Source: an uncultured virus (IMG/VR IMGVR_UViG_3300042191_000126) (Duplodnaviria > Heunggongvirae > Uroviricota > Caudoviricetes). Taken from it: a stretch of 64,000 nt of DNA. Location of the stretch: the IMG/VR virus record IMGVR_UViG_3300042191_000126, one strand, 5' to 3'. Shown in pieces: positions 1 through 64,000 of the stretch. The translations under genes were made by a program, and so were the position numbers. Below the pieces are notes generated by a model, which was not told the origin of the DNA, made no database searches, and was given only the letters and a program-made list of their open reading frames with translations. Numbering within the stretch: the stretch's first letter is position 1; every line of letters starts with the position of its first letter.

Positions 1-213
1 GACTGCGCCGGGGGGCCAGCCCAGGACTCGGGCGATGGGGCCGATGGTGTAGGGCATCCGGGACCGGGGGGGCTTGCCGGCCTCGGCTGTCTGGACGCTG
101 GCCATGGACACGTCGGCCATCTCGGCTACCTGCCCCTGGGACAGTCCGCGGGCGAGGCGGCGTTGCTTGAGGGCTTGGCCGAGCCGTGCCCACATTTTGG
201 GGTCGCGGTTCAT
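1..213 (-). CDS. XRE-family HTH immunity repressor (5' part; runs off the left edge)
   Basis: Manual translation MNRDPKMWARLGQALKQRRLARGLSQGQVAEMADVSMASVQTAEAG; GGAGAG RBS; divergent from cro-like gene. Confidence 0.85.
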   Translation of the reverse strand, partial: MNRDPKMWARLGQALKQRRLARGLSQGQVAEMADVSMASVQTAEAGKPPRSRMPYTIGPIARVLGWPPGAV

Positions 214-393
214 GGCGGTGGGGGCTCTCCTCTGCGTTCATGTCAACCGATGTCCAACGATTGGCACCGCTAGGCACCGTCGGGCACCAGGGTAGGGGTT
301 CACCTAACCAGTCGCTATGCGGGTTCCGGCCACTGGGTTCACGCCTACAGAAGATCCCCACACAACCCGCACTCGATCAGCCCTCGTCACACA

Positions 394-437
394 CAACGCT
401 AGAAAGCGTTGCATCGCTGTGTTTCGTTGGGTATCGT
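394..437 (+). promoter_or_regulatory. Rightward early promoter with overlapping operator-like palindrome
   Basis: TTGCAT(409-414)-N17-TATCGT(432-437), 7 nt before GTG 445; inverted repeat CAACGCT-AGAA-AGCGTTG at 394-411. Confidence 0.65.
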
Positions 438-444
438 TCGGCAT

Positions 445-720
445 GTGCAGACCGATGGACCAGAAATCCGGAGGCAGCGCGAACTCAACGGCTACGGCCT
501 GCGCAGATTCGCCGCAGCCGCCGGAATCTCCCACACACACCTCTCCCGCATCGAACGCGGAAAACGGCACCCCCAACCCGAGGTCATGGCACGCATCGCC
601 GAAACCCTGGGATGCACCATCGAAGACCTCGAACGACACCGAACGGAGCATAACGATGAGCGAGACGAGCACCGCCTCGCCGTACATGACGACCCGGGAA
701 CTCGCGGCCCTCATCCGTAA
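445..720 (+). CDS. Cro-like XRE HTH regulator (probably leaderless)
   Basis: IRRQRELNGYGLRRFAAAAGISHTHLSRIERG HTH. Confidence 0.85.
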   Translation: MQTDGPEIRRQRELNGYGLRRFAAAAGISHTHLSRIERGKRHPQPEVMARIAETLGCTIEDLERHRTEHNDERDEHRLAVHDDPGTRGPHP

Positions 721-871
721 AACACCCGCGGCCGTCCGCCAGATGCGCAGCCGCGGCGACGGACCCATCGGAGTCCGTGTCGGCCGCGACGTCATTTACG
801 ACCGCCGCATGGTCACCGCGTGGCTGCAGTCGAGGACCGACACGGACCGACTCGCCCAGCGCGCCGCCTGA
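656..871 (+). CDS. Excisionase/AlpA-like HTH protein
   Basis: YMTTRELAALIRKTPAAVRQMRSRGDGP...VGRDVIYDRRMVTAWL; GGAG RBS. Confidence 0.8.
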   Translation: MSETSTASPYMTTRELAALIRKTPAAVRQMRSRGDGPIGVRVGRDVIYDRRMVTAWLQSRTDTDRLAQRAA

Positions 872-953
872 CAAGAACGGGGCCGCCCCGAAACCACCAC
901 GCCCGGGACGACCCCAACGGATCACCTCACCCCTACTGAACGAGAGGCTCACC

Positions 954-1406
954 GTGAGCATCCAGAGTAGTACCCCTGCTGGTCAGGGCCCCGCACCGAT
1001 GTACCCGACGATCAGCGACCTGAAGCAGGTCTTCGACGCGCTGGCCGCCCTCGCCCGCCAGTGGCCGCACCTGCCCCGCCCGTACACCACCGTGCACACG
1101 GCGGACGGCAACCGGGCCGGCCTTCAGCTGGAATCGCCCTCTGCGTTCGAGCAGTGGCGCGCGGCGCTCGATATCGCCCCCGAGACCGTGGAGCTCCACC
1201 TCTTCGATGGAACCGCGTGGCTGGCCGCCTACGGCACGTATCGCGGAGCGTCCCTCAAGCTGACCGGTTTCGGCATCCAGCCGCCTGCCGATCCGGTGCC
1301 GTCGGCCGGTCAGTTGGCGGAGCAGCGGCACCTGGTGGACGCGCAGGACGCCGCGTACAGCAGGTGCGCGCCCATCGGCGCCCCGCAGGGGGTGCTGCCG
1401 GTATGA
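954..1406 (+). CDS. Hypothetical phage protein
   Basis: GAGAGG RBS, GTG start, coupled to next ORF. Confidence 0.65.
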   Translation: MSIQSSTPAGQGPAPMYPTISDLKQVFDALAALARQWPHLPRPYTTVHTADGNRAGLQLESPSAFEQWRAALDIAPETVELHLFDGTAWLAAYGTYRGASLKLTGFGIQPPADPVPSAGQLAEQRHLVDAQDAAYSRCAPIGAPQGVLPV

Positions 1407-1618
1407 GCGCCTCGACTCCCGCTGGGCGGCTGGTGACCAGCAGCGGCATCGTGTGGACGCTGCGCCGGATTGTCGATGGTGAGGGCCTGTACGCGCCGGA
1501 GCCGGTGTCGGACTGCCCTCGCTGGGTGATGGCGACGGCCGCGGATCTTGCTGTTCACGGTGTGCAGGAGGTGCCGGCCCGGCCGGCGGTTGCTGCGGGC
1601 GGGGTGACCGCGACGTGA
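1403..1618 (+). CDS. Hypothetical phage protein
   Basis: ATGA overlap with upstream stop. Confidence 0.55.
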   Translation: MSASTPAGRLVTSSGIVWTLRRIVDGEGLYAPEPVSDCPRWVMATAADLAVHGVQEVPARPAVAAGGVTAT

Positions 1619-1800
1619 AGACGGCCCTGTACGCCGCGGGTTCGACCGGGCTGTACGTGATCTGCGCGCGGGTGGTGTGCCAGCGAGTGGCCACCGCCGA
1701 CCGGCTGGGATGCGTTCCCTGCCAGGCCCTGCGCGTGCTGCGCACCACCGTGCTGCTCGCCGCCCTCTACCGCATCCACCTCTCCCGCCCGGAGGCATCC

Positions 1801-2166
1801 ATGAGTGACCGCTGTACACCCGTCACCGGCCCGCACCCGATCCACGTCGACCGGACCCCCATGGGCGTGACGCTCGACGTGTCCGCCTACCTGCGGGACG
1901 TCATCCTCGACCTGATCCGCGATGAGGCCGAGGCGCTGGAGGACATCGCAGAGTGGGACGGGCACGCCGCCCGCGCCCGCATCAACGACGGCAACGATGA
2001 CTCGCATGCCGCGCATGAGCGGGATGCGCTCGTCGAGGAGCTGGTGGAGCGTCTGGCGCCGCGTCTGCCGGTGTACGGGCGTGAGGTGCATGCGCTGGCT
2101 GACCGGCTGCGGCAGTCCGCTGGTCCGGTTCCGGTCACTGCGCGGCACCAAGCGGGTGCGGCATGA
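1801..2166 (+). CDS. Hypothetical phage protein (may start at 1615)
   Basis: GGAGG RBS before ATG 1801. Confidence 0.6.
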   Translation: MSDRCTPVTGPHPIHVDRTPMGVTLDVSAYLRDVILDLIRDEAEALEDIAEWDGHAARARINDGNDDSHAAHERDALVEELVERLAPRLPVYGREVHALADRLRQSAGPVPVTARHQAGAA

Positions 2167-2408
2167 GAGCCCGCGTCGTTCGCGGCCACTGGTTCCGCGC
2201 AGCCTCTGCCGCCGAGCCGTGCCGCTACTCCGACTGTGGCCGCCCGCAGAGCGAGCACGTCGAGTCCGTCGGCGAGTGGATGGACCCGCGCCACTGGTTC
2301 CGGCCGAGCCTCCGCCGACCCTCGCACTGCGCCCGATGTGGCCGCCCGTTCGGCCACTCCACGCACCACGGCAGCCGCAAGAACCGCCGACCCTGGAGGA
2401 CCCGATGA
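2163..2408 (+). CDS. Small protein with two HWFR...C..CGRP...H repeats (putative Zn-binding)
   Basis: Internal duplication visible in translation; coupled start/stop. Confidence 0.65.
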   Translation: MRARVVRGHWFRAASAAEPCRYSDCGRPQSEHVESVGEWMDPRHWFRPSLRRPSHCARCGRPFGHSTHHGSRKNRRPWRTR

Positions 2409-2704
2409 CCGGATCCACACGCGACGACATTCTCGTCGGCCTGCGGGCCGCGTCGGCTTCGGCGATCGGTGACGAAACACCCGAGGAACTGCTCGACGCC
2501 TACCGCGCCGAGGTGCTGCGCGAGGCAGCCGACTTCTACGCCGAACTGCTGGCCTTCATCGGCGTCGAGGGCGTCGAGGGCGACTCGCGTTACTGGACTG
2601 CGGTCAACGACGTGGTCATCGGGCTGCGCCGCCGAGCCGACGAGCAGGGGAAGGACACCCGCCCCGGCCCCCAGCCGCCCGCGGGCGGTGCGGCCGATGC
2701 CTGA
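2405..2704 (+). CDS. Hypothetical phage protein
   Basis: GGAGG RBS; LLDAYRAEVLREAAD motif. Confidence 0.65.
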   Translation: MTGSTRDDILVGLRAASASAIGDETPEELLDAYRAEVLREAADFYAELLAFIGVEGVEGDSRYWTAVNDVVIGLRRRADEQGKDTRPGPQPPAGGAADA

Positions 2705-2776
2705 CCGCCGCTGCCCCACCTGCAGGCGCACCTACGAAAACTGCCGCTGCACCAACACCACCACGGGGGACACCGC

Positions 2777-3898
2777 ATGACCGAGATCGTCAAGCACCAG
2801 CCAGCGCAGGGCCACTCACAGGCCCTGTCCCTCGCCAGCATGTCCGTCCAGGACGCGTGGGGATTCGCCAGGGCCCTTGCCGAGTCATCGATCCTGCCCC
2901 GCCAGTACCAGGGCAACGCCGGATCCGTTCTGTGGGCGCTGGAGTTCGGCCGCGGCCTCGGACTGGACGTCATCACCACGATCCAGTCCGTGCACATCAT
3001 CCAGGGCAAGGCGACCATGTCTGCTGACCTGATGGCGTCCCTGTGCCGCCGGGCCGGGCACCGGATGCGGGTCTCCGGAGACGATCAGCGCGCCGAGGTG
3101 AGCATCATCCGAGCGGATGATCAGGAGTTCCCCTTCCGGGTTGAGTGGACGATGCAGCGCGCCCAGCGGGCGAGGCTCACGGTTAAGGACACCTGGCAGC
3201 AGTACCCGGCCGCGATGCTGCGGGCCCGGGCAATCTCCGAGTGCGTGCGCATGGCGTGCCCGGAGGTGCTGCATGGGGCGATCTACACGCCGGAGGAACG
3301 CGGAGCCGTCATCGATGAGGACGGCAATCCGGTGGATGCCCCGGTGCAGCCGCTGCGCCCGGTTCGGGCCAATGAACCGGACCAGTGGGCTACCCCGGCT
3401 GCGACCGTTCAAGCGGCCGTCGCGGACGTGCCGGTCGAGTCGCTGACGCCGGGTGGCCGTGACTACCTCCACGAGGCGCTTGCTGCCCCGGACGCGGCCA
3501 CGGTGCGTCGCCTGTGGCAGGACGCCAGGGTCGCAGGCGCGGTGCCGGAGTACCTGCAGCAGATCGCCGACGTCGGCCGCCAGAAGTCAGCCACCGAGCA
3601 GCAGCAGGCGGGGCCTGCGCCCTACTCGTTGTCTGACGCGATTGGCGCCGCTGGTGGCATCGACGGCGCGTTCACCGAGGCGGCAGCAGCCTCGCTGTCT
3701 GGCGACCCGGAACCGTCTGACGACGTGCCGGACGCCGAACACGCCGCCGCTGAGGCTGAGTTGCGGGCGTTCGCTACCGAGGCCGGTATCGGAGACATCG
3801 ACCGCGACGCCTACGGCGCCCTTGGCGCCCCGCTGGCCGACGTGTCCCCGACCGCGATCCGCGGCCTCCTCAACCAACTCCGCGGCACCGCCGCCTAA
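2777..3898 (+). CDS. RecT-like single-strand annealing recombinase with acidic C-terminal extension
   Basis: LAESSILPRQYQG...GLGLD...IHIIQGK...WQQYPAAMLRARAISECVRMACPEVLHG pattern. Confidence 0.75.
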   Translation: MTEIVKHQPAQGHSQALSLASMSVQDAWGFARALAESSILPRQYQGNAGSVLWALEFGRGLGLDVITTIQSVHIIQGKATMSADLMASLCRRAGHRMRVSGDDQRAEVSIIRADDQEFPFRVEWTMQRAQRARLTVKDTWQQYPAAMLRARAISECVRMACPEVLHGAIYTPEERGAVIDEDGNPVDAPVQPLRPVRANEPDQWATPAATVQAAVADVPVESLTPGGRDYLHEALAAPDAATVRRLWQDARVAGAVPEYLQQIADVGRQKSATEQQQAGPAPYSLSDAIGAAGGIDGAFTEAAAASLSGDPEPSDDVPDAEHAAAEAELRAFATEAGIGDIDRDAYGALGAPLADVSPTAIRGLLNQLRGTAA

Positions 3899-3981
3899 CC
3901 CACCACAGACCGGGGCCGCCCCCTTTCCAGACAAAGGGTGTGCTGCGGGGGGCGGCCCCCCTTCTCCAACGGAGACACAGC

Positions 3982-4317
3982 ATGACCATTCACAGCAGCC
4001 CCGAGAAGTACGGCCTCCGCACCATCGGCGAGGTCCAGTGGGGCGACGCCGATTACTCCTTCGACCTCACCGCCGTCTGGCTGGACACCACCACCGGTTC
4101 CCTCTACTACGCGGACGATGCCGGGTGCTCCTGCCCCGCCCCGTTCGAGGACACCGGCCGCGACGACCTCACCCTGATCGACCGACCGCAAACCCTCATC
4201 GACCACCTAAACAAGCGGACCGCCGATATGGCCGGATACCACTCCGAGCGCGAGATCGAGGCAGCCAAAGGCGACGTTGGCCAGCTCGTGCTCAAGGCCC
4301 GGGCGGCGCTGCGATGA
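3982..4317 (+). CDS. Hypothetical phage protein
   Basis: GGAG RBS; YSFD...DAGCSCPAPFE motif. Confidence 0.7.
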   Translation: MTIHSSPEKYGLRTIGEVQWGDADYSFDLTAVWLDTTTGSLYYADDAGCSCPAPFEDTGRDDLTLIDRPQTLIDHLNKRTADMAGYHSEREIEAAKGDVGQLVLKARAALR

Positions 4318-4832
4318 ACCTCGCCGAACTCGCGCTGGAGGAAGCGGCGCTCAAGACCCTCGCGGACGCCGTGAACGACCGGCTCAAGACCGTCCGCGCC
4401 ACCATGCAGCAGCAGATGGAAGACACCGGCGTGAGCCGCGTCGACGCAACGCTGCCCGACGGCACGAAGGTCGCCACCATCTCCCGACCCAGCCCCTCAC
4501 AGGAGGCCCAGGTCACCAATGAGGAGCTGCTGAAGGGATGGGTGCGGGAGCACACCCCCAGTGAACTCACGAGCCGCGTGGTCACCGAGATCCGCCCCGC
4601 CTACCTCAAGGCGCTGCTCGCCGAGCTCACCGCCGCCGGGGTACCGCAGTGGTGCGACAAGGCCACGGGCCAGATCCACGACGTGCCCGGCGTCGCGGTG
4701 GTCCCCACCCGAAACACGACGCACTCGGTACGGCCCACCAAGGGTGGCCGCGAGGCGATCGCCGCCGCCTGGCGGTCGGGCGCGCTGGCTCACCTCGACC
4801 TGCCGCAACTCACCGCGGGCGGTGAGCGGTGA
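4314..4832 (+). CDS. Hypothetical phage protein
   Basis: ATGA-coupled ORF, N-terminal coiled coil. Confidence 0.7.
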   Translation: MNLAELALEEAALKTLADAVNDRLKTVRATMQQQMEDTGVSRVDATLPDGTKVATISRPSPSQEAQVTNEELLKGWVREHTPSELTSRVVTEIRPAYLKALLAELTAAGVPQWCDKATGQIHDVPGVAVVPTRNTTHSVRPTKGGREAIAAAWRSGALAHLDLPQLTAGGER

Positions 4833-5566
4833 ACTGGCACCTCGGCCGCATGGCTGGATTCGACCTGGAGACCACCGGCATCGACGTCGAGTCCGACCGG
4901 ATCGTCACCGCGTGCGTCGTGCAGGTCGGCGGCGGACACCCCACACAGTCCGCGACGTGGCTTGCCGACCCCGGCATCGACATCCCCGACGCCGCGGCAC
5001 AGGTCCACGGCATCACCACCGCCCGGGCCCAGGCGGACGGCGCCCCGGCGACCGAGGTCGTCGAGAACATTGTCGCCGCGCTCGCCCAGATACAGCGGGA
5101 CGGCATCCCGATCGTCGCCATGAACGCCGCGTACGACCTGACGCTGCTCGACCGCGAGGCGCGCCGCCACGGCATCACGCCACTCGTCGACATCATCGGC
5201 CCCGGCCAACTCCGGGTCATCGACCCGATGGTCATCGACCGGCACACGGCCCCGTACCGGCGCGGCTCCCGCACTCTCACCGCACTGTGCGCCCACTACC
5301 AGGTGGCGCTGGACGGCGCCCATAGCGCGGACGGGGACGCGGTCGCCGCGTGCCGGGTCGCGTGGCGCATCGCCGATGGCAATCCCCTGCTCGCCGCTGT
5401 CCCGCTGTCTCTCCTGCACGAGCAGCAGACCGGGTGGGCCATGGAGCAGGCCGTCTCACGTGCCGCCTATTTCGCGCGTACGCCCGGCAAAGAGCACCTC
5501 GCGGACAGTGTGCGCAGTGAGTGGCCGCTGGTTCCTTTCAAGGAGGCCACCGATGCTCTTCGTTAG
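4829..5566 (+). CDS. DnaQ-like DEDDh 3'-5' exonuclease
   Basis: FDLETTG, MNAAYDL, AHSADGDA motifs. Confidence 0.9.
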   Translation: MNWHLGRMAGFDLETTGIDVESDRIVTACVVQVGGGHPTQSATWLADPGIDIPDAAAQVHGITTARAQADGAPATEVVENIVAALAQIQRDGIPIVAMNAAYDLTLLDREARRHGITPLVDIIGPGQLRVIDPMVIDRHTAPYRRGSRTLTALCAHYQVALDGAHSADGDAVAACRVAWRIADGNPLLAAVPLSLLHEQQTGWAMEQAVSRAAYFARTPGKEHLADSVRSEWPLVPFKEATDALR

Positions 5567-5930
5567 CCGACGCCGCTACCGGCGCGACACCGACCAACTG
5601 CACGCTCAGGTCCGCCGCCTGGTCGACGAGCGTGACCAGGCCCGGGCCGGGCGGGATGCCGCACAGACCGCGGCCAGCACGGCGGCCCGCCAGTTCGCCG
5701 ATGCTGATGCCGCTGCCAGGCGCCTTCGCCTCGCTGCCCCGCGGGGCGTGGCGGCGGAGGTGGCCGACCTGAGGCGGCTCCTGGCCCTGTCGGAGCGGGC
5801 CCGCCGCGCTCTCGACGGGCAGCGCAGCGAGCTGCTCGCCGCGAACGAGGCGTTGTGCCGTGAGGCGGTGGACCGGGCGGGGACGCTCGCCCCGCCGGAG
5901 ACTGCCCGCGGGCATGGGGGTGCGGCGTGA
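5553..5930 (+). CDS. Coiled-coil hypothetical protein
   Basis: AAGGAGG RBS, MLFVSRRRY start. Confidence 0.65.
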   Translation: MLFVSRRRYRRDTDQLHAQVRRLVDERDQARAGRDAAQTAASTAARQFADADAAARRLRLAAPRGVAAEVADLRRLLALSERARRALDGQRSELLAANEALCREAVDRAGTLAPPETARGHGGAA

Positions 5931-6217
5931 TGCTCGTCGACGCTGCTGTGGCTGTCGCCTGCGGTGTTGCTGCGGGGGTGCTGGTGTGGGCGGTGCAGAC
6001 CCGCCTCGCCGCTGGTGTGCGGGTGCTGCGCGCCAGGTACACCCCGGGCCCCGGGTGCGCCACGTTCGACCCGGCCGCGGCCAACCTCGTCGTCCACCTC
6101 GACTGCGGCCGGTGTGCCCGCCGCACCCCGCACGAGGACGACCAGCACGGCACCGCCCGCTGCGTGACGTGCGGCGCGGTCCGGCCCGCCGGGGAGGTGC
6201 CGGCGGATGGCCAGTGA
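5927..6217 (+). CDS. Zn-ribbon hypothetical protein
   Basis: CGRC...CVTC; coupled start. Confidence 0.6.
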   Translation: MMLVDAAVAVACGVAAGVLVWAVQTRLAAGVRVLRARYTPGPGCATFDPAAANLVVHLDCGRCARRTPHEDDQHGTARCVTCGAVRPAGEVPADGQ

Positions 6218-6224
6218 GCCGTGG

Positions 6225-6380
6225 ATGAAGACGATCGCCCTCGTCCCGGCGCCCACGTCCGTCGTGCTGCGCCGCGCCGCGGTCGCTGTGGCCGCACGCG
6301 CTACCGGCCCGGACGACCTGCGTCTGCTGCTCGACGCCCTCGACCTCACCCCGCCCCGGAAGGGAGACACCCATGCCTGA
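6225..6380 (+). CDS. Small hypothetical protein
   Basis: Manual translation MKTIALVPAP...DLRLLLDALDL fills the gap. Confidence 0.45.
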   Translation: MKTIALVPAPTSVVLRRAAVAVAARATGPDDLRLLLDALDLTPPRKGDTHA

Positions 6381-6687
6381 CCTGACCGACACCCAACTCG
6401 ACCAACTCATCGTCGCGATCGGCCTCAAGCGGAACAGCGGCGGCCGCAAGCGCAAGCCCATCAACCACGGCACGCTCGCCGGGTACCAGCAGCACCGATA
6501 CCGCGGCGAGACCGCGTGCGACAAGTGCAAGGCCGGGCTCGCCGAATACGCCCGGGAGCGGGCCACCGCCCGCGACGGGATAGAGCGCAAGCCCCGGGCG
6601 AAAGCCGCGCCCCGGCCGATGCAGTACCTGACCGAGGAGGAGTGGCAGGCCCGCGTCGCAGCCCGCCAGAACGGCGGCACCCGATGA
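6373..6687 (+). CDS. Hypothetical protein with HGT..GY..H....C..C motif
   Basis: PINHGTLAGYQQHRYRGETACDKCK; GGGAG RBS. Confidence 0.7.
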   Translation: MPDLTDTQLDQLIVAIGLKRNSGGRKRKPINHGTLAGYQQHRYRGETACDKCKAGLAEYARERATARDGIERKPRAKAAPRPMQYLTEEEWQARVAARQNGGTR

Positions 6688-7271
6688 CCACCACCCTGCC
6701 TACCCCGGCCACCCCAGCGGCAGCCGGGCACCGGCCCCGCGTGCTTGGGCTCGACCTATCCCTCACCGCTACCGGGATCGCCTACCCCGACGGCACCACC
6801 ACGACCATCAAAACCCGGCAGAAGGACGGCGACCGCCGACTCCTCGAGATCGCACACGCCATCCGCTGGGCAGCAGGCGAAGGCCAAGGCCCCATGGGCA
6901 CCGACACACCGCCAACCCTCGCAGTCCTCGAGGACCTGCCCAAACACGCCATGGCGGCAGGCATCACCGGCATGGTCCACGGCATCGCCCGCGCCGTCCT
7001 CCTGGAGGCTGGCGTGCCGTACGCAACGGTCGTCCCGGCCACGCTCAAGGCGTACGCCACCGGCAAGGGTTCCGGCGACAAGACGCCCATGGCCATGGCC
7101 GCTTACAAACGGGCTGGTGTCGAGTTCGTCGACGACAACCAGTGCGACGCCTGGTGGCTGCGGGCGGCCGGACTGGACTGGCTCGGATCACCGCTGTTCG
7201 ACCTGCCGAAGGCGCAGCGCGACCGGCTGGCGAAGGTGCGGTGGCCCGACCTTGAGGTGATGGCCCGGTGA
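6684..7271 (+). CDS. RuvC-like Holliday junction resolvase
   Basis: VLGLDLSLTATG, AVLED, PATLKAYATGKG, DDNQCDA. Confidence 0.85.
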   Translation: MTTTLPTPATPAAAGHRPRVLGLDLSLTATGIAYPDGTTTTIKTRQKDGDRRLLEIAHAIRWAAGEGQGPMGTDTPPTLAVLEDLPKHAMAAGITGMVHGIARAVLLEAGVPYATVVPATLKAYATGKGSGDKTPMAMAAYKRAGVEFVDDNQCDAWWLRAAGLDWLGSPLFDLPKAQRDRLAKVRWPDLEVMAR

Positions 7272-7504
7272 GCCACCACCCAACCACCATCCGCTACCGG
7301 GGCCACACCATCGACCTCGTCGCCATCGGCCGCCACTACGCCGGCACCTGGCCCCTGCCCTCGCTCAGCGAACCCGAGCAGGAATACGCGGCCCGGATCC
7401 TCACCCAGGCCGGCCTCAGCGCCCTCACCATCGCCGACCGGCTCGGTATCTCCCCGCGCACCGTGGTCCGGTGGCGCGCCGAATGGACGGAGGACAACCA
7501 GTGA
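7268..7504 (+). CDS. Small HTH DNA-binding protein
   Basis: GLSALTIADRLGISPRTVVRWR. Confidence 0.75.
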   Translation: MSHHPTTIRYRGHTIDLVAIGRHYAGTWPLPSLSEPEQEYAARILTQAGLSALTIADRLGISPRTVVRWRAEWTEDNQ

Positions 7505-7941
7505 ATGCCCACACCACCACCACCCAGCCCGACCGGGACTGGCGGCACCGCGCGGAATGCCGACTGCCGGGATACGACCCCGAGTTGTGGTTTCCGATCG
7601 GCAACACCGGTCCTGCGCTGCTGCAGATCGAGGAAGCCAAGGACGTCTGCCGCGACCGCTGCCCGGTGGTGGAGCAGTGCCTGCAGTGGGCGCTGGACAC
7701 CCGTCAGGAATCCGGCGTGTGGGGCGGCCTGTCCGAGGACGAGCGGCGCCGGATGAAGCGCCGAGCCGCCCGCAACCGGGCGCCGGGTGCCCAGGTGTCG
7801 CGGGAGCCAGCGGAGTGCGGCACCGAGACCGGTGCCCGTCGCCACCGGCGGGCACACGAGGCGGTCTGCCGGTACTGCGCGGAGGCGGAGCGGAAAGCCC
7901 GCCGCCGCCGCGAACAGCAGCAGCAGGACGCCGCGTCGTGA
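7501..7941 (+). CDS. WhiB-family (WblE/WhiB1-like) Fe-S transcription factor with extra C-terminal Cys/His domain
   Basis: Four Cys plus GVWGG; DPELWFPIGNTGPALLQIEEAK. Confidence 0.93.
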   Translation: MNAHTTTTQPDRDWRHRAECRLPGYDPELWFPIGNTGPALLQIEEAKDVCRDRCPVVEQCLQWALDTRQESGVWGGLSEDERRRMKRRAARNRAPGAQVSREPAECGTETGARRHRRAHEAVCRYCAEAERKARRRREQQQQDAAS

Positions 7942-8159
7942 CCGTGGTCCCGCCGGTCGGGGAGGAGTTGGTGCTCCTCGACTGGCGGGACCCCCGGCAC
8001 TGGGCCTGGGAGCCCCGCGAGTGCCGCTACTGCGGCGCCCCGACCCACCTCCGCGACTCGAAGAAGAAGCCAGCCCACAAGGTCTGCGCCGAAACCGCCC
8101 TCGCCCGTCAGGCCGCCGACACGGCCAACGCCTACCAGAACGGACACCTCAATGACTGA
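7938..8159 (+). CDS. Small Zn-binding hypothetical protein
   Basis: CRYC...HKVC. Confidence 0.6.
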   Translation: MTVVPPVGEELVLLDWRDPRHWAWEPRECRYCGAPTHLRDSKKKPAHKVCAETALARQAADTANAYQNGHLND

Positions 8160-8604
8160 CCAGCCCGCCACCCCCGACCGCCCGTACACCGACGCGGACC
8201 TCCGCGCCGAAGCCGCACGCCAGCATCACGAGCTCACCGAAGACCCCGACTACGGCAGCGTCGGCGAAGGCATGACTAACTCGGTCATCCACAGCCGCGC
8301 CGACTGGAACAGCGAGGCGTGGTGGCACTCCCTGAACGAAGACGACCGGGATCTTGCGCAGGACGCCATCCACGACCTGATCTCCGGTGCCGCTGATGTG
8401 TCCGAGTGGGCTGTCACGCTCGGCGCCGCCGGCCTCACCCCGCACGAGCCGTACGCGATCCACTCCCTCGGCGGCTACGACGTCGCCGTGCAGGTCGCCA
8501 CTGCCGGAGAGTTCACCGACGCGGTTCGCGGCGAGCTGCTGGCCGCGATCCGGCAGGCGGTGCTGGAGGCGTCCTGCCGGGTCCTCTGCGTGAAGCCTGC
8601 CTGA
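8152..8604 (+). CDS. Hypothetical phage protein
   Basis: Coupled ORF with typical codon usage. Confidence 0.7.
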   Translation: MTDQPATPDRPYTDADLRAEAARQHHELTEDPDYGSVGEGMTNSVIHSRADWNSEAWWHSLNEDDRDLAQDAIHDLISGAADVSEWAVTLGAAGLTPHEPYAIHSLGGYDVAVQVATAGEFTDAVRGELLAAIRQAVLEASCRVLCVKPA

Positions 8605-8687
8605 CCCAGCCCCGTGACCGGCCCGGCCGCCGCCTGTCTCCCCACGGCGGCGGCCGGGCCACCAACCCCCGACGAAAGGACCACCTG

Positions 8688-8876
8688 ATGCGTCGACTGA
8701 GAGGCGCCGAGCGTGCCCAGGTCGCGGCCGGGCTCGCCGCGCAGTACCGGGCCGGGGCGAGTATCCGGCAGCTCGCCGCGGAGACGAGCCGCTCCTACTG
8801 GCAGGTCCGCACGCTGCTGGTGGAGGCGGGCGTTGTGCTGCGGCCGCGGGGCGGGCCACGGAAGGACGGCTGGTGA
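8688..8876 (+). CDS. Small HTH protein
   Basis: YRAGASIRQLAAETSRSYWQVRTLLVEAGVVLRPRG; AAAGGA RBS. Confidence 0.75.
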   Translation: MRRLRGAERAQVAAGLAAQYRAGASIRQLAAETSRSYWQVRTLLVEAGVVLRPRGGPRKDGW

Positions 8877-9064
8877 CCGGCCGCGTGTGGCGGGCAGGCG
8901 GGCCCGGCTCGTTCCAGTCACCCGCTGGCGTCCGGCGTGTACGCGACCGGGCCGGCCGCCTGTGGACCCGCGACGGAACCCGATGGACGTGCACCGGAAC
9001 GCACTGGATCCGCTGGCGGGTCCTTGTCGCCGAACACGGACCGCTCACCGAAACCGACAACTGA
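8873..9064 (+). CDS. Small hypothetical protein
   Basis: VRDRAGRLW...W..LVAEHGPL; coupled start. Confidence 0.6.
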   Translation: MTGRVWRAGGPGSFQSPAGVRRVRDRAGRLWTRDGTRWTCTGTHWIRWRVLVAEHGPLTETDN

Positions 9065-9129
9065 CCGCAGCACAAAGCCCCGCACCAGCACGGTGCGGGG
9101 CCCGAGACGCATCAAGAGAAAGAGCGCAC

Positions 9130-10674
9130 ATGGCAAACCTGCAAGACATCCCGCTCGACAAGCTTCACGCACACCCGGATAACCCGCGCCTCCAGCTCCG
9201 CGAGGACGTCGTCGAACGCCTCACCACAGAGATGGCAGCCTCCGGGTTCGGGCGGGAGCACGCCGTCCTCGTCCGGCCGCACGAAGGCGGCTACCAGGTC
9301 ATCTCCGGGCACCACCGCGTCGAAGCAGCACGACGGGCAGAGCTGTCAGAGGCGCCCGCGTGGGTGCGGGAGATGGACGACGACGAGGCATTCATGCAAC
9401 TCGTGCTGTCCAACACACAGGGCGAGTTGTCGCCGCTGGAAATCGGATTCCACGCCCTCAAGGCTGTGCCGCTTTCTGAAGGTGGCCGCGGGAAGAAAGG
9501 CGGCCTCAGCGCGTATGCCGAACGGCTCGGACGGGACCTTTCCGGAATCCGTCAACTTCGCGCCGCAGCCGAGGTAGCCGAAACCCTGGAGACGTCTCAC
9601 CGGATTAAAACGGCGGATCGGACATACCACCTTTACGAGGTTTCCAAGGCCCCGCGCGAGGTTCGTTCCGCGCTCGTTGACGCCCTGGTGAAGCGCTCCT
9701 GGACGGTCGCTGACACGAAGTCCACCGTGGACAAGGTCCGCCAGTTCGATATCCCGGCTGAGCACGCCAACTGGCTTCCGCTCGTCGACGTTGTCGCCCG
9801 CTTCCTCACCTCCGGGAAGCCCGGCCCGGCCGCCGTGGCCCAGCTTGTCTCCACCGTCGACGGGATCGCCTCAGCCATCGACCGCGACGGCACCGACGAC
9901 GACGACATCGCGTTCCACGAATGGCTGACCGAGAACCGCGGCAAGGACTCCTGGGACCGCCGCAAGATCAGCGACTACCACGTCACCCTCATCCGCGAGT
10001 GGGCCGACAGGGCTGCGGCAGCAGCTGAAGCGGCGGCCGAGGAAGACGACAGCCCGAAACTGCCCGACGGCGTAGAGCTCCGTCTCGGAGATTTCCGCGA
10101 AGTCCTCAAGGACATCGAGTCCGGAACCGTCGACGCCATCGTCACCGACCCTCCGTACCCGGCCGAGTTCCTCCTGCTCTTTGCTGACCTCGCTGAGCTC
10201 GCCGCTCGCGCCCTCAAGCCCGGCGGCCTGTGCGCGGTCATGGTCGGTCAGTCCTACCTTCCCGACGTCTACCGCCTCATGAATCGCGGCGACCTCGCCT
10301 ATCAGTGGACCCTCGCCTACCTCACCCCCGGCGGGCAGGCCACCCAATTGTGGCAGCGCAAGGTCAACACCTTCTGGAAGCCGATCCTCGTCTACGTCAA
10401 GGGCGAGTACGACGGCCCGTGGATCGGCGACGTCGCCAGCTCTGATGTGAACGACAACGACAAGAACCACCACCACTGGGGCCAGTCCGAATCCGGCATG
10501 GCCGATCTCCTCGACCGCCTCACCCGACCCGGCGACCTCGTGTGTGACCCGTTCCTCGGCGGAGGAACCACCGCGGTCGTCGCCCACCAGCTCGGGCGCC
10601 GCTTCATCGGCTGCGACATCGACGAAGCCCACATCACCACCACCACCGAGCGCTTCGGAGGTGCTGAGGCATGA
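9130..10674 (+). CDS. ParB-like N-terminal domain fused to beta-class N6A/N4C DNA methyltransferase
   Basis: HPDNPR and ISGHHRVEAA (ParB); VTDPPY followed by DPFLGGGTT (MTase). Confidence 0.9.
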   Translation: MANLQDIPLDKLHAHPDNPRLQLREDVVERLTTEMAASGFGREHAVLVRPHEGGYQVISGHHRVEAARRAELSEAPAWVREMDDDEAFMQLVLSNTQGELSPLEIGFHALKAVPLSEGGRGKKGGLSAYAERLGRDLSGIRQLRAAAEVAETLETSHRIKTADRTYHLYEVSKAPREVRSALVDALVKRSWTVADTKSTVDKVRQFDIPAEHANWLPLVDVVARFLTSGKPGPAAVAQLVSTVDGIASAIDRDGTDDDDIAFHEWLTENRGKDSWDRRKISDYHVTLIREWADRAAAAAEAAAEEDDSPKLPDGVELRLGDFREVLKDIESGTVDAIVTDPPYPAEFLLLFADLAELAARALKPGGLCAVMVGQSYLPDVYRLMNRGDLAYQWTLAYLTPGGQATQLWQRKVNTFWKPILVYVKGEYDGPWIGDVASSDVNDNDKNHHHWGQSESGMADLLDRLTRPGDLVCDPFLGGGTTAVVAHQLGRRFIGCDIDEAHITTTTERFGGAEA

Positions 10675-11186
10675 GCGGGTACACGCGCAACGGCCGAAGG
10701 CGCATGGACGCGGACGCCCTCATGCGCGCCAACATGCAGCTCTCCGACCGGCACCGGGAATGGGGCGACGACTGCCCCATGGTCGACCTGGACTTCCTGA
10801 TGTGCGAGTACAACCACGGGATCCCGGTCGCGATCGTCGACTACAAGTTCCACGGCGCCGAGATCACGCAGACCAGCGTGCGCACGTACGAGACGCTGTC
10901 CGGCTTCTACGACGAGGACCACCACCAGGTGCCGTTCTTCATCGCCCGGTACTGGCCAGACGTGTGGGCGTTCAAGGTGAAGCCGATCAACGAAGCGGCA
11001 TCCGCATTCTTCGAGCGGGTGAAACCGGGTCTGCTCGCCGCGTCCGGCGCTTGGGTGTCGATGACCGAGCAGCAGTTCGTGTGGCTGCTGTACCGCCTGC
11101 GCAAGGACGCACTCGATATCCGAGACCAGCGCTACCTCGAACGCCTCCACCAAGTGATTCCGCCAGCTGAGGCCGTCGCCTCTTAA
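10671..11186 (+). CDS. Putative PD-(D/E)XK nuclease-like protein
   Basis: DLDFL...AIVDYK spacing; translationally coupled to the MTase. Confidence 0.5.
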   Translation: MSGYTRNGRRRMDADALMRANMQLSDRHREWGDDCPMVDLDFLMCEYNHGIPVAIVDYKFHGAEITQTSVRTYETLSGFYDEDHHQVPFFIARYWPDVWAFKVKPINEAASAFFERVKPGLLAASGAWVSMTEQQFVWLLYRLRKDALDIRDQRYLERLHQVIPPAEAVAS

Positions 11187-11321
11187 CCGCCTGCGGGGCC
11201 GTCCACGGTGGCGGCCCCGCCCGGGCCTTGTCTGCACTGTGTTGAGGGAGAGCGTGTGAGCGTTGACGAACGGGCCGGCCGTGCCGGGCGGGTGGCTGTC
11301 GGCTGCCCGCCCGGCAGGACG

Positions 11322-11609
11322 TCAAGCGTCGGCAGCGCGGTTGGCGGCGGCGTCCCGTTCGGCTTTCCTCCGGCTCGTGACCGTCGGCTCACGCAGACGC
11401 GGGACGTCGTGATCACGTGCGATGCGGCGGACGTGCTCGGTGGTGAACCCGGTCTCCTTGGCGACGTCGCGCGGCCTGATCCCAGCGATGAGCGCAGCAG
11501 CGATGACATCACCCAGCTCGCCACGCAGGCGATCCGCTGTCTTCGTGGCGCGCTGGTAGCGGCTGACTGCTCCTCGCAGGTGGATCACTGCTTCCTCCGT
11601 CGACTCCAT
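11322..11609 (-). CDS. Small HTH regulator
   Basis: GIRPRDVAKETGFTTEHVRRIAR. Confidence 0.75.
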   Translation of the reverse strand: MESTEEAVIHLRGAVSRYQRATKTADRLRGELGDVIAAALIAGIRPRDVAKETGFTTEHVRRIARDHDVPRLREPTVTSRRKAERDAAANRAADA

Positions 11610-11805
11610 AGCGGAATGGTCCCACATCGATGTGGCCAAGTCCTATGGTGCCACACTAGCCAACCATCATGTGCCAAACTACATGTTGGCAAATGGGGTA
11701 GGATCAAGGCAGGCGAAGGGCCGATCGGCAGCCCAAGTAATCCTCCGTAACGCTGCCAGAAACAGGCCGTGACCAGCGCAAACCCACGCTTGAGAAGAGA
11801 CCGAG

Positions 11806-12918
11806 TTGAGCATCGAAGAGGAGCAGGGCCCCGTTCGGGTCGGACGCTTCGAGTGGGAACGGCTCATGATGATGAGCGACCTCCCCGAGCCGGACCGCTT
11901 CAAGCTGCTCGCCCTCGGCATCTTCATGAACAGCGGCGGAGACCGTATCCGGCCGGGCAACGCCGGCCTCGCCGAATTCGGCCCCCACAAGGACACCTGG
12001 AAGAAGCTCCTCCAACGGACCGTCAAAACCGGGTGGCTGACCCTCGATCAACGCGGAGGAGCGCGCCGCGGCCCCGGCGGGACCACCATCCGTAGGGCTT
12101 CGATGTACGCCGCGTCGGTGCCGCGGGAGGTCTGGGAGCGCCGCGAGGAGATCCTCAACAGTCCGCCGTTCCGAGCATTTGGCGTTGAAGGGGGCGAGTC
12201 TGTCCCGTTGAAGGGAGCGGCAGATGAGGTCTCCAGCGCTCCGAAGTTGAAGGGGGCCGTAGACGCCTCCTTCAACGGCTCTGGCCCTTCCTTGAAGAGG
12301 GTGCCTGGACGCCCCCTTCAAGGGAACGGGGAGGATTTTGAAGGGGGCGCCAACGGACCCTCTTCTAAATCCTTTGAAGGGGGCGATCAAGCCTTTGAAG
12401 GGGGTCCCCAGAGACCCCCCCATCACGTAGTTACATCACGCACCTCCTACCCCCCGGCCCCCTCGCCCGTCACCAACCTGTCGGCCGTCGAGGGAGGCGG
12501 AGGGAACCAGCAGCAAGAACAGACACCACTCGCCGCCGCTGCCGCGTTCCTCGAATCGCTGCCCGCCCCGTGGACCGTCGGCGCCAAGACCGCAGCCGAC
12601 CTCGCACCGCTGCTGCTGGAGCGCGCCACCGCAAAGGGCTGGCTCCCCAACCCCGCGCTCGTCACCAAGCTCACCGAACGGCCGCACGGCATCAGCAACT
12701 ACCCGGCAGTGCTCCGCATCCGCATCGAAGACCTGCCCAAGGCACCCACAGTGCCCACCGTGCGGCCCGCCGCAGAGAAGCCGCCTCACTGCGGCGACAT
12801 CGACTGCGACCACATCGACCGCATGCGCGAAATCGAAACCCCCGACGGCATCCGCATGAACACCCCATGCCACCAATGCCACCCCAGCCGACTCAACGGA
12901 AAGCAGCCAGCCGCATGA
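11806..12918 (+). CDS. Phage replication initiator protein
   Basis: wHTH-like N-terminus, internal repeat cluster, coupled to dnaB. Confidence 0.7.
   Translation: MSIEEEQGPVRVGRFEWERLMMMSDLPEPDRFKLLALGIFMNSGGDRIRPGNAGLAEFGPHKDTWKKLLQRTVKTGWLTLDQRGGARRGPGGTTIRRASMYAASVPREVWERREEILNSPPFRAFGVEGGESVPLKGAADEVSSAPKLKGAVDASFNGSGPSLKRVPGRPLQGNGEDFEGGANGPSSKSFEGGDQAFEGGPQRPPHHVVTSRTSYPPAPSPVTNLSAVEGGGGNQQQEQTPLAAAAAFLESLPAPWTVGAKTAADLAPLLLERATAKGWLPNPALVTKLTERPHGISNYPAVLRIRIEDLPKAPTVPTVRPAAEKPPHCGDIDCDHIDRMREIETPDGIRMNTPCHQCHPSRLNGKQPAA
12185..12404. repeat. Iteron-like TTGAAGGGGG repeats (candidate replication origin)
   Basis: Copies at 12185, 12208, 12247, 12292, 12338, 12374, 12395 (+) and 12266, 12312 (-), some with a mismatch. 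Confidence 0.8.
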
Positions 12919-14300
12919 CCGACGACCAGAACAACTACCTCGAGCGCGTCCCCCCACAGAACACCGAAGCCGAGCAGGCCGTCCTCGGCGCCATGATGCT
13001 CAGCCCCCACACCATCGACATGATCAGCGCCACCATCAACCCCGGCGACTTCTACCACCCCACCCACCAGACGATCTACATGACGATCTGCGACCTCTAC
13101 AGCCGCAGCCGCACACCCAAAATCGACCCGATCACCATCGCCGCCGAACTCACCACAACCGGAGACATCACCAAAATCGGCGGCTCCTCCTACCTCCACA
13201 CCCTCGTCCAAACCGTCCCCACCACAGCAAACGCCGACTACTACGCCAACATCGTCCGCGAAAACGCCCAACTCCGCGCCGTCATCGCAGCCACCCAGCG
13301 CGCCACCCAACGCGCCTACCTCCACGAAGACACCGCCACGAACATCCTCGACACCGCCATGGCCGACCTCCAGGCCGCAGCCACCGGCACCAACACCACC
13401 GACGTGAAGCTCTCCGTCTCCGACCGGTGGGCCGACTTCCTCGACGAGCTGGAGACCGGTACCGACCCCAACGCCATCACCACCCCGTGGGCCGACCTCA
13501 ACGACGTCATCGAGCTCAAGCCCGGCCAGCTCATCACCGTCGGCGCAGCCACCGGCGGCGGGAAATCCCTCCTCGGCATGAACCTGGCCTCACACGTCGC
13601 CCTCACCCACGGCAAACCCGTCCTCGTCGCATCACTGGAAATGGGCGGCAGCGAACTCATGGCCCGCCTCACCGCAGCCGAAGCGACCATCGACCTCAAC
13701 CGACTGGTACGCCGCAAGCTCGAAGAAGGCGACTGGCAGAAAATCTTCCGCGCCGCGCCGCGCCTCCAGAACGCCCACAACTTCATCCTCGACGACACAC
13801 CCAACCTGACCCTGTCGAAGATCCGCTCCCGCATGCGGTGGATGACTTCCCGCAACAACCCACCCGCCATGGTCGTTGCCGACTACCTCCAGCTCCTCAC
13901 ACCCGAGAAGCCCCACAGCGACAAGAACCGCGCGACCGAAGTCGCTGAACTCTCCCGCGGCCTGAAGCTCTTGGCGATGGAGTTCGAGATCCCCGTCGTC
14001 GCGCTCGCGCAGTTCAACCGCAACGCCGTCGGCCGCCAACCCCTCGTGACCGACTTCAAAGACTCCTCGGCGATCGAGCAGGACTCCAACATCATCATCC
14101 TGATGCACCGGCCCCTCGCCGACGACGGCACCGACACCGGGCCCCGCTCCGGAGAGATCGATCTCATCGTCGCGAAGAACCGCAACGGGTCAGCCGGGCG
14201 CATCGTCCCCCTCAGCTTCCAGGGCCACTACGCCCGGCTGCGATCCATGGCCCCGCAGTCATGGGCGCCACACGCCGTGGTCGAGGGGGCGGCATCGTGA
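12915..14300 (+). CDS. dnaB: Replicative DNA helicase
   Basis: PPQNTEAEQAVLG, GAATGGGKS, SLEM, DYLQL, AIEQDS, IVAKNRNG. Confidence 0.95.
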   Translation: MTDDQNNYLERVPPQNTEAEQAVLGAMMLSPHTIDMISATINPGDFYHPTHQTIYMTICDLYSRSRTPKIDPITIAAELTTTGDITKIGGSSYLHTLVQTVPTTANADYYANIVRENAQLRAVIAATQRATQRAYLHEDTATNILDTAMADLQAAATGTNTTDVKLSVSDRWADFLDELETGTDPNAITTPWADLNDVIELKPGQLITVGAATGGGKSLLGMNLASHVALTHGKPVLVASLEMGGSELMARLTAAEATIDLNRLVRRKLEEGDWQKIFRAAPRLQNAHNFILDDTPNLTLSKIRSRMRWMTSRNNPPAMVVADYLQLLTPEKPHSDKNRATEVAELSRGLKLLAMEFEIPVVALAQFNRNAVGRQPLVTDFKDSSAIEQDSNIIILMHRPLADDGTDTGPRSGEIDLIVAKNRNGSAGRIVPLSFQGHYARLRSMAPQSWAPHAVVEGAAS

Positions 14301-14482
14301 CCGACTCCTGCCCGCGTTGTCTGCGCCGCCGCATACAGCCCCGAGCTGTCGTCCACCGCGGAGATTCCATCGCCTGCGGCTACCACTGCCCCAAGTGCGC
14401 CCACACCTGGGCCACTACCTGGGACCGGGCCGCCAGTAGCCAGACGGATGTCGGTATGCCGCGGCACTGGAGCGAACCGTGA
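14297..14482 (+). CDS. Small Zn-ribbon protein
   Basis: CPRC...YHCPKCAHTW. Confidence 0.65.
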   Translation: MTDSCPRCLRRRIQPRAVVHRGDSIACGYHCPKCAHTWATTWDRAASSQTDVGMPRHWSEP

Positions 14483-14649
14483 CCGGACGCCCGGCGTACC
14501 CCGCGCACACCGTCCGCTGTCCCTGGTGCGGCGCCCAGCCCGGCGACCGCTGCACCACACCCCGCGGCCGCAAACTCGCCGTCCCCAGCCACCAGGCCCG
14601 CATCGACGCGTACGCCCAACAGGCCACCCGCACGGAGACCTCCCGATGA
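14479..14649 (+). CDS. Small Zn-finger protein (not in ORF track)
   Basis: Manual translation VRCPWCGAQPGDRC...SHQARI; coupled at both ends. Confidence 0.65.
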   Translation: MTGRPAYPAHTVRCPWCGAQPGDRCTTPRGRKLAVPSHQARIDAYAQQATRTETSR

Positions 14650-15572
14650 CCGCCCGCTGCGCCTCGTGTGGGCGCCGCCTGCGCCAACCGTCCCCGGACG
14701 GCTACGGGCCCGCATGCCGCCGCGCACAACACCCACAGCCCCGCGGGCCCACACCACCACCCACAGCCCGCCGCACCCGGCCCCAGCCTCGACCACACCC
14801 AGGAGCACCAGTGACCAGCCCGCTCACCGATCAGCAACTCGACGAGATCGCAGCCCGAGCCGAGGGCGTCCGCGAATACATCGACCTCCCCGACGACACC
14901 GACGGCCTCGCCGGTCAGGACGTGCCCGCGCTCATCGCCGAGATCCGCCGCCAGCGCACCCAGAACACCGCCGGCCGGGCTGGTCTCCGTGACCAGGTTC
15001 GCCGCGCAATCTGCGAGGCCGAGGGATTCGGCTGGGACACGGACATGCTGGAGCCCGACGAGTACGGGGAGCATGCCGACGTGGTCCTGGCCGTGCTGCC
15101 CGCACCCGCCGACCGGGCCGCAGTCCTCCGCGAAGCCTGGGACGTGGCCCACGAGGAGGGCAGCCGCCTGGAGGAAGTGGCGGGCATCGAGGCCGCCCGG
15201 GGCGCGCGCTGCGTCGCGCGCCTGCTGCGCCGCATGGCCGACGAGGCGCAGCGGTGCCCGCAGGGCTGCGACATCTCCCGCTGCCCCTGCCTCGCCTGCG
15301 AAGCCGAACAGGCCGACGAGGAGCAGCCCGCCACCGAGGCCGAGACCGACGAGCAGCGCGCGGACCGTGAGGAGACCGAACGCGACCACGCAGCAGGCAA
15401 CCACCAGTATTGCGGCCAGACGTGCGAGGTGGAGTTCCCGACCGAGATGCTCCGCAACGCGATCCTGTACCGCGCCATCCCCGGGTCGAAGGCCATGCTC
15501 GCCGAGCTGGAGCGCCGGGCCGCCGCCGGGGCGCGGCGGAACAAGGCGCAGACGGAGGCCGACCGTGACTGA
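14646..15572 (+). CDS. Mosaic hypothetical protein; likely internal start at GTG 14811
   Basis: AGGAG RBS before 14811; several short modules. Confidence 0.6.
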   Translation: MTARCASCGRRLRQPSPDGYGPACRRAQHPQPRGPTPPPTARRTRPQPRPHPGAPVTSPLTDQQLDEIAARAEGVREYIDLPDDTDGLAGQDVPALIAEIRRQRTQNTAGRAGLRDQVRRAICEAEGFGWDTDMLEPDEYGEHADVVLAVLPAPADRAAVLREAWDVAHEEGSRLEEVAGIEAARGARCVARLLRRMADEAQRCPQGCDISRCPCLACEAEQADEEQPATEAETDEQRADREETERDHAAGNHQYCGQTCEVEFPTEMLRNAILYRAIPGSKAMLAELERRAAAGARRNKAQTEADRD

Positions 15573-15954
15573 ACTGGCCGCCACCGAGTACCTGTACGAA
15601 CTGTGGGACGCCAACTGGGACGACGGCCCCCTCGGTAACTGGCAGATCCGCCGCCACGAGATCACCCGGAAGACCGCCAAGCGGATCTACATCACCTTCT
15701 GTGGCAGGACCGCGTTCGTCGACCGGCAGCGGATCGAGGCTGACGGCGAGATCTTCTACCGGCCCGCCGCACGAACCTTGTACCTGGCCGAGCCGGACAT
15801 TCCGCACCAGCCCAAGCCGCCGTCGCTGCCGGAGTTGCGGAGGGCAATGGCCGACGCGCACCCGGACCGGGGCGGTACCGACGCCGAGTTCATCGCCGCC
15901 CGCGAGCGCTACGAGAAGGCCAGCGCCCTCGCCGCCGCCCCGTCTGTCGTTTGA
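15565..15954 (+). CDS. Protein with minimal C-terminal J-domain-like HPD motif
   Basis: LRRAMADAHPDRGGTDAEFIAARERYE. Confidence 0.7.
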   Translation: MTELAATEYLYELWDANWDDGPLGNWQIRRHEITRKTAKRIYITFCGRTAFVDRQRIEADGEIFYRPAARTLYLAEPDIPHQPKPPSLPELRRAMADAHPDRGGTDAEFIAARERYEKASALAAAPSVV

Positions 15955-15979
15955 CCGCCCACCACCAGGAGCCCCAGCG

Positions 15980-16399
15980 ATGACCACACCCACCCGCATC
16001 CAACGCCGACGAACAGCCGGATGGACCCTCGCCGCCGCAACCACCAACCCGCTCGGCGCCGTGATCGTCAGCCGCCCCTCCCGCTTCGGCAACCCGTTCA
16101 CCATCGCGGACGCCGTCGAAGCCGAGATGCGAGACCCCCGCAGCGCCTGCGCCCAGAACTACCGCGAATGGCTCCGCGTCGGCACCCACGGCGGCTGGTA
16201 CGAGGAGACCTACCGCATCGGCCTCCAGATCTACGACCGCCGCCGGATCCTCGCCGACCTCCACCTGCTCCGCGGCAAAGACCTCGCCTGCACCTGCCCG
16301 CTCCCCGCCGAGGGAGAGCCGGACCACTGCCACGCCGCGGTCCTGCTGGAACTCAGCAACCAGCCCGACGGATGGCGCAAGACCCGCCACCCCGCCTGA
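15980..16399 (+). CDS. DUF4326-like protein
   Basis: RIQRRR..GW, RPSRFGNPF, LRGKDLACTC, CHAAVL. Confidence 0.85.
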   Translation: MTTPTRIQRRRTAGWTLAAATTNPLGAVIVSRPSRFGNPFTIADAVEAEMRDPRSACAQNYREWLRVGTHGGWYEETYRIGLQIYDRRRILADLHLLRGKDLACTCPLPAEGEPDHCHAAVLLELSNQPDGWRKTRHPA

Positions 16400-16445
16400 C
16401 CCGCACCGGCACCCCCCGCCGCACCGGATACGCCTTGGAGCAGCC

Positions 16446-17108
16446 GTGACCGACCCCACCCGCACCAACCTGTGGCACGGCCACAGCCTCACCGACATAG
16501 ACCACCTCGCCCGCACCGTCGTCTCCAACGGCCGTGCCTGGTGGCCCACAGGCGACCGCGACGACCTCCACGCAGCCGCCTGGCACGGCATCGTCGAACA
16601 CCTCTGCACCACCGACGAGCCACCCACCCGCCGCGACCTCCTCGAGGCCGGGCGCCGCGCCCTCGTCGACGACGTCCGCGACACCATGCGCCACCACGGC
16701 GCGCGCCGCGACAACACCAACAACGGCCAGAGATACGCCATGTACTGGGAATGGGCAGGCCACGCCATCCCCAGCCCCGAAAACGCAATCATCGAACGCC
16801 TCGCCCTGGCGCAGATCCTCGACGCCCTGACCCCACGCCAGCGCCAGGCGTTCATGGCGCTGGCCGTGTCGGGCGACTATCCCGAGGCCGCCCGCCTCCT
16901 CGACATCGCAGACGAAACGTACCGGTCGCTACTCGGCCGGGCCCGGACCGCGTTCCGCGGCCTGTGGCACGAAGGGGAAACGACCTCCCGGCACTGGGGA
17001 TGCGACCGGCGGGCGGGGACGGTGCGGGGCACCGTCGGCAAGGGCGAGTCGGCTGTCTCCAACCTGCGTCGGCGGCAGCGTGATGCTGCGAAGCGAGCCG
17101 CAGCATGA
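16446..17108 (+). CDS. Sigma-70 region 4-like (ECF-like) transcription factor
   Basis: ILDALTPRQRQAF...YPEAARLLDIADETYRSLLGRAR. Confidence 0.7.
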   Translation: MTDPTRTNLWHGHSLTDIDHLARTVVSNGRAWWPTGDRDDLHAAAWHGIVEHLCTTDEPPTRRDLLEAGRRALVDDVRDTMRHHGARRDNTNNGQRYAMYWEWAGHAIPSPENAIIERLALAQILDALTPRQRQAFMALAVSGDYPEAARLLDIADETYRSLLGRARTAFRGLWHEGETTSRHWGCDRRAGTVRGTVGKGESAVSNLRRRQRDAAKRAAA

Positions 17109-17296
17109 CCGGCCCCCTGTGCGGTCTCCCGCACTACGACTACCCCGAGACGGTCTACACCGAGCCCGCCGGCCACTACCAGCCGATCACCGACCCGCAC
17201 GCCGGGCCCCTCATCATCGACGGCCGCCACGTCGGGGGCGCCGCCTGGGACGAACCAGCACCGCCCGACCAGACCAAGGAGACCAGCCATGCATGA
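17105..17296 (+). CDS. Small hypothetical protein
   Basis: Coupled ORF. Confidence 0.5.
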   Translation: MTGPLCGLPHYDYPETVYTEPAGHYQPITDPHAGPLIIDGRHVGGAAWDEPAPPDQTKETSHA

Positions 17297-17873
17297 CCCG
17301 CTGACAGTTGCCGTCGAGATCCGCAGTCCCTGGCCCAAGCACTACACCTGGAAGACCGAACAGGCCGCCCGCACCGGCACCCGCTGGAAGATCGGCGCCG
17401 CCTTCTGGATACTCGCCGGGCGCGGCCTGTACTTCCCGAGCCTGATCACGGTGTGGCACCGCGACCCGTCCGGCTACGACGACACCACCTGCCGCGGCAA
17501 GTGGTGGCGACTCCACGTCCACCACTGGAAGATCCAGATCCACCCGCTGCAGGACCTGCGCCGCTGGCTCCTCACCCGCTGCGTCTGGTGTGGTGGCCGG
17601 TCCATCAAGGGCGACCGAGTCAATGTCTCCCACTCGTGGGACGGGCCGCGCGGCCACTGGTGGCAGGGCGAGAAGAGTCTGTTCCACGCTGACTGCTCGT
17701 CGATCAAGACCGCGCACGCCACCTGCGTGTGCACGCGGCCCGTGCTGGAGCACGACATCTACGGACGCTGCGCCCGCTGCGGCCGGACCCGGGCGTTCGG
17801 CAGCACCGACGAGCAGCTCGCCCGGGCGCGTGAACTGGCCGCGATCCCCCACGGCGAACGGAACACGAAGTGA
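17289..17873 (+). CDS. Trp/Cys/His-rich hypothetical protein
   Basis: AAGGAG RBS; ITVWHRDPSG, HVHHWK, CVWC. Confidence 0.7.
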   Translation: MHDPLTVAVEIRSPWPKHYTWKTEQAARTGTRWKIGAAFWILAGRGLYFPSLITVWHRDPSGYDDTTCRGKWWRLHVHHWKIQIHPLQDLRRWLLTRCVWCGGRSIKGDRVNVSHSWDGPRGHWWQGEKSLFHADCSSIKTAHATCVCTRPVLEHDIYGRCARCGRTRAFGSTDEQLARARELAAIPHGERNTK

Positions 17874-18226
17874 CCCAGCGCATCCCCCTCGACCACCTCA
17901 CCAGCGACCAATACGACGCCCTCTGCGACGAGCTCGACGCACTCCGCGCCATCTCCCGCGGCTACTGCCCCGAATGCGGACGCGGAGACGCCGCACCAAC
18001 GGTCGAGGACTGGGAACGCGAACGCCACCGCGCCGATGAGGCCGAGGCCCAGCGCGACCAACACGCCGCCGCACTCACCATCGTGCAGAGCATCACCGCC
18101 GCCTGGTACGCGAGCAGCGAGGGCCGAGACGTCCTCATCGAGGACCTCGCCGCCGCTGGCCACCCGCTCCCCGAAGACGAGCCCGACCAACCGGCCGCCA
18201 AGCCAACGAAAGGTCCAGGCCAGTGA
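17870..18226 (+). CDS. Hypothetical protein
   Basis: LDHLTSDQYDAL; CPEC. Confidence 0.65.
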   Translation: MTQRIPLDHLTSDQYDALCDELDALRAISRGYCPECGRGDAAPTVEDWERERHRADEAEAQRDQHAAALTIVQSITAAWYASSEGRDVLIEDLAAAGHPLPEDEPDQPAAKPTKGPGQ

Positions 18227-18468
18227 GCATGTTCCTCGACGCGGTGCTCTACGTCGCAGCCGTCGTCCTCGTGGCGGGTGCGCCGCTGGGCGTGTGGTCC
18301 CGCCGGCCGCCTGTCCGGTGGCGCCCGGCCCGGCGGTTGCTCGCCACCGCACGCCACGAAGCCCGCCAGCGGCCCTAGGAGCCGCCGGGAGGACCACCCC
18401 GGCACATCCGGTCAACCAGAACCCCAACGGGCCCCACAAGCCCGCACAACGCCAAGAGAGGCACACGC

Positions 18469-18669
18469 ATGACATTCGAGTACACCGACCCCGACGGCGA
18501 CCGCCTGGAGATCCGCGTCGCCAAACACGATGCCGACACCACCGTCGTCGCCCTCGTCGTCGAGGAGACCGGCTCTTTCGCCGCCGTCCACATCCCCCTC
18601 GGCCGCGTCGAGGAGCTCATCGCAGGCATCCGCGACACCGCCCGCCAAGCCGCGGGGGAGCAGCAGTGA
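18469..18669 (+). CDS. Small hypothetical protein
   Basis: GAGAGG RBS; YTDPDGDRL. Confidence 0.65.
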   Translation: MTFEYTDPDGDRLEIRVAKHDADTTVVALVVEETGSFAAVHIPLGRVEELIAGIRDTARQAAGEQQ

Positions 18670-18977
18670 ACATCCTCGGCATGGCCGCCATAGCGCTCAC
18701 CGCCGTCGGCATCGCAGGCCTCGTCACCGGGCGGCTCACCGAGTATCAGGTCGACGGGATACTCGCCGCCGCGAACGGCCTGTTCTCCATCGCCGCGATC
18801 AGCCGGGGCTCTCTGGGTTGGGCGGTCTTCTCCGGCGCCGCGTGTGCTGTGGGCGCCTACCGGTGGTGGCACGGTGGTGGTGGTGACGGAACACGCCGAC
18901 GACTCCGGGCGGCGGCCCGCCAGTTCGCCGCTGTCCGCCGTACTGCACCCCAGACTGCCGCCAGGAGCATCCGATGA
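18666..18977 (+). CDS. Small membrane protein
   Basis: About three hydrophobic segments; WWHGGGGDGTRRRLR tail. Confidence 0.65.
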   Translation: MNILGMAAIALTAVGIAGLVTGRLTEYQVDGILAAANGLFSIAAISRGSLGWAVFSGAACAVGAYRWWHGGGGDGTRRRLRAAARQFAAVRRTAPQTAARSIR

Positions 18978-19201
18978 CCAGCCAACCGATCCGCCCCGGG
19001 CAGGTGTACCGCGCCTGCAACCCCCGCGACCGCATCCGCATCCGCATCGTGTCGTACCAGCCAGGCAGCGCCCGCGCCGACGTCGTCGACGCCGTCACCG
19101 GTAAACGACCGCGCCAGATCTACGTGACCAACATCCACACCGCACCGACCACCCACACCGGCGCGCCCCGCCGCACCGGATACGCACTGGAGACCCCATG
19201 A
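18974..19201 (+). CDS. Small hypothetical protein
   Basis: IRPGQVY...RRTGYAL; AGGAG RBS. Confidence 0.65.
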   Translation: MTSQPIRPGQVYRACNPRDRIRIRIVSYQPGSARADVVDAVTGKRPRQIYVTNIHTAPTTHTGAPRRTGYALETP

Positions 19202-19572
19202 CCGATGACCCCGCCGCCCTACTGCGCGCCGCAGCCCAGCACCTACGCAGTCTGTCCCAAGCAGCGACGCCCGGCCCTTGGCGCCAACACGACACCCACC
19301 TCGGCCAGTACGGACACACCGCCACCGTTCTGTCCGGTGAGCGCAACACCACGGAACTTCGGGCGTGGCTGCCGACCATGAGCCAAGAGTCGTGGGACGA
19401 GACCCGCAACGTGTGGGCGGACGCCGCGTACATCGCGACCATGCACCCCGGCGTCGGGAAGGCGCTCGCCGACTGGCTGGACGCCGCGGCCGAGGACGCC
19501 GAGATGATCGGCCCCGACCCACACGCCCTCACAACCGCCCGCCAGATCCTCGCTGAGGAGACCACCCCGTGA
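19198..19572 (+). CDS. Ead/Ea22-like phage protein
   Basis: ATPGPW...DAAYIATMHP motif. Confidence 0.6.
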   Translation: MTDDPAALLRAAAQHLRSLSQAATPGPWRQHDTHLGQYGHTATVLSGERNTTELRAWLPTMSQESWDETRNVWADAAYIATMHPGVGKALADWLDAAAEDAEMIGPDPHALTTARQILAEETTP

Positions 19573-20657
19573 CCGACAGCCCCGCCGCCGAGCTGCGCGC
19601 CGCAGCCCAGCGGCTCACCCTGACCGGCGCCCGCATCCTCGTCGCACCACGCCTCGTACAGCCGCTCGCCGACTGGCTCACCGGCATAGAGATCAGCGAG
19701 CACGCCCCCATGGACGATGAGATCCGCCACGCCCTCACCGTGGCCCGCGCCATCCTCGACAATGCCCCGCCAGAGGGCCCCACGCCGCCCCAGGAGCCCC
19801 GCAGCGCCTCGGACGCATCATCCGATGAGCAGACCGCTCCCAGGCCGTCAGACGGACACAGGAGCGATCCCGCCGAAGAAACCCCCGCCTACACCTGGGC
19901 CCAAGTCATCGACACCATCGACCGGGGCCGGACCATCCGCATCCCCGGGATCCACTATCGCAACGGCGGTGAAGAGGAGCGGGCCGTCATAGTGTCCCGC
20001 GAGGACCTGCCGGTGCTGCGCGCAATGCTCAACGACGCAGACGACACAGCCCCGGCCGCCGAACTACGCGGTCCCTGCCCGGGCTTCCCGGACACCTGCC
20101 CGAACCTAGTCCCCGTGGCCCCAACGCCGTATCACGGCAGCGGCATCAGATGCGGCTGCGACGAGGCCCCGCTCCGCAAGCGGTACGCGGCAGCCATCCG
20201 CGACGCCGCCTGCACCGGCACCTGCGGCCTGACCGAAGCGGAATGCTCCCAACACCGCATCCAGCCCGTGGTCTGGCACCACGGGACCATGGCCGAAGTT
20301 TCCGGAACACCGGAAATGCTCGCCGACGCAGTCCTCACGGTCCGCGACCGCACCATGCAGCTGCTGCGGTCGGACCTGAAATGGAGCCAGAACAACCTCG
20401 CGGAAGCCGACGCGGCCGCCCTCGACGCCACCACCCCAGCCGAGCGGCCCGGACGTCCGGATCCGGTTGAGTGCGAGCACGAAGCAGCCCTCGAGCGGAC
20501 CCCAACCGCCGCTGCCATCGCCGACGTCCGTGCCCTGCACTACCCAATCGCCGGACCCGGACCACGCAGTTGGTGTGTCACCTGCGGAGGCGGCTACCCC
20601 TGCCCCACCCGCGAAGCCCTCGACCAACCGGCCGACACCACCACGGAGGACCAGTGA
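19569..20657 (+). CDS. Mosaic hypothetical protein with Cys clusters
   Basis: GAGGAG RBS; C-terminal H...CVTC...YPCPT. Confidence 0.65.
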   Translation: MTDSPAAELRAAAQRLTLTGARILVAPRLVQPLADWLTGIEISEHAPMDDEIRHALTVARAILDNAPPEGPTPPQEPRSASDASSDEQTAPRPSDGHRSDPAEETPAYTWAQVIDTIDRGRTIRIPGIHYRNGGEEERAVIVSREDLPVLRAMLNDADDTAPAAELRGPCPGFPDTCPNLVPVAPTPYHGSGIRCGCDEAPLRKRYAAAIRDAACTGTCGLTEAECSQHRIQPVVWHHGTMAEVSGTPEMLADAVLTVRDRTMQLLRSDLKWSQNNLAEADAAALDATTPAERPGRPDPVECEHEAALERTPTAAAIADVRALHYPIAGPGPRSWCVTCGGGYPCPTREALDQPADTTTEDQ

Positions 20658-21070
20658 GCAGCACCTACCGCATCCTCTGCCTCTCCCACGACCCCGCCAC
20701 CGACCACGGCGAATACCACACCCACCACGACGCCGAGGCCGCCATCGCCACCGGCATCACCGGACACCCGCACTGCGACCTGATGATCGGCCGCTACTCC
20801 TACCCACTCGTCGAACTCGGCTGCCCAGCCAGCCACCACCAGCCCGCGCAGCTCCGCCCCAGCGTGCTCCGCTGCTACCACAGCGGCACCCAGTGGACCG
20901 ACACGGACTGGCTGCGGCTGCTCGCCGCCGCCTACCAGTCGAGTGATCCGGACGTACGCAAAGCAGCCACGGACGGGCGGCATGGGTGCCTGCCGTGGGA
21001 GCGCCTACGGCGCCTGCGTGACGAACTCGGCATCACCACCAGCCCCATCCTCAAGCCGAAGGAGCACTGA
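20654..21070 (+). CDS. Hypothetical Cys/His-rich protein
   Basis: SSTYRILCLSHDPA...HPHCDLMIGRYSYPL. Confidence 0.7.
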   Translation: MSSTYRILCLSHDPATDHGEYHTHHDAEAAIATGITGHPHCDLMIGRYSYPLVELGCPASHHQPAQLRPSVLRCYHSGTQWTDTDWLRLLAAAYQSSDPDVRKAATDGRHGCLPWERLRRLRDELGITTSPILKPKEH

Positions 21071-21074
21071 CCCC

Positions 21075-21422
21075 ATGACCGATCAGCAGACCACCGAGAC
21101 CGAGCGTGACCAGGCATACCGCGAACGCGCCCACCTCCTCGCACTCCTCGCCGCGCTCCACCCCTCGGTCATCACACCCGCACCCGACGTCGACGAGGAC
21201 GGCTGGCAGATCCTGTACCTCCGGATCGGAGGCAGGCAGGCGTCATGGCACATCGCGCCCAGCGACACCGATCTGTACGCCCACGTCGAACATGCCTCCA
21301 CCAACGACAGCCGGGCGCAGTGGGACGGCCATACGACCGAACAGAAATACGCCCACATTGGTCAACACGCAGCCCGGCTCTACGCCGATGCTCGCAGCTG
21401 GGTCGAGACGCCGGAGGACTGA
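21075..21422 (+). CDS. WDGH-motif phage protein
   Basis: YRERAHL...QASWH...WDGHT. Confidence 0.7.
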   Translation: MTDQQTTETERDQAYRERAHLLALLAALHPSVITPAPDVDEDGWQILYLRIGGRQASWHIAPSDTDLYAHVEHASTNDSRAQWDGHTTEQKYAHIGQHAARLYADARSWVETPED

Positions 21423-21423
21423 C

Positions 21424-21708
21424 ATGGCCTTCATCCCACCAACCACCAGCCACAGCGACGGCAGCGTCGACGTCCCCATCTCATGGATCATCACCTACAT
21501 GATCATCGCCCTGATCGTGTGGATTGCAGCAGCCACCGCCGCAGCGCTCTACCAATCCGACGAGCCCAACGCCGAGAACATCACCGACGCCGTTTTCGTC
21601 GGCGCCGGCCTCGCGCTCATATGGCCGCTATCGGCCGCCGGAACGGTCATATGGCTACTCGTACGACACCTGACCCGGCCACGGCCAACCACCACCCCGG
21701 AGGACTGA
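21424..21708 (+). CDS. Two-TM membrane protein
   Basis: Two hydrophobic helices; GGAGG RBS. Confidence 0.7.
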   Translation: MAFIPPTTSHSDGSVDVPISWIITYMIIALIVWIAAATAAALYQSDEPNAENITDAVFVGAGLALIWPLSAAGTVIWLLVRHLTRPRPTTTPED

Positions 21709-21711
21709 CCC

Positions 21712-22188
21712 ATGAGTACATCAACGGACGCGATCCTCGCCTACGGCTACGACCTCGGCGGCGACGACGAGTGGAAGATCCACGAGGCAGGCGAGTACGG
21801 CGAACTGCCCACCCTCGACTGGTACGACCCTGAGACCGACGAAGACGGATTCGAGGAGATGGCGGAGAGGCGGTTGCTGGCCGAGGTCGCCGGATTCGCC
21901 GAGACCGACTGGCGCGCCGAGGGCTACCACAACCGCAAGCGTGAAGCGAGAGCCCGGCTCGGTGTCGAGTTCGATACGTACTGCTCGGACGAGTGCCCGA
22001 TGTACCTGCTCGCCGCGCACGTCACGACCGTGCACCGCGGCGGCATCCAGGTCATGGACCCGGCGGATCTGGCCCGTCGTCCAGTCGAGCAGGGATGGGA
22101 CGCCAAGCTCGCCGCGGCGCTCGCCGCGCTGGGCCTGACCCCGGTACAGGACCAGCCGCGCTGGCTCCTGTGCTCCTACTGGGGCTGA
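21712..22188 (+). CDS. Hypothetical phage protein
   Basis: STDAILAYGYDLG...WLLCSYWG; GGAGG RBS. Confidence 0.75.
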   Translation: MSTSTDAILAYGYDLGGDDEWKIHEAGEYGELPTLDWYDPETDEDGFEEMAERRLLAEVAGFAETDWRAEGYHNRKREARARLGVEFDTYCSDECPMYLLAAHVTTVHRGGIQVMDPADLARRPVEQGWDAKLAAALAALGLTPVQDQPRWLLCSYWG

Positions 22189-22283
22189 GCATGCGGTAGG
22201 GGCGCGCCCACCGTCCGGCCAGACCCGGGCGCGCCCCCAGGTGATCACAACCGTAAGCCCCCACCAGCACACCGGGAGCAGCC

Positions 22284-22919
22284 GTGACCACCACCCACCT
22301 GCAGTTGATCGCCACCCACTGGGCCGACCTTGAGGAGCTCCGCACCACCCGCCCCCACGACCCCTGGCCACCCGCGTCGTTGAACGCGTACCTCCGTACC
22401 CTCGACGAGTACGACCCAGCCGACCGCTCGGCGCCCGTCCGGCTCCACATCGTCGACACCATCACCATCGTCCAGACCGTGCTCGTCGACCTCGCCGACC
22501 AGACCGCAGCCCAAATCCAGCGCCCGGCGATGAGTCACGCCCCCGCCGACTGGCCGCAAGCGGACCGGGCCCGCCGTGACGAGCTCGCCGACACGGACGC
22601 GGCCGACCCGCGGCGGTGGCGCTACACCGGGAAGCGCACCGCGCCTCAGGCCGCCCACTGGCTCACCGGCCGCCTCGACGACCAGCCCGGACCGTTCCTC
22701 CCACTCACCGCCGCACAACGCCACCACATCGCAGGCATCGCCACCGGAGCAGCCGAACGCGTCCAACACGCCCTCGGCCTCACCCGCCGTACAGCACCCC
22801 TCCGGCAGACGTGCGCATGCGGCGGACAACTGCTGTTGGAGGGCGGCGACGGCCGGCCCCCAACCATCCGCTGCGAAGCCTGCGGCCGGGCATTCCAAGC
22901 GGCCGACACCGCCGCCTGA
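22284..22919 (+). CDS. Hypothetical protein with C-terminal Zn ribbon (possible late-gene regulator)
   Basis: CACGG...CEACG; last gene of the early operon. Confidence 0.65.
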   Translation: MTTTHLQLIATHWADLEELRTTRPHDPWPPASLNAYLRTLDEYDPADRSAPVRLHIVDTITIVQTVLVDLADQTAAQIQRPAMSHAPADWPQADRARRDELADTDAADPRRWRYTGKRTAPQAAHWLTGRLDDQPGPFLPLTAAQRHHIAGIATGAAERVQHALGLTRRTAPLRQTCACGGQLLLEGGDGRPPTIRCEACGRAFQAADTAA

Positions 22920-22965
22920 ACCCGCCAACGCACGCGCACGCCAACCCGACGGCCTGAAACCGCGA

Positions 22966-22995
22966 CGCCCCACCCCGAGCGTGCGGGGTGGGGCG
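22966..22995. terminator. Hairpin between convergent operons
   Basis: CGCCCCACCCCG / CGGGGTGGGGCG 12-bp stem. Confidence 0.7.
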
Positions 22996-23084
22996 AAGGC
23001 TGGACGGCACAGGGGACCTCCGTCTCCCCAGCGGAGCAGACGGGCCGCCTTTCAACGCGGAGCGAGTCACGCACGCCGGGTCTC

Positions 23085-23300
23085 TCACCCGGATGCCGCT
23101 GCCTCGTACGTGAGGCTAACGAAAAAGGTGTCACCGCTAACCCAATCGGAAGTCCCGCTGTTCACAATTTGCCGCGTACCCGCCGCAGTAACGGGAAGAG
23201 AAAACCGCCAGCTGTCCTCCGCCGGGCCGCCGTCCCCCACCGTGATTGTGGTCTCTTCCATCACATACCCCATCTCTATGCCGCTGCGCCAGTCTGGCAC
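23085..23300 (-). CDS. Short, internally deleted homolog of tail protein 58978-59490 (gene or relic)
   Basis: DSWRFSLPVTAA and IVNS...W..GD...VSLTYEAA match DNWRFSMPVTAA and IVDS...WAASDFIRVSGFYEAA. Confidence 0.55.
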   Translation of the reverse strand: MPDWRSGIEMGYVMEETTITVGDGGPAEDSWRFSLPVTAAGTRQIVNSGTSDWVSGDTFFVSLTYEAAASG

Positions 23301-23303
23301 GCG

Positions 23304-23789
23304 TCAGGCGCCCGGGGCCCACTCCGGCCTGTACCCGGGGTAGGAGGCGTACGGCAGCGCAAGAAGGCGCAGCAGGGGGAGTTCGTCCGGGTGTTGCTCC
23401 GGGCACAGGCCCTGCTCGATCTCCTCGGCGTCGTGGCAGCAGCCCCACTCGCTGTCGATCACCGCAGCGTGGTGGAACGCCTCGGCCATGATGCGCCGCT
23501 TGGCTTCGATCTCGGCGAGTACCCGCGCCGGATCATGCCGGGCGATGTGCGGGGCGATACGCGTGCCGCCGGACTCGATCGTCTTCCCGCGCCACTGGTC
23601 AGAGACGACCGGCAGGCCGTGCTCCCGCTCCTTCTCCGCAACCCGCGGCTCAGGCGGCCACCACAGGACGGTCTTCCCGAACTCCTCGTCGAGGTGCCAA
23701 TTGGCCTCCGCGTACTCGCAGGCGCGGCGCGCGATCTGCTCATCCTCGTCGTACATGCGGCGCAGGAAAGCCACCAACCCAGTACTCAC
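23304..23789 (-). CDS. DUF6221-like protein
   Basis: HIARHDPARVLAEIEAKRRI...LRLLALPYASYPGYRPEW. Confidence 0.8.
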   Translation of the reverse strand: MSTGLVAFLRRMYDEDEQIARRACEYAEANWHLDEEFGKTVLWWPPEPRVAEKEREHGLPVVSDQWRGKTIESGGTRIAPHIARHDPARVLAEIEAKRRIMAEAFHHAAVIDSEWGCCHDAEEIEQGLCPEQHPDELPLLRLLALPYASYPGYRPEWAPGA

Positions 23790-24640
23790 CGCTCCACCTC
23801 CGGGTCGACCGGCACCAGCCAGCACGCAATCGTGCACTCCCCGCCATCATGCGGATAACCCGCGCTGATGCCGTCGATGTCTTCGAACTCCACACCGCGC
23901 ATGACTGCCTGGCACCACTTGCCTTTCGGCGTGAGCCACGACCCGCTGATGCTGCTGCCATGCTCGATCAGATCGGCGTTCTCCAACGCAGACAGGACGA
24001 TGTGGTGAGCCCCGGCGTTCCCGATCAGCGACTCGACCAGTCGCCACCGTTCGTTCTCGAAGAACGGGGCCAGGCTGATGATGTCGCGGATCAGCTCGTA
24101 GGCGTCTGCCGGGCGGCCGCAGCCGCACAGGTCAAGGTCGCCGTAGAACAGCTTGTACAAGTGGTTGAGGATGTGCTCACGCCGGTCAGCGCTCACCGCT
24201 CCACCTCCGGGTTCGGGTTCCTCGTCCGGGTAGTACGGCTGGAGTGGTTCGGCGGGTGTGAACCTCGCGGTGCTGTTGTCCAGCGTGACGCGGGTGGTGG
24301 CAGGATCCCCGTCCGGACGCACAGGGCCCGCTCCGTCGTGGATCGCCTTCCACGCGTCGGTCAGTTCGATCGGCAGGTCGTAGGCGGCAAGCACCTGCTC
24401 CCGCACCTGGGCCCACACGTCGACATGCCCCTCCGGCTCACCCCACACGACCCGGTTGATCGCCCTCCGCCGCGCCTCGTCCGGCACGCACTCGTCGGCC
24501 ATGGCCCGCTCGAAGGCGTCCAGCGTCTGGCGCAGCCGCTCCGCCTGCTGGTGTTGTACCGGATCGCGCAGGAGTGCTTCCCGCATGCCGGGCTGCTGGG
24601 CGACGTAGCGGCCGAGGGTGTCGTCCGTGAACTCGCTCAT
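23786..24640 (-). CDS. Hypothetical protein; probably two genes fused in frame (second start GTG 24196)
   Basis: GAGGAG RBS before ATG 24640; internal GGAGG RBS; LCGCGRP...LIEHGSSI..SWLT in distal half. Confidence 0.6.
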   Translation of the reverse strand: MSEFTDDTLGRYVAQQPGMREALLRDPVQHQQAERLRQTLDAFERAMADECVPDEARRRAINRVVWGEPEGHVDVWAQVREQVLAAYDLPIELTDAWKAIHDGAGPVRPDGDPATTRVTLDNSTARFTPAEPLQPYYPDEEPEPGGGAVSADRREHILNHLYKLFYGDLDLCGCGRPADAYELIRDIISLAPFFENERWRLVESLIGNAGAHHIVLSALENADLIEHGSSISGSWLTPKGKWCQAVMRGVEFEDIDGISAGYPHDGGECTIACWLVPVDPEVER

Positions 24641-24960
24641 GTGGTCGGCTCCTCGCTGCTTCCCTGGCACGCGCGTAGCGCCGCTACCTCAACGCGCAGG
24701 TCCCGGATCGTCCGCACGAACTGCTCGGTCGTGTGCGTGGCCAGATGCTCGCGGAGTGCCGCCTCCGTCTGCTGGGCTTCCGCACGAAGGGCCCCGTGCG
24801 CGACCGAGTGGATGGCCTCTCCGAGATCACGAGCGGCCGGGTCTGCGGTGGCCCCCAGTTCGACGGCCCGGTCGATGCTGGGTGGTGGGACGTCATGGTG
24901 CCAGCCGCATTCGAGGGGGCACAGGTAGCGGGTCGCGCCGGACACGGGCGCTGCGCTCAT
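24637..24960 (-). CDS. Hypothetical protein (CxxxC...H..H)
   Basis: GAGGAG RBS; coupled ORF. Confidence 0.65.
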   Translation of the reverse strand: MSAAPVSGATRYLCPLECGWHHDVPPPSIDRAVELGATADPAARDLGEAIHSVAHGALRAEAQQTEAALREHLATHTTEQFVRTIRDLRVEVAALRACQGSSEEPTT

Positions 24961-25466
24961 GTGCTGGTCTCCTCGGCGCTCCGGTTGGCGAGACGCTCAA
25001 GCACGTCCCTCGTGTTCTTTGCCAAACCGGCGAAGCCTCCACCGCGGCCGTAAGCGTTCGGGATCTGGTTCGCCTGCTTCGGGATGCTGATCGCGCCCAC
25101 GAATGCGTCATCGCTGGGCTTGTCACCCTGGAACAGCCATAGCCATGCGACGCCGAGGCTGTCAGTGCCGATGGCTGTGCAGTGACCGGGTGGGGTGTCG
25201 TCGTCGGTGCCGTGCCAGTTGATCGTGTCGTGGGCGGAGCGGTAGCGGGCAGGCATGGTCAGCCCTCCTTCGCTGGGAGTGCGATGTGCCGCCCGGTACG
25301 CCACGTCGGCGTTTACGTATCCGGTGTCCATGCCGCCGCAGGTGCAGGATGCGCGCCCGCGCCCGCTCAGCGTGCATGTACGCCAGCCGTTGACTGGCGG
25401 CCCGTCCAAAATCTCGTTCTCGTAGCGCACCTCGTGGCGCAGGGGCGGGCCACTGACCTTGCTCAC
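24957..25466 (-). CDS. Hypothetical protein; internal start at ATG 25256 likely
   Basis: RBS before both 25466 and 25256 in the same frame. Confidence 0.55.
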   Translation of the reverse strand: MSKVSGPPLRHEVRYENEILDGPPVNGWRTCTLSGRGRASCTCGGMDTGYVNADVAYRAAHRTPSEGGLTMPARYRSAHDTINWHGTDDDTPPGHCTAIGTDSLGVAWLWLFQGDKPSDDAFVGAISIPKQANQIPNAYGRGGGFAGLAKNTRDVLERLANRSAEETST

Positions 25467-25687
25467 GTGGTCGGCTCCTCGGTGGTGTCGGGCTGGGCGG
25501 CGACGATCGCGGCGAGCATCTCGGCGGCCACGGCAACCAGCTCCGGGTAGTGGTCCTCGCCGTCCTCTTCGCCGCACTCGTAGCCCTTGTGGATGTCGTA
25601 GTCGATCTCGTTGACGAGGGCGCGGACGAAGAGGTCGAGGACGGCGGGGTTGGAGAGCAGGCTCGCGGTGTTGTCGATGTCGGCCAT
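25463..25687 (-). CDS. Small acidic hypothetical protein
   Basis: GAGGAG RBS; MADIDNTASLL. Confidence 0.6.
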   Translation of the reverse strand: MADIDNTASLLSNPAVLDLFVRALVNEIDYDIHKGYECGEEDGEDHYPELVAVAAEMLAAIVAAQPDTTEEPTT

Positions 25688-25837
25688 GTCAGTGCTCCTC
25701 GCTGGTGGCGGACTGCTGAGTGGACGCGGCGCGTTCCCGGCCGACGGTCGGCTCGCGTAGCCGCTTCGCCCCCGCCTCAACGAAGCCGGCCAGTTCCGTG
25801 CGGGTGTAGCAGAGAGGGACCTTCCACTCCGGTCCGG

Positions 25838-26065
25838 TCATGAGGGCTTCACTTTCCCGTCGCGGATGCGGGCGACGTATTCGCGTGTCCAGCCGGTCGC
25901 CTCGACGACCTCGCTGAGTCGGCCGCGCGGGGTCGGGTCGGGGAAGAGCTGCGGGACCAGGGTGCGAATCCAGTTGCGGTCCTCCTCGTTCTGTCGGTCA
26001 CGCTCGCGGATTCGGAGTGCGGCGGCACGGACCTCTTCGAGCTTCTCTTCGTAGCTGCTAGCCAT
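25838..26065 (-). CDS. Small HTH regulator (leaderless candidate)
   Basis: GRLSEVVEATGWTREYVARIRDG; CATACT -10 six nt upstream. Confidence 0.75.
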   Translation of the reverse strand: MASSYEEKLEEVRAAALRIRERDRQNEEDRNWIRTLVPQLFPDPTPRGRLSEVVEATGWTREYVARIRDGKVKPS

Positions 26066-26071
26066 GACCTC

Positions 26072-26141
26072 AGTATGCCATCCCGATAGGCGGATGGAGT
26101 GTGCCTACCGCGTTGACTTGAGAACGGGATAGGCCTACTCT
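26072..26141. promoter_or_regulatory. Divergent promoter pair
   Basis: TTGACT(26113)-N17-TACTCT(26136) rightward; CATACT (26077-26072) leftward; GATAGGC repeated. Confidence 0.7.
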
Positions 26142-26181
26142 GTAGTCATAGCCAGTGAGGCACACCGAGGGGGCCACCACC

Positions 26182-26631
26182 ATGAAGCACACCCACCGCC
26201 AGACCACCACCGCCACCCTCACCGACCTCTACCGCGCCCTCGATCGACAGCAGCCAGTTACCGTCACCTACCTCAAGGAAGAGACCCGCGAGGTCTTCGC
26301 GGTCAACTCCAAGGGCGTCACCGTCCGCCGCACCATCCGCACCGGCCGCATGATCGAGACCATCCGCACCATCGAGATCTACGACATCCGCACCACCAAG
26401 ACCGGCGACGTCATCGTCAAAGCCATGGACCGCGCCAGCAAGGAATCCCGCACCTTCCGCGTCGACCGCATCAAGGCCTACACCCGTCACACCGGCGCCA
26501 CCTACCAGATCGAGCGCCCCACCGACACCACGCCGGCCTTCATCCCGACGACCGTCGAGCAGTTCATCACCTACGAACTCGACCGCGACGACCAGCCCAC
26601 CACCCGCGCCCGAACAACCCTCGCCGCCTGA
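26182..26631 (+). CDS. Stand-alone WYL-domain protein
   Basis: ALDRQQPVTVTY...RTIEIY...AMDRASKESRTFRVDRI. Confidence 0.8.
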   Translation: MKHTHRQTTTATLTDLYRALDRQQPVTVTYLKEETREVFAVNSKGVTVRRTIRTGRMIETIRTIEIYDIRTTKTGDVIVKAMDRASKESRTFRVDRIKAYTRHTGATYQIERPTDTTPAFIPTTVEQFITYELDRDDQPTTRARTTLAA

Positions 26632-26666
26632 CCCACTCGCCCCGCCCGATCCGAAGGAGCCCCGCC

Positions 26667-26945
26667 ATGAGCACCCTGTACTACCTCGCCGAGCACCCCG
26701 ACTCCGGAAAGGCCCTCTTCACCCGGCTGCCCGAGGCGAAGCGCTGGCTCGAATACCAGCACGACTACCACCGGGACATGCTCGACGAGCCGCAGGACGT
26801 GGCCGAGGCCGCCAACACCCGGTGGGTGGACGGCGGCGTGCACGGCTGGCACTCCCTCGTATCCACGGCCGACCCGAGACGGTCGTTCGCCGGCATCACC
26901 GAGCTGGTGCCCGACCGCGAGGCGAGCCGCAACGACGTGGACTGA
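26667..26945 (+). CDS. Hypothetical protein
   Basis: AAGGAG RBS. Confidence 0.65.
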   Translation: MSTLYYLAEHPDSGKALFTRLPEAKRWLEYQHDYHRDMLDEPQDVAEAANTRWVDGGVHGWHSLVSTADPRRSFAGITELVPDREASRNDVD

Positions 26946-26958
26946 CCACCCACACGCA

Positions 26959-26985
26959 GCCCCGCCGGTCCCGCACCGGCGGGGC
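26959..26985. terminator. Hairpin terminator
   Basis: GCCCCGCCGGT / ACCGGCGGGGC. Confidence 0.7.
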
Positions 26986-27078
26986 CTCAGCGTGTCACCG
27001 TTCAGTCAAACCACCCCCGGGCCACCCCCGGCCGCGAGCATCATGCACACCGCCAACCACCACCCTTGGGAGACCGCG

Positions 27079-27339
27079 ATGCCTAGTTACAGCGACGTAC
27101 AGAAAGCCGTCCGCGTCGAGAAGTTCAGGATCTGGCTCGCCTGGTTCTGCGGCGGATGGGTCGGTCTCGGGATTGCCCTCGCTACGCAGGACATGCACAT
27201 CGTCAGCGTGATAACGCAGGTGCTGTTTGTTGGGCTTGGGGCCCTGGCTACGATCGCGGCGGTGCGGATGACGAACGCTCTGAATCGGCGAGCGGAGCGT
27301 GCACGGCGTGAGGTGTTGGGGGAGGACTTCCCAGGCTAA
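27079..27339 (+). CDS. Two-TM membrane protein
   Basis: GGGAG RBS; two hydrophobic helices. Confidence 0.7.
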   Translation: MPSYSDVQKAVRVEKFRIWLAWFCGGWVGLGIALATQDMHIVSVITQVLFVGLGALATIAAVRMTNALNRRAERARREVLGEDFPG

Positions 27340-27384
27340 GCGTCCCACCCACCCCGCCCACCACACCAACTACTCGAGGAAACC

Positions 27385-27786
27385 ATGCGCACCCACACCA
27401 CCACCACCACGGCGCTCCTACTCACCGCCGGCCTTCTCCTCACCGGATGCAGCAGCGACAGCAGCACTGCCGACGCCAAGCCCGAACCCACCAAAACCGA
27501 AACCACCACCGCCGCAGCACCCGCACCCGAACCAGCACCACTCACCAAAGAAGAGACCACCGAGCAGTGCACCAACGCCGTAGCCGACGCCGCCCCGAGC
27601 TGGGACGACTGGAACATCGATCTCGCTGGCTGGGAGGACGATCCGCGGACACCGGAGGTGTGCAAGCCTCTGGTAGATGAGGAGTTCCCGCCTCGCGGCA
27701 ATCGGGCTTTCCAGGATGCGCTCATCGACGGTTTGGAGTTGGCTGCTGCGTGCGGTACTCCGGACGCGCTTCCCGGCAGGTGCTGA
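27385..27786 (+). CDS. Lipoprotein
   Basis: LLLTAGLLLTG-C lipobox; Pro/Thr-rich linker. Confidence 0.8.
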   Translation: MRTHTTTTTALLLTAGLLLTGCSSDSSTADAKPEPTKTETTTAAAPAPEPAPLTKEETTEQCTNAVADAAPSWDDWNIDLAGWEDDPRTPEVCKPLVDEEFPPRGNRAFQDALIDGLELAAACGTPDALPGRC

Positions 27787-27857
27787 AGCACACCCTTGGC
27801 TGCGGCCCCACTCGTCTCACCGCGGGTGGGGCCGCGGCATGCTGCCATCCTGACTGC

Positions 27858-28226
27858 ATGTACGAGTACGCAGCCCGGCTGGTCCGGGTCATAGATGCCG
27901 ACACCGTGGTTCTCGACCTCGACTTGGGACTGTCGGTCTGGACACGCGATCGGCGGATTCGTCTGCTCGGTGTCGACGCGCCAGAGCTGCGCACGGAGGC
28001 CGGCCTCACGGCACGTGTGTGGGCCGAGGCATGGTTCGCGACACACTGTCCGGACGGTGTGTTGACGGTGCGCACGGTGAAGGACAAGGCCGACAGCTTC
28101 GGCCGGTACCTCGGCGTGGTCACCGCCCCTGACGGCGCCGTGCTGAACGAGCAGCTGCTCGCCGCAGGGCAAGCAGTACCGTGGCCGCGCCCCACCGCCG
28201 TCGTGAAGGAGCCGACCAGCGCCTGA
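27858..28226 (+). CDS. Thermonuclease (SNase-like)
   Basis: VRVIDADT, IRLLGVDAPE, DSFGRYLG, LNEQLLAAG. Confidence 0.88.
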   Translation: MYEYAARLVRVIDADTVVLDLDLGLSVWTRDRRIRLLGVDAPELRTEAGLTARVWAEAWFATHCPDGVLTVRTVKDKADSFGRYLGVVTAPDGAVLNEQLLAAGQAVPWPRPTAVVKEPTSA

Positions 28227-28407
28227 CCATCTACGCCCGGTGCGTCTGTTCGGCCGCGACTACTATTGGCGCGCCGAGCCAAAACCGCCCGCTCCAACTG
28301 ATGCCCGCCGTGCCATGGCCCGACCCTCCCGAGATACGGCCGGAAGACCTGTACTCGGAACTGGTCCGCCTGTACACCCGCCCACTCCCACTGCCCGGAG
28401 AAACCAG

Positions 28408-28689
28408 ATGACGCATCCAGAGATCGCCCGTATCCGCAAGACCATCAAGACCGTCGCCGACGACGTTCAAGCCGTCATCGGCGAGAACCCCGACGAGTCC
28501 AATCAGGGCATGTGGCTTCTCGCTGGTGTCGTCATCGGCCTCGGAGCGGCTTCGCGTGTCGTAGCGGGTGACAGTGCGACAAAGGCCGTTGAGGCGGTCG
28601 AGCAGGCCATGTATGCGGGTATCGGGAAGGCTGTATTGGACGGAAAGTTGAGCGGCGCGGGGGCGGCCAAGGAGACCCCCGATGCCTGA
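28408..28689 (+). CDS. Hypothetical protein
   Basis: GGAG RBS. Confidence 0.6.
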   Translation: MTHPEIARIRKTIKTVADDVQAVIGENPDESNQGMWLLAGVVIGLGAASRVVAGDSATKAVEAVEQAMYAGIGKAVLDGKLSGAGAAKETPDA

Positions 28690-29287
28690 CTTGCACGGCT
28701 GGTTGACCCGGAAGATTGACGCCACTGAGGACACTGCACGGAAGGCCGCCGCGCTGTGCGGCTGCCACCCGCCCGCACCAGCCTGGTCGTTCCGCGACGG
28801 TGACGAACCGACCGACGGGCGGATCCTCGTGGTCGACGATCCGCACCCCGACATGAAGCGGAAGATCAGCCGCAAGAAGTGGAACGGCTCCTACGATGGC
28901 CTGTTCATGGCCGAGCACATCGTCCGCCACGACCCGGCCGCGGTGTTGCGCCGTTGCGCCGCCGACCGGAAGATCATCGCCCGCCACCAGCTCGACCCCG
29001 ACGTGTACTGGGCGCCCGCCTGCAACGGCTGCGGCACCTACGGCGACCAAGACATGCCGTACACCGACAACTTGAACGAGTGCCCCGAACTCCTCGACCT
29101 CGCCGAGGGGTACGGCATCACCACAGAGATCCTCGCCGGACTCGACCAACCCGCCCCGCCGGAACGGCCCGCACCCAGGCCGGGCGGCATCTACAGCGCG
29201 CTTCACGCCGCCATCCCAGCACACTCACCTCGCCGAGGTGACGTCCCGCCCACGCTCCGCGGCCCCAACTGGAAGACAAGCCCTTGA
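28682..29287 (+). CDS. DUF6221-like protein (second copy)
   Basis: AEHIVRHDPAAVLRRCAADRKIIARH. Confidence 0.75.
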   Translation: MPDLHGWLTRKIDATEDTARKAAALCGCHPPAPAWSFRDGDEPTDGRILVVDDPHPDMKRKISRKKWNGSYDGLFMAEHIVRHDPAAVLRRCAADRKIIARHQLDPDVYWAPACNGCGTYGDQDMPYTDNLNECPELLDLAEGYGITTEILAGLDQPAPPERPAPRPGGIYSALHAAIPAHSPRRGDVPPTLRGPNWKTSP

Positions 29288-29691
29288 GTACCTGCGCCAA
29301 CTGCCTCGAACCCGGTATCCACGACTACAGCACACACGACTGCCCCGGTCCCGGAGAGATCGTCCTCACCCGCGAGCTCGGGCGTGGCCTCGTTGTCCTC
29401 AGTGCGGACCGCCGCAGTCGTATAACCCTTGAACTCCTCGCGAACGGCACATGGGGCCTGGACATGTGCGGCCCCGATCTGATCAACATCGCCGATCAGG
29501 TCCTGTACCAGATCACTGGGTACGACCCTGAGTCGTGCGCACTGACACTGGAACTGGTGGAGGACTGGCGCCCGGTACCTCACCGGCAATTCAGCGAAGC
29601 CGAGGCCGAGGCGATCAAGACACGCTGGCGGGAGCGGTACGGCAAGCCCGGAACCTGCAACCACGAACCAACCGAGGAGCAGCGCCCTTGA
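29284..29691 (+). CDS. Hypothetical protein
   Basis: Coupled ORF. Confidence 0.6.
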   Translation: MSTCANCLEPGIHDYSTHDCPGPGEIVLTRELGRGLVVLSADRRSRITLELLANGTWGLDMCGPDLINIADQVLYQITGYDPESCALTLELVEDWRPVPHRQFSEAEAEAIKTRWRERYGKPGTCNHEPTEEQRP

Positions 29692-30008
29692 CCGCACGCC
29701 TCATCTCCAGCCGCACCCTCTGGGGCCTCCACGTCTCCCAAGGCCGCGCCCCCGAAATCAGCTACTGGGCAGCCGCCAACGCACTCGCACCCGAAGACGT
29801 CAGCGTCAACCATGACATCACCATCGAGGACAGCTCCGATGGGCGAGTGATCCACTACCGCGCATACCTGCGCAACAGCGCGGGGCGGAAGCACGTCGAT
29901 CCGGCAGGGTCCGGCGAGGCCCTCACGGAGGAACGCGTGGTGCCGCTCGTGGTGGAGCCGCCAGAGGGCTGGCCGGTGTACGCCCTGACCGAGAGGCCCA
30001 CCACATGA
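29688..30008 (+). CDS. Hypothetical protein
   Basis: GAGGAG RBS, TTG start. Confidence 0.6.
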   Translation: MTARLISSRTLWGLHVSQGRAPEISYWAAANALAPEDVSVNHDITIEDSSDGRVIHYRAYLRNSAGRKHVDPAGSGEALTEERVVPLVVEPPEGWPVYALTERPTT

Positions 30009-30337
30009 GCAACGTGACCGATGTGTTCGTCATCATCGGCGATACCGAAGGCGCCAACGCCGAAACGATCGCACCCAAAGTCGCCGAGGCCATCTGCGCC
30101 TTCATCTGCGACGAGCCGGGCAGCCTCCCCGTCATCTCGGTGAGGCGGGACGACTGGCAGTCCCTCCAGAGCGGCAAAGTCGCTGGCGGCGCAGCGATCT
30201 GGTTCGGCTGGAACTACGGCTATCCGGATGAGCTGGAGGAGCACCTGAAAGCTGCGGGCTTCACGCACATCACGGTGTGGTCGCACCACGAGTTCGGGGG
30301 CAGGGACGGCATCCCCCCAAGGGTGGTGAGCTGGTGA
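30005..30337 (+). CDS. Hypothetical protein
   Basis: Coupled ORF. Confidence 0.65.
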   Translation: MSNVTDVFVIIGDTEGANAETIAPKVAEAICAFICDEPGSLPVISVRRDDWQSLQSGKVAGGAAIWFGWNYGYPDELEEHLKAAGFTHITVWSHHEFGGRDGIPPRVVSW

Positions 30338-30552
30338 GCGCCTACGACGACGCCAGCGAGCCCGCCCGCGCCCTCCTCGCCAGCTTCGACGAAATCCAAC
30401 TCGCTGAGATGCTCGCCGCTGCGAGTTCACGTGTCCGGCGCGTCCGGGAGTTGCACCGCGACGAGTACGGATCCTGCTCGGAGTGCACCCACGTCATGTC
30501 AGTCCCGTACCCATGCCCGACCATCCGCGCCCTCGACTGGCAGACCTCGTAG
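30334..30552 (+). CDS. Small Zn-binding protein
   Basis: VRELH...CSEC...YPCPTIRAL. Confidence 0.65.
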   Translation: MSAYDDASEPARALLASFDEIQLAEMLAAASSRVRRVRELHRDEYGSCSECTHVMSVPYPCPTIRALDWQTS

Positions 30553-30561
30553 GCTGGGCCG

Positions 30562-30774
30562 GTGCTGACGATCAATGTGGCGGTGCTGCTGGCCATCGTC
30601 ATCGTGCTACGGCTGCGGCGGGCGACGGCAGCACGGAGCCGGTTCGACGAGAAACTGACAGTGGCCGTCGTGCTCGTGTTCGGTGTGCTGATCGCGCCCA
30701 CGGATTTCGGGCGGGGGGTTTTGAGCGCTCTGGGGCAGCTCGTGCAGGGTGTCTCGCAGGCCGGCGGTCCGTAG
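30562..30774 (+). CDS. Small two-TM membrane protein
   Basis: Two hydrophobic helices. Confidence 0.65.
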   Translation: MLTINVAVLLAIVIVLRLRRATAARSRFDEKLTVAVVLVFGVLIAPTDFGRGVLSALGQLVQGVSQAGGP

Positions 30775-30932
30775 GCTGCGCTGCGGGGGGACTGCCTGTC
30801 GTATCCCCCGGGTATGGTGCGAGAGGCCGTTCGGGTGGGCATCCCCGGGCGGCCTCTCGCGTCCCGGGCGAGCATGACGCCGATGTCGGAGGTATCGCCC
30901 GCGCTCCGCGGCCCCAACCAGGAGGCACGCCC

Positions 30933-31118
30933 ATGAGACCCTGGCTCGCAGGCATCACAGCAGGTCTGATCATCTACCCGGTCGCCCACTTCGGCGCACA
31001 CTGGAGTTACGGCGACTCGACGCTGATCGCCGCGCTGTGGGCGGTCATGGTGTACAGCGTGGCTTACATGATCGGCAACCCCGAACCCGGCGTCCCCTGG
31101 CGGAGGAGCAGACCGTAG
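30933..31118 (+). CDS. Small membrane protein
   Basis: AGGAGG RBS; two hydrophobic segments. Confidence 0.6.
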   Translation: MRPWLAGITAGLIIYPVAHFGAHWSYGDSTLIAALWAVMVYSVAYMIGNPEPGVPWRRSRP

Positions 31119-31253
31119 ACCGAACCTGACAGCACTGCGCCCCACCCCTACGCGCGAGTGGGGCGCCGCCGCATCTAAGCCGCGGTCACCTCCTGCTGAT
31201 GGCCCCACCCGCAGACTTCCGGCCGGGCGGTCTCGACACCGCCCGGCAATCCA

Positions 31254-31583
31254 TCACCCGGCCGACGGCCCGTCGGCCTTCCTCGCGGCCCGCCTCGCGG
31301 CATCCTGCTTTCGGCGCTCCCACCCGCTCAGCCCTTGCCCGATCTGCTGCGCACGGGCAGGCGTGATACTGCCGATGATGTCGGCGATCTCCTTCCAGGA
31401 CTTGCCTTGCGTCCGGAGCGCCTGGACGCGGCGCTGCCGCAACGCCCGCAGCCGCTTCTGGTACTCGGGCCAGACTTTCAGGGCCTCCGAAACTTCAGCA
31501 GTGCACCGCTCGTCGTCCTCGATGGCCTCCAGTGCCTCGATGGCCTCCAAGAGCCGCCTCCTCTCCTCAGACTCGATTGTCAC
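31254..31583 (-). CDS. HTH regulator divergent from the transfer-like operon
   Basis: GKSWKEIADIIGSITPARAQQI. Confidence 0.75.
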   Translation of the reverse strand: MTIESEERRRLLEAIEALEAIEDDERCTAEVSEALKVWPEYQKRLRALRQRRVQALRTQGKSWKEIADIIGSITPARAQQIGQGLSGWERRKQDAARRAARKADGPSAG

Positions 31584-31837
31584 TCCCCGCTCTCCTTCCG
31601 GCTGCGGAGACGGCCACGCACAGAGTAAGTCCCGGGGTTGCGCGAATCAACCCTGGGACTTATTTTGGGTAGGCGCGACCGTGCCCTTTGGTCTCGTGCC
31701 CCAACAAGTCGGCCCCGACGGAGGTGCAACTCCGCCGGGGCCAGCCACCACCTGACGCAACAGGAGATGACAGTGCAGCGTACCGATCACGGCGCCCGCC
31801 GGAACAGCACCCCGGCCCAGCAGGACGGGGGCCGACG

Positions 31838-32026
31838 ATGAGCAGCCTCGGAAACCCCGGCACCGGCCACGTCACACCCATGAGCGACGCCGACCGCATC
31901 CAAGGCCAGATCGACCGCGACGAGATCCGCACCGGCCCCGACGCCGCACGGGAAATCGCCACCCGGATCGAAAACGAGGGCGGCTTCTGGGCCCGCCCCG
32001 GCCACCCCGAGAGGAGCGGACGGTGA
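31838..32026 (+). CDS. Small hypothetical protein
   Basis: Coupled chain of small ORFs. Confidence 0.55.
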   Translation: MSSLGNPGTGHVTPMSDADRIQGQIDRDEIRTGPDAAREIATRIENEGGFWARPGHPERSGR

Positions 32027-32166
32027 GCGGCCTTCCCGAGATCGAGCTCCAGCACCTCCTCGACCCCCTCGACGACCAGTTCGCTGCACTCGCAGCCGGG
32101 CACCCCGACACCCCCACGGAGCCCCGCATGCAGCCCGCCGAACAGGACGTGGAGGTCCAGTCGTGA
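32023..32166 (+). CDS. Small hypothetical protein
   Basis: GAGGAG RBS; manual translation VSGLPEIELQHLLDPLDD. Confidence 0.5.
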   Translation: MSGLPEIELQHLLDPLDDQFAALAAGHPDTPTEPRMQPAEQDVEVQS

Positions 32167-32297
32167 GCGCAGACCAGCAGTCCGGCCCCTGCCACGCCTG
32201 CGGCGGCGCCGGAGGGACCGTCGAGACCGACCAGGACGACGGTATCTTCCGCCAGACCTGGCGCCCGTGCACCGACTGCAACGGCAGCCAGCAGTAA
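32163..32297 (+). CDS. Small DnaJ-type CxxCxGxG zinc-finger protein
   Basis: Manual translation PCHACGGAGG...PCTDCNG. Confidence 0.65.
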   Translation: MSADQQSGPCHACGGAGGTVETDQDDGIFRQTWRPCTDCNGSQQ

Positions 32298-32306
32298 CCC
32301 ACCACA

Positions 32307-32353
32307 GCCCCTGCCACGACCGCGTGCGGCCCACTCGTGATGGGCCAGGGGCA
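32307..32353 (+). ncRNA. tRNA-like mini-structure 1
   Basis: GCCCCTG/CAGGGGC 7-bp stem plus GCCCA-CTCGTGA-TGGGC arm. Confidence 0.5.
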
Positions 32354-32390
32354 CTCCGGCCACACCGGCCGGGCACGAGAGGAGCACCCC

Positions 32391-32573
32391 ATGTCCAACA
32401 GGTACCGAGACGCACGCGACGCCGTGTACGAGGCCCACTGCGACTCCGGCAGCGTCGAGGAGTCCCGGCTGCGGGTGGCCCAGATCAGCGGCGAGTTCAC
32501 GGAGGCCGAGATCAACGCAGCCCACAACGAACTCGCCGACGACGGAGGCGACACCGGCTACTGGGGCCGCTAA
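32391..32573 (+). CDS. Small acidic hypothetical protein
   Basis: GAGGAG RBS. Confidence 0.6.
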   Translation: MSNRYRDARDAVYEAHCDSGSVEESRLRVAQISGEFTEAEINAAHNELADDGGDTGYWGR

Positions 32574-32643
32574 CCCGACAGCCCGGGCGGGATCCGGTCC
32601 CGCCCGGGACACGCACCCACACGACCGACCCGAGAGGACACCC

Positions 32644-32964
32644 GTGCTCACCAGCCAGCAACTCGCCGCGATCGCAGCCCGAGCCGAGGGCGTCCGCGAG
32701 TACGCGTACCTGCCCGATGACGCCGACGGCCTGGCCAGCGAGGACGTCCCGGCCCTCATCGCAGAGATCCGCCGCCTGCAAGCACTCGTCGCCGCAGACG
32801 ACACCACCGGGGCCGTCTGCGGCCAGTGCCGCCGGCCCTTCGACCCCACCGACACCCGCTGGGACGGCCACGCCCAGCACCGCAGCACCGGCTTCTGCCG
32901 CAGCTGTACCGACCACTGCCAATCCAGCGAAATCGCCGACCACCGCTGCAACGTCTGCCGCTGA
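32644..32964 (+). CDS. Cys-rich protein sharing its N-terminal module with 14811
   Basis: QQLAAIAARAEGVREY..LPDD.DGLA..DVPALIAEIRR; CGQC, CRSC..HC, HRCNVC. Confidence 0.7.
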   Translation: MLTSQQLAAIAARAEGVREYAYLPDDADGLASEDVPALIAEIRRLQALVAADDTTGAVCGQCRRPFDPTDTRWDGHAQHRSTGFCRSCTDHCQSSEIADHRCNVCR

Positions 32965-32981
32965 CCCGAAAGGAACCCGAC

Positions 32982-33146
32982 ATGGCCGACGACCACGAGG
33001 ACACCGACTACTACGGCAGCAACGAGGACGTGTTCACCGCATCCGAGCTGTACGAGATGGACCGCGACACGGAATACCGGCTCGACGCCGCCGACGACGC
33101 CCGCAACACCGAAGCCACCGACGCAGCCGAGGCCGAGAACCGCTGA
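32982..33146 (+). CDS. Small acidic hypothetical protein
   Basis: AAAGGA RBS. Confidence 0.55.
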   Translation: MADDHEDTDYYGSNEDVFTASELYEMDRDTEYRLDAADDARNTEATDAAEAENR

Positions 33147-33152
33147 CCGACA

Positions 33153-33212
33153 GCCCCTGCCCCCGACGCTACGGCCGGAGGGCAGCCCGTTCGAGCCGGG
33201 CCAGGGGCACCA
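33153..33212 (+). ncRNA. tRNA-like mini-structure 2 (acceptor stem, T-arm, A-CCA end)
   Basis: GCCCCTG...GCCCG-TTCGAGC-CGGGC-CAGGGGC-A-CCA; 60 nt, too short for a full cloverleaf. Confidence 0.6.
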
Positions 33213-33248
33213 CCCTCAACCCGATCCGACCCGAGAGAGGAACACGCC

Positions 33249-33494
33249 ATGCGACACCACCCCAACCGACTCCTCCAACGCCTCCTCGCCGCCGCCCTCA
33301 TCACCCTCGCCGCCATGCACCCAGGCGCCGTCACCACCATCGCCCGCCTCGCCGCTGGCCTCATCCTCGCCACCGTCAACGGCATCACCCACGCCGCCAC
33401 CGAACAACCCGCCGCAGCCCTCCTCACCGCCGGCGCCCTCTACATCGCACACCAAGCCCGCACCACCCGCCGCCCAGCCCGAACCCGCCACTAA
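33249..33494 (+). CDS. Small hydrophobic membrane protein (Spd-like)
   Basis: Two to three hydrophobic segments; GAGAGG RBS. Confidence 0.65.
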   Translation: MRHHPNRLLQRLLAAALITLAAMHPGAVTTIARLAAGLILATVNGITHAATEQPAAALLTAGALYIAHQARTTRRPARTRH

Positions 33495-33508
33495 CGGAGC
33501 CCACCACC

Positions 33509-34390
33509 ATGCCCCAGCCCACCATCCGCCCCGTCACCCGCAACGGCCGCACCCACTACGTCGAAGAACCCGGCAAGCTCCCACCCCTCACCCTCGACGA
33601 AAAGATCATGCGCGCTGTCGGGGTCGCCACCGCACTCGTCGTCACCGGAGCCCTCCTCTGGTCCACCGTCAGCGTCGGCGCCATGCTCGATGCCGTCGCA
33701 CCCACCTGGGCGGCCTACATGATTGCCGCCGTATTCGACCTGGCGTGGATCGTCGCCATGGCAACTGAGTACGTCCTGCGGTTCGAACCCGTCCGCCAGA
33801 AGGTCCCCAAGACCCTCGGCTGGGGAGCCCTACTCGTGTCGATGGCAGCGATCTTTGCGCACGGCGCGCTCCTCAGCTCCCCCTGGATCGGAGCATTCGG
33901 AGCCGTCGTCTCCGCACTCGCCAAAGGACTTTGGTGGCTCACCATGTACGCCACCAGCCGACGCCTGGACCAGGACACACAAGCATGGCTGAACCTCGAA
34001 CTCGGCGAGGTCCACGCCCGCCGAGCCGAGCAGATGGCCCTCGCGCGAGTGGAGAGAGAACGCGTCCGCTACACACTGAACCGCCCAGCGGACACTGTCC
34101 ACACCGTTGTCCGGGACAGTCCGGACAGGGCATCCGGACGTCCGGACGAATATCCGGACGCCGCACCGGACACGTCCGGACGCAAGCCACTGGCCAGCCA
34201 GGACACCCGTCCGGACCCACTCCGGGAGATCGCGGACGACGCCGTCGGCCCGTCCGACCTTGTCCGTGCCCTGTCCGGACACGGCCTCCGCGATAACGAC
34301 CTCGTGAAAACCGCTACACGCCTGCGCCCGGATATGAACGCAGACAGCATCCGCCGTACCGCGAAGCGCATCACCGGCCCCTACCTGTAA
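33509..34390 (+). CDS. SpdB-like multi-TM protein with coiled coil and C-terminal HTH-like end
   Basis: About four TM helices (AAYMIAAVFDLAW), charged helix, Pro/Asp linker, MNADSIRRTAKR. Confidence 0.65.
   Translation: MPQPTIRPVTRNGRTHYVEEPGKLPPLTLDEKIMRAVGVATALVVTGALLWSTVSVGAMLDAVAPTWAAYMIAAVFDLAWIVAMATEYVLRFEPVRQKVPKTLGWGALLVSMAAIFAHGALLSSPWIGAFGAVVSALAKGLWWLTMYATSRRLDQDTQAWLNLELGEVHARRAEQMALARVERERVRYTLNRPADTVHTVVRDSPDRASGRPDEYPDAAPDTSGRKPLASQDTRPDPLREIADDAVGPSDLVRALSGHGLRDNDLVKTATRLRPDMNADSIRRTAKRITGPYL
34120..34280. repeat. TCCGGAC repeat cluster
   Basis: Exact copies at 34120, 34133, 34141, 34153, 34175, 34210, 34274; two more at 34893 and 34903. Confidence 0.8.
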
Positions 34391-34452
34391 GCCGCCCGCC
34401 CTCTGGCCCCCGGCACCCAGCGGGGGCCGCGCCGCCCACCGGAGCCACCACC

Positions 34453-36219
34453 GTGAAGTTCACCCGCGCCGACCTCGCCACCACTCTCGTCCTGCCCAGC
34501 CTCGTCTCCGCCGCCGCCCTCGCCGCGGACATGCAGTACGGCACCCACGCCGCCGCCGCCGAACTCGTCACTGTCATCGCGTCCGGTTCCCTGTCGTGGA
34601 CGTCGTTCTCCAGGAAGTGGCCCGGCAGTCTCTCCTGGTCCGCCATGGGCGCGGCCGGAATGTTCACGCAGGCGTGGGTAACCACCGCCATCGGAGGCGG
34701 AGCAACGCTCTACGCCTGGCTCGCCGCCGCCGCGGCCACCGGCGCAGCACGGGGCGTATACCGGCACCACACCCGCCACGACCACATGAAACTGAGCATG
34801 GAGGCCGTGAAGTTGCAGACCGCGCTCGTCGGCCAGCAGATCCGACAGCAGCAACTCGCCAAACTCACCGCCCAGGACACTTCCCCAGCGGGTCCGGACC
34901 TGTCCGGACGCACCCCGGAAGAGACCCGGATGAGGACCGTCATCCACACGCTGTTCGCCGCTGAACTGCCCGGATGCACCGTCGAACGCACCCGGACAGG
35001 CTGGACAGCCGTCCTCGACCTGCCCGTAAACCTCGACCGGAACAAACTCCGAACCGCCTGGCCCAAGGTCGCGTCCGGCATGGGCGTGGCTGGGGAATTC
35101 GTCCTCGGCGATGGGGCTCTCACGAACCAGCTCGTGGCCCGGTTCGTCGACGGTGACCCGCTCTCCGCTGTTGTCCCCTACACGCGGCAGACCGCCGGCC
35201 GGTTCACTGACCCGGTCCATCTCGGCATAGACCGGTTCCTGAACCCGGTCACCGTCGAACTGGCCTACGCCCACACCCTGATCGCTGGGTCGTCGAAGTT
35301 CGGCAAGTCCACGATCGGCAGGTCGATCGTCATCCAGCTTGCGGACCGCCCGGACACCGTGGTCTACGGCATGGACCTCAAGCCCGGAGCGCCCGAGATG
35401 ACCCCGCTCAGGCCGATCCTTCAAGACGTCGCCGAGACCGCCGAGCAGGCCCACACGATGCTGGACTGGCTGAAGGCCGAGCTCACCGAACGCGGCAACA
35501 TCCTCGCCAAAGCAGGGGACCAGGAGTGGGACCCCGCCAAACACGGCCGGCCCGCACTGTGGGTGGTCATCGATGAGCTCGCCGAACTGGTGAGGCAGGC
35601 CGACGTCGGCGAGTGGAAGAAGGACCCGGCGTCGAAGAAGATGGAGTCCCTGCTCGCGCTGGCGAGGTTCGCGGCAATGCAGTTCATCGCCATGACGCAG
35701 CAGCCCTCCCGGAAGGTTTTCGGCGGGACAACGGACGCCCGTGGGAACTACTCGGTGCGCCTGTCCACACGCATGGCTGACCGGGATCACCGCCGGTTCG
35801 TGTTCGGCACCACCCCAGGCTGGGAGCCCGGCGACCTGGACGCCCCGGGGAAGTTCTTGCTCCAGTCGCCGGATCACCAGCAGCCGCAGCCGTACAAGGG
35901 CATGTGGCTGACGAAGGACGAGTTCACTGCCGAGGTCGCCCGGATCGGCCGTGAGACGGCGAAGGCCCCGGTGGGGAAGCGGCTGGTGCTGCCTGTGCCG
36001 GGTGGGACGAACCAGGAGAAGGTGCGGGCAGCGCTGCTCAAGTACGGGAACATGACCCGCCGTGAACTGGAGGCCGCGACCGAACTGGAGGAACGGCAGG
36101 TACTGAAGGCGATAGAAGGCCTGAAGCCGGAGGCTGAGCGCACCGACGCTGGAACGTGGCGATTGGTGCCTGTGGACGCGTGGGAGGCGCAGGCGGTGTC
36201 TGTCTCTACAGACCGGTGA
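34453..36219 (+). CDS. FtsK/SpoIIIE-family DNA translocase, TraB-like
   Basis: N-terminal TMs; Walker A IAGSSKFGKST, GMDLK, Walker B VVIDELAEL, MTQQP; C-terminal wHTH MTRRELEAATEL. Confidence 0.88.
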   Translation: MKFTRADLATTLVLPSLVSAAALAADMQYGTHAAAAELVTVIASGSLSWTSFSRKWPGSLSWSAMGAAGMFTQAWVTTAIGGGATLYAWLAAAAATGAARGVYRHHTRHDHMKLSMEAVKLQTALVGQQIRQQQLAKLTAQDTSPAGPDLSGRTPEETRMRTVIHTLFAAELPGCTVERTRTGWTAVLDLPVNLDRNKLRTAWPKVASGMGVAGEFVLGDGALTNQLVARFVDGDPLSAVVPYTRQTAGRFTDPVHLGIDRFLNPVTVELAYAHTLIAGSSKFGKSTIGRSIVIQLADRPDTVVYGMDLKPGAPEMTPLRPILQDVAETAEQAHTMLDWLKAELTERGNILAKAGDQEWDPAKHGRPALWVVIDELAELVRQADVGEWKKDPASKKMESLLALARFAAMQFIAMTQQPSRKVFGGTTDARGNYSVRLSTRMADRDHRRFVFGTTPGWEPGDLDAPGKFLLQSPDHQQPQPYKGMWLTKDEFTAEVARIGRETAKAPVGKRLVLPVPGGTNQEKVRAALLKYGNMTRRELEAATELEERQVLKAIEGLKPEAERTDAGTWRLVPVDAWEAQAVSVSTDR

Positions 36220-36571
36220 ACGTGCAGGTCGGGGAGATTGCGCGGGGTCCCTTAGGGGGTCCCGCGCAGGGCTGTGAGGGGTCCGGAAAGCTGCTCGCTG
36301 CCGGACCCTTCGGGGGACCGTGTTCAGGCTGGCGTGCAGAGCAGTCACTACGTCTGTAGTTGACAAAGGTGGCGTCAGTGTCCCACCGTAGGGCTGCGCG
36401 TTCTTAACGCGCCCAAAAACCGACCACTCGGCCCCCTGCCAACCCGTCCCGGCAGGGGGCCGCAGTGCGTCACAAGGCCATTCGCGGTGGCGGATGGGGT
36501 GGTGGGCAGCCAGCCGCCCGGGGACCCCAAGCCCCGGGCGGCAACCACACACCTTGAGGGGAGGCGCGATC

Positions 36572-37102
36572 GTGGCCAACCCCGGCTACAACCCCAACCA
36601 GGATGCCCGCGACGGCTTCGGCCGCTACGCCCGCACCCTCGACACCGCCCAGCGCGACGCCCAGGCCGCCCGCCTCGCCACCCAAGGCCGCACCTACCAG
36701 CAGATCGCCGACGAGCTCGGCATCAGCAACAAAGGCGACGCGTGGCGCGCCGTGCAACGCGCCCGTCAGGCCGCTATCCAGCCCGCCGGCGAGGAGCTCA
36801 TCGCCACCGAGGCCGCCGAGCTCGACACCCTCTATGCCGAGGTCATGGAGATCCTGGCCCGCGACCACGTGATGGTCTCCCACGGCCGGATCGTGTACGG
36901 CGACGACGGGGAACCGCTCCTCGACTACGGGCCCAAACTGCAGGCGATAGACCGCGCGGTGAAAATCCGCGAGTCCTACCGGAAACTACGCGGCGTCGAC
37001 GCGCCGTCCCGCGTCTCTGTGGACGCCGAGCGGCTCGGCACCGAGATCGCCGACCTCCTCAGCTCTCTCGGAGGCAGCAGTGACGACGGCCCCGGAGACT
37101 GA
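36572..37102 (+). CDS. Terminase small subunit (HTH)
   Basis: GRTYQQIADELGIS; directly upstream of large subunit; GGGAGG RBS. Confidence 0.8.
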   Translation: MANPGYNPNQDARDGFGRYARTLDTAQRDAQAARLATQGRTYQQIADELGISNKGDAWRAVQRARQAAIQPAGEELIATEAAELDTLYAEVMEILARDHVMVSHGRIVYGDDGEPLLDYGPKLQAIDRAVKIRESYRKLRGVDAPSRVSVDAERLGTEIADLLSSLGGSSDDGPGD

Positions 37103-39665
37103 GCGGATCCGCCAGCAGATCGAGCAGCTGGTCCGCGCCGGTGACGCTGCGCGGTTGCGGGACATCCGCGACCAACTGAAGTCGGCTGTTGATCGCAGGA
37201 ACCTCGGCGAGCGGTCCGCGCGCTACTCCGGTGACCCGGTGCGGTGGGTACGGGAACGCCTCCGCCAGGTGGTGTGGTCGAAGCAGGGCGAGATCATGCG
37301 CAGCGTGCGGGACCACCGCCGCACTGCGGTAAGATCTGGGCATGGAGTCGGTAAGGCATTGAGCCTCAACACAGACCTGCCCACCCCAACGGGGTGGACC
37401 ACCATGGCCGAGGTCGAGCCGGGCGACATGCTCCTCGACGAACACGGACGGCCCGTCAAGGTGCTCGCCGTGTCCCCTGTTCACCAGCGAGACACTTTCG
37501 AGGTCGTCTTCGATGACGGCTCAGTGGTCGTGGCATCCGATGATCACAAGTGGCAAGTGCTGGACTTCTACGCCCGCAAGAGGGCACGCAATCTCCGCAG
37601 CTACTACGGCGATGCCGTGCCTACCGACTGGAGAGACGCGTGGGCCCTTTCGGAGACTCGCACCACCCGTGAGCTCGCGGAATCGCTTCGCACCACGGCC
37701 GGCACCAAGGGCGGCCAGCTCCGGTGGGCTGTCCCGACCACCAAGCCCCTCGTCGGCGAGCCCTGCGAACTCCCCGTTCCGCCATACACATTGGGCGCAT
37801 GGCTTGGTGATGGCGAGACAGCGGAAGCAAGGATCACCGTGGCGCACGAAGACGCGCCGCACCTGCTCGCCCAGTTCTCAGCTGAGGGCGTTCAGTTCCG
37901 TGAGATTCCGTCACGACGCCGTGAGACCACGACGGCCTACGCAATGATCAACGGGACCAGAGTCGCTCTTCGGAAGATGGGAGTGCTGGGCAACAAGCAC
38001 GTCCCAGCGCAGTACTTGCGCGCCGACGAGGAAACCCGGATGGCGCTGCTCGCGGGGATCATGGACACCGACGGGTTCATCCAATCCAACGGGTCTGTGG
38101 CCCAACTCGACATCACCTGCAAGCCGATCGCCGACGCCGTCGAGGAACTGGCGGCGTCCTTCGGGTGGAAGGTGCGTCGGGCCACCAAGCGTGCCACGTA
38201 CTACGGCAAGGACTGCGGGATCGTTTACCGGGTCTCATTCCGCCCGGACCTTCAGGTCTTCCGGCTACCGCGCAAGGCCGCCAAGCTCAGCTTGGACGGC
38301 ACCGCGCAGCGATCCCGGCATACGATGCGGACCATCGTGGACGTCCGGCCAGTGGCACCGGTGCCAGTCAAATGCGTCGCGGTGGACTCGCTAACGTCGC
38401 TGTACCTCGCCGGGCGGGGATTCATCCCCACTCACAACAGCCACGTCGCGTCCTTGGTTGCATGCTGGTGGCTCGACACCCACCCGCCCGGCGAGGCCTT
38501 CGTCGTCACCACCGCACCCACCTACTCCCAGGTGCGGGCGATTCTGTGGCGGTACATCCGCCGCAACCACAAAGCCGGGCAACTTGCCGGCCGGGTCAAT
38601 CAGACCGAGTGGCACATCGACGATGAGATGGTCGCGTTCGGCCGCAAGCCGGCGGACCACGACGAGTCCGCGTTCCAGGGCATCCACGCCCGGTACGTGC
38701 TGGTCATCCTCGACGAGGCATGCGGCATCCCCGAACAACTGTGGGTCGCAGCCGACGCGCTGACGACCAACGCCGACTGCCGGCTGCTCGCTATCGGCAA
38801 TCCGGATTCGCCCGCGAGCCACTTCAGACGGGTCTGCCAGCCCGGTTCCGGCTGGCACGTCATGGGTATCAGCGCGTTCGACTCGCCGAACCTCACGGGC
38901 GAGGACGTACCGGACAAGGTCGCGCTCGCCCTGGTTGGCGCCGAGTGGGTCGAGGAGAAGCGCCGCGAGTGGGGCGAGGACAATCCGCTCTACCGCAGCA
39001 AGGTCCTGGGGGAGTTCTCCGCTGACTCGCCGAATCAGGTCGTGCGCCAGTCCGACATCTCGGCGTGCCGGATCCGGTCCGATACCCGCCCTGCGCCCGA
39101 TGATTTGCTTCCCGTCGAGCTCGGTGTGGATGTCGGTGGCGGCGGGGACGAGACCGTCATTCGTGAGCGGCGCGGTGTGCGTGCCGGGCGTGAGTGGCGG
39201 GCGCACACGGACCGGCCGGAGAAGATCGCACCGATGGTTCTTGCGGCGATCCGGGAGACCGGCGCGACCGCGGTGAAGGTGGACTCGATCGGCGTCGGGT
39301 TCGGTGTGATCGGCGAGCTCCGCAACGCCGCAGCCCGCGGCGAACACACGGCGCATATCCGCGGCGTGAACGTCGGCGAGAAGGCCAGCCGCCCGGACAA
39401 GTTCGTCAACCTCCGCGCCGAGATCTGGTGGGAGATCGGCCGCGGCCTGTCCGAACGCCGCGGCTGGGACCTCTCCAGCATGGACAACGCGGACACCACC
39501 ATCGCGCAGCTCCTGGAGCCGCGGTGGGACGCCGACCCGGCCGGCCGGATCCGGGTGGAGAAGAAAGACGAAGTGATCAAGCGGCTCGGCAGAAGTCCGG
39601 ACAATGCGGACGCCTTGCTCTTGGCCTACTACAGCGCTGGCCGCACCCGGGTCCGCTGGCTCTAA
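37080..39665 (+). CDS. terL: Terminase large subunit containing an intein
   Basis: SGHGVGK|S Walker A, ILDEACG, IGNP, LGVDVGGGG, SPDNADAL. Confidence 0.93.
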   Translation: MTTAPETERIRQQIEQLVRAGDAARLRDIRDQLKSAVDRRNLGERSARYSGDPVRWVRERLRQVVWSKQGEIMRSVRDHRRTAVRSGHGVGKALSLNTDLPTPTGWTTMAEVEPGDMLLDEHGRPVKVLAVSPVHQRDTFEVVFDDGSVVVASDDHKWQVLDFYARKRARNLRSYYGDAVPTDWRDAWALSETRTTRELAESLRTTAGTKGGQLRWAVPTTKPLVGEPCELPVPPYTLGAWLGDGETAEARITVAHEDAPHLLAQFSAEGVQFREIPSRRRETTTAYAMINGTRVALRKMGVLGNKHVPAQYLRADEETRMALLAGIMDTDGFIQSNGSVAQLDITCKPIADAVEELAASFGWKVRRATKRATYYGKDCGIVYRVSFRPDLQVFRLPRKAAKLSLDGTAQRSRHTMRTIVDVRPVAPVPVKCVAVDSLTSLYLAGRGFIPTHNSHVASLVACWWLDTHPPGEAFVVTTAPTYSQVRAILWRYIRRNHKAGQLAGRVNQTEWHIDDEMVAFGRKPADHDESAFQGIHARYVLVILDEACGIPEQLWVAADALTTNADCRLLAIGNPDSPASHFRRVCQPGSGWHVMGISAFDSPNLTGEDVPDKVALALVGAEWVEEKRREWGEDNPLYRSKVLGEFSADSPNQVVRQSDISACRIRSDTRPAPDDLLPVELGVDVGGGGDETVIRERRGVRAGREWRAHTDRPEKIAPMVLAAIRETGATAVKVDSIGVGFGVIGELRNAAARGEHTAHIRGVNVGEKASRPDKFVNLRAEIWWEIGRGLSERRGWDLSSMDNADTTIAQLLEPRWDADPAGRIRVEKKDEVIKRLGRSPDNADALLLAYYSAGRTRVRWL
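37356..38438 (+). mobile_element. Class 3 intein with LAGLIDADG homing endonuclease (361 aa)
   Basis: Starts ALSLNTDLPTPTGW, ends PTHN/S; HKW, VKCVAV; LGAWLGDG and LAGIMDTDG. Confidence 0.9.
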
Positions 39666-39682
39666 CCACCGAGGAGGCGACT

Positions 39683-39862
39683 GTGAGCAGGCTCCGCAAA
39701 CTCGTCCCCCTCTGGACCCGGGCCCGCACCACCGTCCTCACCACCGCCGGTTTCGGATCGCTGACCGCCTCCGCGTGGACCGCGTGGGGCACGGCGGCCG
39801 GCCTGGCCGCAGGCGGCGTGTCGTGTCTGATCCTGGAGTTCCTCGGCGGTGATGACGGGTGA
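39683..39862 (+). CDS. Small membrane protein upstream of portal
   Basis: GAGGAGG RBS; hydrophobic. Confidence 0.7.
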   Translation: MSRLRKLVPLWTRARTTVLTTAGFGSLTASAWTAWGTAAGLAAGGVSCLILEFLGGDDG

Positions 39863-41928
39863 GGTCCCCGCTGCGCGCCATCGGCTCCCTGGTCAACCGG
39901 ACGCCGGTGCCGTACGTATCCAGCCGGGTCACCCTGGCCATGCCGTGGGCGCACAAGAGCGGCGCTGAGGCGCAGATGCGCGCCATGGGCACGGTGGGCA
40001 CCCTGTTCGCCATCGTCAACCGCACGTCGAATGCGACGGCGCTGGTCAAGTGGAAGCTATGGCGGAAGGCCGCGTCCGGCCGGGCCGAGGACCGGGTCGA
40101 GGTCACCGCGCATGCGGCGCTGGACCTGTGGAACAAGCCCAACCCCTTCATGCCCAGGCAGGAGTTCGTCGAGGGCTTTCAGCAGCATGTGGACCTGACG
40201 GGTGAGGGCTGGTGGGTCATTGCCCGCAACGGCCGTTCACCCCTGCCGCTGGAGCTGTGGCCCGTCCGGCCGGACCGTATCCAGCCCGTCCCGCACCCGA
40301 CCGATTTCATCTCCGGGTACGTGTATACCGGCCCGGGTGGGGAGCAGATCCCCCTCGACGTCAAGGACGTCATCCAGCTCCGCATGCCGAACCCGCTGGA
40401 CCCGTACCGCGGTATGGGCCCCGTGCAGTCGGTGCTGACCGACCTCGACGCCACGAAGTACTCCGCAGAGTGGAACCGGTCGTTTTTCCTCAACTCGGCG
40501 GAGCCGGGCGGGATCATCGAGGTCCCCAACGGCTTGTCAGACACGGAGTTCGACGAGCTGCGGGACCGGTGGAACGAGCAGCACCAGGGCGTCGCGAACG
40601 CACACCGCGTCGCGATCCTGGAGCACGGCACGTGGAAAGACCGCAAAATGTCCCAGAAGGACATGCAGTTCGTGCAGCTCCGCGACGCCAGCAGCAAAGT
40701 CATCCGTGAGGCGTTCGGGATCAGCAAAACCGCGATCGGCGACTTCGAGGACATCAACCGCGCAACGGCCATCGCGGCGAAAGCGTGGTTCGCGGAGCAG
40801 ATCACCATCCCCCGCCTGGAACGCATCAAGTCCGCCCTCAACAACGACCTGCTGCCGCTGTACGGCCCGGACACGGCCCGGACACTGGAGTTCGACTACG
40901 AGGACCCCGTCCCGCCGGATGCTGAGGCGCGGAACGCTGAGCTGACCGCGAAAGCCTCCGCGGCGAAGGTCTTCATCGACGCCGGGTTCGCCCCACGGTC
41001 AGTTACCGAGGCGCTGGAGCTGCCGGACATGCAGTACACCGGCACACCCGCACCGGCCCCGGCTGCACCGGCCCGCCAGGCCCCGGCCACCGCACGGCTG
41101 GACATCCACCACCACACACCCGTGGCACGCGCCCGCAGCATCCGGCCCCTGCGCGCGCAGGACAACGATGAAGCTGAAGACGACGACGAGCAGCTCGACA
41201 CCGTCCGCGAACAGCACGCCGACGCCCTCGCCCAGTTGCTCGACGACTGGGACCCGATCGCCGAGCAGCAGTACACCGAGCTCGCCGACCAGATAGAGCA
41301 GGCCGTCGACGCGGGCGACCCCGCCGCGCTGGCCGGCCTGACGGTGGACAGCGACGACGCGACACGGGTACTGCGCCTCGCACTGGGCGCCATGGCCACC
41401 ACCGCGGCCGAGCAGATGGCCGCGGAGGCCGCCGCGCAGGGCGTGAAGGTACGCCCCCCGAAAGTTGACGCCGGGTTGCGGAACGCGTTCGGGTCGGAGC
41501 TGGTGGAGATCGCCATGGCGACGGCCGCGTTCCTCGGCGCGGACATCGCAGCGTCCGCTGGGCGCGAGGCGCTGCGCCTCTTCACACCGGGCGCGGCGGG
41601 CCGTCAGGTAGCCGAGCAGGTGACCGGGTTCCTGCGCGGGCTGAAGAACTGGTTCCGCCGCGACCAACTGGCGGGAGCACTGCACCAGGCGCAGAACACC
41701 GGACGGCTCGCAACGCTGGAAGCAGCACCAACGGCCCGGTATTTCGCCAGCGAGAAGAACGACAACAACGTGTGCCCACCATGTAAAGCGATCGATGGCA
41801 CCGAGTTCACCGATCTCGCTGAAGCGCGAGCGGAGTACGCGACTGGCGGCTACCGGCTATGTGACGGCGGCATCCGGTGCCGCGGCACGGTCGTGGCCCA
41901 GTGGGATACGACAGGAGGCGGGGGCTGA
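39859..41928 (+). CDS. HK97-type portal fused to a MuF-like head morphogenesis domain
   Basis: KPNPFM...LTGEGWW...DPYRGMGP...FFLNSAEPGG; C-terminal VCPPCKAIDG...CRG. Confidence 0.88.
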   Translation: MRSPLRAIGSLVNRTPVPYVSSRVTLAMPWAHKSGAEAQMRAMGTVGTLFAIVNRTSNATALVKWKLWRKAASGRAEDRVEVTAHAALDLWNKPNPFMPRQEFVEGFQQHVDLTGEGWWVIARNGRSPLPLELWPVRPDRIQPVPHPTDFISGYVYTGPGGEQIPLDVKDVIQLRMPNPLDPYRGMGPVQSVLTDLDATKYSAEWNRSFFLNSAEPGGIIEVPNGLSDTEFDELRDRWNEQHQGVANAHRVAILEHGTWKDRKMSQKDMQFVQLRDASSKVIREAFGISKTAIGDFEDINRATAIAAKAWFAEQITIPRLERIKSALNNDLLPLYGPDTARTLEFDYEDPVPPDAEARNAELTAKASAAKVFIDAGFAPRSVTEALELPDMQYTGTPAPAPAAPARQAPATARLDIHHHTPVARARSIRPLRAQDNDEAEDDDEQLDTVREQHADALAQLLDDWDPIAEQQYTELADQIEQAVDAGDPAALAGLTVDSDDATRVLRLALGAMATTAAEQMAAEAAAQGVKVRPPKVDAGLRNAFGSELVEIAMATAAFLGADIAASAGREALRLFTPGAAGRQVAEQVTGFLRGLKNWFRRDQLAGALHQAQNTGRLATLEAAPTARYFASEKNDNNVCPPCKAIDGTEFTDLAEARAEYATGGYRLCDGGIRCRGTVVAQWDTTGGGG

Positions 41929-43247
41929 TGAGCCGCGCACGCACATCCTTCAACCGGGCAGTCCCGGCCTCGGTCGGGCGAGCGACACGGCCAGCCGTAC
42001 CCGGCCCGGACGGCGCCGAGAGCTGGTACCGGATCAAGAACAGCCTCGACGAAGGCGGCTCACCCGTCGCGTCGATGTACATCTACAGCGACATCGGCTC
42101 GTGGGGAATCACGGCTGCATCGTTCATCGAAGAACTCAAAGCCATCGACGCACCAGAGATCAGGCTCTATGTCAGCTCCGCTGGGGGAGACGTCTTCGAC
42201 GGGCTTGCGGTTCACAATGCGCTCCGATCGCACCGTGCCCGCGTGATCGTGCAGGTTGACTCCCTCGCCGCGTCCATCGCCTCCGTTATCGCGATGGCAG
42301 GCGACCGAATCATCATGAGCCCTCACTCACAGATGATGGTGCACATGGCGGCCGGAGCCGTGGCCGGGGAAGCAACAGAGCTGCGGGAGTACGCCGACTT
42401 CCTTGACCGCCAGTCGGAAAATATTGCCGCCGTATACCAAGAGCGTGCGGGCGGCACGGTCAAGCACTGGCTGAAGCTGATGGCCGCGGAAACCTGGTTC
42501 TTCGCCGATGAGGCAGTCGCGGCCGGGCTGGCCGACGAGGTCGCCAAGCCGATGCGCCGCTCGGATGAGGACGAGGACATGCCCTGCGATGACCGGGCGC
42601 TCGCCGCATCGTGGGACCTCAGCGTCTACAACTACGCCGGGCGCGAGCAGGCACCGGCCCCTGACCTTGCCACGGTCAATGCCGCCACGCCGCCGCATCT
42701 CGCCGACGGCGGTAGCGGTGAGGAAGACCAGGCCGGCGCCGAGCCCAAGGCTGCCGCGTTCGATCCGGTTGTGTTCCGGGCCGCCACGGTGGCTGCACTG
42801 GATCCGATGCCCGACTACCAGCCCGAGCACATGCGGTCCCTCATGGCCGGTGTTGCGGGTGACGCGCCAGCAGCGCCTGCCCCGGTCCGGGTAGAGGCCG
42901 CGTATGTGCCGCCGCCCGTCGACACAGCACCGGCCGCGGAGCCGCGGCAGGTCGCGGTCGACTACTGGCACAGCTTGTTCACGGCCGCCGCGAACGACGC
43001 ACCCGCCGCACCAGCCACACCACCCGCTGCGCCCGCTGTGCCGGTGCCGCAGGTGGTGTACGTGCCGGAGCCGCCACCCCCCGCGGGGCAGGTGGTGGCG
43101 GAGTACCTGCGTGCGGTGATGACCGGCGTCGCCAACGACGCACCCGTACCAGACCAGCCTGCTGCGCCCGATCCGGGCGCGCCGGAACCTGTCCCCGCTA
43201 TCGACCGAACGGCCTTTGGCCGCGCCCTATGGGAGGCATCACTGTGA
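41928..43247 (+). CDS. ClpP-like head maturation protease with Pro/Ala-rich C-terminal extension
   Basis: VSSAGGDVFDG, AASIASVI, MMVH, ETWFFADEAVAAGLAD. Confidence 0.9.
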   Translation: MSRARTSFNRAVPASVGRATRPAVPGPDGAESWYRIKNSLDEGGSPVASMYIYSDIGSWGITAASFIEELKAIDAPEIRLYVSSAGGDVFDGLAVHNALRSHRARVIVQVDSLAASIASVIAMAGDRIIMSPHSQMMVHMAAGAVAGEATELREYADFLDRQSENIAAVYQERAGGTVKHWLKLMAAETWFFADEAVAAGLADEVAKPMRRSDEDEDMPCDDRALAASWDLSVYNYAGREQAPAPDLATVNAATPPHLADGGSGEEDQAGAEPKAAAFDPVVFRAATVAALDPMPDYQPEHMRSLMAGVAGDAPAAPAPVRVEAAYVPPPVDTAPAAEPRQVAVDYWHSLFTAAANDAPAAPATPPAAPAVPVPQVVYVPEPPPPAGQVVAEYLRAVMTGVANDAPVPDQPAAPDPGAPEPVPAIDRTAFGRALWEASL

Positions 43248-44782
43248 CCACGACCATGATCCGGGGGCAGCGCGAGGCTGTGGTGTCCCGCACTCTCCGG
43301 GGGCAGCGCGACGACGTCGTGTCCCGCATGCGGCAGCGGATGATCATCCGTGCGGGCATCGACCCGCGCGATATCGGGAAGGTCTACAACCGGACCACCA
43401 CTCCGCAGGCCCCCGCGTCCGCGACGGACCCGGAGCGCATGACCATCCCCACCAACCAGGCCGCGCTCGAAGAGATGCTCGGCGACTCCGCGCGGATGCA
43501 GAAAGTGTTCGCGCAGCCGGAGGCGTTCGGTGAGTTCATCACCAACTACGCCCGCAACACCCACGCCCGCGACCTCAGCATCGCGACGCAGGTCAAAGAG
43601 CAGACCGAGCAGGTCCTCGCGAACTGGCTACGGGAGAACCAGCCCGAAGGGGTCGACAGGATCGACCTCACCCCGAAGGCCGTCGCCGCGACGGGCAACG
43701 CCAGGAACCACGTGCACAACCCGCGGGCGATGGGCGCCGTCCTCGACCGCGAGTTCAAGAACAGCGCGGAGTATTTCCAGACGATCTGGCACAACGCGAA
43801 CCGCACCGCGGACATGCAGGCCAAGCTGACCCGCGTCCGCAACGCCTTCTCCTCGACCGTGCCCAGCGAGGGCGGGTTCCTCATCCCCGAGGTCCTCCGC
43901 TCCGAGCTGCTGTCGGTGGCGCTGGAGATGAGCGTGGTCCGGCAGCGGGCCCGCGTCATCCCGATGGAAACCCTCAGGGTGCCGTTCCCGGCGATCGACT
44001 CCACCAGCAACGTGTCCTCGGTGTACGGCGGTGTCGTCGGCTACTGGACTGAGGAAGGCGCTGCGCTCACCGCGAGCCAGGCGGCGTTCTCCCGGATCGT
44101 CCTCGACGCGAAGAAGCTCACCGCGTACACGGAGGTCCCCAACGAGCTGATCTCCGACTCGGCGATCTCGTTCCAGGCGTTCCTCGACCAGATCTTCCCC
44201 GAGGCCCTGAACTTCTACGAGGACATCGCGTTCCTGAAGGGCACCGGTGTCGGCGAGCCCCTCGGCGCGCTCGCATCCGGCAACTCCGCGATCATCTCCG
44301 TCGCGAAGGAGGCCGGGCAGGCCGCGGACACCATCGTGTGGGAAAACATCGTCAAGATGTACGCCCGCATGCTCCCCGGCAGTCTCGACCGCGCGGTGTG
44401 GGTCGTCTCCCCGGACACGTTCCCGGAGCTCGCCACCATGGCCCTGTCCGTGGGTACCGGCGGCTCCGCGATCTGGCTCAACAACGGCGTGGCCGGGCCG
44501 CCGATGACGATCCTCGGACGGCCCGTCATCGTCACCGAGAAGGCGCCGGGCCTGCTCGGAGACCTCGGCGACATCTCGTTCGTCGACTTCGGGTTCTACC
44601 TGATCGGCGACCGGCAGGTCATGAGTGCGATGAGCTCGCCGCACTTCAAGTTCCAGAACGACCAGACCGCGTACCGCATCATCCAGCGCGTCGACGGCCG
44701 CCCGTGGCTCCAGTCCGCTGTGACACCCCAGAACGCGGGCAGCACTTTGAGTCCTTTCGTACAATTGGCCGCCCGCGCCTGA
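43244..44782 (+). CDS. Major capsid protein (HK97 fold)
   Basis: SEGGFLIPE, YWTEEG, LDAKKL, FLKGTG, ILGRPV. Confidence 0.93.
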   Translation: MTTTMIRGQREAVVSRTLRGQRDDVVSRMRQRMIIRAGIDPRDIGKVYNRTTTPQAPASATDPERMTIPTNQAALEEMLGDSARMQKVFAQPEAFGEFITNYARNTHARDLSIATQVKEQTEQVLANWLRENQPEGVDRIDLTPKAVAATGNARNHVHNPRAMGAVLDREFKNSAEYFQTIWHNANRTADMQAKLTRVRNAFSSTVPSEGGFLIPEVLRSELLSVALEMSVVRQRARVIPMETLRVPFPAIDSTSNVSSVYGGVVGYWTEEGAALTASQAAFSRIVLDAKKLTAYTEVPNELISDSAISFQAFLDQIFPEALNFYEDIAFLKGTGVGEPLGALASGNSAIISVAKEAGQAADTIVWENIVKMYARMLPGSLDRAVWVVSPDTFPELATMALSVGTGGSAIWLNNGVAGPPMTILGRPVIVTEKAPGLLGDLGDISFVDFGFYLIGDRQVMSAMSSPHFKFQNDQTAYRIIQRVDGRPWLQSAVTPQNAGSTLSPFVQLAARA

Positions 44783-44793
44783 TCAAGAAGTCA

Positions 44794-44821
44794 ATGCCCT
44801 CGCCATCTTCGGCGAGGGCAT
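44794..44821 (+). terminator. Hairpin after capsid gene
   Basis: ATGCCCTCGCC / GGCGAGGGCAT. Confidence 0.65.
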
Positions 44822-44929
44822 CCGCGTTTCCAACGCCAGCTCCGGCCGGGGAGTAACGCCACGGCCAATGCCCGACAGGGCAGCAGGCGAACAATCGGCG
44901 CCCCGCGCGCCAGAAGGTGAGCGTGTGAC

Positions 44930-45439
44930 ATGGAGGCGTTGGGCCGTCTCTTCGACATCTCGACCGGTGTCGCACCGGTCGATCTCCAGGCCGCGCAGAC
45001 TGGCAAGCGCGTCCACCTCAAGAACGCGGGTGGAGCCACCATCGTCGTGTTCAAGGCCGCAGGTACAGCAGGCGACGACCAGACGTGGACGCTGCAGGAA
45101 CACGACGCCTCGACGGGTGGCACGTCCCAGAGCCTCGCGGTCATCAGCCACTACTACGAGAAGGTCGAGACCACTCTCGACGGCGACGAGACGTGGGCTG
45201 AGCGGGACAACCTGTCCGGCGGCAGTCCGCAGGCGACGATCCTCGACGCCACCACGGCCGAAGTCCAGCAGATCATGGCCATCGAGGTCGACTCGACACA
45301 GCTGTCGGACGGATTCGAATGGATCTCGCTGAACAACGATGGCGCAGGCGCCAACGCGCAGCTGGGCGCGGTCCTGTACTTCCTGCGAGACCTGGCCGTA
45401 CAGCGTGACCCGACGAAGCTCGCGGAGCCGCTGTCGTGA
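44930..45439 (+). CDS. Putative capsid-associated (decoration) protein
   Basis: Position after capsid gene; beta-rich. Confidence 0.6.
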   Translation: MEALGRLFDISTGVAPVDLQAAQTGKRVHLKNAGGATIVVFKAAGTAGDDQTWTLQEHDASTGGTSQSLAVISHYYEKVETTLDGDETWAERDNLSGGSPQATILDATTAEVQQIMAIEVDSTQLSDGFEWISLNNDGAGANAQLGAVLYFLRDLAVQRDPTKLAEPLS

Positions 45440-45900
45440 CGGTGACTGCGAAGAAGGTTGCCGCTGTTGCGGTGCTGCTCCCAGCTTTGGGGCTGGGGGC
45501 AGGCATTGCCTACGCATCGGTTCCGGGTCCGGATGGTGTGGTGCACGGCTGTTACCAGAGCAGTGGGCTCGGAGACGGAGCGCTCTACGTCATCGACTCT
45601 GGCGCGTCCTGCCCGACTGGATACACCGCGCTGAATTGGGACCAGACCGCGCCTGCTGGGCTTGCTGGGTACGAGGTCGTCTCGCAGACGTTCAACTACA
45701 CCGCGGGGCAGCAGAGCGCGCAGCCTGGGATCTCTTGCCCGTCTGGCAAGAAGGCACTTGGTGGTGGTGTGAATTCATACGACCTGCTGGGGTCGTGGCC
45801 GCAGAGCAATGGTTCCGGATGGAACGTCAGCATCAAAGGTCCGAACGACGGCAACCCGTGGAGCGCAACCATCTACGTGACGTGCGCCTCAGCGGTCTGA
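45436..45900 (+). CDS. Secreted-type protein with signal peptide and four Cys
   Basis: KKVAAVAVLLPALGLGAGIAYA|SVPGPDGVVHGCY; CPSGKKALGGG. Confidence 0.7.
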   Translation: MTVTAKKVAAVAVLLPALGLGAGIAYASVPGPDGVVHGCYQSSGLGDGALYVIDSGASCPTGYTALNWDQTAPAGLAGYEVVSQTFNYTAGQQSAQPGISCPSGKKALGGGVNSYDLLGSWPQSNGSGWNVSIKGPNDGNPWSATIYVTCASAV

Positions 45901-45912
45901 AAGGAACAGGAT

Positions 45913-46374
45913 ATGTCCGTTCTCATCCACGCGGACCAGCTCCGCCTTATCAACCTCGGCCAGCGGGCGTCGAAGAGCACCGGCACGCTGGCTGCGACGA
46001 CCGTCGCGCTGTTCACTGTGGCGGGTGGCCGGGTCGGCATCACCGCGATCTACGGTTTCGTGGGCACCGCCATCACGGTGGCGAACTCCTACAAGCTGGT
46101 GTCGAACCCAACGACCGGCACGACCATGGACCTGTGCACCGCAACCGATCTGGGGACGAACGACACCCCGGCCGGGGCCGTGCTGTCCATGACCAGTCCG
46201 GCCGCGGCGATCACCGGCGGGTCTACCACCACCGTGTCGACGTCGTCCCTGACGGGCATCGTGCCGATCCCGGTGGGCCAGATCGAGTCGGTGTCGGCCG
46301 GTACGGACGGCGAGATCACCTGGGTAGCGTTCTGGATTCCCCTCGATGACGGCGCGACGCTAGCGGCGGCGTAG
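45913..46374 (+). CDS. Virion structural protein, paralog A
   Basis: Tandem paralog of the next gene. Confidence 0.75.
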   Translation: MSVLIHADQLRLINLGQRASKSTGTLAATTVALFTVAGGRVGITAIYGFVGTAITVANSYKLVSNPTTGTTMDLCTATDLGTNDTPAGAVLSMTSPAAAITGGSTTTVSTSSLTGIVPIPVGQIESVSAGTDGEITWVAFWIPLDDGATLAAA

Positions 46375-46378
46375 CCAG

Positions 46379-46834
46379 ATGAGCACCCTCATTCAGGGCT
46401 CTGAGCTGCGGGCCCTCAATTTCGGGCAGCGGGCGTCGAAGTCGACGGGCACGCTCGCTGCCACCACGGTGGCGCTGTTCACGGTGGCCGGGGGCCGGGT
46501 CGCGGTCACTTCCGTGTACGGCCTGGTTGGCACGGCGATCACCGTCGCCAACTCGTACAAGCTGCAGCACAACCCCACCACGGGAACCACCGTGGACCTG
46601 TGCGCAGCGACCGACATCGGCACCACCGACACCCCCGCCGGAGACCTCCTCAGTTTCACCGGCGAGGTCATCGGATCCAACCTCTCCCGCGGCGGGGCGG
46701 TAGAGACACTCCGCGCCCCGATCGTCCTCACCGCAGGGCAGATCGAATCCGTCTCCGCCGGCACCGACGGGGAGATCACCTGGGTCGTGACCTGGGTACC
46801 GCTCGACGACGGAGCATCCATGGAGGCTGCCTGA
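46379..46834 (+). CDS. Virion structural protein, paralog B
   Basis: Shares GQRASKSTGTLAATTVALFTVAGGRV and GQIESVSAGTDGEITWV. Confidence 0.75.
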   Translation: MSTLIQGSELRALNFGQRASKSTGTLAATTVALFTVAGGRVAVTSVYGLVGTAITVANSYKLQHNPTTGTTVDLCAATDIGTTDTPAGDLLSFTGEVIGSNLSRGGAVETLRAPIVLTAGQIESVSAGTDGEITWVVTWVPLDDGASMEAA

Positions 46835-46986
46835 TGACTGACTACATTTCGATCCTCGACGGGACCGTGTACAAGGTCCTCGACATGTCGAACCCGACGA
46901 TTCCGACGGTGATCGCCACGTGCGTGAGCCAGGCGACCGCCTCGGCAGTCGCAGCGGCACTGAACGCTGTGTAAGGGGGGCTGACC

Positions 46987-47451
46987 ATGGCTCTGTGGAG
47001 GTGCGAGGGCTGCACGACGCTGTACGCGGTGGGGCTCTCGCACTGCCCGCGCTGCCGCGGCACCCAGTTTCACGAGGAAGGACAACGCGTGCCGAAGATC
47101 TCCCGCCATGGCGGGCCGTCGGACAAGACCTTGCCCGCGCCGGACCATGTCGTCGTGGTGCTCGAGCCGCTCACCACGGCGGAGGTCGAGGATCTGCGCG
47201 AGCGTGGGCCGGCCGTGCACCAGGCCGTTCCCGATCCAGACCCGGAGGGAGGTGAGCTGTCATCGCCTGGGAGCAGCTCCTCAGCATCTACGCCGAAGCC
47301 GCCGACGAGCAGCGAGCCGAGCAAACCCGACCCCCGGTCGCGTGCCCGAATGACGGGGAACCGCTCGGCCAGGGGCCGGACGGAATCCTCTTCTGCCAGT
47401 TTGACGGCTGGACAGAGGACGGCTCCTACGTCGGGGCCTGACCGCGACTGA
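46987..47451 (+). CDS. Rubredoxin-like Zn-ribbon protein with low-complexity tail
   Basis: WRCEGC...CPRC. Confidence 0.6.
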   Translation: MALWRCEGCTTLYAVGLSHCPRCRGTQFHEEGQRVPKISRHGGPSDKTLPAPDHVVVVLEPLTTAEVEDLRERGPAVHQAVPDPDPEGGELSSPGSSSSASTPKPPTSSEPSKPDPRSRARMTGNRSARGRTESSSASLTAGQRTAPTSGPDRD

Positions 47452-47469
47452 TAGCCAGGGGAGGCCGTA

Positions 47470-47880
47470 GTGGCTGGCAGCATCGCGTTCAGCAGCTCCA
47501 CCGTCGGATCGCTGATCATCCGGTACACGTATGTGTGGACATCGGACGCGGCCGGTGTGGTCAGTGGCATCAGCCACGATCTGATCCATGGGGCGGTCAT
47601 TGCGGCGACGTTTTCCCCCGGTGCTGGCGGAGTCCAGCCGACGAACCTCTATGACGTCGCCCTGCGGTGCGATCAGCACAGCGTGGACGTCCTCAACGAA
47701 GAAGGCCTGGACAAGTCGAACACGGCCGGATCGCACCACGCGATCTTCTCCTACAACGCCGCGAAGGGTGTGTTCTTCCGGCAGTTCGTCCACGGCGGCG
47801 GATACACACTCGGCGTCACCAACGCCGGCGCTTCGAAGCAAGGGACCATGGAGATCTACGTGTCCCACGGGGTTCTGTAG
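47470..47880 (+). CDS. Hypothetical structural protein
   Basis: GGGAGG RBS. Confidence 0.65.
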   Translation: MAGSIAFSSSTVGSLIIRYTYVWTSDAAGVVSGISHDLIHGAVIAATFSPGAGGVQPTNLYDVALRCDQHSVDVLNEEGLDKSNTAGSHHAIFSYNAAKGVFFRQFVHGGGYTLGVTNAGASKQGTMEIYVSHGVL

Positions 47881-47892
47881 GAGGGGTGACAG

Positions 47893-48954
47893 GTGGCGAT
47901 CACCACTCCGGTCTACGCGACGCGTGAGGACGTCAAAGACGCCCTCGACGTCAAGGAGACCGCGCGGGCGAACAGCCGGATCGACCGGGCAATTGAGGCA
48001 GCGTCCCGAACGGTGGAAGGCCTGCTGCACCGCAGGTTCTACCCGCAGACCGCGACCCGCTACTTCGACTGGCCCAACGCTCAGCGCGCGCGGCCGTGGC
48101 GGCTGTGGCTGGACGACAACGAGCTGATCAGCATCACCACCCTGTCATCCGGGGGGACTACGATCGCCGCCTCTGACTTCTTCCTCGAACCCAACAGGAA
48201 CGGCCCGCCGTACAACCAGCTGCAGATCGACCTCGACAGCTCGGCCGCGTTCGGCGGCGGATCAACCCACCAGCGAGACATCACCATCACCGGCCTGTAC
48301 GGCTACACCAACGACGAGACCCTCGTGGGCGACGTCGACGAGGCCATGACCGCCACGGAGACAGACCTCGACGTCACCGACACCGCAGGCATCGGCGTCG
48401 GCAGCATCCTCCGCACCGGCACCGAACGCCTCCTCATCACCGAGAAGGCCATGAAGGACACCGGTGTGAACATCGACGCCGCCGACTCCCTCACCGCCAG
48501 CGTGGCCGACGTATCGATCACCATGTCCACCACCACCGCCGCGCCCACCGTCGGGGAGACGATCCTCATCGACTCCGAACGGATGCTCGTCGTCGACAAG
48601 GCCGGCGCCGTGCTGACCGTGAAACGCGCGTGGGACGGAAGTGTCCTCGCCACCCACGCAGCAGGCGCGGACATCTACGCACCCCGCACGTTGACCGTCA
48701 CCCGCGGGGCACTGGGCACCACCGCCGCGACCATGGCCGCCGGAGACGACCTGTACCGGTGGGACCCGCCCAGCCCGGTGCGGGAACTGACAATCGCCGA
48801 GGCCCTCAACACCCTGCTCCAGGGCCAGTCCGGGTACGCGCGCACTGTCGGCTCGGGCGAGAACACGCGCGAGATGCACGGCCGCGGCCTGCGGGAACTC
48901 CGCGAATCCGTCTACACGTCGCACGGCCGCAAGGGCCGCATTCGGGGAGTGTAG
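47893..48954 (+). CDS. Head-tail adaptor with inserted beta-rich repeats
   Basis: YATREDVK...IEAASRTVE...RRFY; twice LTV.R..(D/L)G(S/T)..ATH/M. Confidence 0.75.
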   Translation: MAITTPVYATREDVKDALDVKETARANSRIDRAIEAASRTVEGLLHRRFYPQTATRYFDWPNAQRARPWRLWLDDNELISITTLSSGGTTIAASDFFLEPNRNGPPYNQLQIDLDSSAAFGGGSTHQRDITITGLYGYTNDETLVGDVDEAMTATETDLDVTDTAGIGVGSILRTGTERLLITEKAMKDTGVNIDAADSLTASVADVSITMSTTTAAPTVGETILIDSERMLVVDKAGAVLTVKRAWDGSVLATHAAGADIYAPRTLTVTRGALGTTAATMAAGDDLYRWDPPSPVRELTIAEALNTLLQGQSGYARTVGSGENTREMHGRGLRELRESVYTSHGRKGRIRGV

Positions 48955-48956
48955 GC

Positions 48957-49349
48957 ATGCCAGATTTCGACGTCCGGGTCAACGTCAATGCCAGCGGACC
49001 GATGTTCAACGGGCAGGCGCAGCGGGCCGCCAACACGTACAGCGACCAGCTCCGCTACGAAGTCGCCCGGCAGGCCGAGGACATGATCCACGCCCGGCTG
49101 CGGCAGGTGCTGAAGCATCCGACCGGCTACTACGAGTCCCGCATCAGCGTGGAGCGGTCCGGGAACACCTACCGGGTCAACGACGGCAGAGTCGTGTACG
49201 GGCCATGGCTTGAGGGTCAGGGGAGCAGGAATTTCCCGGTGACCCGCTTCCGGGGCTACCAGACGTTCCGCAGGGTCAAGGCGTTGATCGACCGGCGGGC
49301 GAACGGCATCGCTCAGCGGATGCTGCGCCGCTACATCGGCCGGATGTGA
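48957..49349 (+). CDS. Neck/tail-completion protein
   Basis: PTGYYESRI...VYGPWLEG; position. Confidence 0.7.
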   Translation: MPDFDVRVNVNASGPMFNGQAQRAANTYSDQLRYEVARQAEDMIHARLRQVLKHPTGYYESRISVERSGNTYRVNDGRVVYGPWLEGQGSRNFPVTRFRGYQTFRRVKALIDRRANGIAQRMLRRYIGRM

Positions 49350-49355
49350 TCCGCG

Positions 49356-49811
49356 GTGGCACTGGACGTACAGGGAATCCTCAACGCCGTCGTCTCGCAC
49401 GTCGCGGCGTCCGGGTGGTTCGAGCGGGTCAATGCCCACGAGCCTGCTAACGCTCCCGGGCATGGGCTGACGGCAGCGGTGTGGGTGGACCGGATGGACA
49501 CGGTGCTGTCCTCCGGCCTGGCCTCCACAACCGGACGGCTGGTCTTCAACGTCCGCGTGTACACGTCGATGCAGCAGGAACCGGCCGACGCGATCGACCC
49601 GAACATGACCGCCGCGGCTGACGCCCTGTTCCGCGCGTACATCGGCGATTTCACGCTGGGCGGCCTGGTCCGCCAGGTCGATGTACGAGGCCAGCACGGG
49701 ATCGGCCTGGAGGCGCGGGCGGGCTACCTCGAGCAGGACGGCATGCTGCTGCGGGTCCTGACGATCACGCTTCCATGCATAGCTAATGACTTGTGGGACG
49801 AGACGCCGTAA
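49356..49811 (+). CDS. Tail terminator-like protein
   Basis: DFTLGGLV; position. Confidence 0.7.
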
Positions 49812-49830
49812 CTGGTACGGTAGTCGTGTG

Positions 49831-50625
49831 ATGAAACGAGGTAAATACGAGCGCACTCCGGAGATGCGCGCCGCTGCAAGCGCGGCACGCAAGGGCCAGA
49901 AGTGCGCTGAAGGGTGTACCTGCAAGAAGCATTTGACCTATGAGCGGACGCCAGAGTCGCTCGCGAAGTTCGCCGAGTCGACCCGAGGTAGGAAGCAATC
50001 TCCGGAGGCTATTGCCAAGCGCACGGCTACACGCAAAGCCCGAGGCACGCTTGTAAAGCACGGCCACGGCAGCGCGAAAGAAGGACGTTCGCGCACCTAC
50101 TTCACGTGGATGAACATGATCCAACGCTGCACCAACGCGAGCGCTCCCGTTTACAAGTACTACGGCGGTCGCGGCATCGTGGTATGCGATCGCTGGCGTG
50201 ACTTTGCGAACTTCCTCGCTGACATGGGCGAGCGGCCCGATGGTCTGTCTATCGAACGCATCGACAACAACGGCAACTACGAACCGGGCAACTGCCGATG
50301 GGCAACCCAGGTTGAGCAGTGCAACAACAAGCGCCGAAACTCTAACTATGATCGGCCACCAAGAACGCCGGAATGCGGCCACCCCGATCGTCCGCACAAA
50401 GCACGCGGCATGTGCGGAGCCTGCTATTTCCGTTGGCGCGTCGGCCCGCAGAAGAAGGAAGTAGACCGACGTACGAAACTCACTGATGAGAACGTGGCCT
50501 GGGTCAAGGCAAATGCAGGCAGGCGCTCCCAGCGGGCTATGGCTGAAGCTCTTGGAGTGAGTTCGAGTACTATTTCCATGATCATCAACGGAAAGCGAAG
50601 GGCTAAGGGCCCCGTAAGACCCTGA
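49831..50625 (+). CDS. HNH-type homing endonuclease with NUMOD3-like repeats and C-terminal HTH
   Basis: WMNMIQRC...[12 protein letters not shown]...[26 protein letters not shown] twice. Confidence 0.88.
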
Positions 50626-50674
50626 GCACATCGACTTAGCCTGCGCGGCGGCCAATGTCCGCGCTTCGACAACG

Positions 50675-50707
50675 AGCCCTACCAGCCCGCGGCTGGTGGG
50701 GCTTTCT
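50675..50707 (+). terminator. Hairpin after HNH gene
   Basis: AGCCCTACCAGCC / GGCTGGTGGGGCT then TTCT. Confidence 0.6.
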
Positions 50708-50723
50708 CGTGAAGGGAGGACGC

Positions 50724-51464
50724 GTGGCAAAGTCCTCGGGGCTTGGAGACTCATTCTACTTGTCCGGATATGACCTGTCTGGTGACCTCGGCAGCATCAG
50801 TACCTCTGGCGGCCCGGCCGCGCTGGAGGTCACCGGGATCGACAAGTCCGCTCCCGAGCGGATCGGTGGCCTGCGGACCGGTGGCATGTCCTGGTCCGCC
50901 TGGTTCAACCCAGCCGCGAACCAGGCGCACGACCGACTGGAAAACCTTCCGACAACGGACGTCATAGCGACCTACTTCCGGGGCACGACACTGGGCGACC
51001 AGTCGGCGAACCTGGTCGCGAAACAGCTCAACTACGACGGCACCCGCGGTAACGACGGAGCATTCAGCTTCGCTGTGGAGGCGCAGTCCAACGGCTACGG
51101 CGTCGAGTGGGGCCGCTCCCTGACTGCGGGGAAGCGCACCGACACTGCGGCCACCAACGGCACTTCGGTGGATTTCGGCACCGGCTCCACGACATTCGGG
51201 CTGCAGGCCTACCTCCACGTTTTTGCTTTCACCGGGACCAGCGTGACGGTGTCGCTGGAGGAGTCCTCGGACAATGGCACCGATCCGTGGGCTGCGGTCA
51301 CCGGAGGTGCGTTCACCGCGGCGACGGGGATCACGTCGCAGCGGATCGCGACCTCTGCCGTCCAGACGGTGGAGCGGTATCTGCGGGTCGTCACGACCGG
51401 CACGTTCACCAACGCGGTGTTCGCCGTATCCGTGGTGCGCAACGACACGGCGACGGCCTTCTAG
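50724..51464 (+). CDS. Tail tube-like protein with extra C-terminal domain
   Basis: GGGAGG RBS; MAKSSGLG...LEVTGIDKSAPERI. Confidence 0.7.
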   Translation: MAKSSGLGDSFYLSGYDLSGDLGSISTSGGPAALEVTGIDKSAPERIGGLRTGGMSWSAWFNPAANQAHDRLENLPTTDVIATYFRGTTLGDQSANLVAKQLNYDGTRGNDGAFSFAVEAQSNGYGVEWGRSLTAGKRTDTAATNGTSVDFGTGSTTFGLQAYLHVFAFTGTSVTVSLEESSDNGTDPWAAVTGGAFTAATGITSQRIATSAVQTVERYLRVVTTGTFTNAVFAVSVVRNDTATAF

Positions 51465-51472
51465 GGGGCGTG

Positions 51473-51910
51473 ATGCGTGAGATGAACCGAAATGACCGTC
51501 TGCTTCTGGCGCCGGGCGCGTACCAGACGTACAGCATCACCAAACCGCGGGACACCCTCATCCGAGCAGTGTGTGAGCAGGTCGGGTGTGCGGCGTGGCG
51601 GTACGGGTGGGAGTCGACAGTCGACGAGTCCACCGGACTGGGCCGGTCGCAGGCTGTGTACATCCGGCAGCGGTCGCGGCGGACGTTCACCGAGACGTGC
51701 ACCGGAGCCGGGCTGACGGTGTTCCGATTCGAGTCCGGCCAGAGGTGCTTCGCGAATCACGAGACGAGGCCGGAGATCTACGTGGTCCGGGATGGGGACT
51801 GGCGGGGAAACCCGACCGGGCGGGCGCGTACCCATCAGCGGCCGGCGGATTGGGTCGAGGATTTCGGACTCAATCAGCAGCGACTCGGAGACGACAAGCA
51901 GCGCGGTTAG
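51473..51910 (+). CDS. Hypothetical protein
   Basis: CEQVGC..W.YGW; ORF in tail module. Confidence 0.7.
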   Translation: MREMNRNDRLLLAPGAYQTYSITKPRDTLIRAVCEQVGCAAWRYGWESTVDESTGLGRSQAVYIRQRSRRTFTETCTGAGLTVFRFESGQRCFANHETRPEIYVVRDGDWRGNPTGRARTHQRPADWVEDFGLNQQRLGDDKQRG

Positions 51911-52021
51911 CTACCGCTTTCCCATTTTTCGAGGTCCGGACTTTTTTGGTCCGGGCCTTTCTCGTATCTGGATAAGAGGAGCGGCGTCGGCTGCCCTCTT
52001 GATTAATGGAGGGCAGTCGCT

Positions 52022-52432
52022 TTGGCCAAGGAAGCAGGGATCGGATGGTCGGTGTGCAGCATCGACGATAGTGGCGGCACCCCGGTCGCCATCGTGAATG
52101 ACATCACGAACCTTCAATTCGCCACCCCCCGCGCAGTACAAGACGTCACCGGCCTCGACAAGTCGGCGATGGAACGCCTCCTCCTCCTCGCCGACTTCTC
52201 CATCACCCTCAACGGCGTCTTCAACGACGACGCCTCGGTCGGCAGCCACACCGTGTTCAAGACCGTGCCATCCACATCCGTGGCACGCACAACAACACTC
52301 ACCGTGTCCGGGCAGACCCTCGCGAACGAGGTCTTCTACACGGACTACCCGCTCAGCAGGTCCGACTCCGGCGAGCTCACATTCGCTGTTCCGGGCGTGC
52401 TGTCCGGTGGTGTCGTTCCGACTTGGTCCTGA
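52022..52432 (+). CDS. Major tail (tube) protein
   Basis: MAKEAGIG...QDVTGLDKSAMERL; precedes chaperone. Confidence 0.75.
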   Translation: MAKEAGIGWSVCSIDDSGGTPVAIVNDITNLQFATPRAVQDVTGLDKSAMERLLLLADFSITLNGVFNDDASVGSHTVFKTVPSTSVARTTTLTVSGQTLANEVFYTDYPLSRSDSGELTFAVPGVLSGGVVPTWS

Positions 52433-52444
52433 AGGGGGAGCGCT

Positions 52445-52843
52445 GTGGGCTACCGGCACAAGCCGAAGAACATCGTTCTCAAATTCGACGAGGGCTCCGA
52501 CTATCCCGGGTTCGAGTGCACTCTCCGGGGTCTCACCCTCGGCGAGTACCGGGAGGTCATCGGGATTGACGAGGTCGACAACGTCGCGATCGGCAGCATG
52601 CTCGACTCGTTCGCCACGGCTCTCATCTCCTGGAATCTGGAGGACGAGCAGGGCCATCCCGTGGCGCCGACTCCGGAGGCCGTGCTTGCGCAGGACAAGG
52701 ACCTCATGCTGAAGGCCGCCGAATCCTGGATCGATGCGATCCACGGGGTGCCCGCCCCTTTGGGGCAGAGCTCGCCCGATGGCGCGCCGTCCCCGGAGGT
52801 GTCGATTCCGATGGACGTCCTGTCACCAAGCCTGGCGAGCTAG
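52445..52843 (+). CDS. Tail assembly chaperone (G)
   Basis: LISWNLEDEQG; upstream of tape measure. Confidence 0.85.
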   Translation: MGYRHKPKNIVLKFDEGSDYPGFECTLRGLTLGEYREVIGIDEVDNVAIGSMLDSFATALISWNLEDEQGHPVAPTPEAVLAQDKDLMLKAAESWIDAIHGVPAPLGQSSPDGAPSPEVSIPMDVLSPSLAS

Positions 52844-52986
52844 CCGAGGCCGAGATGATCCTCGGCCTGTGCGACCGGTTTCACTGCCTTCCCTCCGAGC
52901 TGCTTGCTGAGGATGCCGTGCTGTTGCGGCTCCTGGCGATCGAGCGGCTCGGCACCCCAGAGACGTACGGCGATGCGGAGGGGTGA
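52756..52986 (+). other. -1 programmed frameshift site and GT extension frame
   Basis: Slippery C CCT TTG (52756-52762); -1 frame open to TGA 52986, includes LCDRFHCLPSELLAED. Confidence 0.75.
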
Positions 52987-52992
52987 CGGGCT

Positions 52993-55596
52993 GTGGCTGA
53001 TGACGTGAACATCGTCGTACGGGTCCGGAATGCGACCCGCGCGGGTTTCGATTCGGTCAGCTATTCGCTATCGCGGATGGTGCGGCAGGCGTCCGAGGGC
53101 GAGAAGAGTTTCGGCCGGTGGCAGGCGTCGGCGATCAGTCTGGCGCCGGCCCTAATTCCGGTGGCTGCGGCGGCTGTTCCGATTGCTGCGTCGCTGGCTT
53201 CTGCTGGTGCTGCTGTGGGTGCGTTCGGCGCTGCCGTTGGCGGCCAGGTAGTGGCGCTGGGGGAAGCTTCCGATGCGGAGACCAAATACTCCGATGCGGT
53301 CGATGAGCACGGTAAGGCCAGTAAGGAGGCCGTGCAGGCGGAGCTGGCGTTCACGCGGGCAGTGGCGAAGTTGCCGCCTGCTACTCGTCAGGCGGCGGCT
53401 GGTTTGTCGTCGATGAAGGAGCAGTACAAGGCGTGGTCCGATTCGCTGGCGGACGACACGATGCCGGTGTTCACGAAAGCGTTCGCGACGCTGAGTGGTC
53501 TTTTCCCGAAGCTGACGCCGATGGTGAAGGGCGCGGCAGGTGAACTTGACCGGTTCGTGACGATCATCGCAGGTGGTATGGAGTCGCCAGGCTTTGACCG
53601 TTTCATGGCGAAGTTCTCCGATTTTGCGACGAAGGGCCTGCAGCGGGTCAACGACTCCATGGTCCGGTTCATGCGCACACTGGATGTCGGGAAGGTCGGC
53701 GGCGGGCTGTCCGAGTTCATGGACTACGCGCGGGCGAATGGCCCGTTGGTGGGCGAGACGCTCGGCAACATTGCGCGGGCCATGATCAAAGTGCTGGTGG
53801 CTGCGTCTGATGTGGGCGTGGGTCTACTGCAGGTAGTCAACGCGTTCGCGAAACTTGTGGCGGCGCTGCCGACGGGGTTGGTGAGCACGCTCCTGCAGGT
53901 GGCGGTCGCGTTCAAGGCGGTGAAGCTGGCGGCGGCTGGGTTCTCGGTGGTGTCCGCCGGCCTGTTGGCGGTATCGGCGAATATCGTTGCGATGCGCTCG
54001 GCGGCCGGTGGCGCGACTGGCCGTGTTGCTGGGCTGGCGGCTGCGCTGGGCGCGCTGTCGACCAAGGCGAAGATTGCGCTCGCGGCGACGGGCATCGGGC
54101 TGCTGGTGACGGCTGTAACGCAGTTGTCGAAGTCGAGCCGTCAGACTCCGCCTGATGTCGACCGGTTGACGACGTCGCTGGGGAAACTCGGGCAGTCCGG
54201 CAAGGTCAGTGGTGAGGCCGCGCGGCTGTTCGGCAAGGACTTGGACGGGCTGTACGAGTCGATCAGGGCTGTCGCGGATCCGTCCGCAGCAGACAAAATC
54301 GAGCAGGGCATCGGCAAGGCCCTGGGGAAGATCGACTCCAGTTCGGCGAAAGAGGCAGCGGAGCAGCTCGACGGGATCGACAAGGCGCTCGCGAACCTCG
54401 TGCGAGGTGGCAAGGCCGAGCTGGCAGCGGCTGCGCTGGACGGCATGGCTGCTGCGTATTCCAAGACCGGCAAGGACGCGGACAAGTTCCGTGCGCGGCT
54501 GGACGACTACAAGGCTGCGCTGGCGGATGCGGCGTTCGAGCAGGAGCTGGCGGCAAAGGCGCAGGGCCTGTTTGGTGAGCAGGCATTGGTGACCGGCCGC
54601 AAGCTCGCCGAGCAGAAAGCCTCCGCGGATGGGCTGCGCGGGGCGATCCAGGCGCTGAACGATGTCCAACGGCAGGGCCTGGGCGGAATGATTGGTTTCG
54701 AGGCTGCGATCGACGCAGCATCCAAAGCTGCGAAGGAAAACGCTGGCTCGCTGAACATGGTCGGCGGGAAGCTCGACCTCAATAGCGAGAAGTCGAGGAC
54801 GGCCGCGACGGCGTTGCAGGATCTGGCCTCGAAAACTGATGAGGCAGCTGGAGCTGCGCGGGAGTCCGGCGAGTCGTGGGAAACCGTGAATGGTATCTAT
54901 GACCGGGGCCGGAAGAAACTGATTGAGTCGGCTATGCAGATGGGCCTCACCAGGACCGAGGCTAAGAAGCTGGCGGACCAGATCCTGAAAACGCCAGACA
55001 AGACCGCCCGCCTGAAGGGGGACGTCGAGGACCTTCGGCGGAAGGTCAATATTGCGAAGGATCGGCTCAGGTCGGTGCCGCAGTCCAAGCGGTCGCGCCT
55101 GCTGCTGAACATTCGGGATGTGGAGTCGAGCGTCCGCCGGGCGAAGAGAAGCATCGCCTCGGTCAAAAGCAAGTCGGTCACCATCCACGCCAACTATGTG
55201 AGCACGTCGTCCGGGTCGGCGTTCAACGTGGCGAAAAACCGCCGCGCCACGGGTGGTGTTGTTGGTGGTCATGCGCAGGGTGGTGGGCCGCGCTCGGCGT
55301 TGACGCTGGTGGGTGAGCAGGGCCCGGAGTTGGTGCAGTTGCCGTTCGGGTCGATGGTCCGGTCCAATGCGGACACGCGGCGCATGATGCGGTCCCGGCC
55401 GTGGTGGGAGGGCTCGTCCGGCGGGGCCGCGCTGCAGCAGCGGCGGCGGCAGGAGATCCAGCCGTCGTCCGGCGAGCCGATGATCGTGAACCTGTCCCTC
55501 GACGGGAAAAGCCTCGTGCGGCTGCTGGTCGACCCTCTGCGCCGGGAGATCAAAAACCTGAGCGGCGGGAACGTGCAGGCCGCCCTCGGCCGGTAA
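52993..55596 (+). CDS. Tape measure protein
   Basis: 867 aa Ala/Gly-rich helical; ATGG...LVGEQGPEL. Confidence 0.92.
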   Translation: MADDVNIVVRVRNATRAGFDSVSYSLSRMVRQASEGEKSFGRWQASAISLAPALIPVAAAAVPIAASLASAGAAVGAFGAAVGGQVVALGEASDAETKYSDAVDEHGKASKEAVQAELAFTRAVAKLPPATRQAAAGLSSMKEQYKAWSDSLADDTMPVFTKAFATLSGLFPKLTPMVKGAAGELDRFVTIIAGGMESPGFDRFMAKFSDFATKGLQRVNDSMVRFMRTLDVGKVGGGLSEFMDYARANGPLVGETLGNIARAMIKVLVAASDVGVGLLQVVNAFAKLVAALPTGLVSTLLQVAVAFKAVKLAAAGFSVVSAGLLAVSANIVAMRSAAGGATGRVAGLAAALGALSTKAKIALAATGIGLLVTAVTQLSKSSRQTPPDVDRLTTSLGKLGQSGKVSGEAARLFGKDLDGLYESIRAVADPSAADKIEQGIGKALGKIDSSSAKEAAEQLDGIDKALANLVRGGKAELAAAALDGMAAAYSKTGKDADKFRARLDDYKAALADAAFEQELAAKAQGLFGEQALVTGRKLAEQKASADGLRGAIQALNDVQRQGLGGMIGFEAAIDAASKAAKENAGSLNMVGGKLDLNSEKSRTAATALQDLASKTDEAAGAARESGESWETVNGIYDRGRKKLIESAMQMGLTRTEAKKLADQILKTPDKTARLKGDVEDLRRKVNIAKDRLRSVPQSKRSRLLLNIRDVESSVRRAKRSIASVKSKSVTIHANYVSTSSGSAFNVAKNRRATGGVVGGHAQGGGPRSALTLVGEQGPELVQLPFGSMVRSNADTRRMMRSRPWWEGSSGGAALQQRRRQEIQPSSGEPMIVNLSLDGKSLVRLLVDPLRREIKNLSGGNVQAALGR

Positions 55597-55629
55597 CAGC
55601 AAGCCCCCAATCCTCGGAGGACAGCACCA

Positions 55630-56142
55630 GTGCACCGCTACAAAATTTACAACGGCGCCATGCCGACCACCTCGAACCGGACCGGGGTGACCACCGGCAC
55701 CGCCATCAAAACGATGCTGCAACTGGCCACCCCGTCGAACCGCCAACTCCAGGTCATCTCCTGGGGATTCAGCATGGACCGGGCTCCTGCCACCACCGGA
55801 TCCGGCGTCGTCGAGCTCATCCAGACCGATGTGGCTGCCACCGTCACGGCCAGCGTGGCAGCCGATGTGCACCCGCTGGACCCCGGTGCTCCGGCGTCGC
55901 TCCTGACCCTCGGCACCACGTCCACCGGCTACACGTCCACCTCCGAGGGGACGCCGACCGCGACCCGCCTGTTCGACGCCACTCACGTCACGGGGGTTTC
56001 CAACGGGGCGTCTCCGACCAGCTACGGCTACCAGTTCATGCCGGATGAACGGCCCGTTGTGGCCGTGTCAAGGTTTCTGCGGGTGAGGGCGAATTTCACC
56101 GCCGCAGTCAACTTGATCGCATGGGTTTGCTGGGACGAGTGA
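55630..56142 (+). CDS. Minor tail protein
   Basis: GGAGG RBS; Thr-rich; position. Confidence 0.65.
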   Translation: MHRYKIYNGAMPTTSNRTGVTTGTAIKTMLQLATPSNRQLQVISWGFSMDRAPATTGSGVVELIQTDVAATVTASVAADVHPLDPGAPASLLTLGTTSTGYTSTSEGTPTATRLFDATHVTGVSNGASPTSYGYQFMPDERPVVAVSRFLRVRANFTAAVNLIAWVCWDE

Positions 56143-56145
56143 GGG

Positions 56146-58968
56146 GTGGCCATGGGCGTAGCAGCCCGCGTCGCAGGGTGGCGGCAGCGCACCGGTGGCT
56201 GGCCGGCCGTGGCCGCCGCATCGGGGTCGGCTCAGCCGACGCATCCGGTGGTGGAGATGTACATCCGGGAGGCGTGGACGGACATCTCTCAGTGGGTGCG
56301 GTACGAGCAGGGTGTCGCCATCCGCCGTGGCGGGAGTGACGCGTCGACGTCGTTGCAGTACGGGCGGTGCACGCTGACGCTCGACAATCGGGATGGGCGG
56401 TTCACTCCGCGGAATCCGGCCGGGCCCTGGTATGGGCAGATCGGCCGGAACACTCCGATCCGTGTGTGGCGGGCGGATGGTGACGTCCGCCGGTTCCGGT
56501 TTCACGGTGAGGTGACGTCCTGGCCTCTGCGGTGGGACACCACCGGCCAGGACATGTACATGCCGCTGGAGGCTGCTGGGATAGTGCAGCGGCTGACGCA
56601 GAGCGGTTCTACGCGATCCACGCTGTACCGGGCGCTGGCCATCCTGGCCACGACACCGCCGATCGCGTACTGGCCGTGCGAGGACGCGTCCGGGTCCACG
56701 GCGCTGGCATCGGGTTTGCCGGGCGGGCAGTCGATGATCGTCAGCGGAACGCCGACGCTGGCCACCTATGACGAGTTCGCCGCGTCGGCGGCGATCCCCA
56801 CGGTCGGTACCAGCACGTGGCTCGGAAACGTTCCGGCGCACGAGGCGACTGGCGCGTCGCAGGTCCGGTTCATCATCGGTATCCCAGCAGCGGGGCTGAC
56901 GACCGGGACGATCCTCGTCCGCGTGTGGACCACGGGGACTGCTCGTCGTCTCGATCTGGAGTACGACAGCTCCTCCAGTGGCGGGTTCGGGGTGCGGGCG
57001 TACGACCAGGACGGGACACTCCTCGACTTCACGGGATACCTCTCAGACGCGTACAACGGCAAAAATCTTCGCGTCTCGCTCTACGCCACACAAAGCGGAG
57101 CAAACTTCACCTTCGGGTACAACGCGACCGAGGTCGGCTCAGCGGACGGCCCCGGCCTCAGCGTCGAAGTCCTCGGCAGCAACTTCGGCCGTATCGACGC
57201 GGTACGGGTAGGACCCAACAGCGACATCGGTGACGCGGCGATCGGACACATCTCGGTACACGCCGAGGTCACGTCCATCCTCGACCTCACTGACGAACTC
57301 GCCGCCTACGTCGGAGAGACCGCCGGCCGAAGAGTTGAGCGCCTCGCACGCGAGGAAGGCATTGCCTTCCTGTCGGTGGGCGACCTGGATGACACCGCGG
57401 CCATGGGCACGCAGCAGCCAGGCTCGCTGATGGGCCTCCTCCAGGAGTGCGTGGACGCCGACATGGGGGTGCTGTACGAGCCGCGGGACATGCTGGGACT
57501 GGGCTACCGAACCCGGGTGTCTCTGTACAACCAGGCTGCTGCCCTGGCGCTGGATTATGCAGCGGCCGAGCTGTTTGGCTCACTGGAGCCGACTGACGAC
57601 GACAAAGACCTGGCCAACCGGGTTACCGCGACGAGGCAGGGCGGGTCATCGCGCACCGCTGAGCTGCTGTCCGGGCCGCTGTCGGTCCTGGCGCCACCGG
57701 ACGGCGTGTACCCGTACGAGCAGTCGGTCACCGTCAACGTCGAGGCGGACGACCAGCTCAGCAACATCGCCGGATGGCGGGTCCGGCTGGGCACCGTCGA
57801 CGAGACCCGCTACCCGAAAATCAGCATGTGGCTGCACAACCAGCGGATTGCAGCCGACACCGATCTGGTTCGCACCGCCCTGGTGACAGACCTCGGTGAC
57901 CGCGTCACCGTGTCGAACCTGCCGTCGCAGCTCCCGCCGGGCGATGTGCAGCAGCTGGTGCAGGGCACCGAGGAGGTTCTCCGGAATCCGGAGCATGAGA
58001 TCACCTTCGTGTGTGCGCCGGCGGCGCCGTGGAATGTGGCGACGGTGGACGGGGCAACGTATGCGCGGGCCGACACGGGTGGCAGCACGGTTGCCCAGAG
58101 CGTGGTGGCGGCCGCGGATACGAGTATCGACGTGCACACCACGCTGGGCACATCCCCGGTGTGGATCACCTCCGATGGTGTGGGTGGCACCGGGTACGCC
58201 GCCCAGTTCCCGTTCGACGTCGTGATCGGCGGGGAGCAGATGACGGTCACCGCATGCGAGTCGAAAACGTGGGACACGTTCACTCGATCGGAGACCGATG
58301 CGTGGGGGACATCCGACTCGGGACATACGTGGGATCTCGCGGCCGGGTCGGTCACGGAGCGGTCCGTTGACGGGAGTCAGGGCCTGGTGGTCCTTTCGTC
58401 GGCGCCGTCCACGATCCGGTTTCAGCAGATCATCGCCGATGTGACTGATTCCGAGACGATGGTTGCCATCACCCCTGACCAGGTCGCTACGGGCGCTGGG
58501 TTTCTGCCCGGGCTGCTGTTCCGTGGTGACGGGTCGAGGTTCTACCGGTGTCGTCTGGTGCTGGGCACGGATCAGTCGGTTGGTTTGCAGGTGGTGGAGA
58601 ACGTCACGGCGATCGGGTCGACGGTGTCGCTGCGGTGGACGTACAGTGCGGCGACGAAAATCTGGCTGCGGGCCCGGATGGATGGGTGGCGGATCCGTGG
58701 CCGGGCGTGGGCGGACGGCTCCAGTGATCCGGTGACGTGGCAGATTGATGAGGTTGTGCCGGCCGGTCCGAACACGTTCGGTTCGTTCGGGGTGACGACG
58801 TCGACGTTCGCCGGTAACACGAACGTGAGCCCGACGTTCGCGTACGACGGGTTCGATGTGATCACACCGCAGGCGATGACAGTGACCCGCAGTGTCAACG
58901 GTGTGACGAAATCCCATGCCCGGGACGATGCGGTGAAGTTGGCGAATCCGGCGTACATCCCCCTGTAG
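56146..58968 (+). CDS. Tail tip/baseplate hub protein
   Basis: LTLDNRDGRFTPRNP, PIAYWPCED, TVTRSVNGV. Confidence 0.85.
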   Translation: MAMGVAARVAGWRQRTGGWPAVAAASGSAQPTHPVVEMYIREAWTDISQWVRYEQGVAIRRGGSDASTSLQYGRCTLTLDNRDGRFTPRNPAGPWYGQIGRNTPIRVWRADGDVRRFRFHGEVTSWPLRWDTTGQDMYMPLEAAGIVQRLTQSGSTRSTLYRALAILATTPPIAYWPCEDASGSTALASGLPGGQSMIVSGTPTLATYDEFAASAAIPTVGTSTWLGNVPAHEATGASQVRFIIGIPAAGLTTGTILVRVWTTGTARRLDLEYDSSSSGGFGVRAYDQDGTLLDFTGYLSDAYNGKNLRVSLYATQSGANFTFGYNATEVGSADGPGLSVEVLGSNFGRIDAVRVGPNSDIGDAAIGHISVHAEVTSILDLTDELAAYVGETAGRRVERLAREEGIAFLSVGDLDDTAAMGTQQPGSLMGLLQECVDADMGVLYEPRDMLGLGYRTRVSLYNQAAALALDYAAAELFGSLEPTDDDKDLANRVTATRQGGSSRTAELLSGPLSVLAPPDGVYPYEQSVTVNVEADDQLSNIAGWRVRLGTVDETRYPKISMWLHNQRIAADTDLVRTALVTDLGDRVTVSNLPSQLPPGDVQQLVQGTEEVLRNPEHEITFVCAPAAPWNVATVDGATYARADTGGSTVAQSVVAAADTSIDVHTTLGTSPVWITSDGVGGTGYAAQFPFDVVIGGEQMTVTACESKTWDTFTRSETDAWGTSDSGHTWDLAAGSVTERSVDGSQGLVVLSSAPSTIRFQQIIADVTDSETMVAITPDQVATGAGFLPGLLFRGDGSRFYRCRLVLGTDQSVGLQVVENVTAIGSTVSLRWTYSAATKIWLRARMDGWRIRGRAWADGSSDPVTWQIDEVVPAGPNTFGSFGVTTSTFAGNTNVSPTFAYDGFDVITPQAMTVTRSVNGVTKSHARDDAVKLANPAYIPL

Positions 58969-58977
58969 GAGAATGTT

Positions 58978-59490
58978 GTGGCTTTTCAGCAGTGGCTCGC
59001 CGGGGAGCAGATCACGGCGGATCGGCTGGCGTCGATCTCCCCGGTGTGGGCGGACTGGACGCCGACGTGGACGACAGCAACCGGCTCCGCGACCCCATCA
59101 TTCGGGGACGCGACGATCACCGCCCGGTACGCGCAGTCCGCGGACATCGTGTTCTGGCGCCTGGAGATCACGTTCGGGGCGACGACAAACTTCGGGACGG
59201 CCCCGACGGTGTCCGACAACTGGCGGTTTTCGATGCCGGTCACAGCAGCATCAATTGCTCTCGTTATCGGGTCGGGCGAGATTGGTGATGCGACGGCATC
59301 GGTCGGTTCGCGGCTGCGGGTTCGGTGCCGGTTGACGACGACGACGACGGTTGAGCTGGAGACGTCGTCGGGACGGGTGGATTCGACAGCTCTCACCACG
59401 CCGAACTGGGGCATCGTCGACTCCGTCAGCCCGTGGACGTGGGCCGCGAGCGACTTCATACGCGTGTCGGGTTTCTACGAGGCGGCCTGA
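58978..59490 (+). CDS. Minor tail/receptor-binding-type protein
   Basis: WLAGEQITADRL, WTPTWT, FSMPV, SGFYEA. Confidence 0.75.
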   Translation: MAFQQWLAGEQITADRLASISPVWADWTPTWTTATGSATPSFGDATITARYAQSADIVFWRLEITFGATTNFGTAPTVSDNWRFSMPVTAASIALVIGSGEIGDATASVGSRLRVRCRLTTTTTVELETSSGRVDSTALTTPNWGIVDSVSPWTWAASDFIRVSGFYEAA

Positions 59491-59574
59491 CCTATGTCCT
59501 GCCGTCCTGCCCCGGCGCCGGTTGACGGCGAGGCCATCAAAGTCGCCTGAATCTGACGGGGGTTGGTCCTGGGC

Positions 59575-60069
59575 ATGAGTATCTCCACGCCGCCGATCTA
59601 TCTCTACACGCTGGTTGATGTTCCGGGAGTTGTCGCAGCGAACAATTTCCTGGCGGTATTCAACCCGGCGAATTCGGGGAAAGTGCACGTCGCGCTCCAG
59701 TTGATTGTGGCGAGCTATTCCGGTGGTGTGACAGCTACGGCGAATTCGCTGATCAGCAAGCGGATCACCGCGTCCAGTGGTGGGACTCTGGTTTCTGCGA
59801 GTACCGTTGCCCGGTTTCGTACCGACTGGGATGATCCTGCGTCGGCGGTCCGGATAGATAATCCGACGGTCACGACGTCGGGGCTGGGTCTGGCCGTTGT
59901 CTCTCCGGTGGTGTCGGCTGGCGTTGGTCAGTCCAGTGCACAGATTTCTCCTCCGCCGGGTGCTTCATTCGTCATGACGCCGGGGCAGGGGCTGGTTTTC
60001 TACACGGCGGGTGGCGACGTCGATCAGGTCTGGAATATCACGTATTTATGGACGGAGGCGGATGCGTGA
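59575..60069 (+). CDS. Hypothetical beta-rich virion protein
   Basis: Position; lower GC than neighbours. Confidence 0.65.
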   Translation: MSISTPPIYLYTLVDVPGVVAANNFLAVFNPANSGKVHVALQLIVASYSGGVTATANSLISKRITASSGGTLVSASTVARFRTDWDDPASAVRIDNPTVTTSGLGLAVVSPVVSAGVGQSSAQISPPPGASFVMTPGQGLVFYTAGGDVDQVWNITYLWTEADA

Positions 60070-60140
60070 TGGCGCATTCCCTCAGTTCAACCCGGCGCCA
60101 CCGTGGCCCGGGGTTTCCTGCTGCCCCAAGGGAGGGCCCC

Positions 60141-60353
60141 ATGGCCTATGACCTGGATATTCAGAATCGCTTCACCTACCACCCGCCGCACGGTGATCAG
60201 GCCGCCCGATACGAGCGTCTGCGGGCTGCAGGACGGGAGTTCGCCGAGCTCCTATGCGAGCTGTGCCCGTCCTCGCCCGAGCTGTCCCGTGCCGTGGCAC
60301 ACGTGGATGAGGCCGTGATGAATGCGAACGCGGCAGTTGCGAGGCACAGCTGA
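60141..60353 (+). CDS. Acb2/Tad1-like helical hairpin protein (putative signal sponge)
   Basis: RFTYHPP...RYE.LR...CPSSPELSRAVAHVDEAVMNANAAVAR; GGGAGG RBS. Confidence 0.7.
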   Translation: MAYDLDIQNRFTYHPPHGDQAARYERLRAAGREFAELLCELCPSSPELSRAVAHVDEAVMNANAAVARHS

Positions 60354-61264
60354 TGGCTACTCCACTCACAGCTGAGGCATTCCTCGCCGCGCTCAAGGCC
60401 GAGGGTGTGCGAGTCGTCGAGGTCGGCGACTGGCGTACCCACAACCGCAACCACGTAGGCCCCTGGGGCCCGACGCATGGGGTGATGATCCACCACACCG
60501 TCACCACGGGCACCGCGACCAGCGTGCGGATCTGCCGCGACGGCTACACGTCCCTGCCCGGCCCGCTGTGCCACGGCGTCATCGACAAGACCGGCACCGT
60601 GCACCTCGTCGGCTACGGGCGGGCGAACCACGCCGGCCTCGGTGACGACGACGTGCTGCGCGCCGTGATCGCCGAGACCACGCTGCCGCCGGACGATGAG
60701 GCCACGGTCGACGGCAACCGGCACTTCTACGGCTTCGAGTGCGAGAACCTCGGCGACGGCCATGACCCGTGGCCCGAGGCGCAGCTCCTCGCGATCGAGA
60801 AGGTGTCGGCCGCGATCTGCCGGGCGCACGGCTGGTCGGCGAGGTCGGTGATCGGGCACATGGAGTGGCAGCCGGGGAAGGTCGATCCGCGCGGGTTCGC
60901 CATGGCGGGCATGCGGGACCGGATCGGTGTCCGGCTCGGCCACCCGGTGCCTGTGGCCGTGCTCCCGGCCCCGGTGCGGCCGGTGGTGGACCTGTCGCGT
61001 CTGGTTGCTGCGGCCCGTACGGATCCGTCCCGGGCCGGGACTCCGGTGTCGTACGGCGGGGTGCGGATGGTGGAGGCGGCGCTGGTCGATGAGGGGCTGC
61101 TCGCCCGGCGGTACTCCGATGGGCACTACGGCTCCCTCACGGTGCGGGCGTACGCGGCCTGGCAGCGGCGGTGCGGCCATACGGGTGCGGGCGCGGACGG
61201 TATTCCCGGCATGGCATCGCTCCGGATGCTGGGCCGGCGGCACGGCTTCGATGTGAGGGACTGA
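60353..61264 (+). CDS. Endolysin, N-acetylmuramoyl-L-alanine amidase with PG-binding domain
   Basis: VMIHHT, RANHAG, GFECEN, IGHMEW..GKVDP; DGHYG/DGIPG. Confidence 0.92.
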   Translation: MATPLTAEAFLAALKAEGVRVVEVGDWRTHNRNHVGPWGPTHGVMIHHTVTTGTATSVRICRDGYTSLPGPLCHGVIDKTGTVHLVGYGRANHAGLGDDDVLRAVIAETTLPPDDEATVDGNRHFYGFECENLGDGHDPWPEAQLLAIEKVSAAICRAHGWSARSVIGHMEWQPGKVDPRGFAMAGMRDRIGVRLGHPVPVAVLPAPVRPVVDLSRLVAAARTDPSRAGTPVSYGGVRMVEAALVDEGLLARRYSDGHYGSLTVRAYAAWQRRCGHTGAGADGIPGMASLRMLGRRHGFDVRD

Positions 61265-61266
61265 TC

Positions 61267-61491
61267 ATGCGCGTGTTTTTGGTGGATCTCGTCGAGCGGA
61301 CCGCGGCGACGTACGCTGCCGCGTTCCTCGGTCTGCTCCTTGCCGGCAGCTTCGACTTCACCAGCCTGTCGGCGTGGCAGGCTGCTGCGGTGGCTGCGCT
61401 CCCGGCCGCGGTGACTGTCGTGAAGGGGGGCATCGGATCGCTGATCGGTGACCGGTGGTCGGCTGCGTGGCTGCCCCGGGACCGGTCGTGA
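61267..61491 (+). CDS. Holin
   Basis: DLVERTAATYAAAFLG; two TM; follows endolysin. Confidence 0.85.
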   Translation: MRVFLVDLVERTAATYAAAFLGLLLAGSFDFTSLSAWQAAAVAALPAAVTVVKGGIGSLIGDRWSAAWLPRDRS

Positions 61492-61745
61492 CGCCGCCGG
61501 AACAGCAGGTGGTGGCGTTGGAGTTGGAGCGGCTGCGGGGTTCGGTGGATACGGGGTTTGCCCGGTTGAACGGGCGTCTGGATGTGTCGCTGCAGCGGAC
61601 CGATCAGGCAGAGAAGGACATCGGCGATCTTGAGCAGCGGGTGTCGTCGCTAGAGCGATCGCGGTGGCCGTTGCCGAGTGTGGGCGTGTTGACGGGTGGG
61701 GCCGGGTTCGTGTTGGCGTTGTATCAGCTGGCGGATGGCGGGTGA
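61488..61745 (+). CDS. Coiled-coil protein with C-terminal TM (lysis cassette)
   Basis: LERLRGSVDTGF...LERSRWPLPSV. Confidence 0.75.
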   Translation: MTPPEQQVVALELERLRGSVDTGFARLNGRLDVSLQRTDQAEKDIGDLEQRVSSLERSRWPLPSVGVLTGGAGFVLALYQLADGG

Positions 61746-61751
61746 GTCGCG

Positions 61752-61955
61752 GTGTTGGCTGATGTGGTGTGGGGATCGCTGCTTGTGGTTGGCGCGGTGG
61801 TGGAGGTGTGGGCGCTGCGGAATGCGCGCGCGGGGGACACGCTGAGCGAGCGGACGCGGGTGTGGTTCCGGGTGCGGACGCCGTTCGGCCGGGCGGTGTT
61901 CGCGGTCGCCTGGGTCGGGTTCGCGGCCTGGTTCCTGGTGCACATCCTCGGGTGA
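61752..61955 (+). CDS. Two-TM membrane protein
   Basis: GDTLSE between two hydrophobic helices. Confidence 0.7.
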   Translation: MLADVVWGSLLVVGAVVEVWALRNARAGDTLSERTRVWFRVRTPFGRAVFAVAWVGFAAWFLVHILG

Positions 61956-61991
61956 GTGCTCGAGGCGTTGAAGAAGGAGAAGATCTTGAAG

Positions 61992-62177
61992 ATGAAGATG
62001 GCGGCGGTGGCCGGTGTGATGGCGGTTGCCGGTGTGATGACGGTGGCTGGTACGGCTGCGGCGGGTGAGTGGACCTGCCAGAATCCGGCGGGCAACGAGG
62101 TCCACGGCCAGTGCCAGGGTGAGCCGCTGGAGGTTGTCAATCCGGGCGGAAATGTCCCTCCTGGGAAGAACAAGTAG
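61992..62177 (+). CDS. Small secreted peptide
   Basis: AAGGAG upstream; signal peptide ending AAA; CQNPAGN...C...NPGGN. Confidence 0.6.
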   Translation: MKMAAVAGVMAVAGVMTVAGTAAAGEWTCQNPAGNEVHGQCQGEPLEVVNPGGNVPPGKNK

Positions 62178-62189
62178 TCGAACGCTGTG

Positions 62190-62266
62190 CGCCCCCGGCC
62201 TTCGCGGCCGGGGGCGTTCTTGCCGTGTAGCCGTGCCGCCCGCCCTCCTTCGGGAGAGCGGGCGGC
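62190..62266. terminator. Tandem intrinsic terminators ending the late operon
   Basis: CGCCCCCGGCC/GGCCGGGGGCG-TTCTTT and GCCGCCCGC...GCGGGCGGC. Confidence 0.8.
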
Positions 62267-62313
62267 CTGTTTTGCGTTGCGGACCGGGCGGGGGCGCTTT
62301 CGCCCGTCCGAGG

Positions 62314-62550
62314 TCAGGCTGCCCCGGGGTCGTCGCGTAGGTCGGTGCGGGCGCCGCGGCCGGGACGGGCAGCATGAGCGGCACAGACCTGCTCGGCGTC
62401 GTAGAGGCTGACACCTGCGCGGCCGGGCTGGCGGGCGACGGCGTGGACGCCCCAGCGGTGAAGCGTTTTGCGGGCGCTGCCGGTGGAGGCGGCGCCCAGG
62501 TAGTCGGAGACCTGAGCGATGGTCCACAGACCAGTTCCGTCCGCCATCAC
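62314..62550 (-). CDS. Small MerR/excisionase-like HTH protein
   Basis: LWTIAQVSDYLG...LYDAEQV...RPGRGARTDL. Confidence 0.75.
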   Translation of the reverse strand: MMADGTGLWTIAQVSDYLGAASTGSARKTLHRWGVHAVARQPGRAGVSLYDAEQVCAAHAARPGRGARTDLRDDPGAA

Positions 62551-63044
62551 AGGCCACCATCGCGGAGCCCCGCCAGGACACGGCGCTCACCGGCGCTGTG
62601 GTGCTCGCGGGACTCGATCTCAGCCTGCCACGCATCGAGGCGCCTCTGCCTGCTCTCTCTGGCAGCGCTCTCACGGTCGCCGGGCAGGATGTCGTCCCCA
62701 GCGCTGGGGAGCATGCCGGGGACGATGACGTCCAGGTGGTCGTAGCAGACACGGGTGAGGATGCCAGTGCCGGCGCTCTCGTTGAGGCATCCGGGGGCGG
62801 TGCACAGGCGGATCACGGGGCCGTCGGGGTCGATCATGTAGCGCAGCGTCTGGGCGACTGTCATGACTGGGACGTCGTCTTCCATGGATTCGATGGTGAC
62901 GTGCAGTTTTCCGGTCTCTGGGAGTCCGTGGAGATGCATTGTGGTGCGGTCGTCGGCGATGGCTGTCCACAGTCTGGCTGCTGTGGTGGTTGTGAGGATG
63001 CTGGTGCCGGTGGTTGCCGCGGTGAGCAGTTCGGTGAGGTTCAT
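62547..63044 (-). CDS. Hypothetical protein
   Basis: GAAGGA RBS; CTAPGC...CYDH. Confidence 0.65.
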   Translation of the reverse strand: MNLTELLTAATTGTSILTTTTAARLWTAIADDRTTMHLHGLPETGKLHVTIESMEDDVPVMTVAQTLRYMIDPDGPVIRLCTAPGCLNESAGTGILTRVCYDHLDVIVPGMLPSAGDDILPGDRESAARESRQRRLDAWQAEIESREHHSAGERRVLAGLRDGGL

Positions 63045-63073
63045 CGGAGGTCCTTCTCGTTGGCGATGACCCC

Positions 63074-63102
63074 AGCATGCCTCACCGTGAGGCAAAGTGC
63101 AA
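63074..63102 (-). promoter_or_regulatory. Leftward promoter with palindromic operator
   Basis: TTGCAC-N17-CATGCT on minus strand; TGCCTCAC-C-GTGAGGCA at 63078-63094. Confidence 0.7.
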
Positions 63103-63115
63103 GAGCGTTACACAG

Positions 63116-63148
63116 GTCGGCCCTCATCCCGGGTAGATGAGGGCCGAC
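63116..63148. terminator. Hairpin downstream of GntR gene
   Basis: GTCGGCCCTCATC / GATGAGGGCCGAC. Confidence 0.7.
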
Positions 63149-63166
63149 CGCAGCACACCCCCGGCC

Positions 63167-63910
63167 TCACTCGACCGTGTACTCGTAGCCGATCACAAAC
63201 CGGGGCGGCAGACACCACTCGCCGTAGACGATGAGTCCCTGCTCGTCTGACCACTCGTGCGCCCCGGCCAGGATCGGCTCACCTACCCTCACACCCAGGT
63301 GAGCGGCTTCCCGAGCATCAGCCTCCCGGCCATGCATGGCATCCCTCCCGGAGGCGACCCGGCGGCCCAGCTTCTCCTCGATCTGCATCAGCAGGTCATT
63401 GCCCCGGCCCGGGTGGCCGGCGGTGCGTTGCCCGGGCTCGGTACCCAGCAGATCGGGCACCGCCTCGACGAAATGGGCCGGGTATTAGTCGACAGCGAGC
63501 ATCGTCCGCTGGCGTCCCCGGCCGGTGACGTACTCGCGGCGTACCAGGCGCTCGCCCGGGTCGATGTCGAACAGCTCGGCCACGTACAGCGGCGGCACGA
63601 TGAGTTCGGCCGCGATGACGCGCTTGGTCTCGCCGACTGCGAGGAAACTCCCGGTGCGGTGGGTGCGTAGCAGCCGGTCGCGGGCGGATGGTCCGGCGTT
63701 GGGGCTGTCGGCGACGAACGAGCCGCGCTGGGTGGTGACGATGTAGCCCTCGACCTGGAGCCAGGACAGGGCGTGGCGGACGGTGGTGGACGATACGCCG
63801 TGGTGTTCGGCGAGGTCCTTGACGCTGGGTAGGCGCTGGCTGGGGGCGAGGTCGCCGTCGCGGATCTGCTGCCGGTAGTGCTCGGCGATGCGCTCGTATG
63901 GGTGCTGCAT
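63167..63910 (-). pseudogene. GntR/UTRA (KorSA/TraR-like) regulator with in-frame stop
   Basis: YERIAEHYRQQI...RLPS...VSSTTV; TAA at 63487-63485; same frame continues YPAHFVEAVP...VYGEW. Confidence 0.8.
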
Positions 63911-63929
63911 GCGTGCAGCCTTCCACGTC

Positions 63930-63997
63930 CGAGTTAATTCACTCAAGGGTCTTGCGAGTTAACTCACTCGCCCTCTACGTTTCGAGTTACCTCACTC
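63930..63997. promoter_or_regulatory. Three operator repeats over a rightward promoter
   Basis: CGAGTTA(A/C)(T/C)TCACTC at 63930, 63955, 63983; TTGCGA-N18-TACGTT. Confidence 0.8.
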
Positions 63998-64000
63998 GGA

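Follow-up and report, generated by a model that had tools for sequence, protein, structure and literature searches.

The phage locus and its transfer operon

The window analyzed here, a stretch of 64,000 nucleotides from an uncultured virus, reads as a temperate, Streptomyces-type tailed phage, to judge by its DnaB helicase, terminase, portal and capsid genes and by a gene that it has in common with Streptomyces phage VWB. Within it, a rightward run of small genes starting at 31838 leads to a membrane-type gene (from 33509) and then to an FtsK/TraB-like gene (from 34453), which sits just upstream of the packaging genes. The gene order of plasmid pCQ4, i.e. small genes, traA, traB and terminase, matches this arrangement.

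At the head of the operon lies a divergent gene of 109 aa without a family (31254..31583, minus strand), and between this gene and the operon we find a long inverted repeat (31625-31662), a candidate operator or promoter. The following genes are all on the plus strand: a 44-aa CxxC mini-gene (32163..32297) with a weak DnaJ zinc-finger match below the cut-off; a 60-aa gene without a family (32391..32573); a 106-aa gene (32644..32964); an acidic 54-aa gene (32982..33146), a homolog of VWB gp27; a hydrophobic 81-aa gene without a family match (33249..33494); the 293-aa membrane-type protein (33509..34390), which has relatives in 43 of 401 Streptomyces genomes; and the FtsK/SpoIIIE, TraB-like DNA translocase (34453..36219), matched by PF01580, phrog_1358 and, weakly and far below the cut-off, NF041214. 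We take the 33249 gene to be of the Spd type (SpdA) and the 33509 gene to be SpdB-like, names that the profile libraries did not return. In a blastn search of the operon, VWB gp27 was the sole phage match, next to one weak plasmid match. The term 'transfer operon', used in the initial annotation, is justified for the FtsK/TraB-like gene (PF01580); the genes flanking the elements described below have no family.

Several other features of the region deserve mention. The 5' part of the 106-aa gene belongs to an internal duplication of the window (14822-14955 and 32646-32779, 84% identity), and a second duplication joins 45950-46370 and 46416-46830 (75% identity). The 3' part of the 33509 gene contains short CCGGAC/GGACA repeats (34085-34185), which resemble, and may be, a TraB-loading (clt-type) array. 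Lastly, the gene for the terminase large subunit (37080..39665, plus strand) directly follows the transfer operon, as it does in pCQ4, and its weak LAGLIDADG/homing-endonuclease matches at residues 312-387 suggest an intein.

Two mini-tRNA folds in the operon spacers

Two spacers of this operon hold a fold in which an acceptor stem is stacked on a T-arm of tRNA dimensions. As the initial annotation had reported, and as the sequence and a descriptor scan confirm, both lie just after a stop codon and combine a 7-bp stem with a 5-bp stem and a 7-nt loop. Element 1 (32307..32354, plus strand) starts 9 nt past the TAA codon of the CxxC mini-gene (32297) and ends 38 nt ahead of the start of the 60-aa gene. 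Its core (32307-32352) is built from the 7-bp acceptor (32307-32313/32346-32352), a 15-nt middle with a 4-bp hairpin, and a 5-bp T-stem (32329-32345) with the non-canonical loop CTCGTGA; the trailer behind 32352 reads A-C-T-C, with A73 at 32353 and C74 at 32354. Element 2 (33153..33212, plus strand) starts 6 nt past the TGA codon of the acidic gene (33146) and ends 40 nt ahead of the start of the hydrophobic gene. Its core (33153-33208) has the same 7-bp acceptor stem, starting at 33153, a 25-nt middle that folds into one small hairpin, and the canonical T-loop TTCGAGC closed by G53-C61; its trailer is A-C-C-A (A73-CCA, 33209-33212). Element 1 closes its loop with an A-T pair and element 2 with a G-C pair, the compensated change that had been noticed before; the small hairpins in the middles had not been described in the initial annotation.

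Both middles are too short for a D plus an anticodon arm, also in agreement with the initial annotation, and we rejected the elements as tRNA genes (RF00005) given the absence of these arms; ARAGORN found no tRNA gene in the window and Rfam gave no match. Apart from the elements, folding predicts a 7-bp hairpin right after C74 of element 1 and ahead of the ribosome-binding site (32355..32373, plus strand), and no such hairpin follows the element 1 homolog in the metagenome locus L094, described below. The spacer between both elements contains a plain 12-bp hairpin without a T-loop (32582..32608, plus strand), 8 nt past a stop codon, which scores weakly (20.7 bits) with the covariance model of the elements.

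Elements 1 and 2 are the only Watson-Crick folds of the 7+5/7 type that the descriptor scan finds in the window. This geometry alone is not rare: the real window has two matches where 20 shuffles average 1.0, and its appearance about once per shuffled window speaks for chance geometry in GC-rich spacers. When an N-TCG loop is demanded, the window still has its two matches, the average over 300 shuffles drops to 0.03 and no shuffle holds two, though this constraint, which equals the canonical U55-C56-G57, was picked after the elements had been seen. The folding z-scores are modest (-1.6 to -2.1). RNAfold favors a slightly shifted register for element 1, which with C54/U58 has no 54-58 T-loop pair; the stems of element 2 reach a pair probability of only about 0.2 with flanks of 20-60 nt, where rival folds compete; and both element folds disappear from the prediction with 100-nt flanks.

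We also compared the elements with catalogued RNAs and signals. An Rfam scan of the window returned no family and, at a relaxed E-value, sub-threshold miRNA/snoRNA noise away from the elements. Likewise, neither the window nor 15 fetched loci match an Rfam family, including C4 antisense RNA. The mascRNA/menRNA model RF01684 does not match the window's elements, and a sub-threshold 25-bit match to it in locus L095 falls on a longer tRNA-like neighbor of an element. No terminator-like site was detected at either element, the trailers being A/C-rich and free of a U-tract, which is a weak test in Streptomyces, where terminators often lack U-tracts. We found no literature on such a bacterial element family in searches largely confined to literature outside subscription journals. 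A motif search of the supplements to four Streptomyces end-mapping papers (PMC8780764, PMC12167820, PMC8269248, PMC8914203) returned no element, although their tables may lack sequences and their strains the element; nor was one seen among the places inspected in the supplement of PMC12207403, whose table contains intrinsic terminators only.

Homologs in phages, plasmids and Streptomyces genomes

A first viral scan with the window's exact stems and a free loop returned a single locus (L001), which has an A-TCGA loop directly after a stop codon. A second scan, in which acceptor pairs 6 and 7 as well as the trailer were left free, returned 26 loci, among them L084 as a repeat of L001 and seven from one related contig series. 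The L001 phage contig carries four tRNA-like folds between early genes (G001:C1 6342-8170), with middles of 92, 48, 16 and 57 nt; near 19.5-23 kb, it also has apparent Que-pathway genes, whose names are guesses from N-terminal sequence. In a series of phage contigs related to one another (L069, L072, L076, L082, L086, L087 and L093), two other fold subtypes, which differ in stems and middles, occur two to three times per 4 kb.

A metagenome scan yielded three matches, one of which, L094, has homologs of both window elements. Compared with the window, its element 1 homolog has compensated changes at two pairs of the T-stem and at one pair of the middle, and carries U54/C58; its element 2 homolog is near-identical, but ends in A-C-G-C where the window has A-CCA. 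When isolated phages were searched by blastn with two elements of the family, one element gave a single partial match and the other none. Contigs of four DNA runs include relatives, for which 40 of 155 differences are listed; no conservation claim rests on them.

A covariance model built from 33 of the scan sequences produced at least 30 short matches, with E-values up to 6.4e-5, in at least 22 of the 150 Streptomyces genomes scanned; these are minimum figures, given that 36 candidates were scored per genome. Weaker matches are mostly 82 nt long, and all eight such loci that we checked are host tRNA-Arg(UCU). The 22 Streptomyces loci that we fetched comprise 27 distinct elements, none of which had been used in model building. 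In a phylum-wide sample of 150 genomes, again with 36 candidates scored per genome, model R1 returned five matches, all of full tRNA length and none short.

In annotated plasmids, the elements lie between co-oriented genes of GntR-headed transfer operons. Plasmid NZ_CP108706.1 has them in three consecutive spacers ahead of traA-traB, while pFP11, pCQ4, NZ_CP108279.1 and pSTS1 have one each; none was found in pSG5, in the first 45 kb of ZL12 or in the first 13 kb of pSV2. Among 35 ORFs scanned near Streptomyces elements are genes for DUF2637, DUF6251, DUF6303, PycTM, NUDIX, RapZ_C and integrase domains, which we take to be of the kind found in integrative conjugative elements. Measured against ORFs called by a script, no element (0 of 38 and 0 of 27 in two sets) lies inside a same-strand ORF. 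They are mostly located 5-60 nt past a stop codon, with no nearby ORF called in several loci, and mostly 27-55 or 105-130 nt ahead of the next start.

Homologous elements are flanked by different genes, and the trailer of the L094 element 1 homolog (L094 1376-1421) equals that of window element 2 (33209-33233), a swap that points to past exchange at or near the elements and a shuffling of small genes. Both observations would suit a feature acting at the DNA level, such as a cassette boundary, a recombination site for small-gene shuffling or an attachment-site relic. We nevertheless hold this to be highly improbable: recombination between short shared repeats accounts for the swap as a side effect, the elements point the same way as the genes wherever ORFs were called on their flanks, the T-loop and C74 are signatures of an RNA, and the two acceptor strands are both retained with covariation, something that an attachment-site relic does not need.

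Covariation and conserved positions

The initial annotation had made its reading depend in part on covariation in homologs, and this is what we observe: Streptomyces chromosomes, plasmids and phage contigs contain homologs whose stems covary. In the viral set, the acceptor pairs 6 and 7 that had been left free are both Watson-Crick in 25 of 26 loci, and R73-C74 is present in 24 of 26, where the trailer had likewise been free. Pair 53-61 is Watson-Crick in 26/26 loci, and position 54 is A or T in all of them. As the matches are related to each other, such counts make the evidence look more independent than it is. As a control, we searched GTDB genomes with the window's exact stems and a free loop; the 27 matches look chance-like, with pair 53-61 in nine, N-TCG in one and R-C in four.

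In the 27 Streptomyces elements, 321 of 324 stem cells pair (314 Watson-Crick, seven G-U). A separate set of pair counts, from rows picked for pairing, is circular and was kept out of the main evidence. On the sense strand, G-U combinations outnumber A-C combinations by 15 to 3. The 26 elements of the main subtype have a 3-bp middle hairpin, which was not modelled as structure and in which 77 of 78 cells pair, with compensatory types; none of 5000 permutations reached this pairing, in a test that ignores kinship. The loop of this hairpin, G-Y-G-A-N, shows more conservation than a cut site would call for.

A broader set of 65 distinct short elements, obtained from 72 rows by removing seven longer or duplicate ones, has middles of 8-28 nt and a nearly invariant core: G+1 in 65, U55 in 64, C56 in 65, G57 in 64 and A58 in 53 elements, followed by a purine at 73 in 64 and C74 in 63. 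As most of these rows were chosen for the loop core, the trailer and the free pairs alone are independent evidence. A canonical T-loop (U54/A54-A58, U55, C56) is found in element 2 and most of the family, but not in element 1 and its L094 homolog. The encoded CCA, which had been highlighted in element 2, does not hold up as a key feature, occurring in six of the 65; it is C74 alone that is a family trait.

Taken together, the element family is a real, conserved RNA module that is absent from Rfam. Chance geometry, which we rejected on the grounds of the family-wide covariation, the controls and the compensatory changes in the L094 element 1 homolog, has a probability close to nil.

Host tRNA trailers and a probable tRNA origin

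With host tRNA genes (RF00005), the elements share the 7-bp acceptor, the 5-bp T-stem, the 7-nt loop, G+1 and C74 without the full CCA. They differ from them in the stretch that separates the stems (8-28 nt, against about 41), in lacking the D and anticodon arms, and in A54, which is found in 26 of 27 elements of the main Streptomyces subtype and in none of 37 host tRNA genes. These 37 genes, read from 74 matches in the Streptomyces genome G133 (L135-L164; six more in a separate cluster are not counted), encode C74 in 37 of 37 cases and CCA in 11. The presence of C74 without the full CCA on both sides implies that the elements copy the pre-tRNA trailer rather than the mature CCA end, and an encoded C74 without the full CCA may be a general streptomycete rule for tRNA 3' maturation. 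According to an S. coelicolor study (PMC4681348), 53 of 65 tRNA genes in this species lack CCA, and most of the CCA-encoding tRNAs are cut between the two Cs, which would fit a 3' cut after C74 of the elements.

The fold itself probably derives from tRNA genes that lost their D and anticodon arms. Two observations suggest such an origin: middle lengths vary widely in the phage contigs, and a tRNA-Thr gene has the window's exact acceptor stem. This gene is located in a dense cluster of eight tRNA genes in G133 (L163, G133:C1 5812400-5813770).

A54 and the conserved middle loop, which distinguish the main subtype from host tRNAs, could also speak for a binding site of an element-encoded or host protein, or for a transcription signal (antitermination or pausing) unrelated to tRNA nucleases. 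This appears very unlikely to us: we found no neighbor gene common to all element loci, and the trailer resembles that of host pre-tRNA genes and thereby points to the host tRNA machinery.

Relation to known tRNA-like processing signals

tRNA-like cutting signals have been described in mitochondria, haloarchaea and mammalian lncRNAs, and in bacteria only a few, irregular mRNAs serve as substrates of RNase P. The t-elements of haloarchaea, tRNA-like signals of a prokaryote at which RNase P and tRNase Z cut, resemble the elements by description. Like the elements, the plant mitochondrial t-elements of Forner et al. (2007; PMC1920247) are non-canonical tRNA-like folds with an intact T-arm near mRNA ends, and it was proposed there that they act in cis as signals to RNase P and RNase Z. 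They belong, however, to an organelle, are in most cases longer (cox1: 74 nt) and have ends that were mapped, whereas the present family is bacterial, 46-60 nt long, repeated between genes of mobile operons and known from sequence alone. Another small tRNA mimic within a long transcript is MALAT1 mascRNA/MEN-beta menRNA (RF01684), which is cut by RNase P and RNase Z, as described in PMC4919922; it lies at the 3' ends of mammalian lncRNAs, and the window elements in operon spacers.

[quoted passage not shown] RNAs of phages and polycistronic mRNAs are thereby represented, as in the case of the elements. Phage C4 RNA and 4.5S are functional RNAs with an extended helix and without a T-loop, and hisCD is one hairpin, whereas the window family has a T-loop module that is reused across many spacers.

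Proposed function

We propose that the elements act as t-elements of bacteria and punctuate the operon mRNA, with RNase P cutting them and a further cut perhaps falling on their 3' side, a reading to which we assign a probability of about 0.6. In other words, they probably mark where the host's tRNA-trimming enzymes cut a long message. What is conserved across the family is the 12-bp acceptor/T-stem stack, the T-loop core, G+1, R73-C74 and an intergenic site on the sense strand. The determinants of RNase P given in PMC10731613 and PMC4919913 are the 12-bp stack, the T-loop and a 3' RCC, and according to PMC1874595, C74 pairs with the RNase P RNA (L15 loop) and CCA blocks B. subtilis RNase Z. 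Less typically, 62 of the 65 elements have A or C at N-1, where RNase P, according to PMC10731613, favors U. The earlier suggestion that the elements are processing signals is partly supported: the features kept by the family (12-bp stack, T-loop, G+1, R73-C74) are ones that RNase P reads, and the encoded CCA is not among them.

To judge by the co-oriented ORFs and the plasmid annotation, the element-bearing genes would be co-transcribed on one mRNA. Host RNase P would bind the 12-bp stack and cut 5' of G+1, i.e. at 32307 and 33153, a few nucleotides past the upstream stop codon. The upstream message would then lose its 3' protection, and the downstream message would gain a base-paired 5' end with a leader of about 30-55 nt ahead of its start. 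A second cut near C74 by a host tRNA 3'-processing nuclease may release a mini-tRNA of 47-60 nt as a by-product. As a likely result, the small genes on the one hand and the tra/spd genes on the other would each have a half-life and stoichiometry of their own.

Such a signal is dispensable or replaceable, given that elements are sparse in close relatives and that equivalent spacers carry plain hairpins. Among the four close relatives whose upstream DNA extends far enough (L003, L064, L065 and L066), one carries an element, 30 loci of distant relatives of the 33509 gene have none within 1.5 kb, and in VWB a plain hairpin follows the gp27 homolog. As a side observation made without a control, transfer-operon spacers free of mini-tRNAs often hold plain 12-14-bp hairpins a few nucleotides past the stop codon (window 32582-32608; L002 3672; L003 2880; L064-L066; L128-L134), a length that approximates that of the acceptor/T stack. 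These hairpins in the relatives' equivalent spacers and in the window's middle spacer, together with the degenerate T-loop of element 1, would be expected if the fold were an uncut structural barrier that only stabilizes or insulates the message. Its tRNA traits would then be inherited from a tRNA ancestor, in line with the G133 tRNA-Thr that has the window's exact acceptor and with host tRNA-Arg(UCU), which scores about 40 bits with the element model. A barrier, however, needs neither a fixed 7+5 length nor an invariant C56 nor an unpaired R73-C74, all of which are kept while the stems covary, and we regard it as unlikely.

It is also conceivable that the mini-tRNA, once cut out on both sides and completed with CCA, is itself the relevant product, which would accumulate and work in trans by luring away enzymes or toxins directed at the acceptor ends or elbows of tRNAs. 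As a self-contained unit with a very high GC content, the fold is equipped with a host trailer from which CCA could be completed, and its middle loop G-Y-G-A-N is conserved more than a cut site requires; in addition, PMC1920247 reports that plant t-elements are released and gain C, CC or CA tails. On the other hand, an operon may have several copies, each after a gene, with up to three spacers in a row holding one apiece, which suits a cis signal better than a decoy. Without an anticodon arm, the elements cannot decoy anticodon nucleases, and an unsystematic look revealed no promoter or cassette expressing an element alone. We think a role as decoy quite improbable. A wider version, in which mobile mini-tRNAs let host enzymes cut the transfer mRNA gene by gene and the released, CCA-completed copies act in trans, e.g. 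as decoys that would shield host tRNA ends from defence enzymes during the spread of the element, strikes us as rather unlikely.

Implications

If the elements are indeed t-elements that punctuate the operon mRNA, RNase P of bacteria would have a defined class of mRNAs as natural substrates, and TraB-type conjugation would have an added post-transcriptional layer of control. One copy lies on plasmid pSTS1 (NZ_CP029157.1) of S. tsukubensis NRRL18488, a species with public libraries of 5' ends (dRNA-seq, SRP103795) and 3' ends (Term-seq, PRJEB36379), whose reads PMC7738537 placed on the chromosome only. The module could further serve Streptomyces engineering as a compact mRNA-processing part. 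Finally, the C74 that all 37 host tRNA genes encode and that the elements copy bears on the maturation of tRNA 3' ends in streptomycetes.

Follow-up and report, generated by a model that had tools for sequence, protein, structure and literature searches.

Which protein reads the cluster of short palindromes that lies within the coding DNA of a membrane protein gene in this phage genome, and for what purpose? The window, by which we mean the whole 64-kb stretch of DNA analysed here, is the first part of a 67,065-base virus record and encodes a tyrosine integrase, DnaB, terminase, portal, ClpP-type protease, capsid and amidase. The combination of a tyrosine integrase with DnaB-type replication makes the element look like an integrating temperate phage of the Streptomyces type; nearly all named relatives of its spdB-like gene come from Streptomyces or close kin. 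An operon directly ahead of the terminase genes comprises small ORFs, the gene for a 293-aa membrane protein and that for an FtsK/TraB translocase; in this region the following features are of concern:

31254..31583, minus strand: small divergent ORF upstream of the operon, putative regulator by position only
33249..33494, plus strand: small hydrophobic ORF of 81 aa, putative spd gene; precedes the spdB-like gene and recurs in related loci
33509..34390, plus strand: spdB-like membrane protein gene, 293 aa (ORF, AlphaFold2 model)
34109..34334, no strand: palindrome array, (C)GTCCGGAC(G), with seven exact TCCGGAC (34120-34280) and degenerate copies, in the DNA that encodes the linker and the first part of the tail domain
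34205..34387, plus strand: type-A tail domain DNA, putative array reader by co-variation; four short helices, the last ADSIRRTAKR (model pLDDT 88.7)
34453..36219, plus strand: TraB/FtsK-like DNA translocase gene, 588 aa (PF01580, E 2.8e-10), C-terminal helix ERQVLKAIEGL
34892..34909, no strand: pair of GTCCGGAC copies inside traB, where the encoded peptide is GPDLSGR

The window TraB is 27% identical to pIJ101 Tra over 362 aligned columns, the C-terminal domain included. Pfam and PHROG searches gave no match for the 81-aa ORF or for the divergent ORF, and a scan for promoters and terminators returned nothing exceeding chance. In a comparison with contigs of two DNA runs, the listed identical pieces span 34593-36600 in one run, possibly the source, and no listed piece reaches the array.

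The TCCGGAC array and its coding context

An earlier note on this DNA had reported seven copies of TCCGGAC within about 160 bp and two more inside traB, and all of them are found exactly where it placed them: on the plus strand at 34120, 34133, 34141, 34153, 34175, 34210 and 34274 (seven in 161 bp), and in traB at 34893 and 34903. Its description of several copies as palindromic holds in the form of the full palindrome GTCCGGAC for five of the seven cluster copies and for both copies in traB. The accompanying statement that the copies lie in different reading frames also holds: the seven in the window occupy two of the three frames (3 and 4 copies), and all three are used across the six loci with the same type of tail, type A, the window among them (21/9/5; consensus (C)GTCCGGAC(G)).

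Is this clustering more than a consequence of base composition and codon usage? Over both strands of the whole window TCCGGAC occurs 34 times against a mean of 20.9 in shuffled sequences, 2 of 100 of which are as high, so that the window-wide enrichment is mild. The cluster itself is far beyond chance: random placement of the contig's 42 TCCGGA never puts more than five copies into the best 160-bp window in 20,000 trials. Nor does correction for codon content remove the excess, for when codons are redrawn with the protein fixed, 0.40 copies are expected where seven are observed, and none of 20,000 draws reaches seven; the same test in the five other type-A loci gives 0, 0, 0, 1 and 12 of 20,000. 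We further observe that Pro-Asp pairs follow a T-ending codon in 20 of 35 cases in the six type-A loci, the corresponding figure for 14 other phage genes being 3 of 24. The codon-redraw excess, the mixed frames and the rare-codon use before Pro-Asp together indicate that selection acts on the DNA word and not through codon bias, which bears out the DNA-level selection proposed in the earlier note. Elsewhere in the window, the interval 20000-21000 has the second-highest counts of CGGAC and CCGGAC per kb (10 and 6), with no ordered array evident in a partial reading.

The protein that these repeats help to encode is modelled by AlphaFold2 with four long hydrophobic helices (aa 29-149), a long helix (155-187), a disordered linker (195-233) and a compact helical tail domain (237-289); the repeats encode the linker and the beginning of the tail domain. 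Pfam and PHROGs name no family for the whole protein, which matches two unannotated PHROGs only. PF27080 (SpdB_N) is absent from our Pfam scan of the window protein and 59 aligned members, and is present as a precomputed annotation on many of 115 homologues and, in the Atlas, on neighbours (46-54% of members); the family profile matches pIJ101 SpdB weakly, at 18 composition-biased bits. Type-B tails match Pfam helix-turn-helix (HTH) families, and among all tail types other than A such matches concern 16-18 of the 59 members. The type-A tail itself has no Pfam family match, and Foldseek searches with the whole model and with the tail alone gave no match at E<=0.001. VIA-align of the tail reached at best Z 5.4 (rmsd 2.3, 48 aligned), within the range of common helical arrangements; its top row, the N-terminal part of the endonuclease BsaWI, was not counted as evidence. 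Since neither Pfam nor the fold searches gave a clear match, the type-A tail is labelled a presumptive DNA-binding domain by its position and by analogy.

Homologues of the protein have a common N-terminal part and differing tails, and the amino-acid make-up of the linker shifts along with the tail. At least 14 changes of tail type fall on a fast tree built from 80 N-terminal domains, parts of which are unsure owing to long branches; one pair with identical N-terminal domains bears different tails. Eight homologues (P0028, P0033, P0036, P0046, P0047, P0051, P0100 and P0112) have a linker about 130 aa longer, most with PF10544/PF13455; one of the long-linker homologues is named as a GIY-YIG nuclease family member, suggesting a nuclease-like insert in the swapped cassette.

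Co-variation of the words with the Spd tail and with TraB

The exchange of tails makes it possible to ask which protein goes with which word. We fetched 74 loci with a 27-sequence alignment as query and assigned to each a type of Spd tail and of TraB C-terminal helix. The resulting 75 rows, window included, comprise 34 in which a tail of type A, B or C is combined with a complete traB of the clade downstream, or 31 after removal of three duplicates; the 41 excluded rows have other tails, another traB or none in the flank, or are cut off. Three tail types and three types of TraB recognition helix form seven of the nine possible combinations among the 31 loci, 13 of which, the window counted among them, have a homologue of the packaging genes of this phage within the fetched flank.

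The last 330 nt of the spd gene hold 4-7 TCCGGA in all six type-A loci and 0-1 in all 25 type-B and all six type-C loci, where other words abound instead: GGTYCR-like words in type B (7-13) and GGCTCA in type C (3-11). Among the 31 loci the mean TCCGGA count in this stretch is 5.8, 0.14 and 0.4 for tails A, B and C (n=5, 21 and 5; p 9e-5), compared with 1.3, 1.1 and 0.25 when the same loci are sorted by TraB type (p 0.77). For the intragenic A, B and C words the association is with the Spd tail (p 4e-5 to 1e-4), TraB type showing none (p 0.55-0.91); for the word within 130 bases past the traB stop it is the reverse, with an association for TraB type (p 2e-6 to 2e-4) and none for the Spd tail (p 0.28-1). 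These p values are descriptive rather than formal tests, because the words were chosen by eye from the same, related loci. Two loci separate the associations individually. In L068 the TraB C-terminus and the DNA downstream are near-identical to those of the window, and the tail is of type C, with eight GGCTCA and one TCCGGA; L037 has tail A and six TCCGGA beside a TraB only 33% identical to that of the window. Sequence comparison marks L068 as a recent mosaic relative of the window phage, 99.5% identical over 38455-40500 and 83% over 34387-37354, with a different Spd tail and a different TraB ATPase lineage.

These observations bear directly on the headline claim of the earlier note, that the TCCGGAC cluster is a clt-like locus bound by the translocase, presumably through its winged helix. 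The cluster does consist of short repeats, as known clt loci do (PMC4447253, PMC3583192); it adjoins traB and has copies inside it, and in type H loci and in L009 intragenic word clusters are likewise found near the traB 3' end, with a reader that is not assignable there. Yet the word does not follow the TraB helix in the 31 loci, L068 and L037 split it from TraB, a different repeat behind traB does follow the helix, and clt repeats are described as direct repeats while TCCGGAC is palindromic. We therefore regard this assignment as highly improbable. The alternative that the note mentioned in second place, sites for the C-terminal domain of the Spd-like protein itself, is the reading that co-variation with the tail favours.

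A more plausible clt lies 1.3 kb further on, behind traB:

36244..36320, no strand: clt candidate, three GGGGTCC(C/G) followed by two inverted copies, beginning 25 bp past the traB stop

This is the densest GGGTCC cluster in the contig. Across the window and 30 related loci three helix–word pairs can be recognized, ERQVLKAIEGL with GGGTCC(C), EKQVLDAARAL with GGGTCGG and DKQVRDAAGAL with GGGGTG, mostly as direct followed by inverted copies. For the helix types T1 (n=16), T2 (n=11) and T3 (n=4), mean counts behind traB are 3.5, 0.18 and 0 for GGGTCC/GGTCCC, 0.06, 4.0 and 0.25 for GGGTCG, and 0.25, 0.09 and 3.25 for GGGGTG. With direct and inverted short repeats adjoining the tra gene and a word that follows the TraB helix, 36244-36320 is likely the loading site of TraB and a putative clt. 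It folds as two hairpins (z -2.86), and by this prediction may double as a terminator.

The association of tail and word is not limited to the three types considered so far, as each of eight tail types (55 distinct sequences) has its own enriched word, and types A, D and E, with similar last helices, have a common TCCGGA core. For the five additional types the reader is inseparable from TraB. A simple count of top words gives a clear array in TurkishDelight gp97 (GGGGAC, 11 copies) and no clear array in pIJ101 spdB, phage SF3 gp690 or a plasmid homologue.

What, then, is the array for? In view of the codon excess, the position in a disordered linker and the co-variation with the tail rather than with TraB, we favour, at a probability of about 60%, the explanation that GTCCGGAC copies form a binding array for the C-terminal domain of the SpdB-like protein, which would tether phage DNA to the membrane transfer machine, TraB probably loading elsewhere, behind its own gene. 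The tail domain would bind the array directly and, the word being palindromic, probably as a dimer. By extension from pSVH1 SpdB2, the bound phage DNA would be held at an SpdB-type pore while TraB, bound to the repeat downstream of its gene, pumps it, allowing the DNA to spread through or between hyphae. Being neighbours, array and reader would travel as one cassette, each swap of which would re-address the element.

Distant sites inside traB and the purpose of the proposed binding

Since array and tail DNA adjoin, linkage alone accounts for part of the co-variation. Sites at a distance from the tail allow a test that escapes linkage. The type-B word is found 400-1100 bp away in traB, where a 220-codon stretch holds 19-29 copies in all 21 type-B loci against 7.6-10.4 expected. 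Two type-A loci, the window and L038, have a traB core that nests among those of type-B loci, and in this test, which rests on the two of them, the same stretch holds 11 B words in the window (8.1 expected) and nine in L038 (6.1 expected). The window keeps 7 and L038 6 of 20 consensus sites, compared with 14-20 in the B loci, from which the sites were defined with a bias in their favour; several have been lost through silent changes. The traB array follows tail type B and has largely been lost in the window phage after tail replacement.

The type-A word in traB is less clear-cut. In the same 220-codon stretch TCCGGA is in excess in all five type-A loci (2-5 against 0.4-0.8 expected), but also occurs in three of five type-C loci, and reaches z near 4 in two of 21 type-B loci. 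A simple extension of the array to the traB copies at 34893 and 34903 is made less likely by the occurrence of the word in type C; these copies may be outlying sites of the same reader, or cargo of the traB segment. A C-word array was not found in the traB of type-C loci, z exceeding 2 in one of five only (weak, L011). In type H, two further arrays of that type's own word, with 13-24 copies, lie at 1-3.5 kb from the gene end, and distant arrays of the type's own word also occur in some type D loci. In L042, L045, L070 and L072 there are three separate CTGTCC/GGACAG arrays per module, of 13-24 copies each, found 1.0-1.5 kb upstream and 2.5-3.5 kb downstream of the end of the spd gene, with one near the traB 3' end.

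The array might also be a by-product of local expansion in a low-complexity linker, or serve as an mRNA structure or host-factor site, and follow the tail only through being inherited beside it. Such an origin would be in keeping with the adjacency of array and tail DNA, with the type-C loci that have no distant array, and with the strong RNA folding of the array region (z -5.66), although the latter is expected of any palindrome cluster. It accounts poorly for copies that are dispersed, lie in different frames and need rare codons, for a B word kept far off in traB and lost where the tail is replaced, and for the distant same-word arrays of type H and some type D loci, and we consider it decidedly unlikely.

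The same binding could instead serve another purpose, with no part in transfer: the membrane-anchored tail might repress or road-block its own operon and traB, or position the excised phage circle. The array does lie within the transcribed operon just ahead of traB, unregulated traB is regarded as toxic (PMC4447253), and SpdA2 with its sps sites acts on stability and not on transfer (PMC4170104). Against this stand the distance of about 2.5 kb between the sites and the presumed promoter region, the fusion of the reader to an SpdB-type membrane domain, and the recurrence of arrays in the linkers of several module genes rather than at promoters. A purely regulatory or positioning role appears rather unlikely to us.

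A wider hypothesis may be put forward, tentatively and with the odds somewhat against it. Under this hypothesis contact transfer would be addressed by two keys, an exchangeable cassette of linker and reader in the SpdB pore protein reading an array in the coding DNA of the module and an independently exchangeable TraB helix reading clt, both shuffled between Streptomyces temperate phages. Co-resident elements would each rely on their own machine alone for loading, and a prophage might spread through and between mycelia without lysis.

Relation to known transfer systems

A Spd-type protein that reads palindromes in its own gene is already known. SpdA2 of Streptomyces lividans pIJ101 binds such palindromes in EMSA; it is a protein of 117-163 aa with an N-terminal DNA-binding region, and its 12-bp sps palindrome, in two to three copies, is conserved across plasmids (PMC4170104). 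The window gene resembles it in holding palindromes within its own coding DNA. It belongs to another protein family, however, and instead of one conserved word has an array of at least seven copies of the 8-bp GTCCGGAC, whose word changes with the tail; its product of 293 aa has four membrane helices and an exchangeable C-terminal tail.

The four membrane helices and the spd-traB operon position are those of the SpdB/SpdB2 family (SpdB_N PF27080, HTH_SpdB_C PF27079). SpdB2 of pSVH1 is reported to form an oligomeric four-helix pore in the membrane, to contact TraB and to bind DNA non-specifically, and its homologues on actinophages have been noted before (PMC4447253). Unlike the window gene, SpdB2 has no sequence-specific array described in the available parts of that paper, and pIJ101 spdB is likewise without a clear one, the tail of pIJ101 SpdB failing the type-A profile.

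Resemblance to TraB/clt (TRS) systems concerns 36244-36320, a different element from the TCCGGAC array. The FtsK-like translocase with a C-terminal winged-helix-type domain is shared with pSVH1, pJV1, pIJ101 and pWTY27, and, like TRS, the repeat adjoins the gene, contains copies in both orientations and varies with the helix to which specificity is ascribed (PMC3583192, PMC4447253). A search of the literature for GACCCGGA, which the earlier note gives as the pSVH1 word, yielded no relevant paper among the matches listed.

Searches of largely open-access literature listed no paper that pairs exchangeable SpdB tails with arrays of their own. What the present analysis adds is the two-way separation from TraB, the pairs of TraB helix and word for the clt, and the disappearance of distant sites where the tail has been swapped. 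Should SpdB-type proteins indeed read element-specific arrays in their own genes, they would provide the link that has been missing between cargo DNA and the pore used for spreading. The combinations of three tails with three TraB helices that occur in nature supply ready reader–word pairs for both proteins, making specificity testable by swaps, and with clt candidates marked on integrating phages, prophage transfer or intramycelial spread becomes testable as well.

Plasmid-phages that combine phage structural genes with a transfer module are represented in Streptomyces by elements such as pZL12, mentioned in PMC4170104 and among the references of PMC3583192. The window element likewise joins structural genes to a transfer module, and differs in its tyrosine integrase and DnaB-type replication. 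A weak LAGLIDADG/Hom_end match in the middle of the terminase large subunit (37080-39665) marks an insert that is probably an intein. Ahead of dnaB, the ORF at 11806-12918 contains, at 12185-12400, nine repeats with a TTGAAG core ((CC)CCTTCAA on the opposite strand) spaced by about 22 bp, an arrangement that looks like an iteron origin set within the gene for a phage replication initiator.
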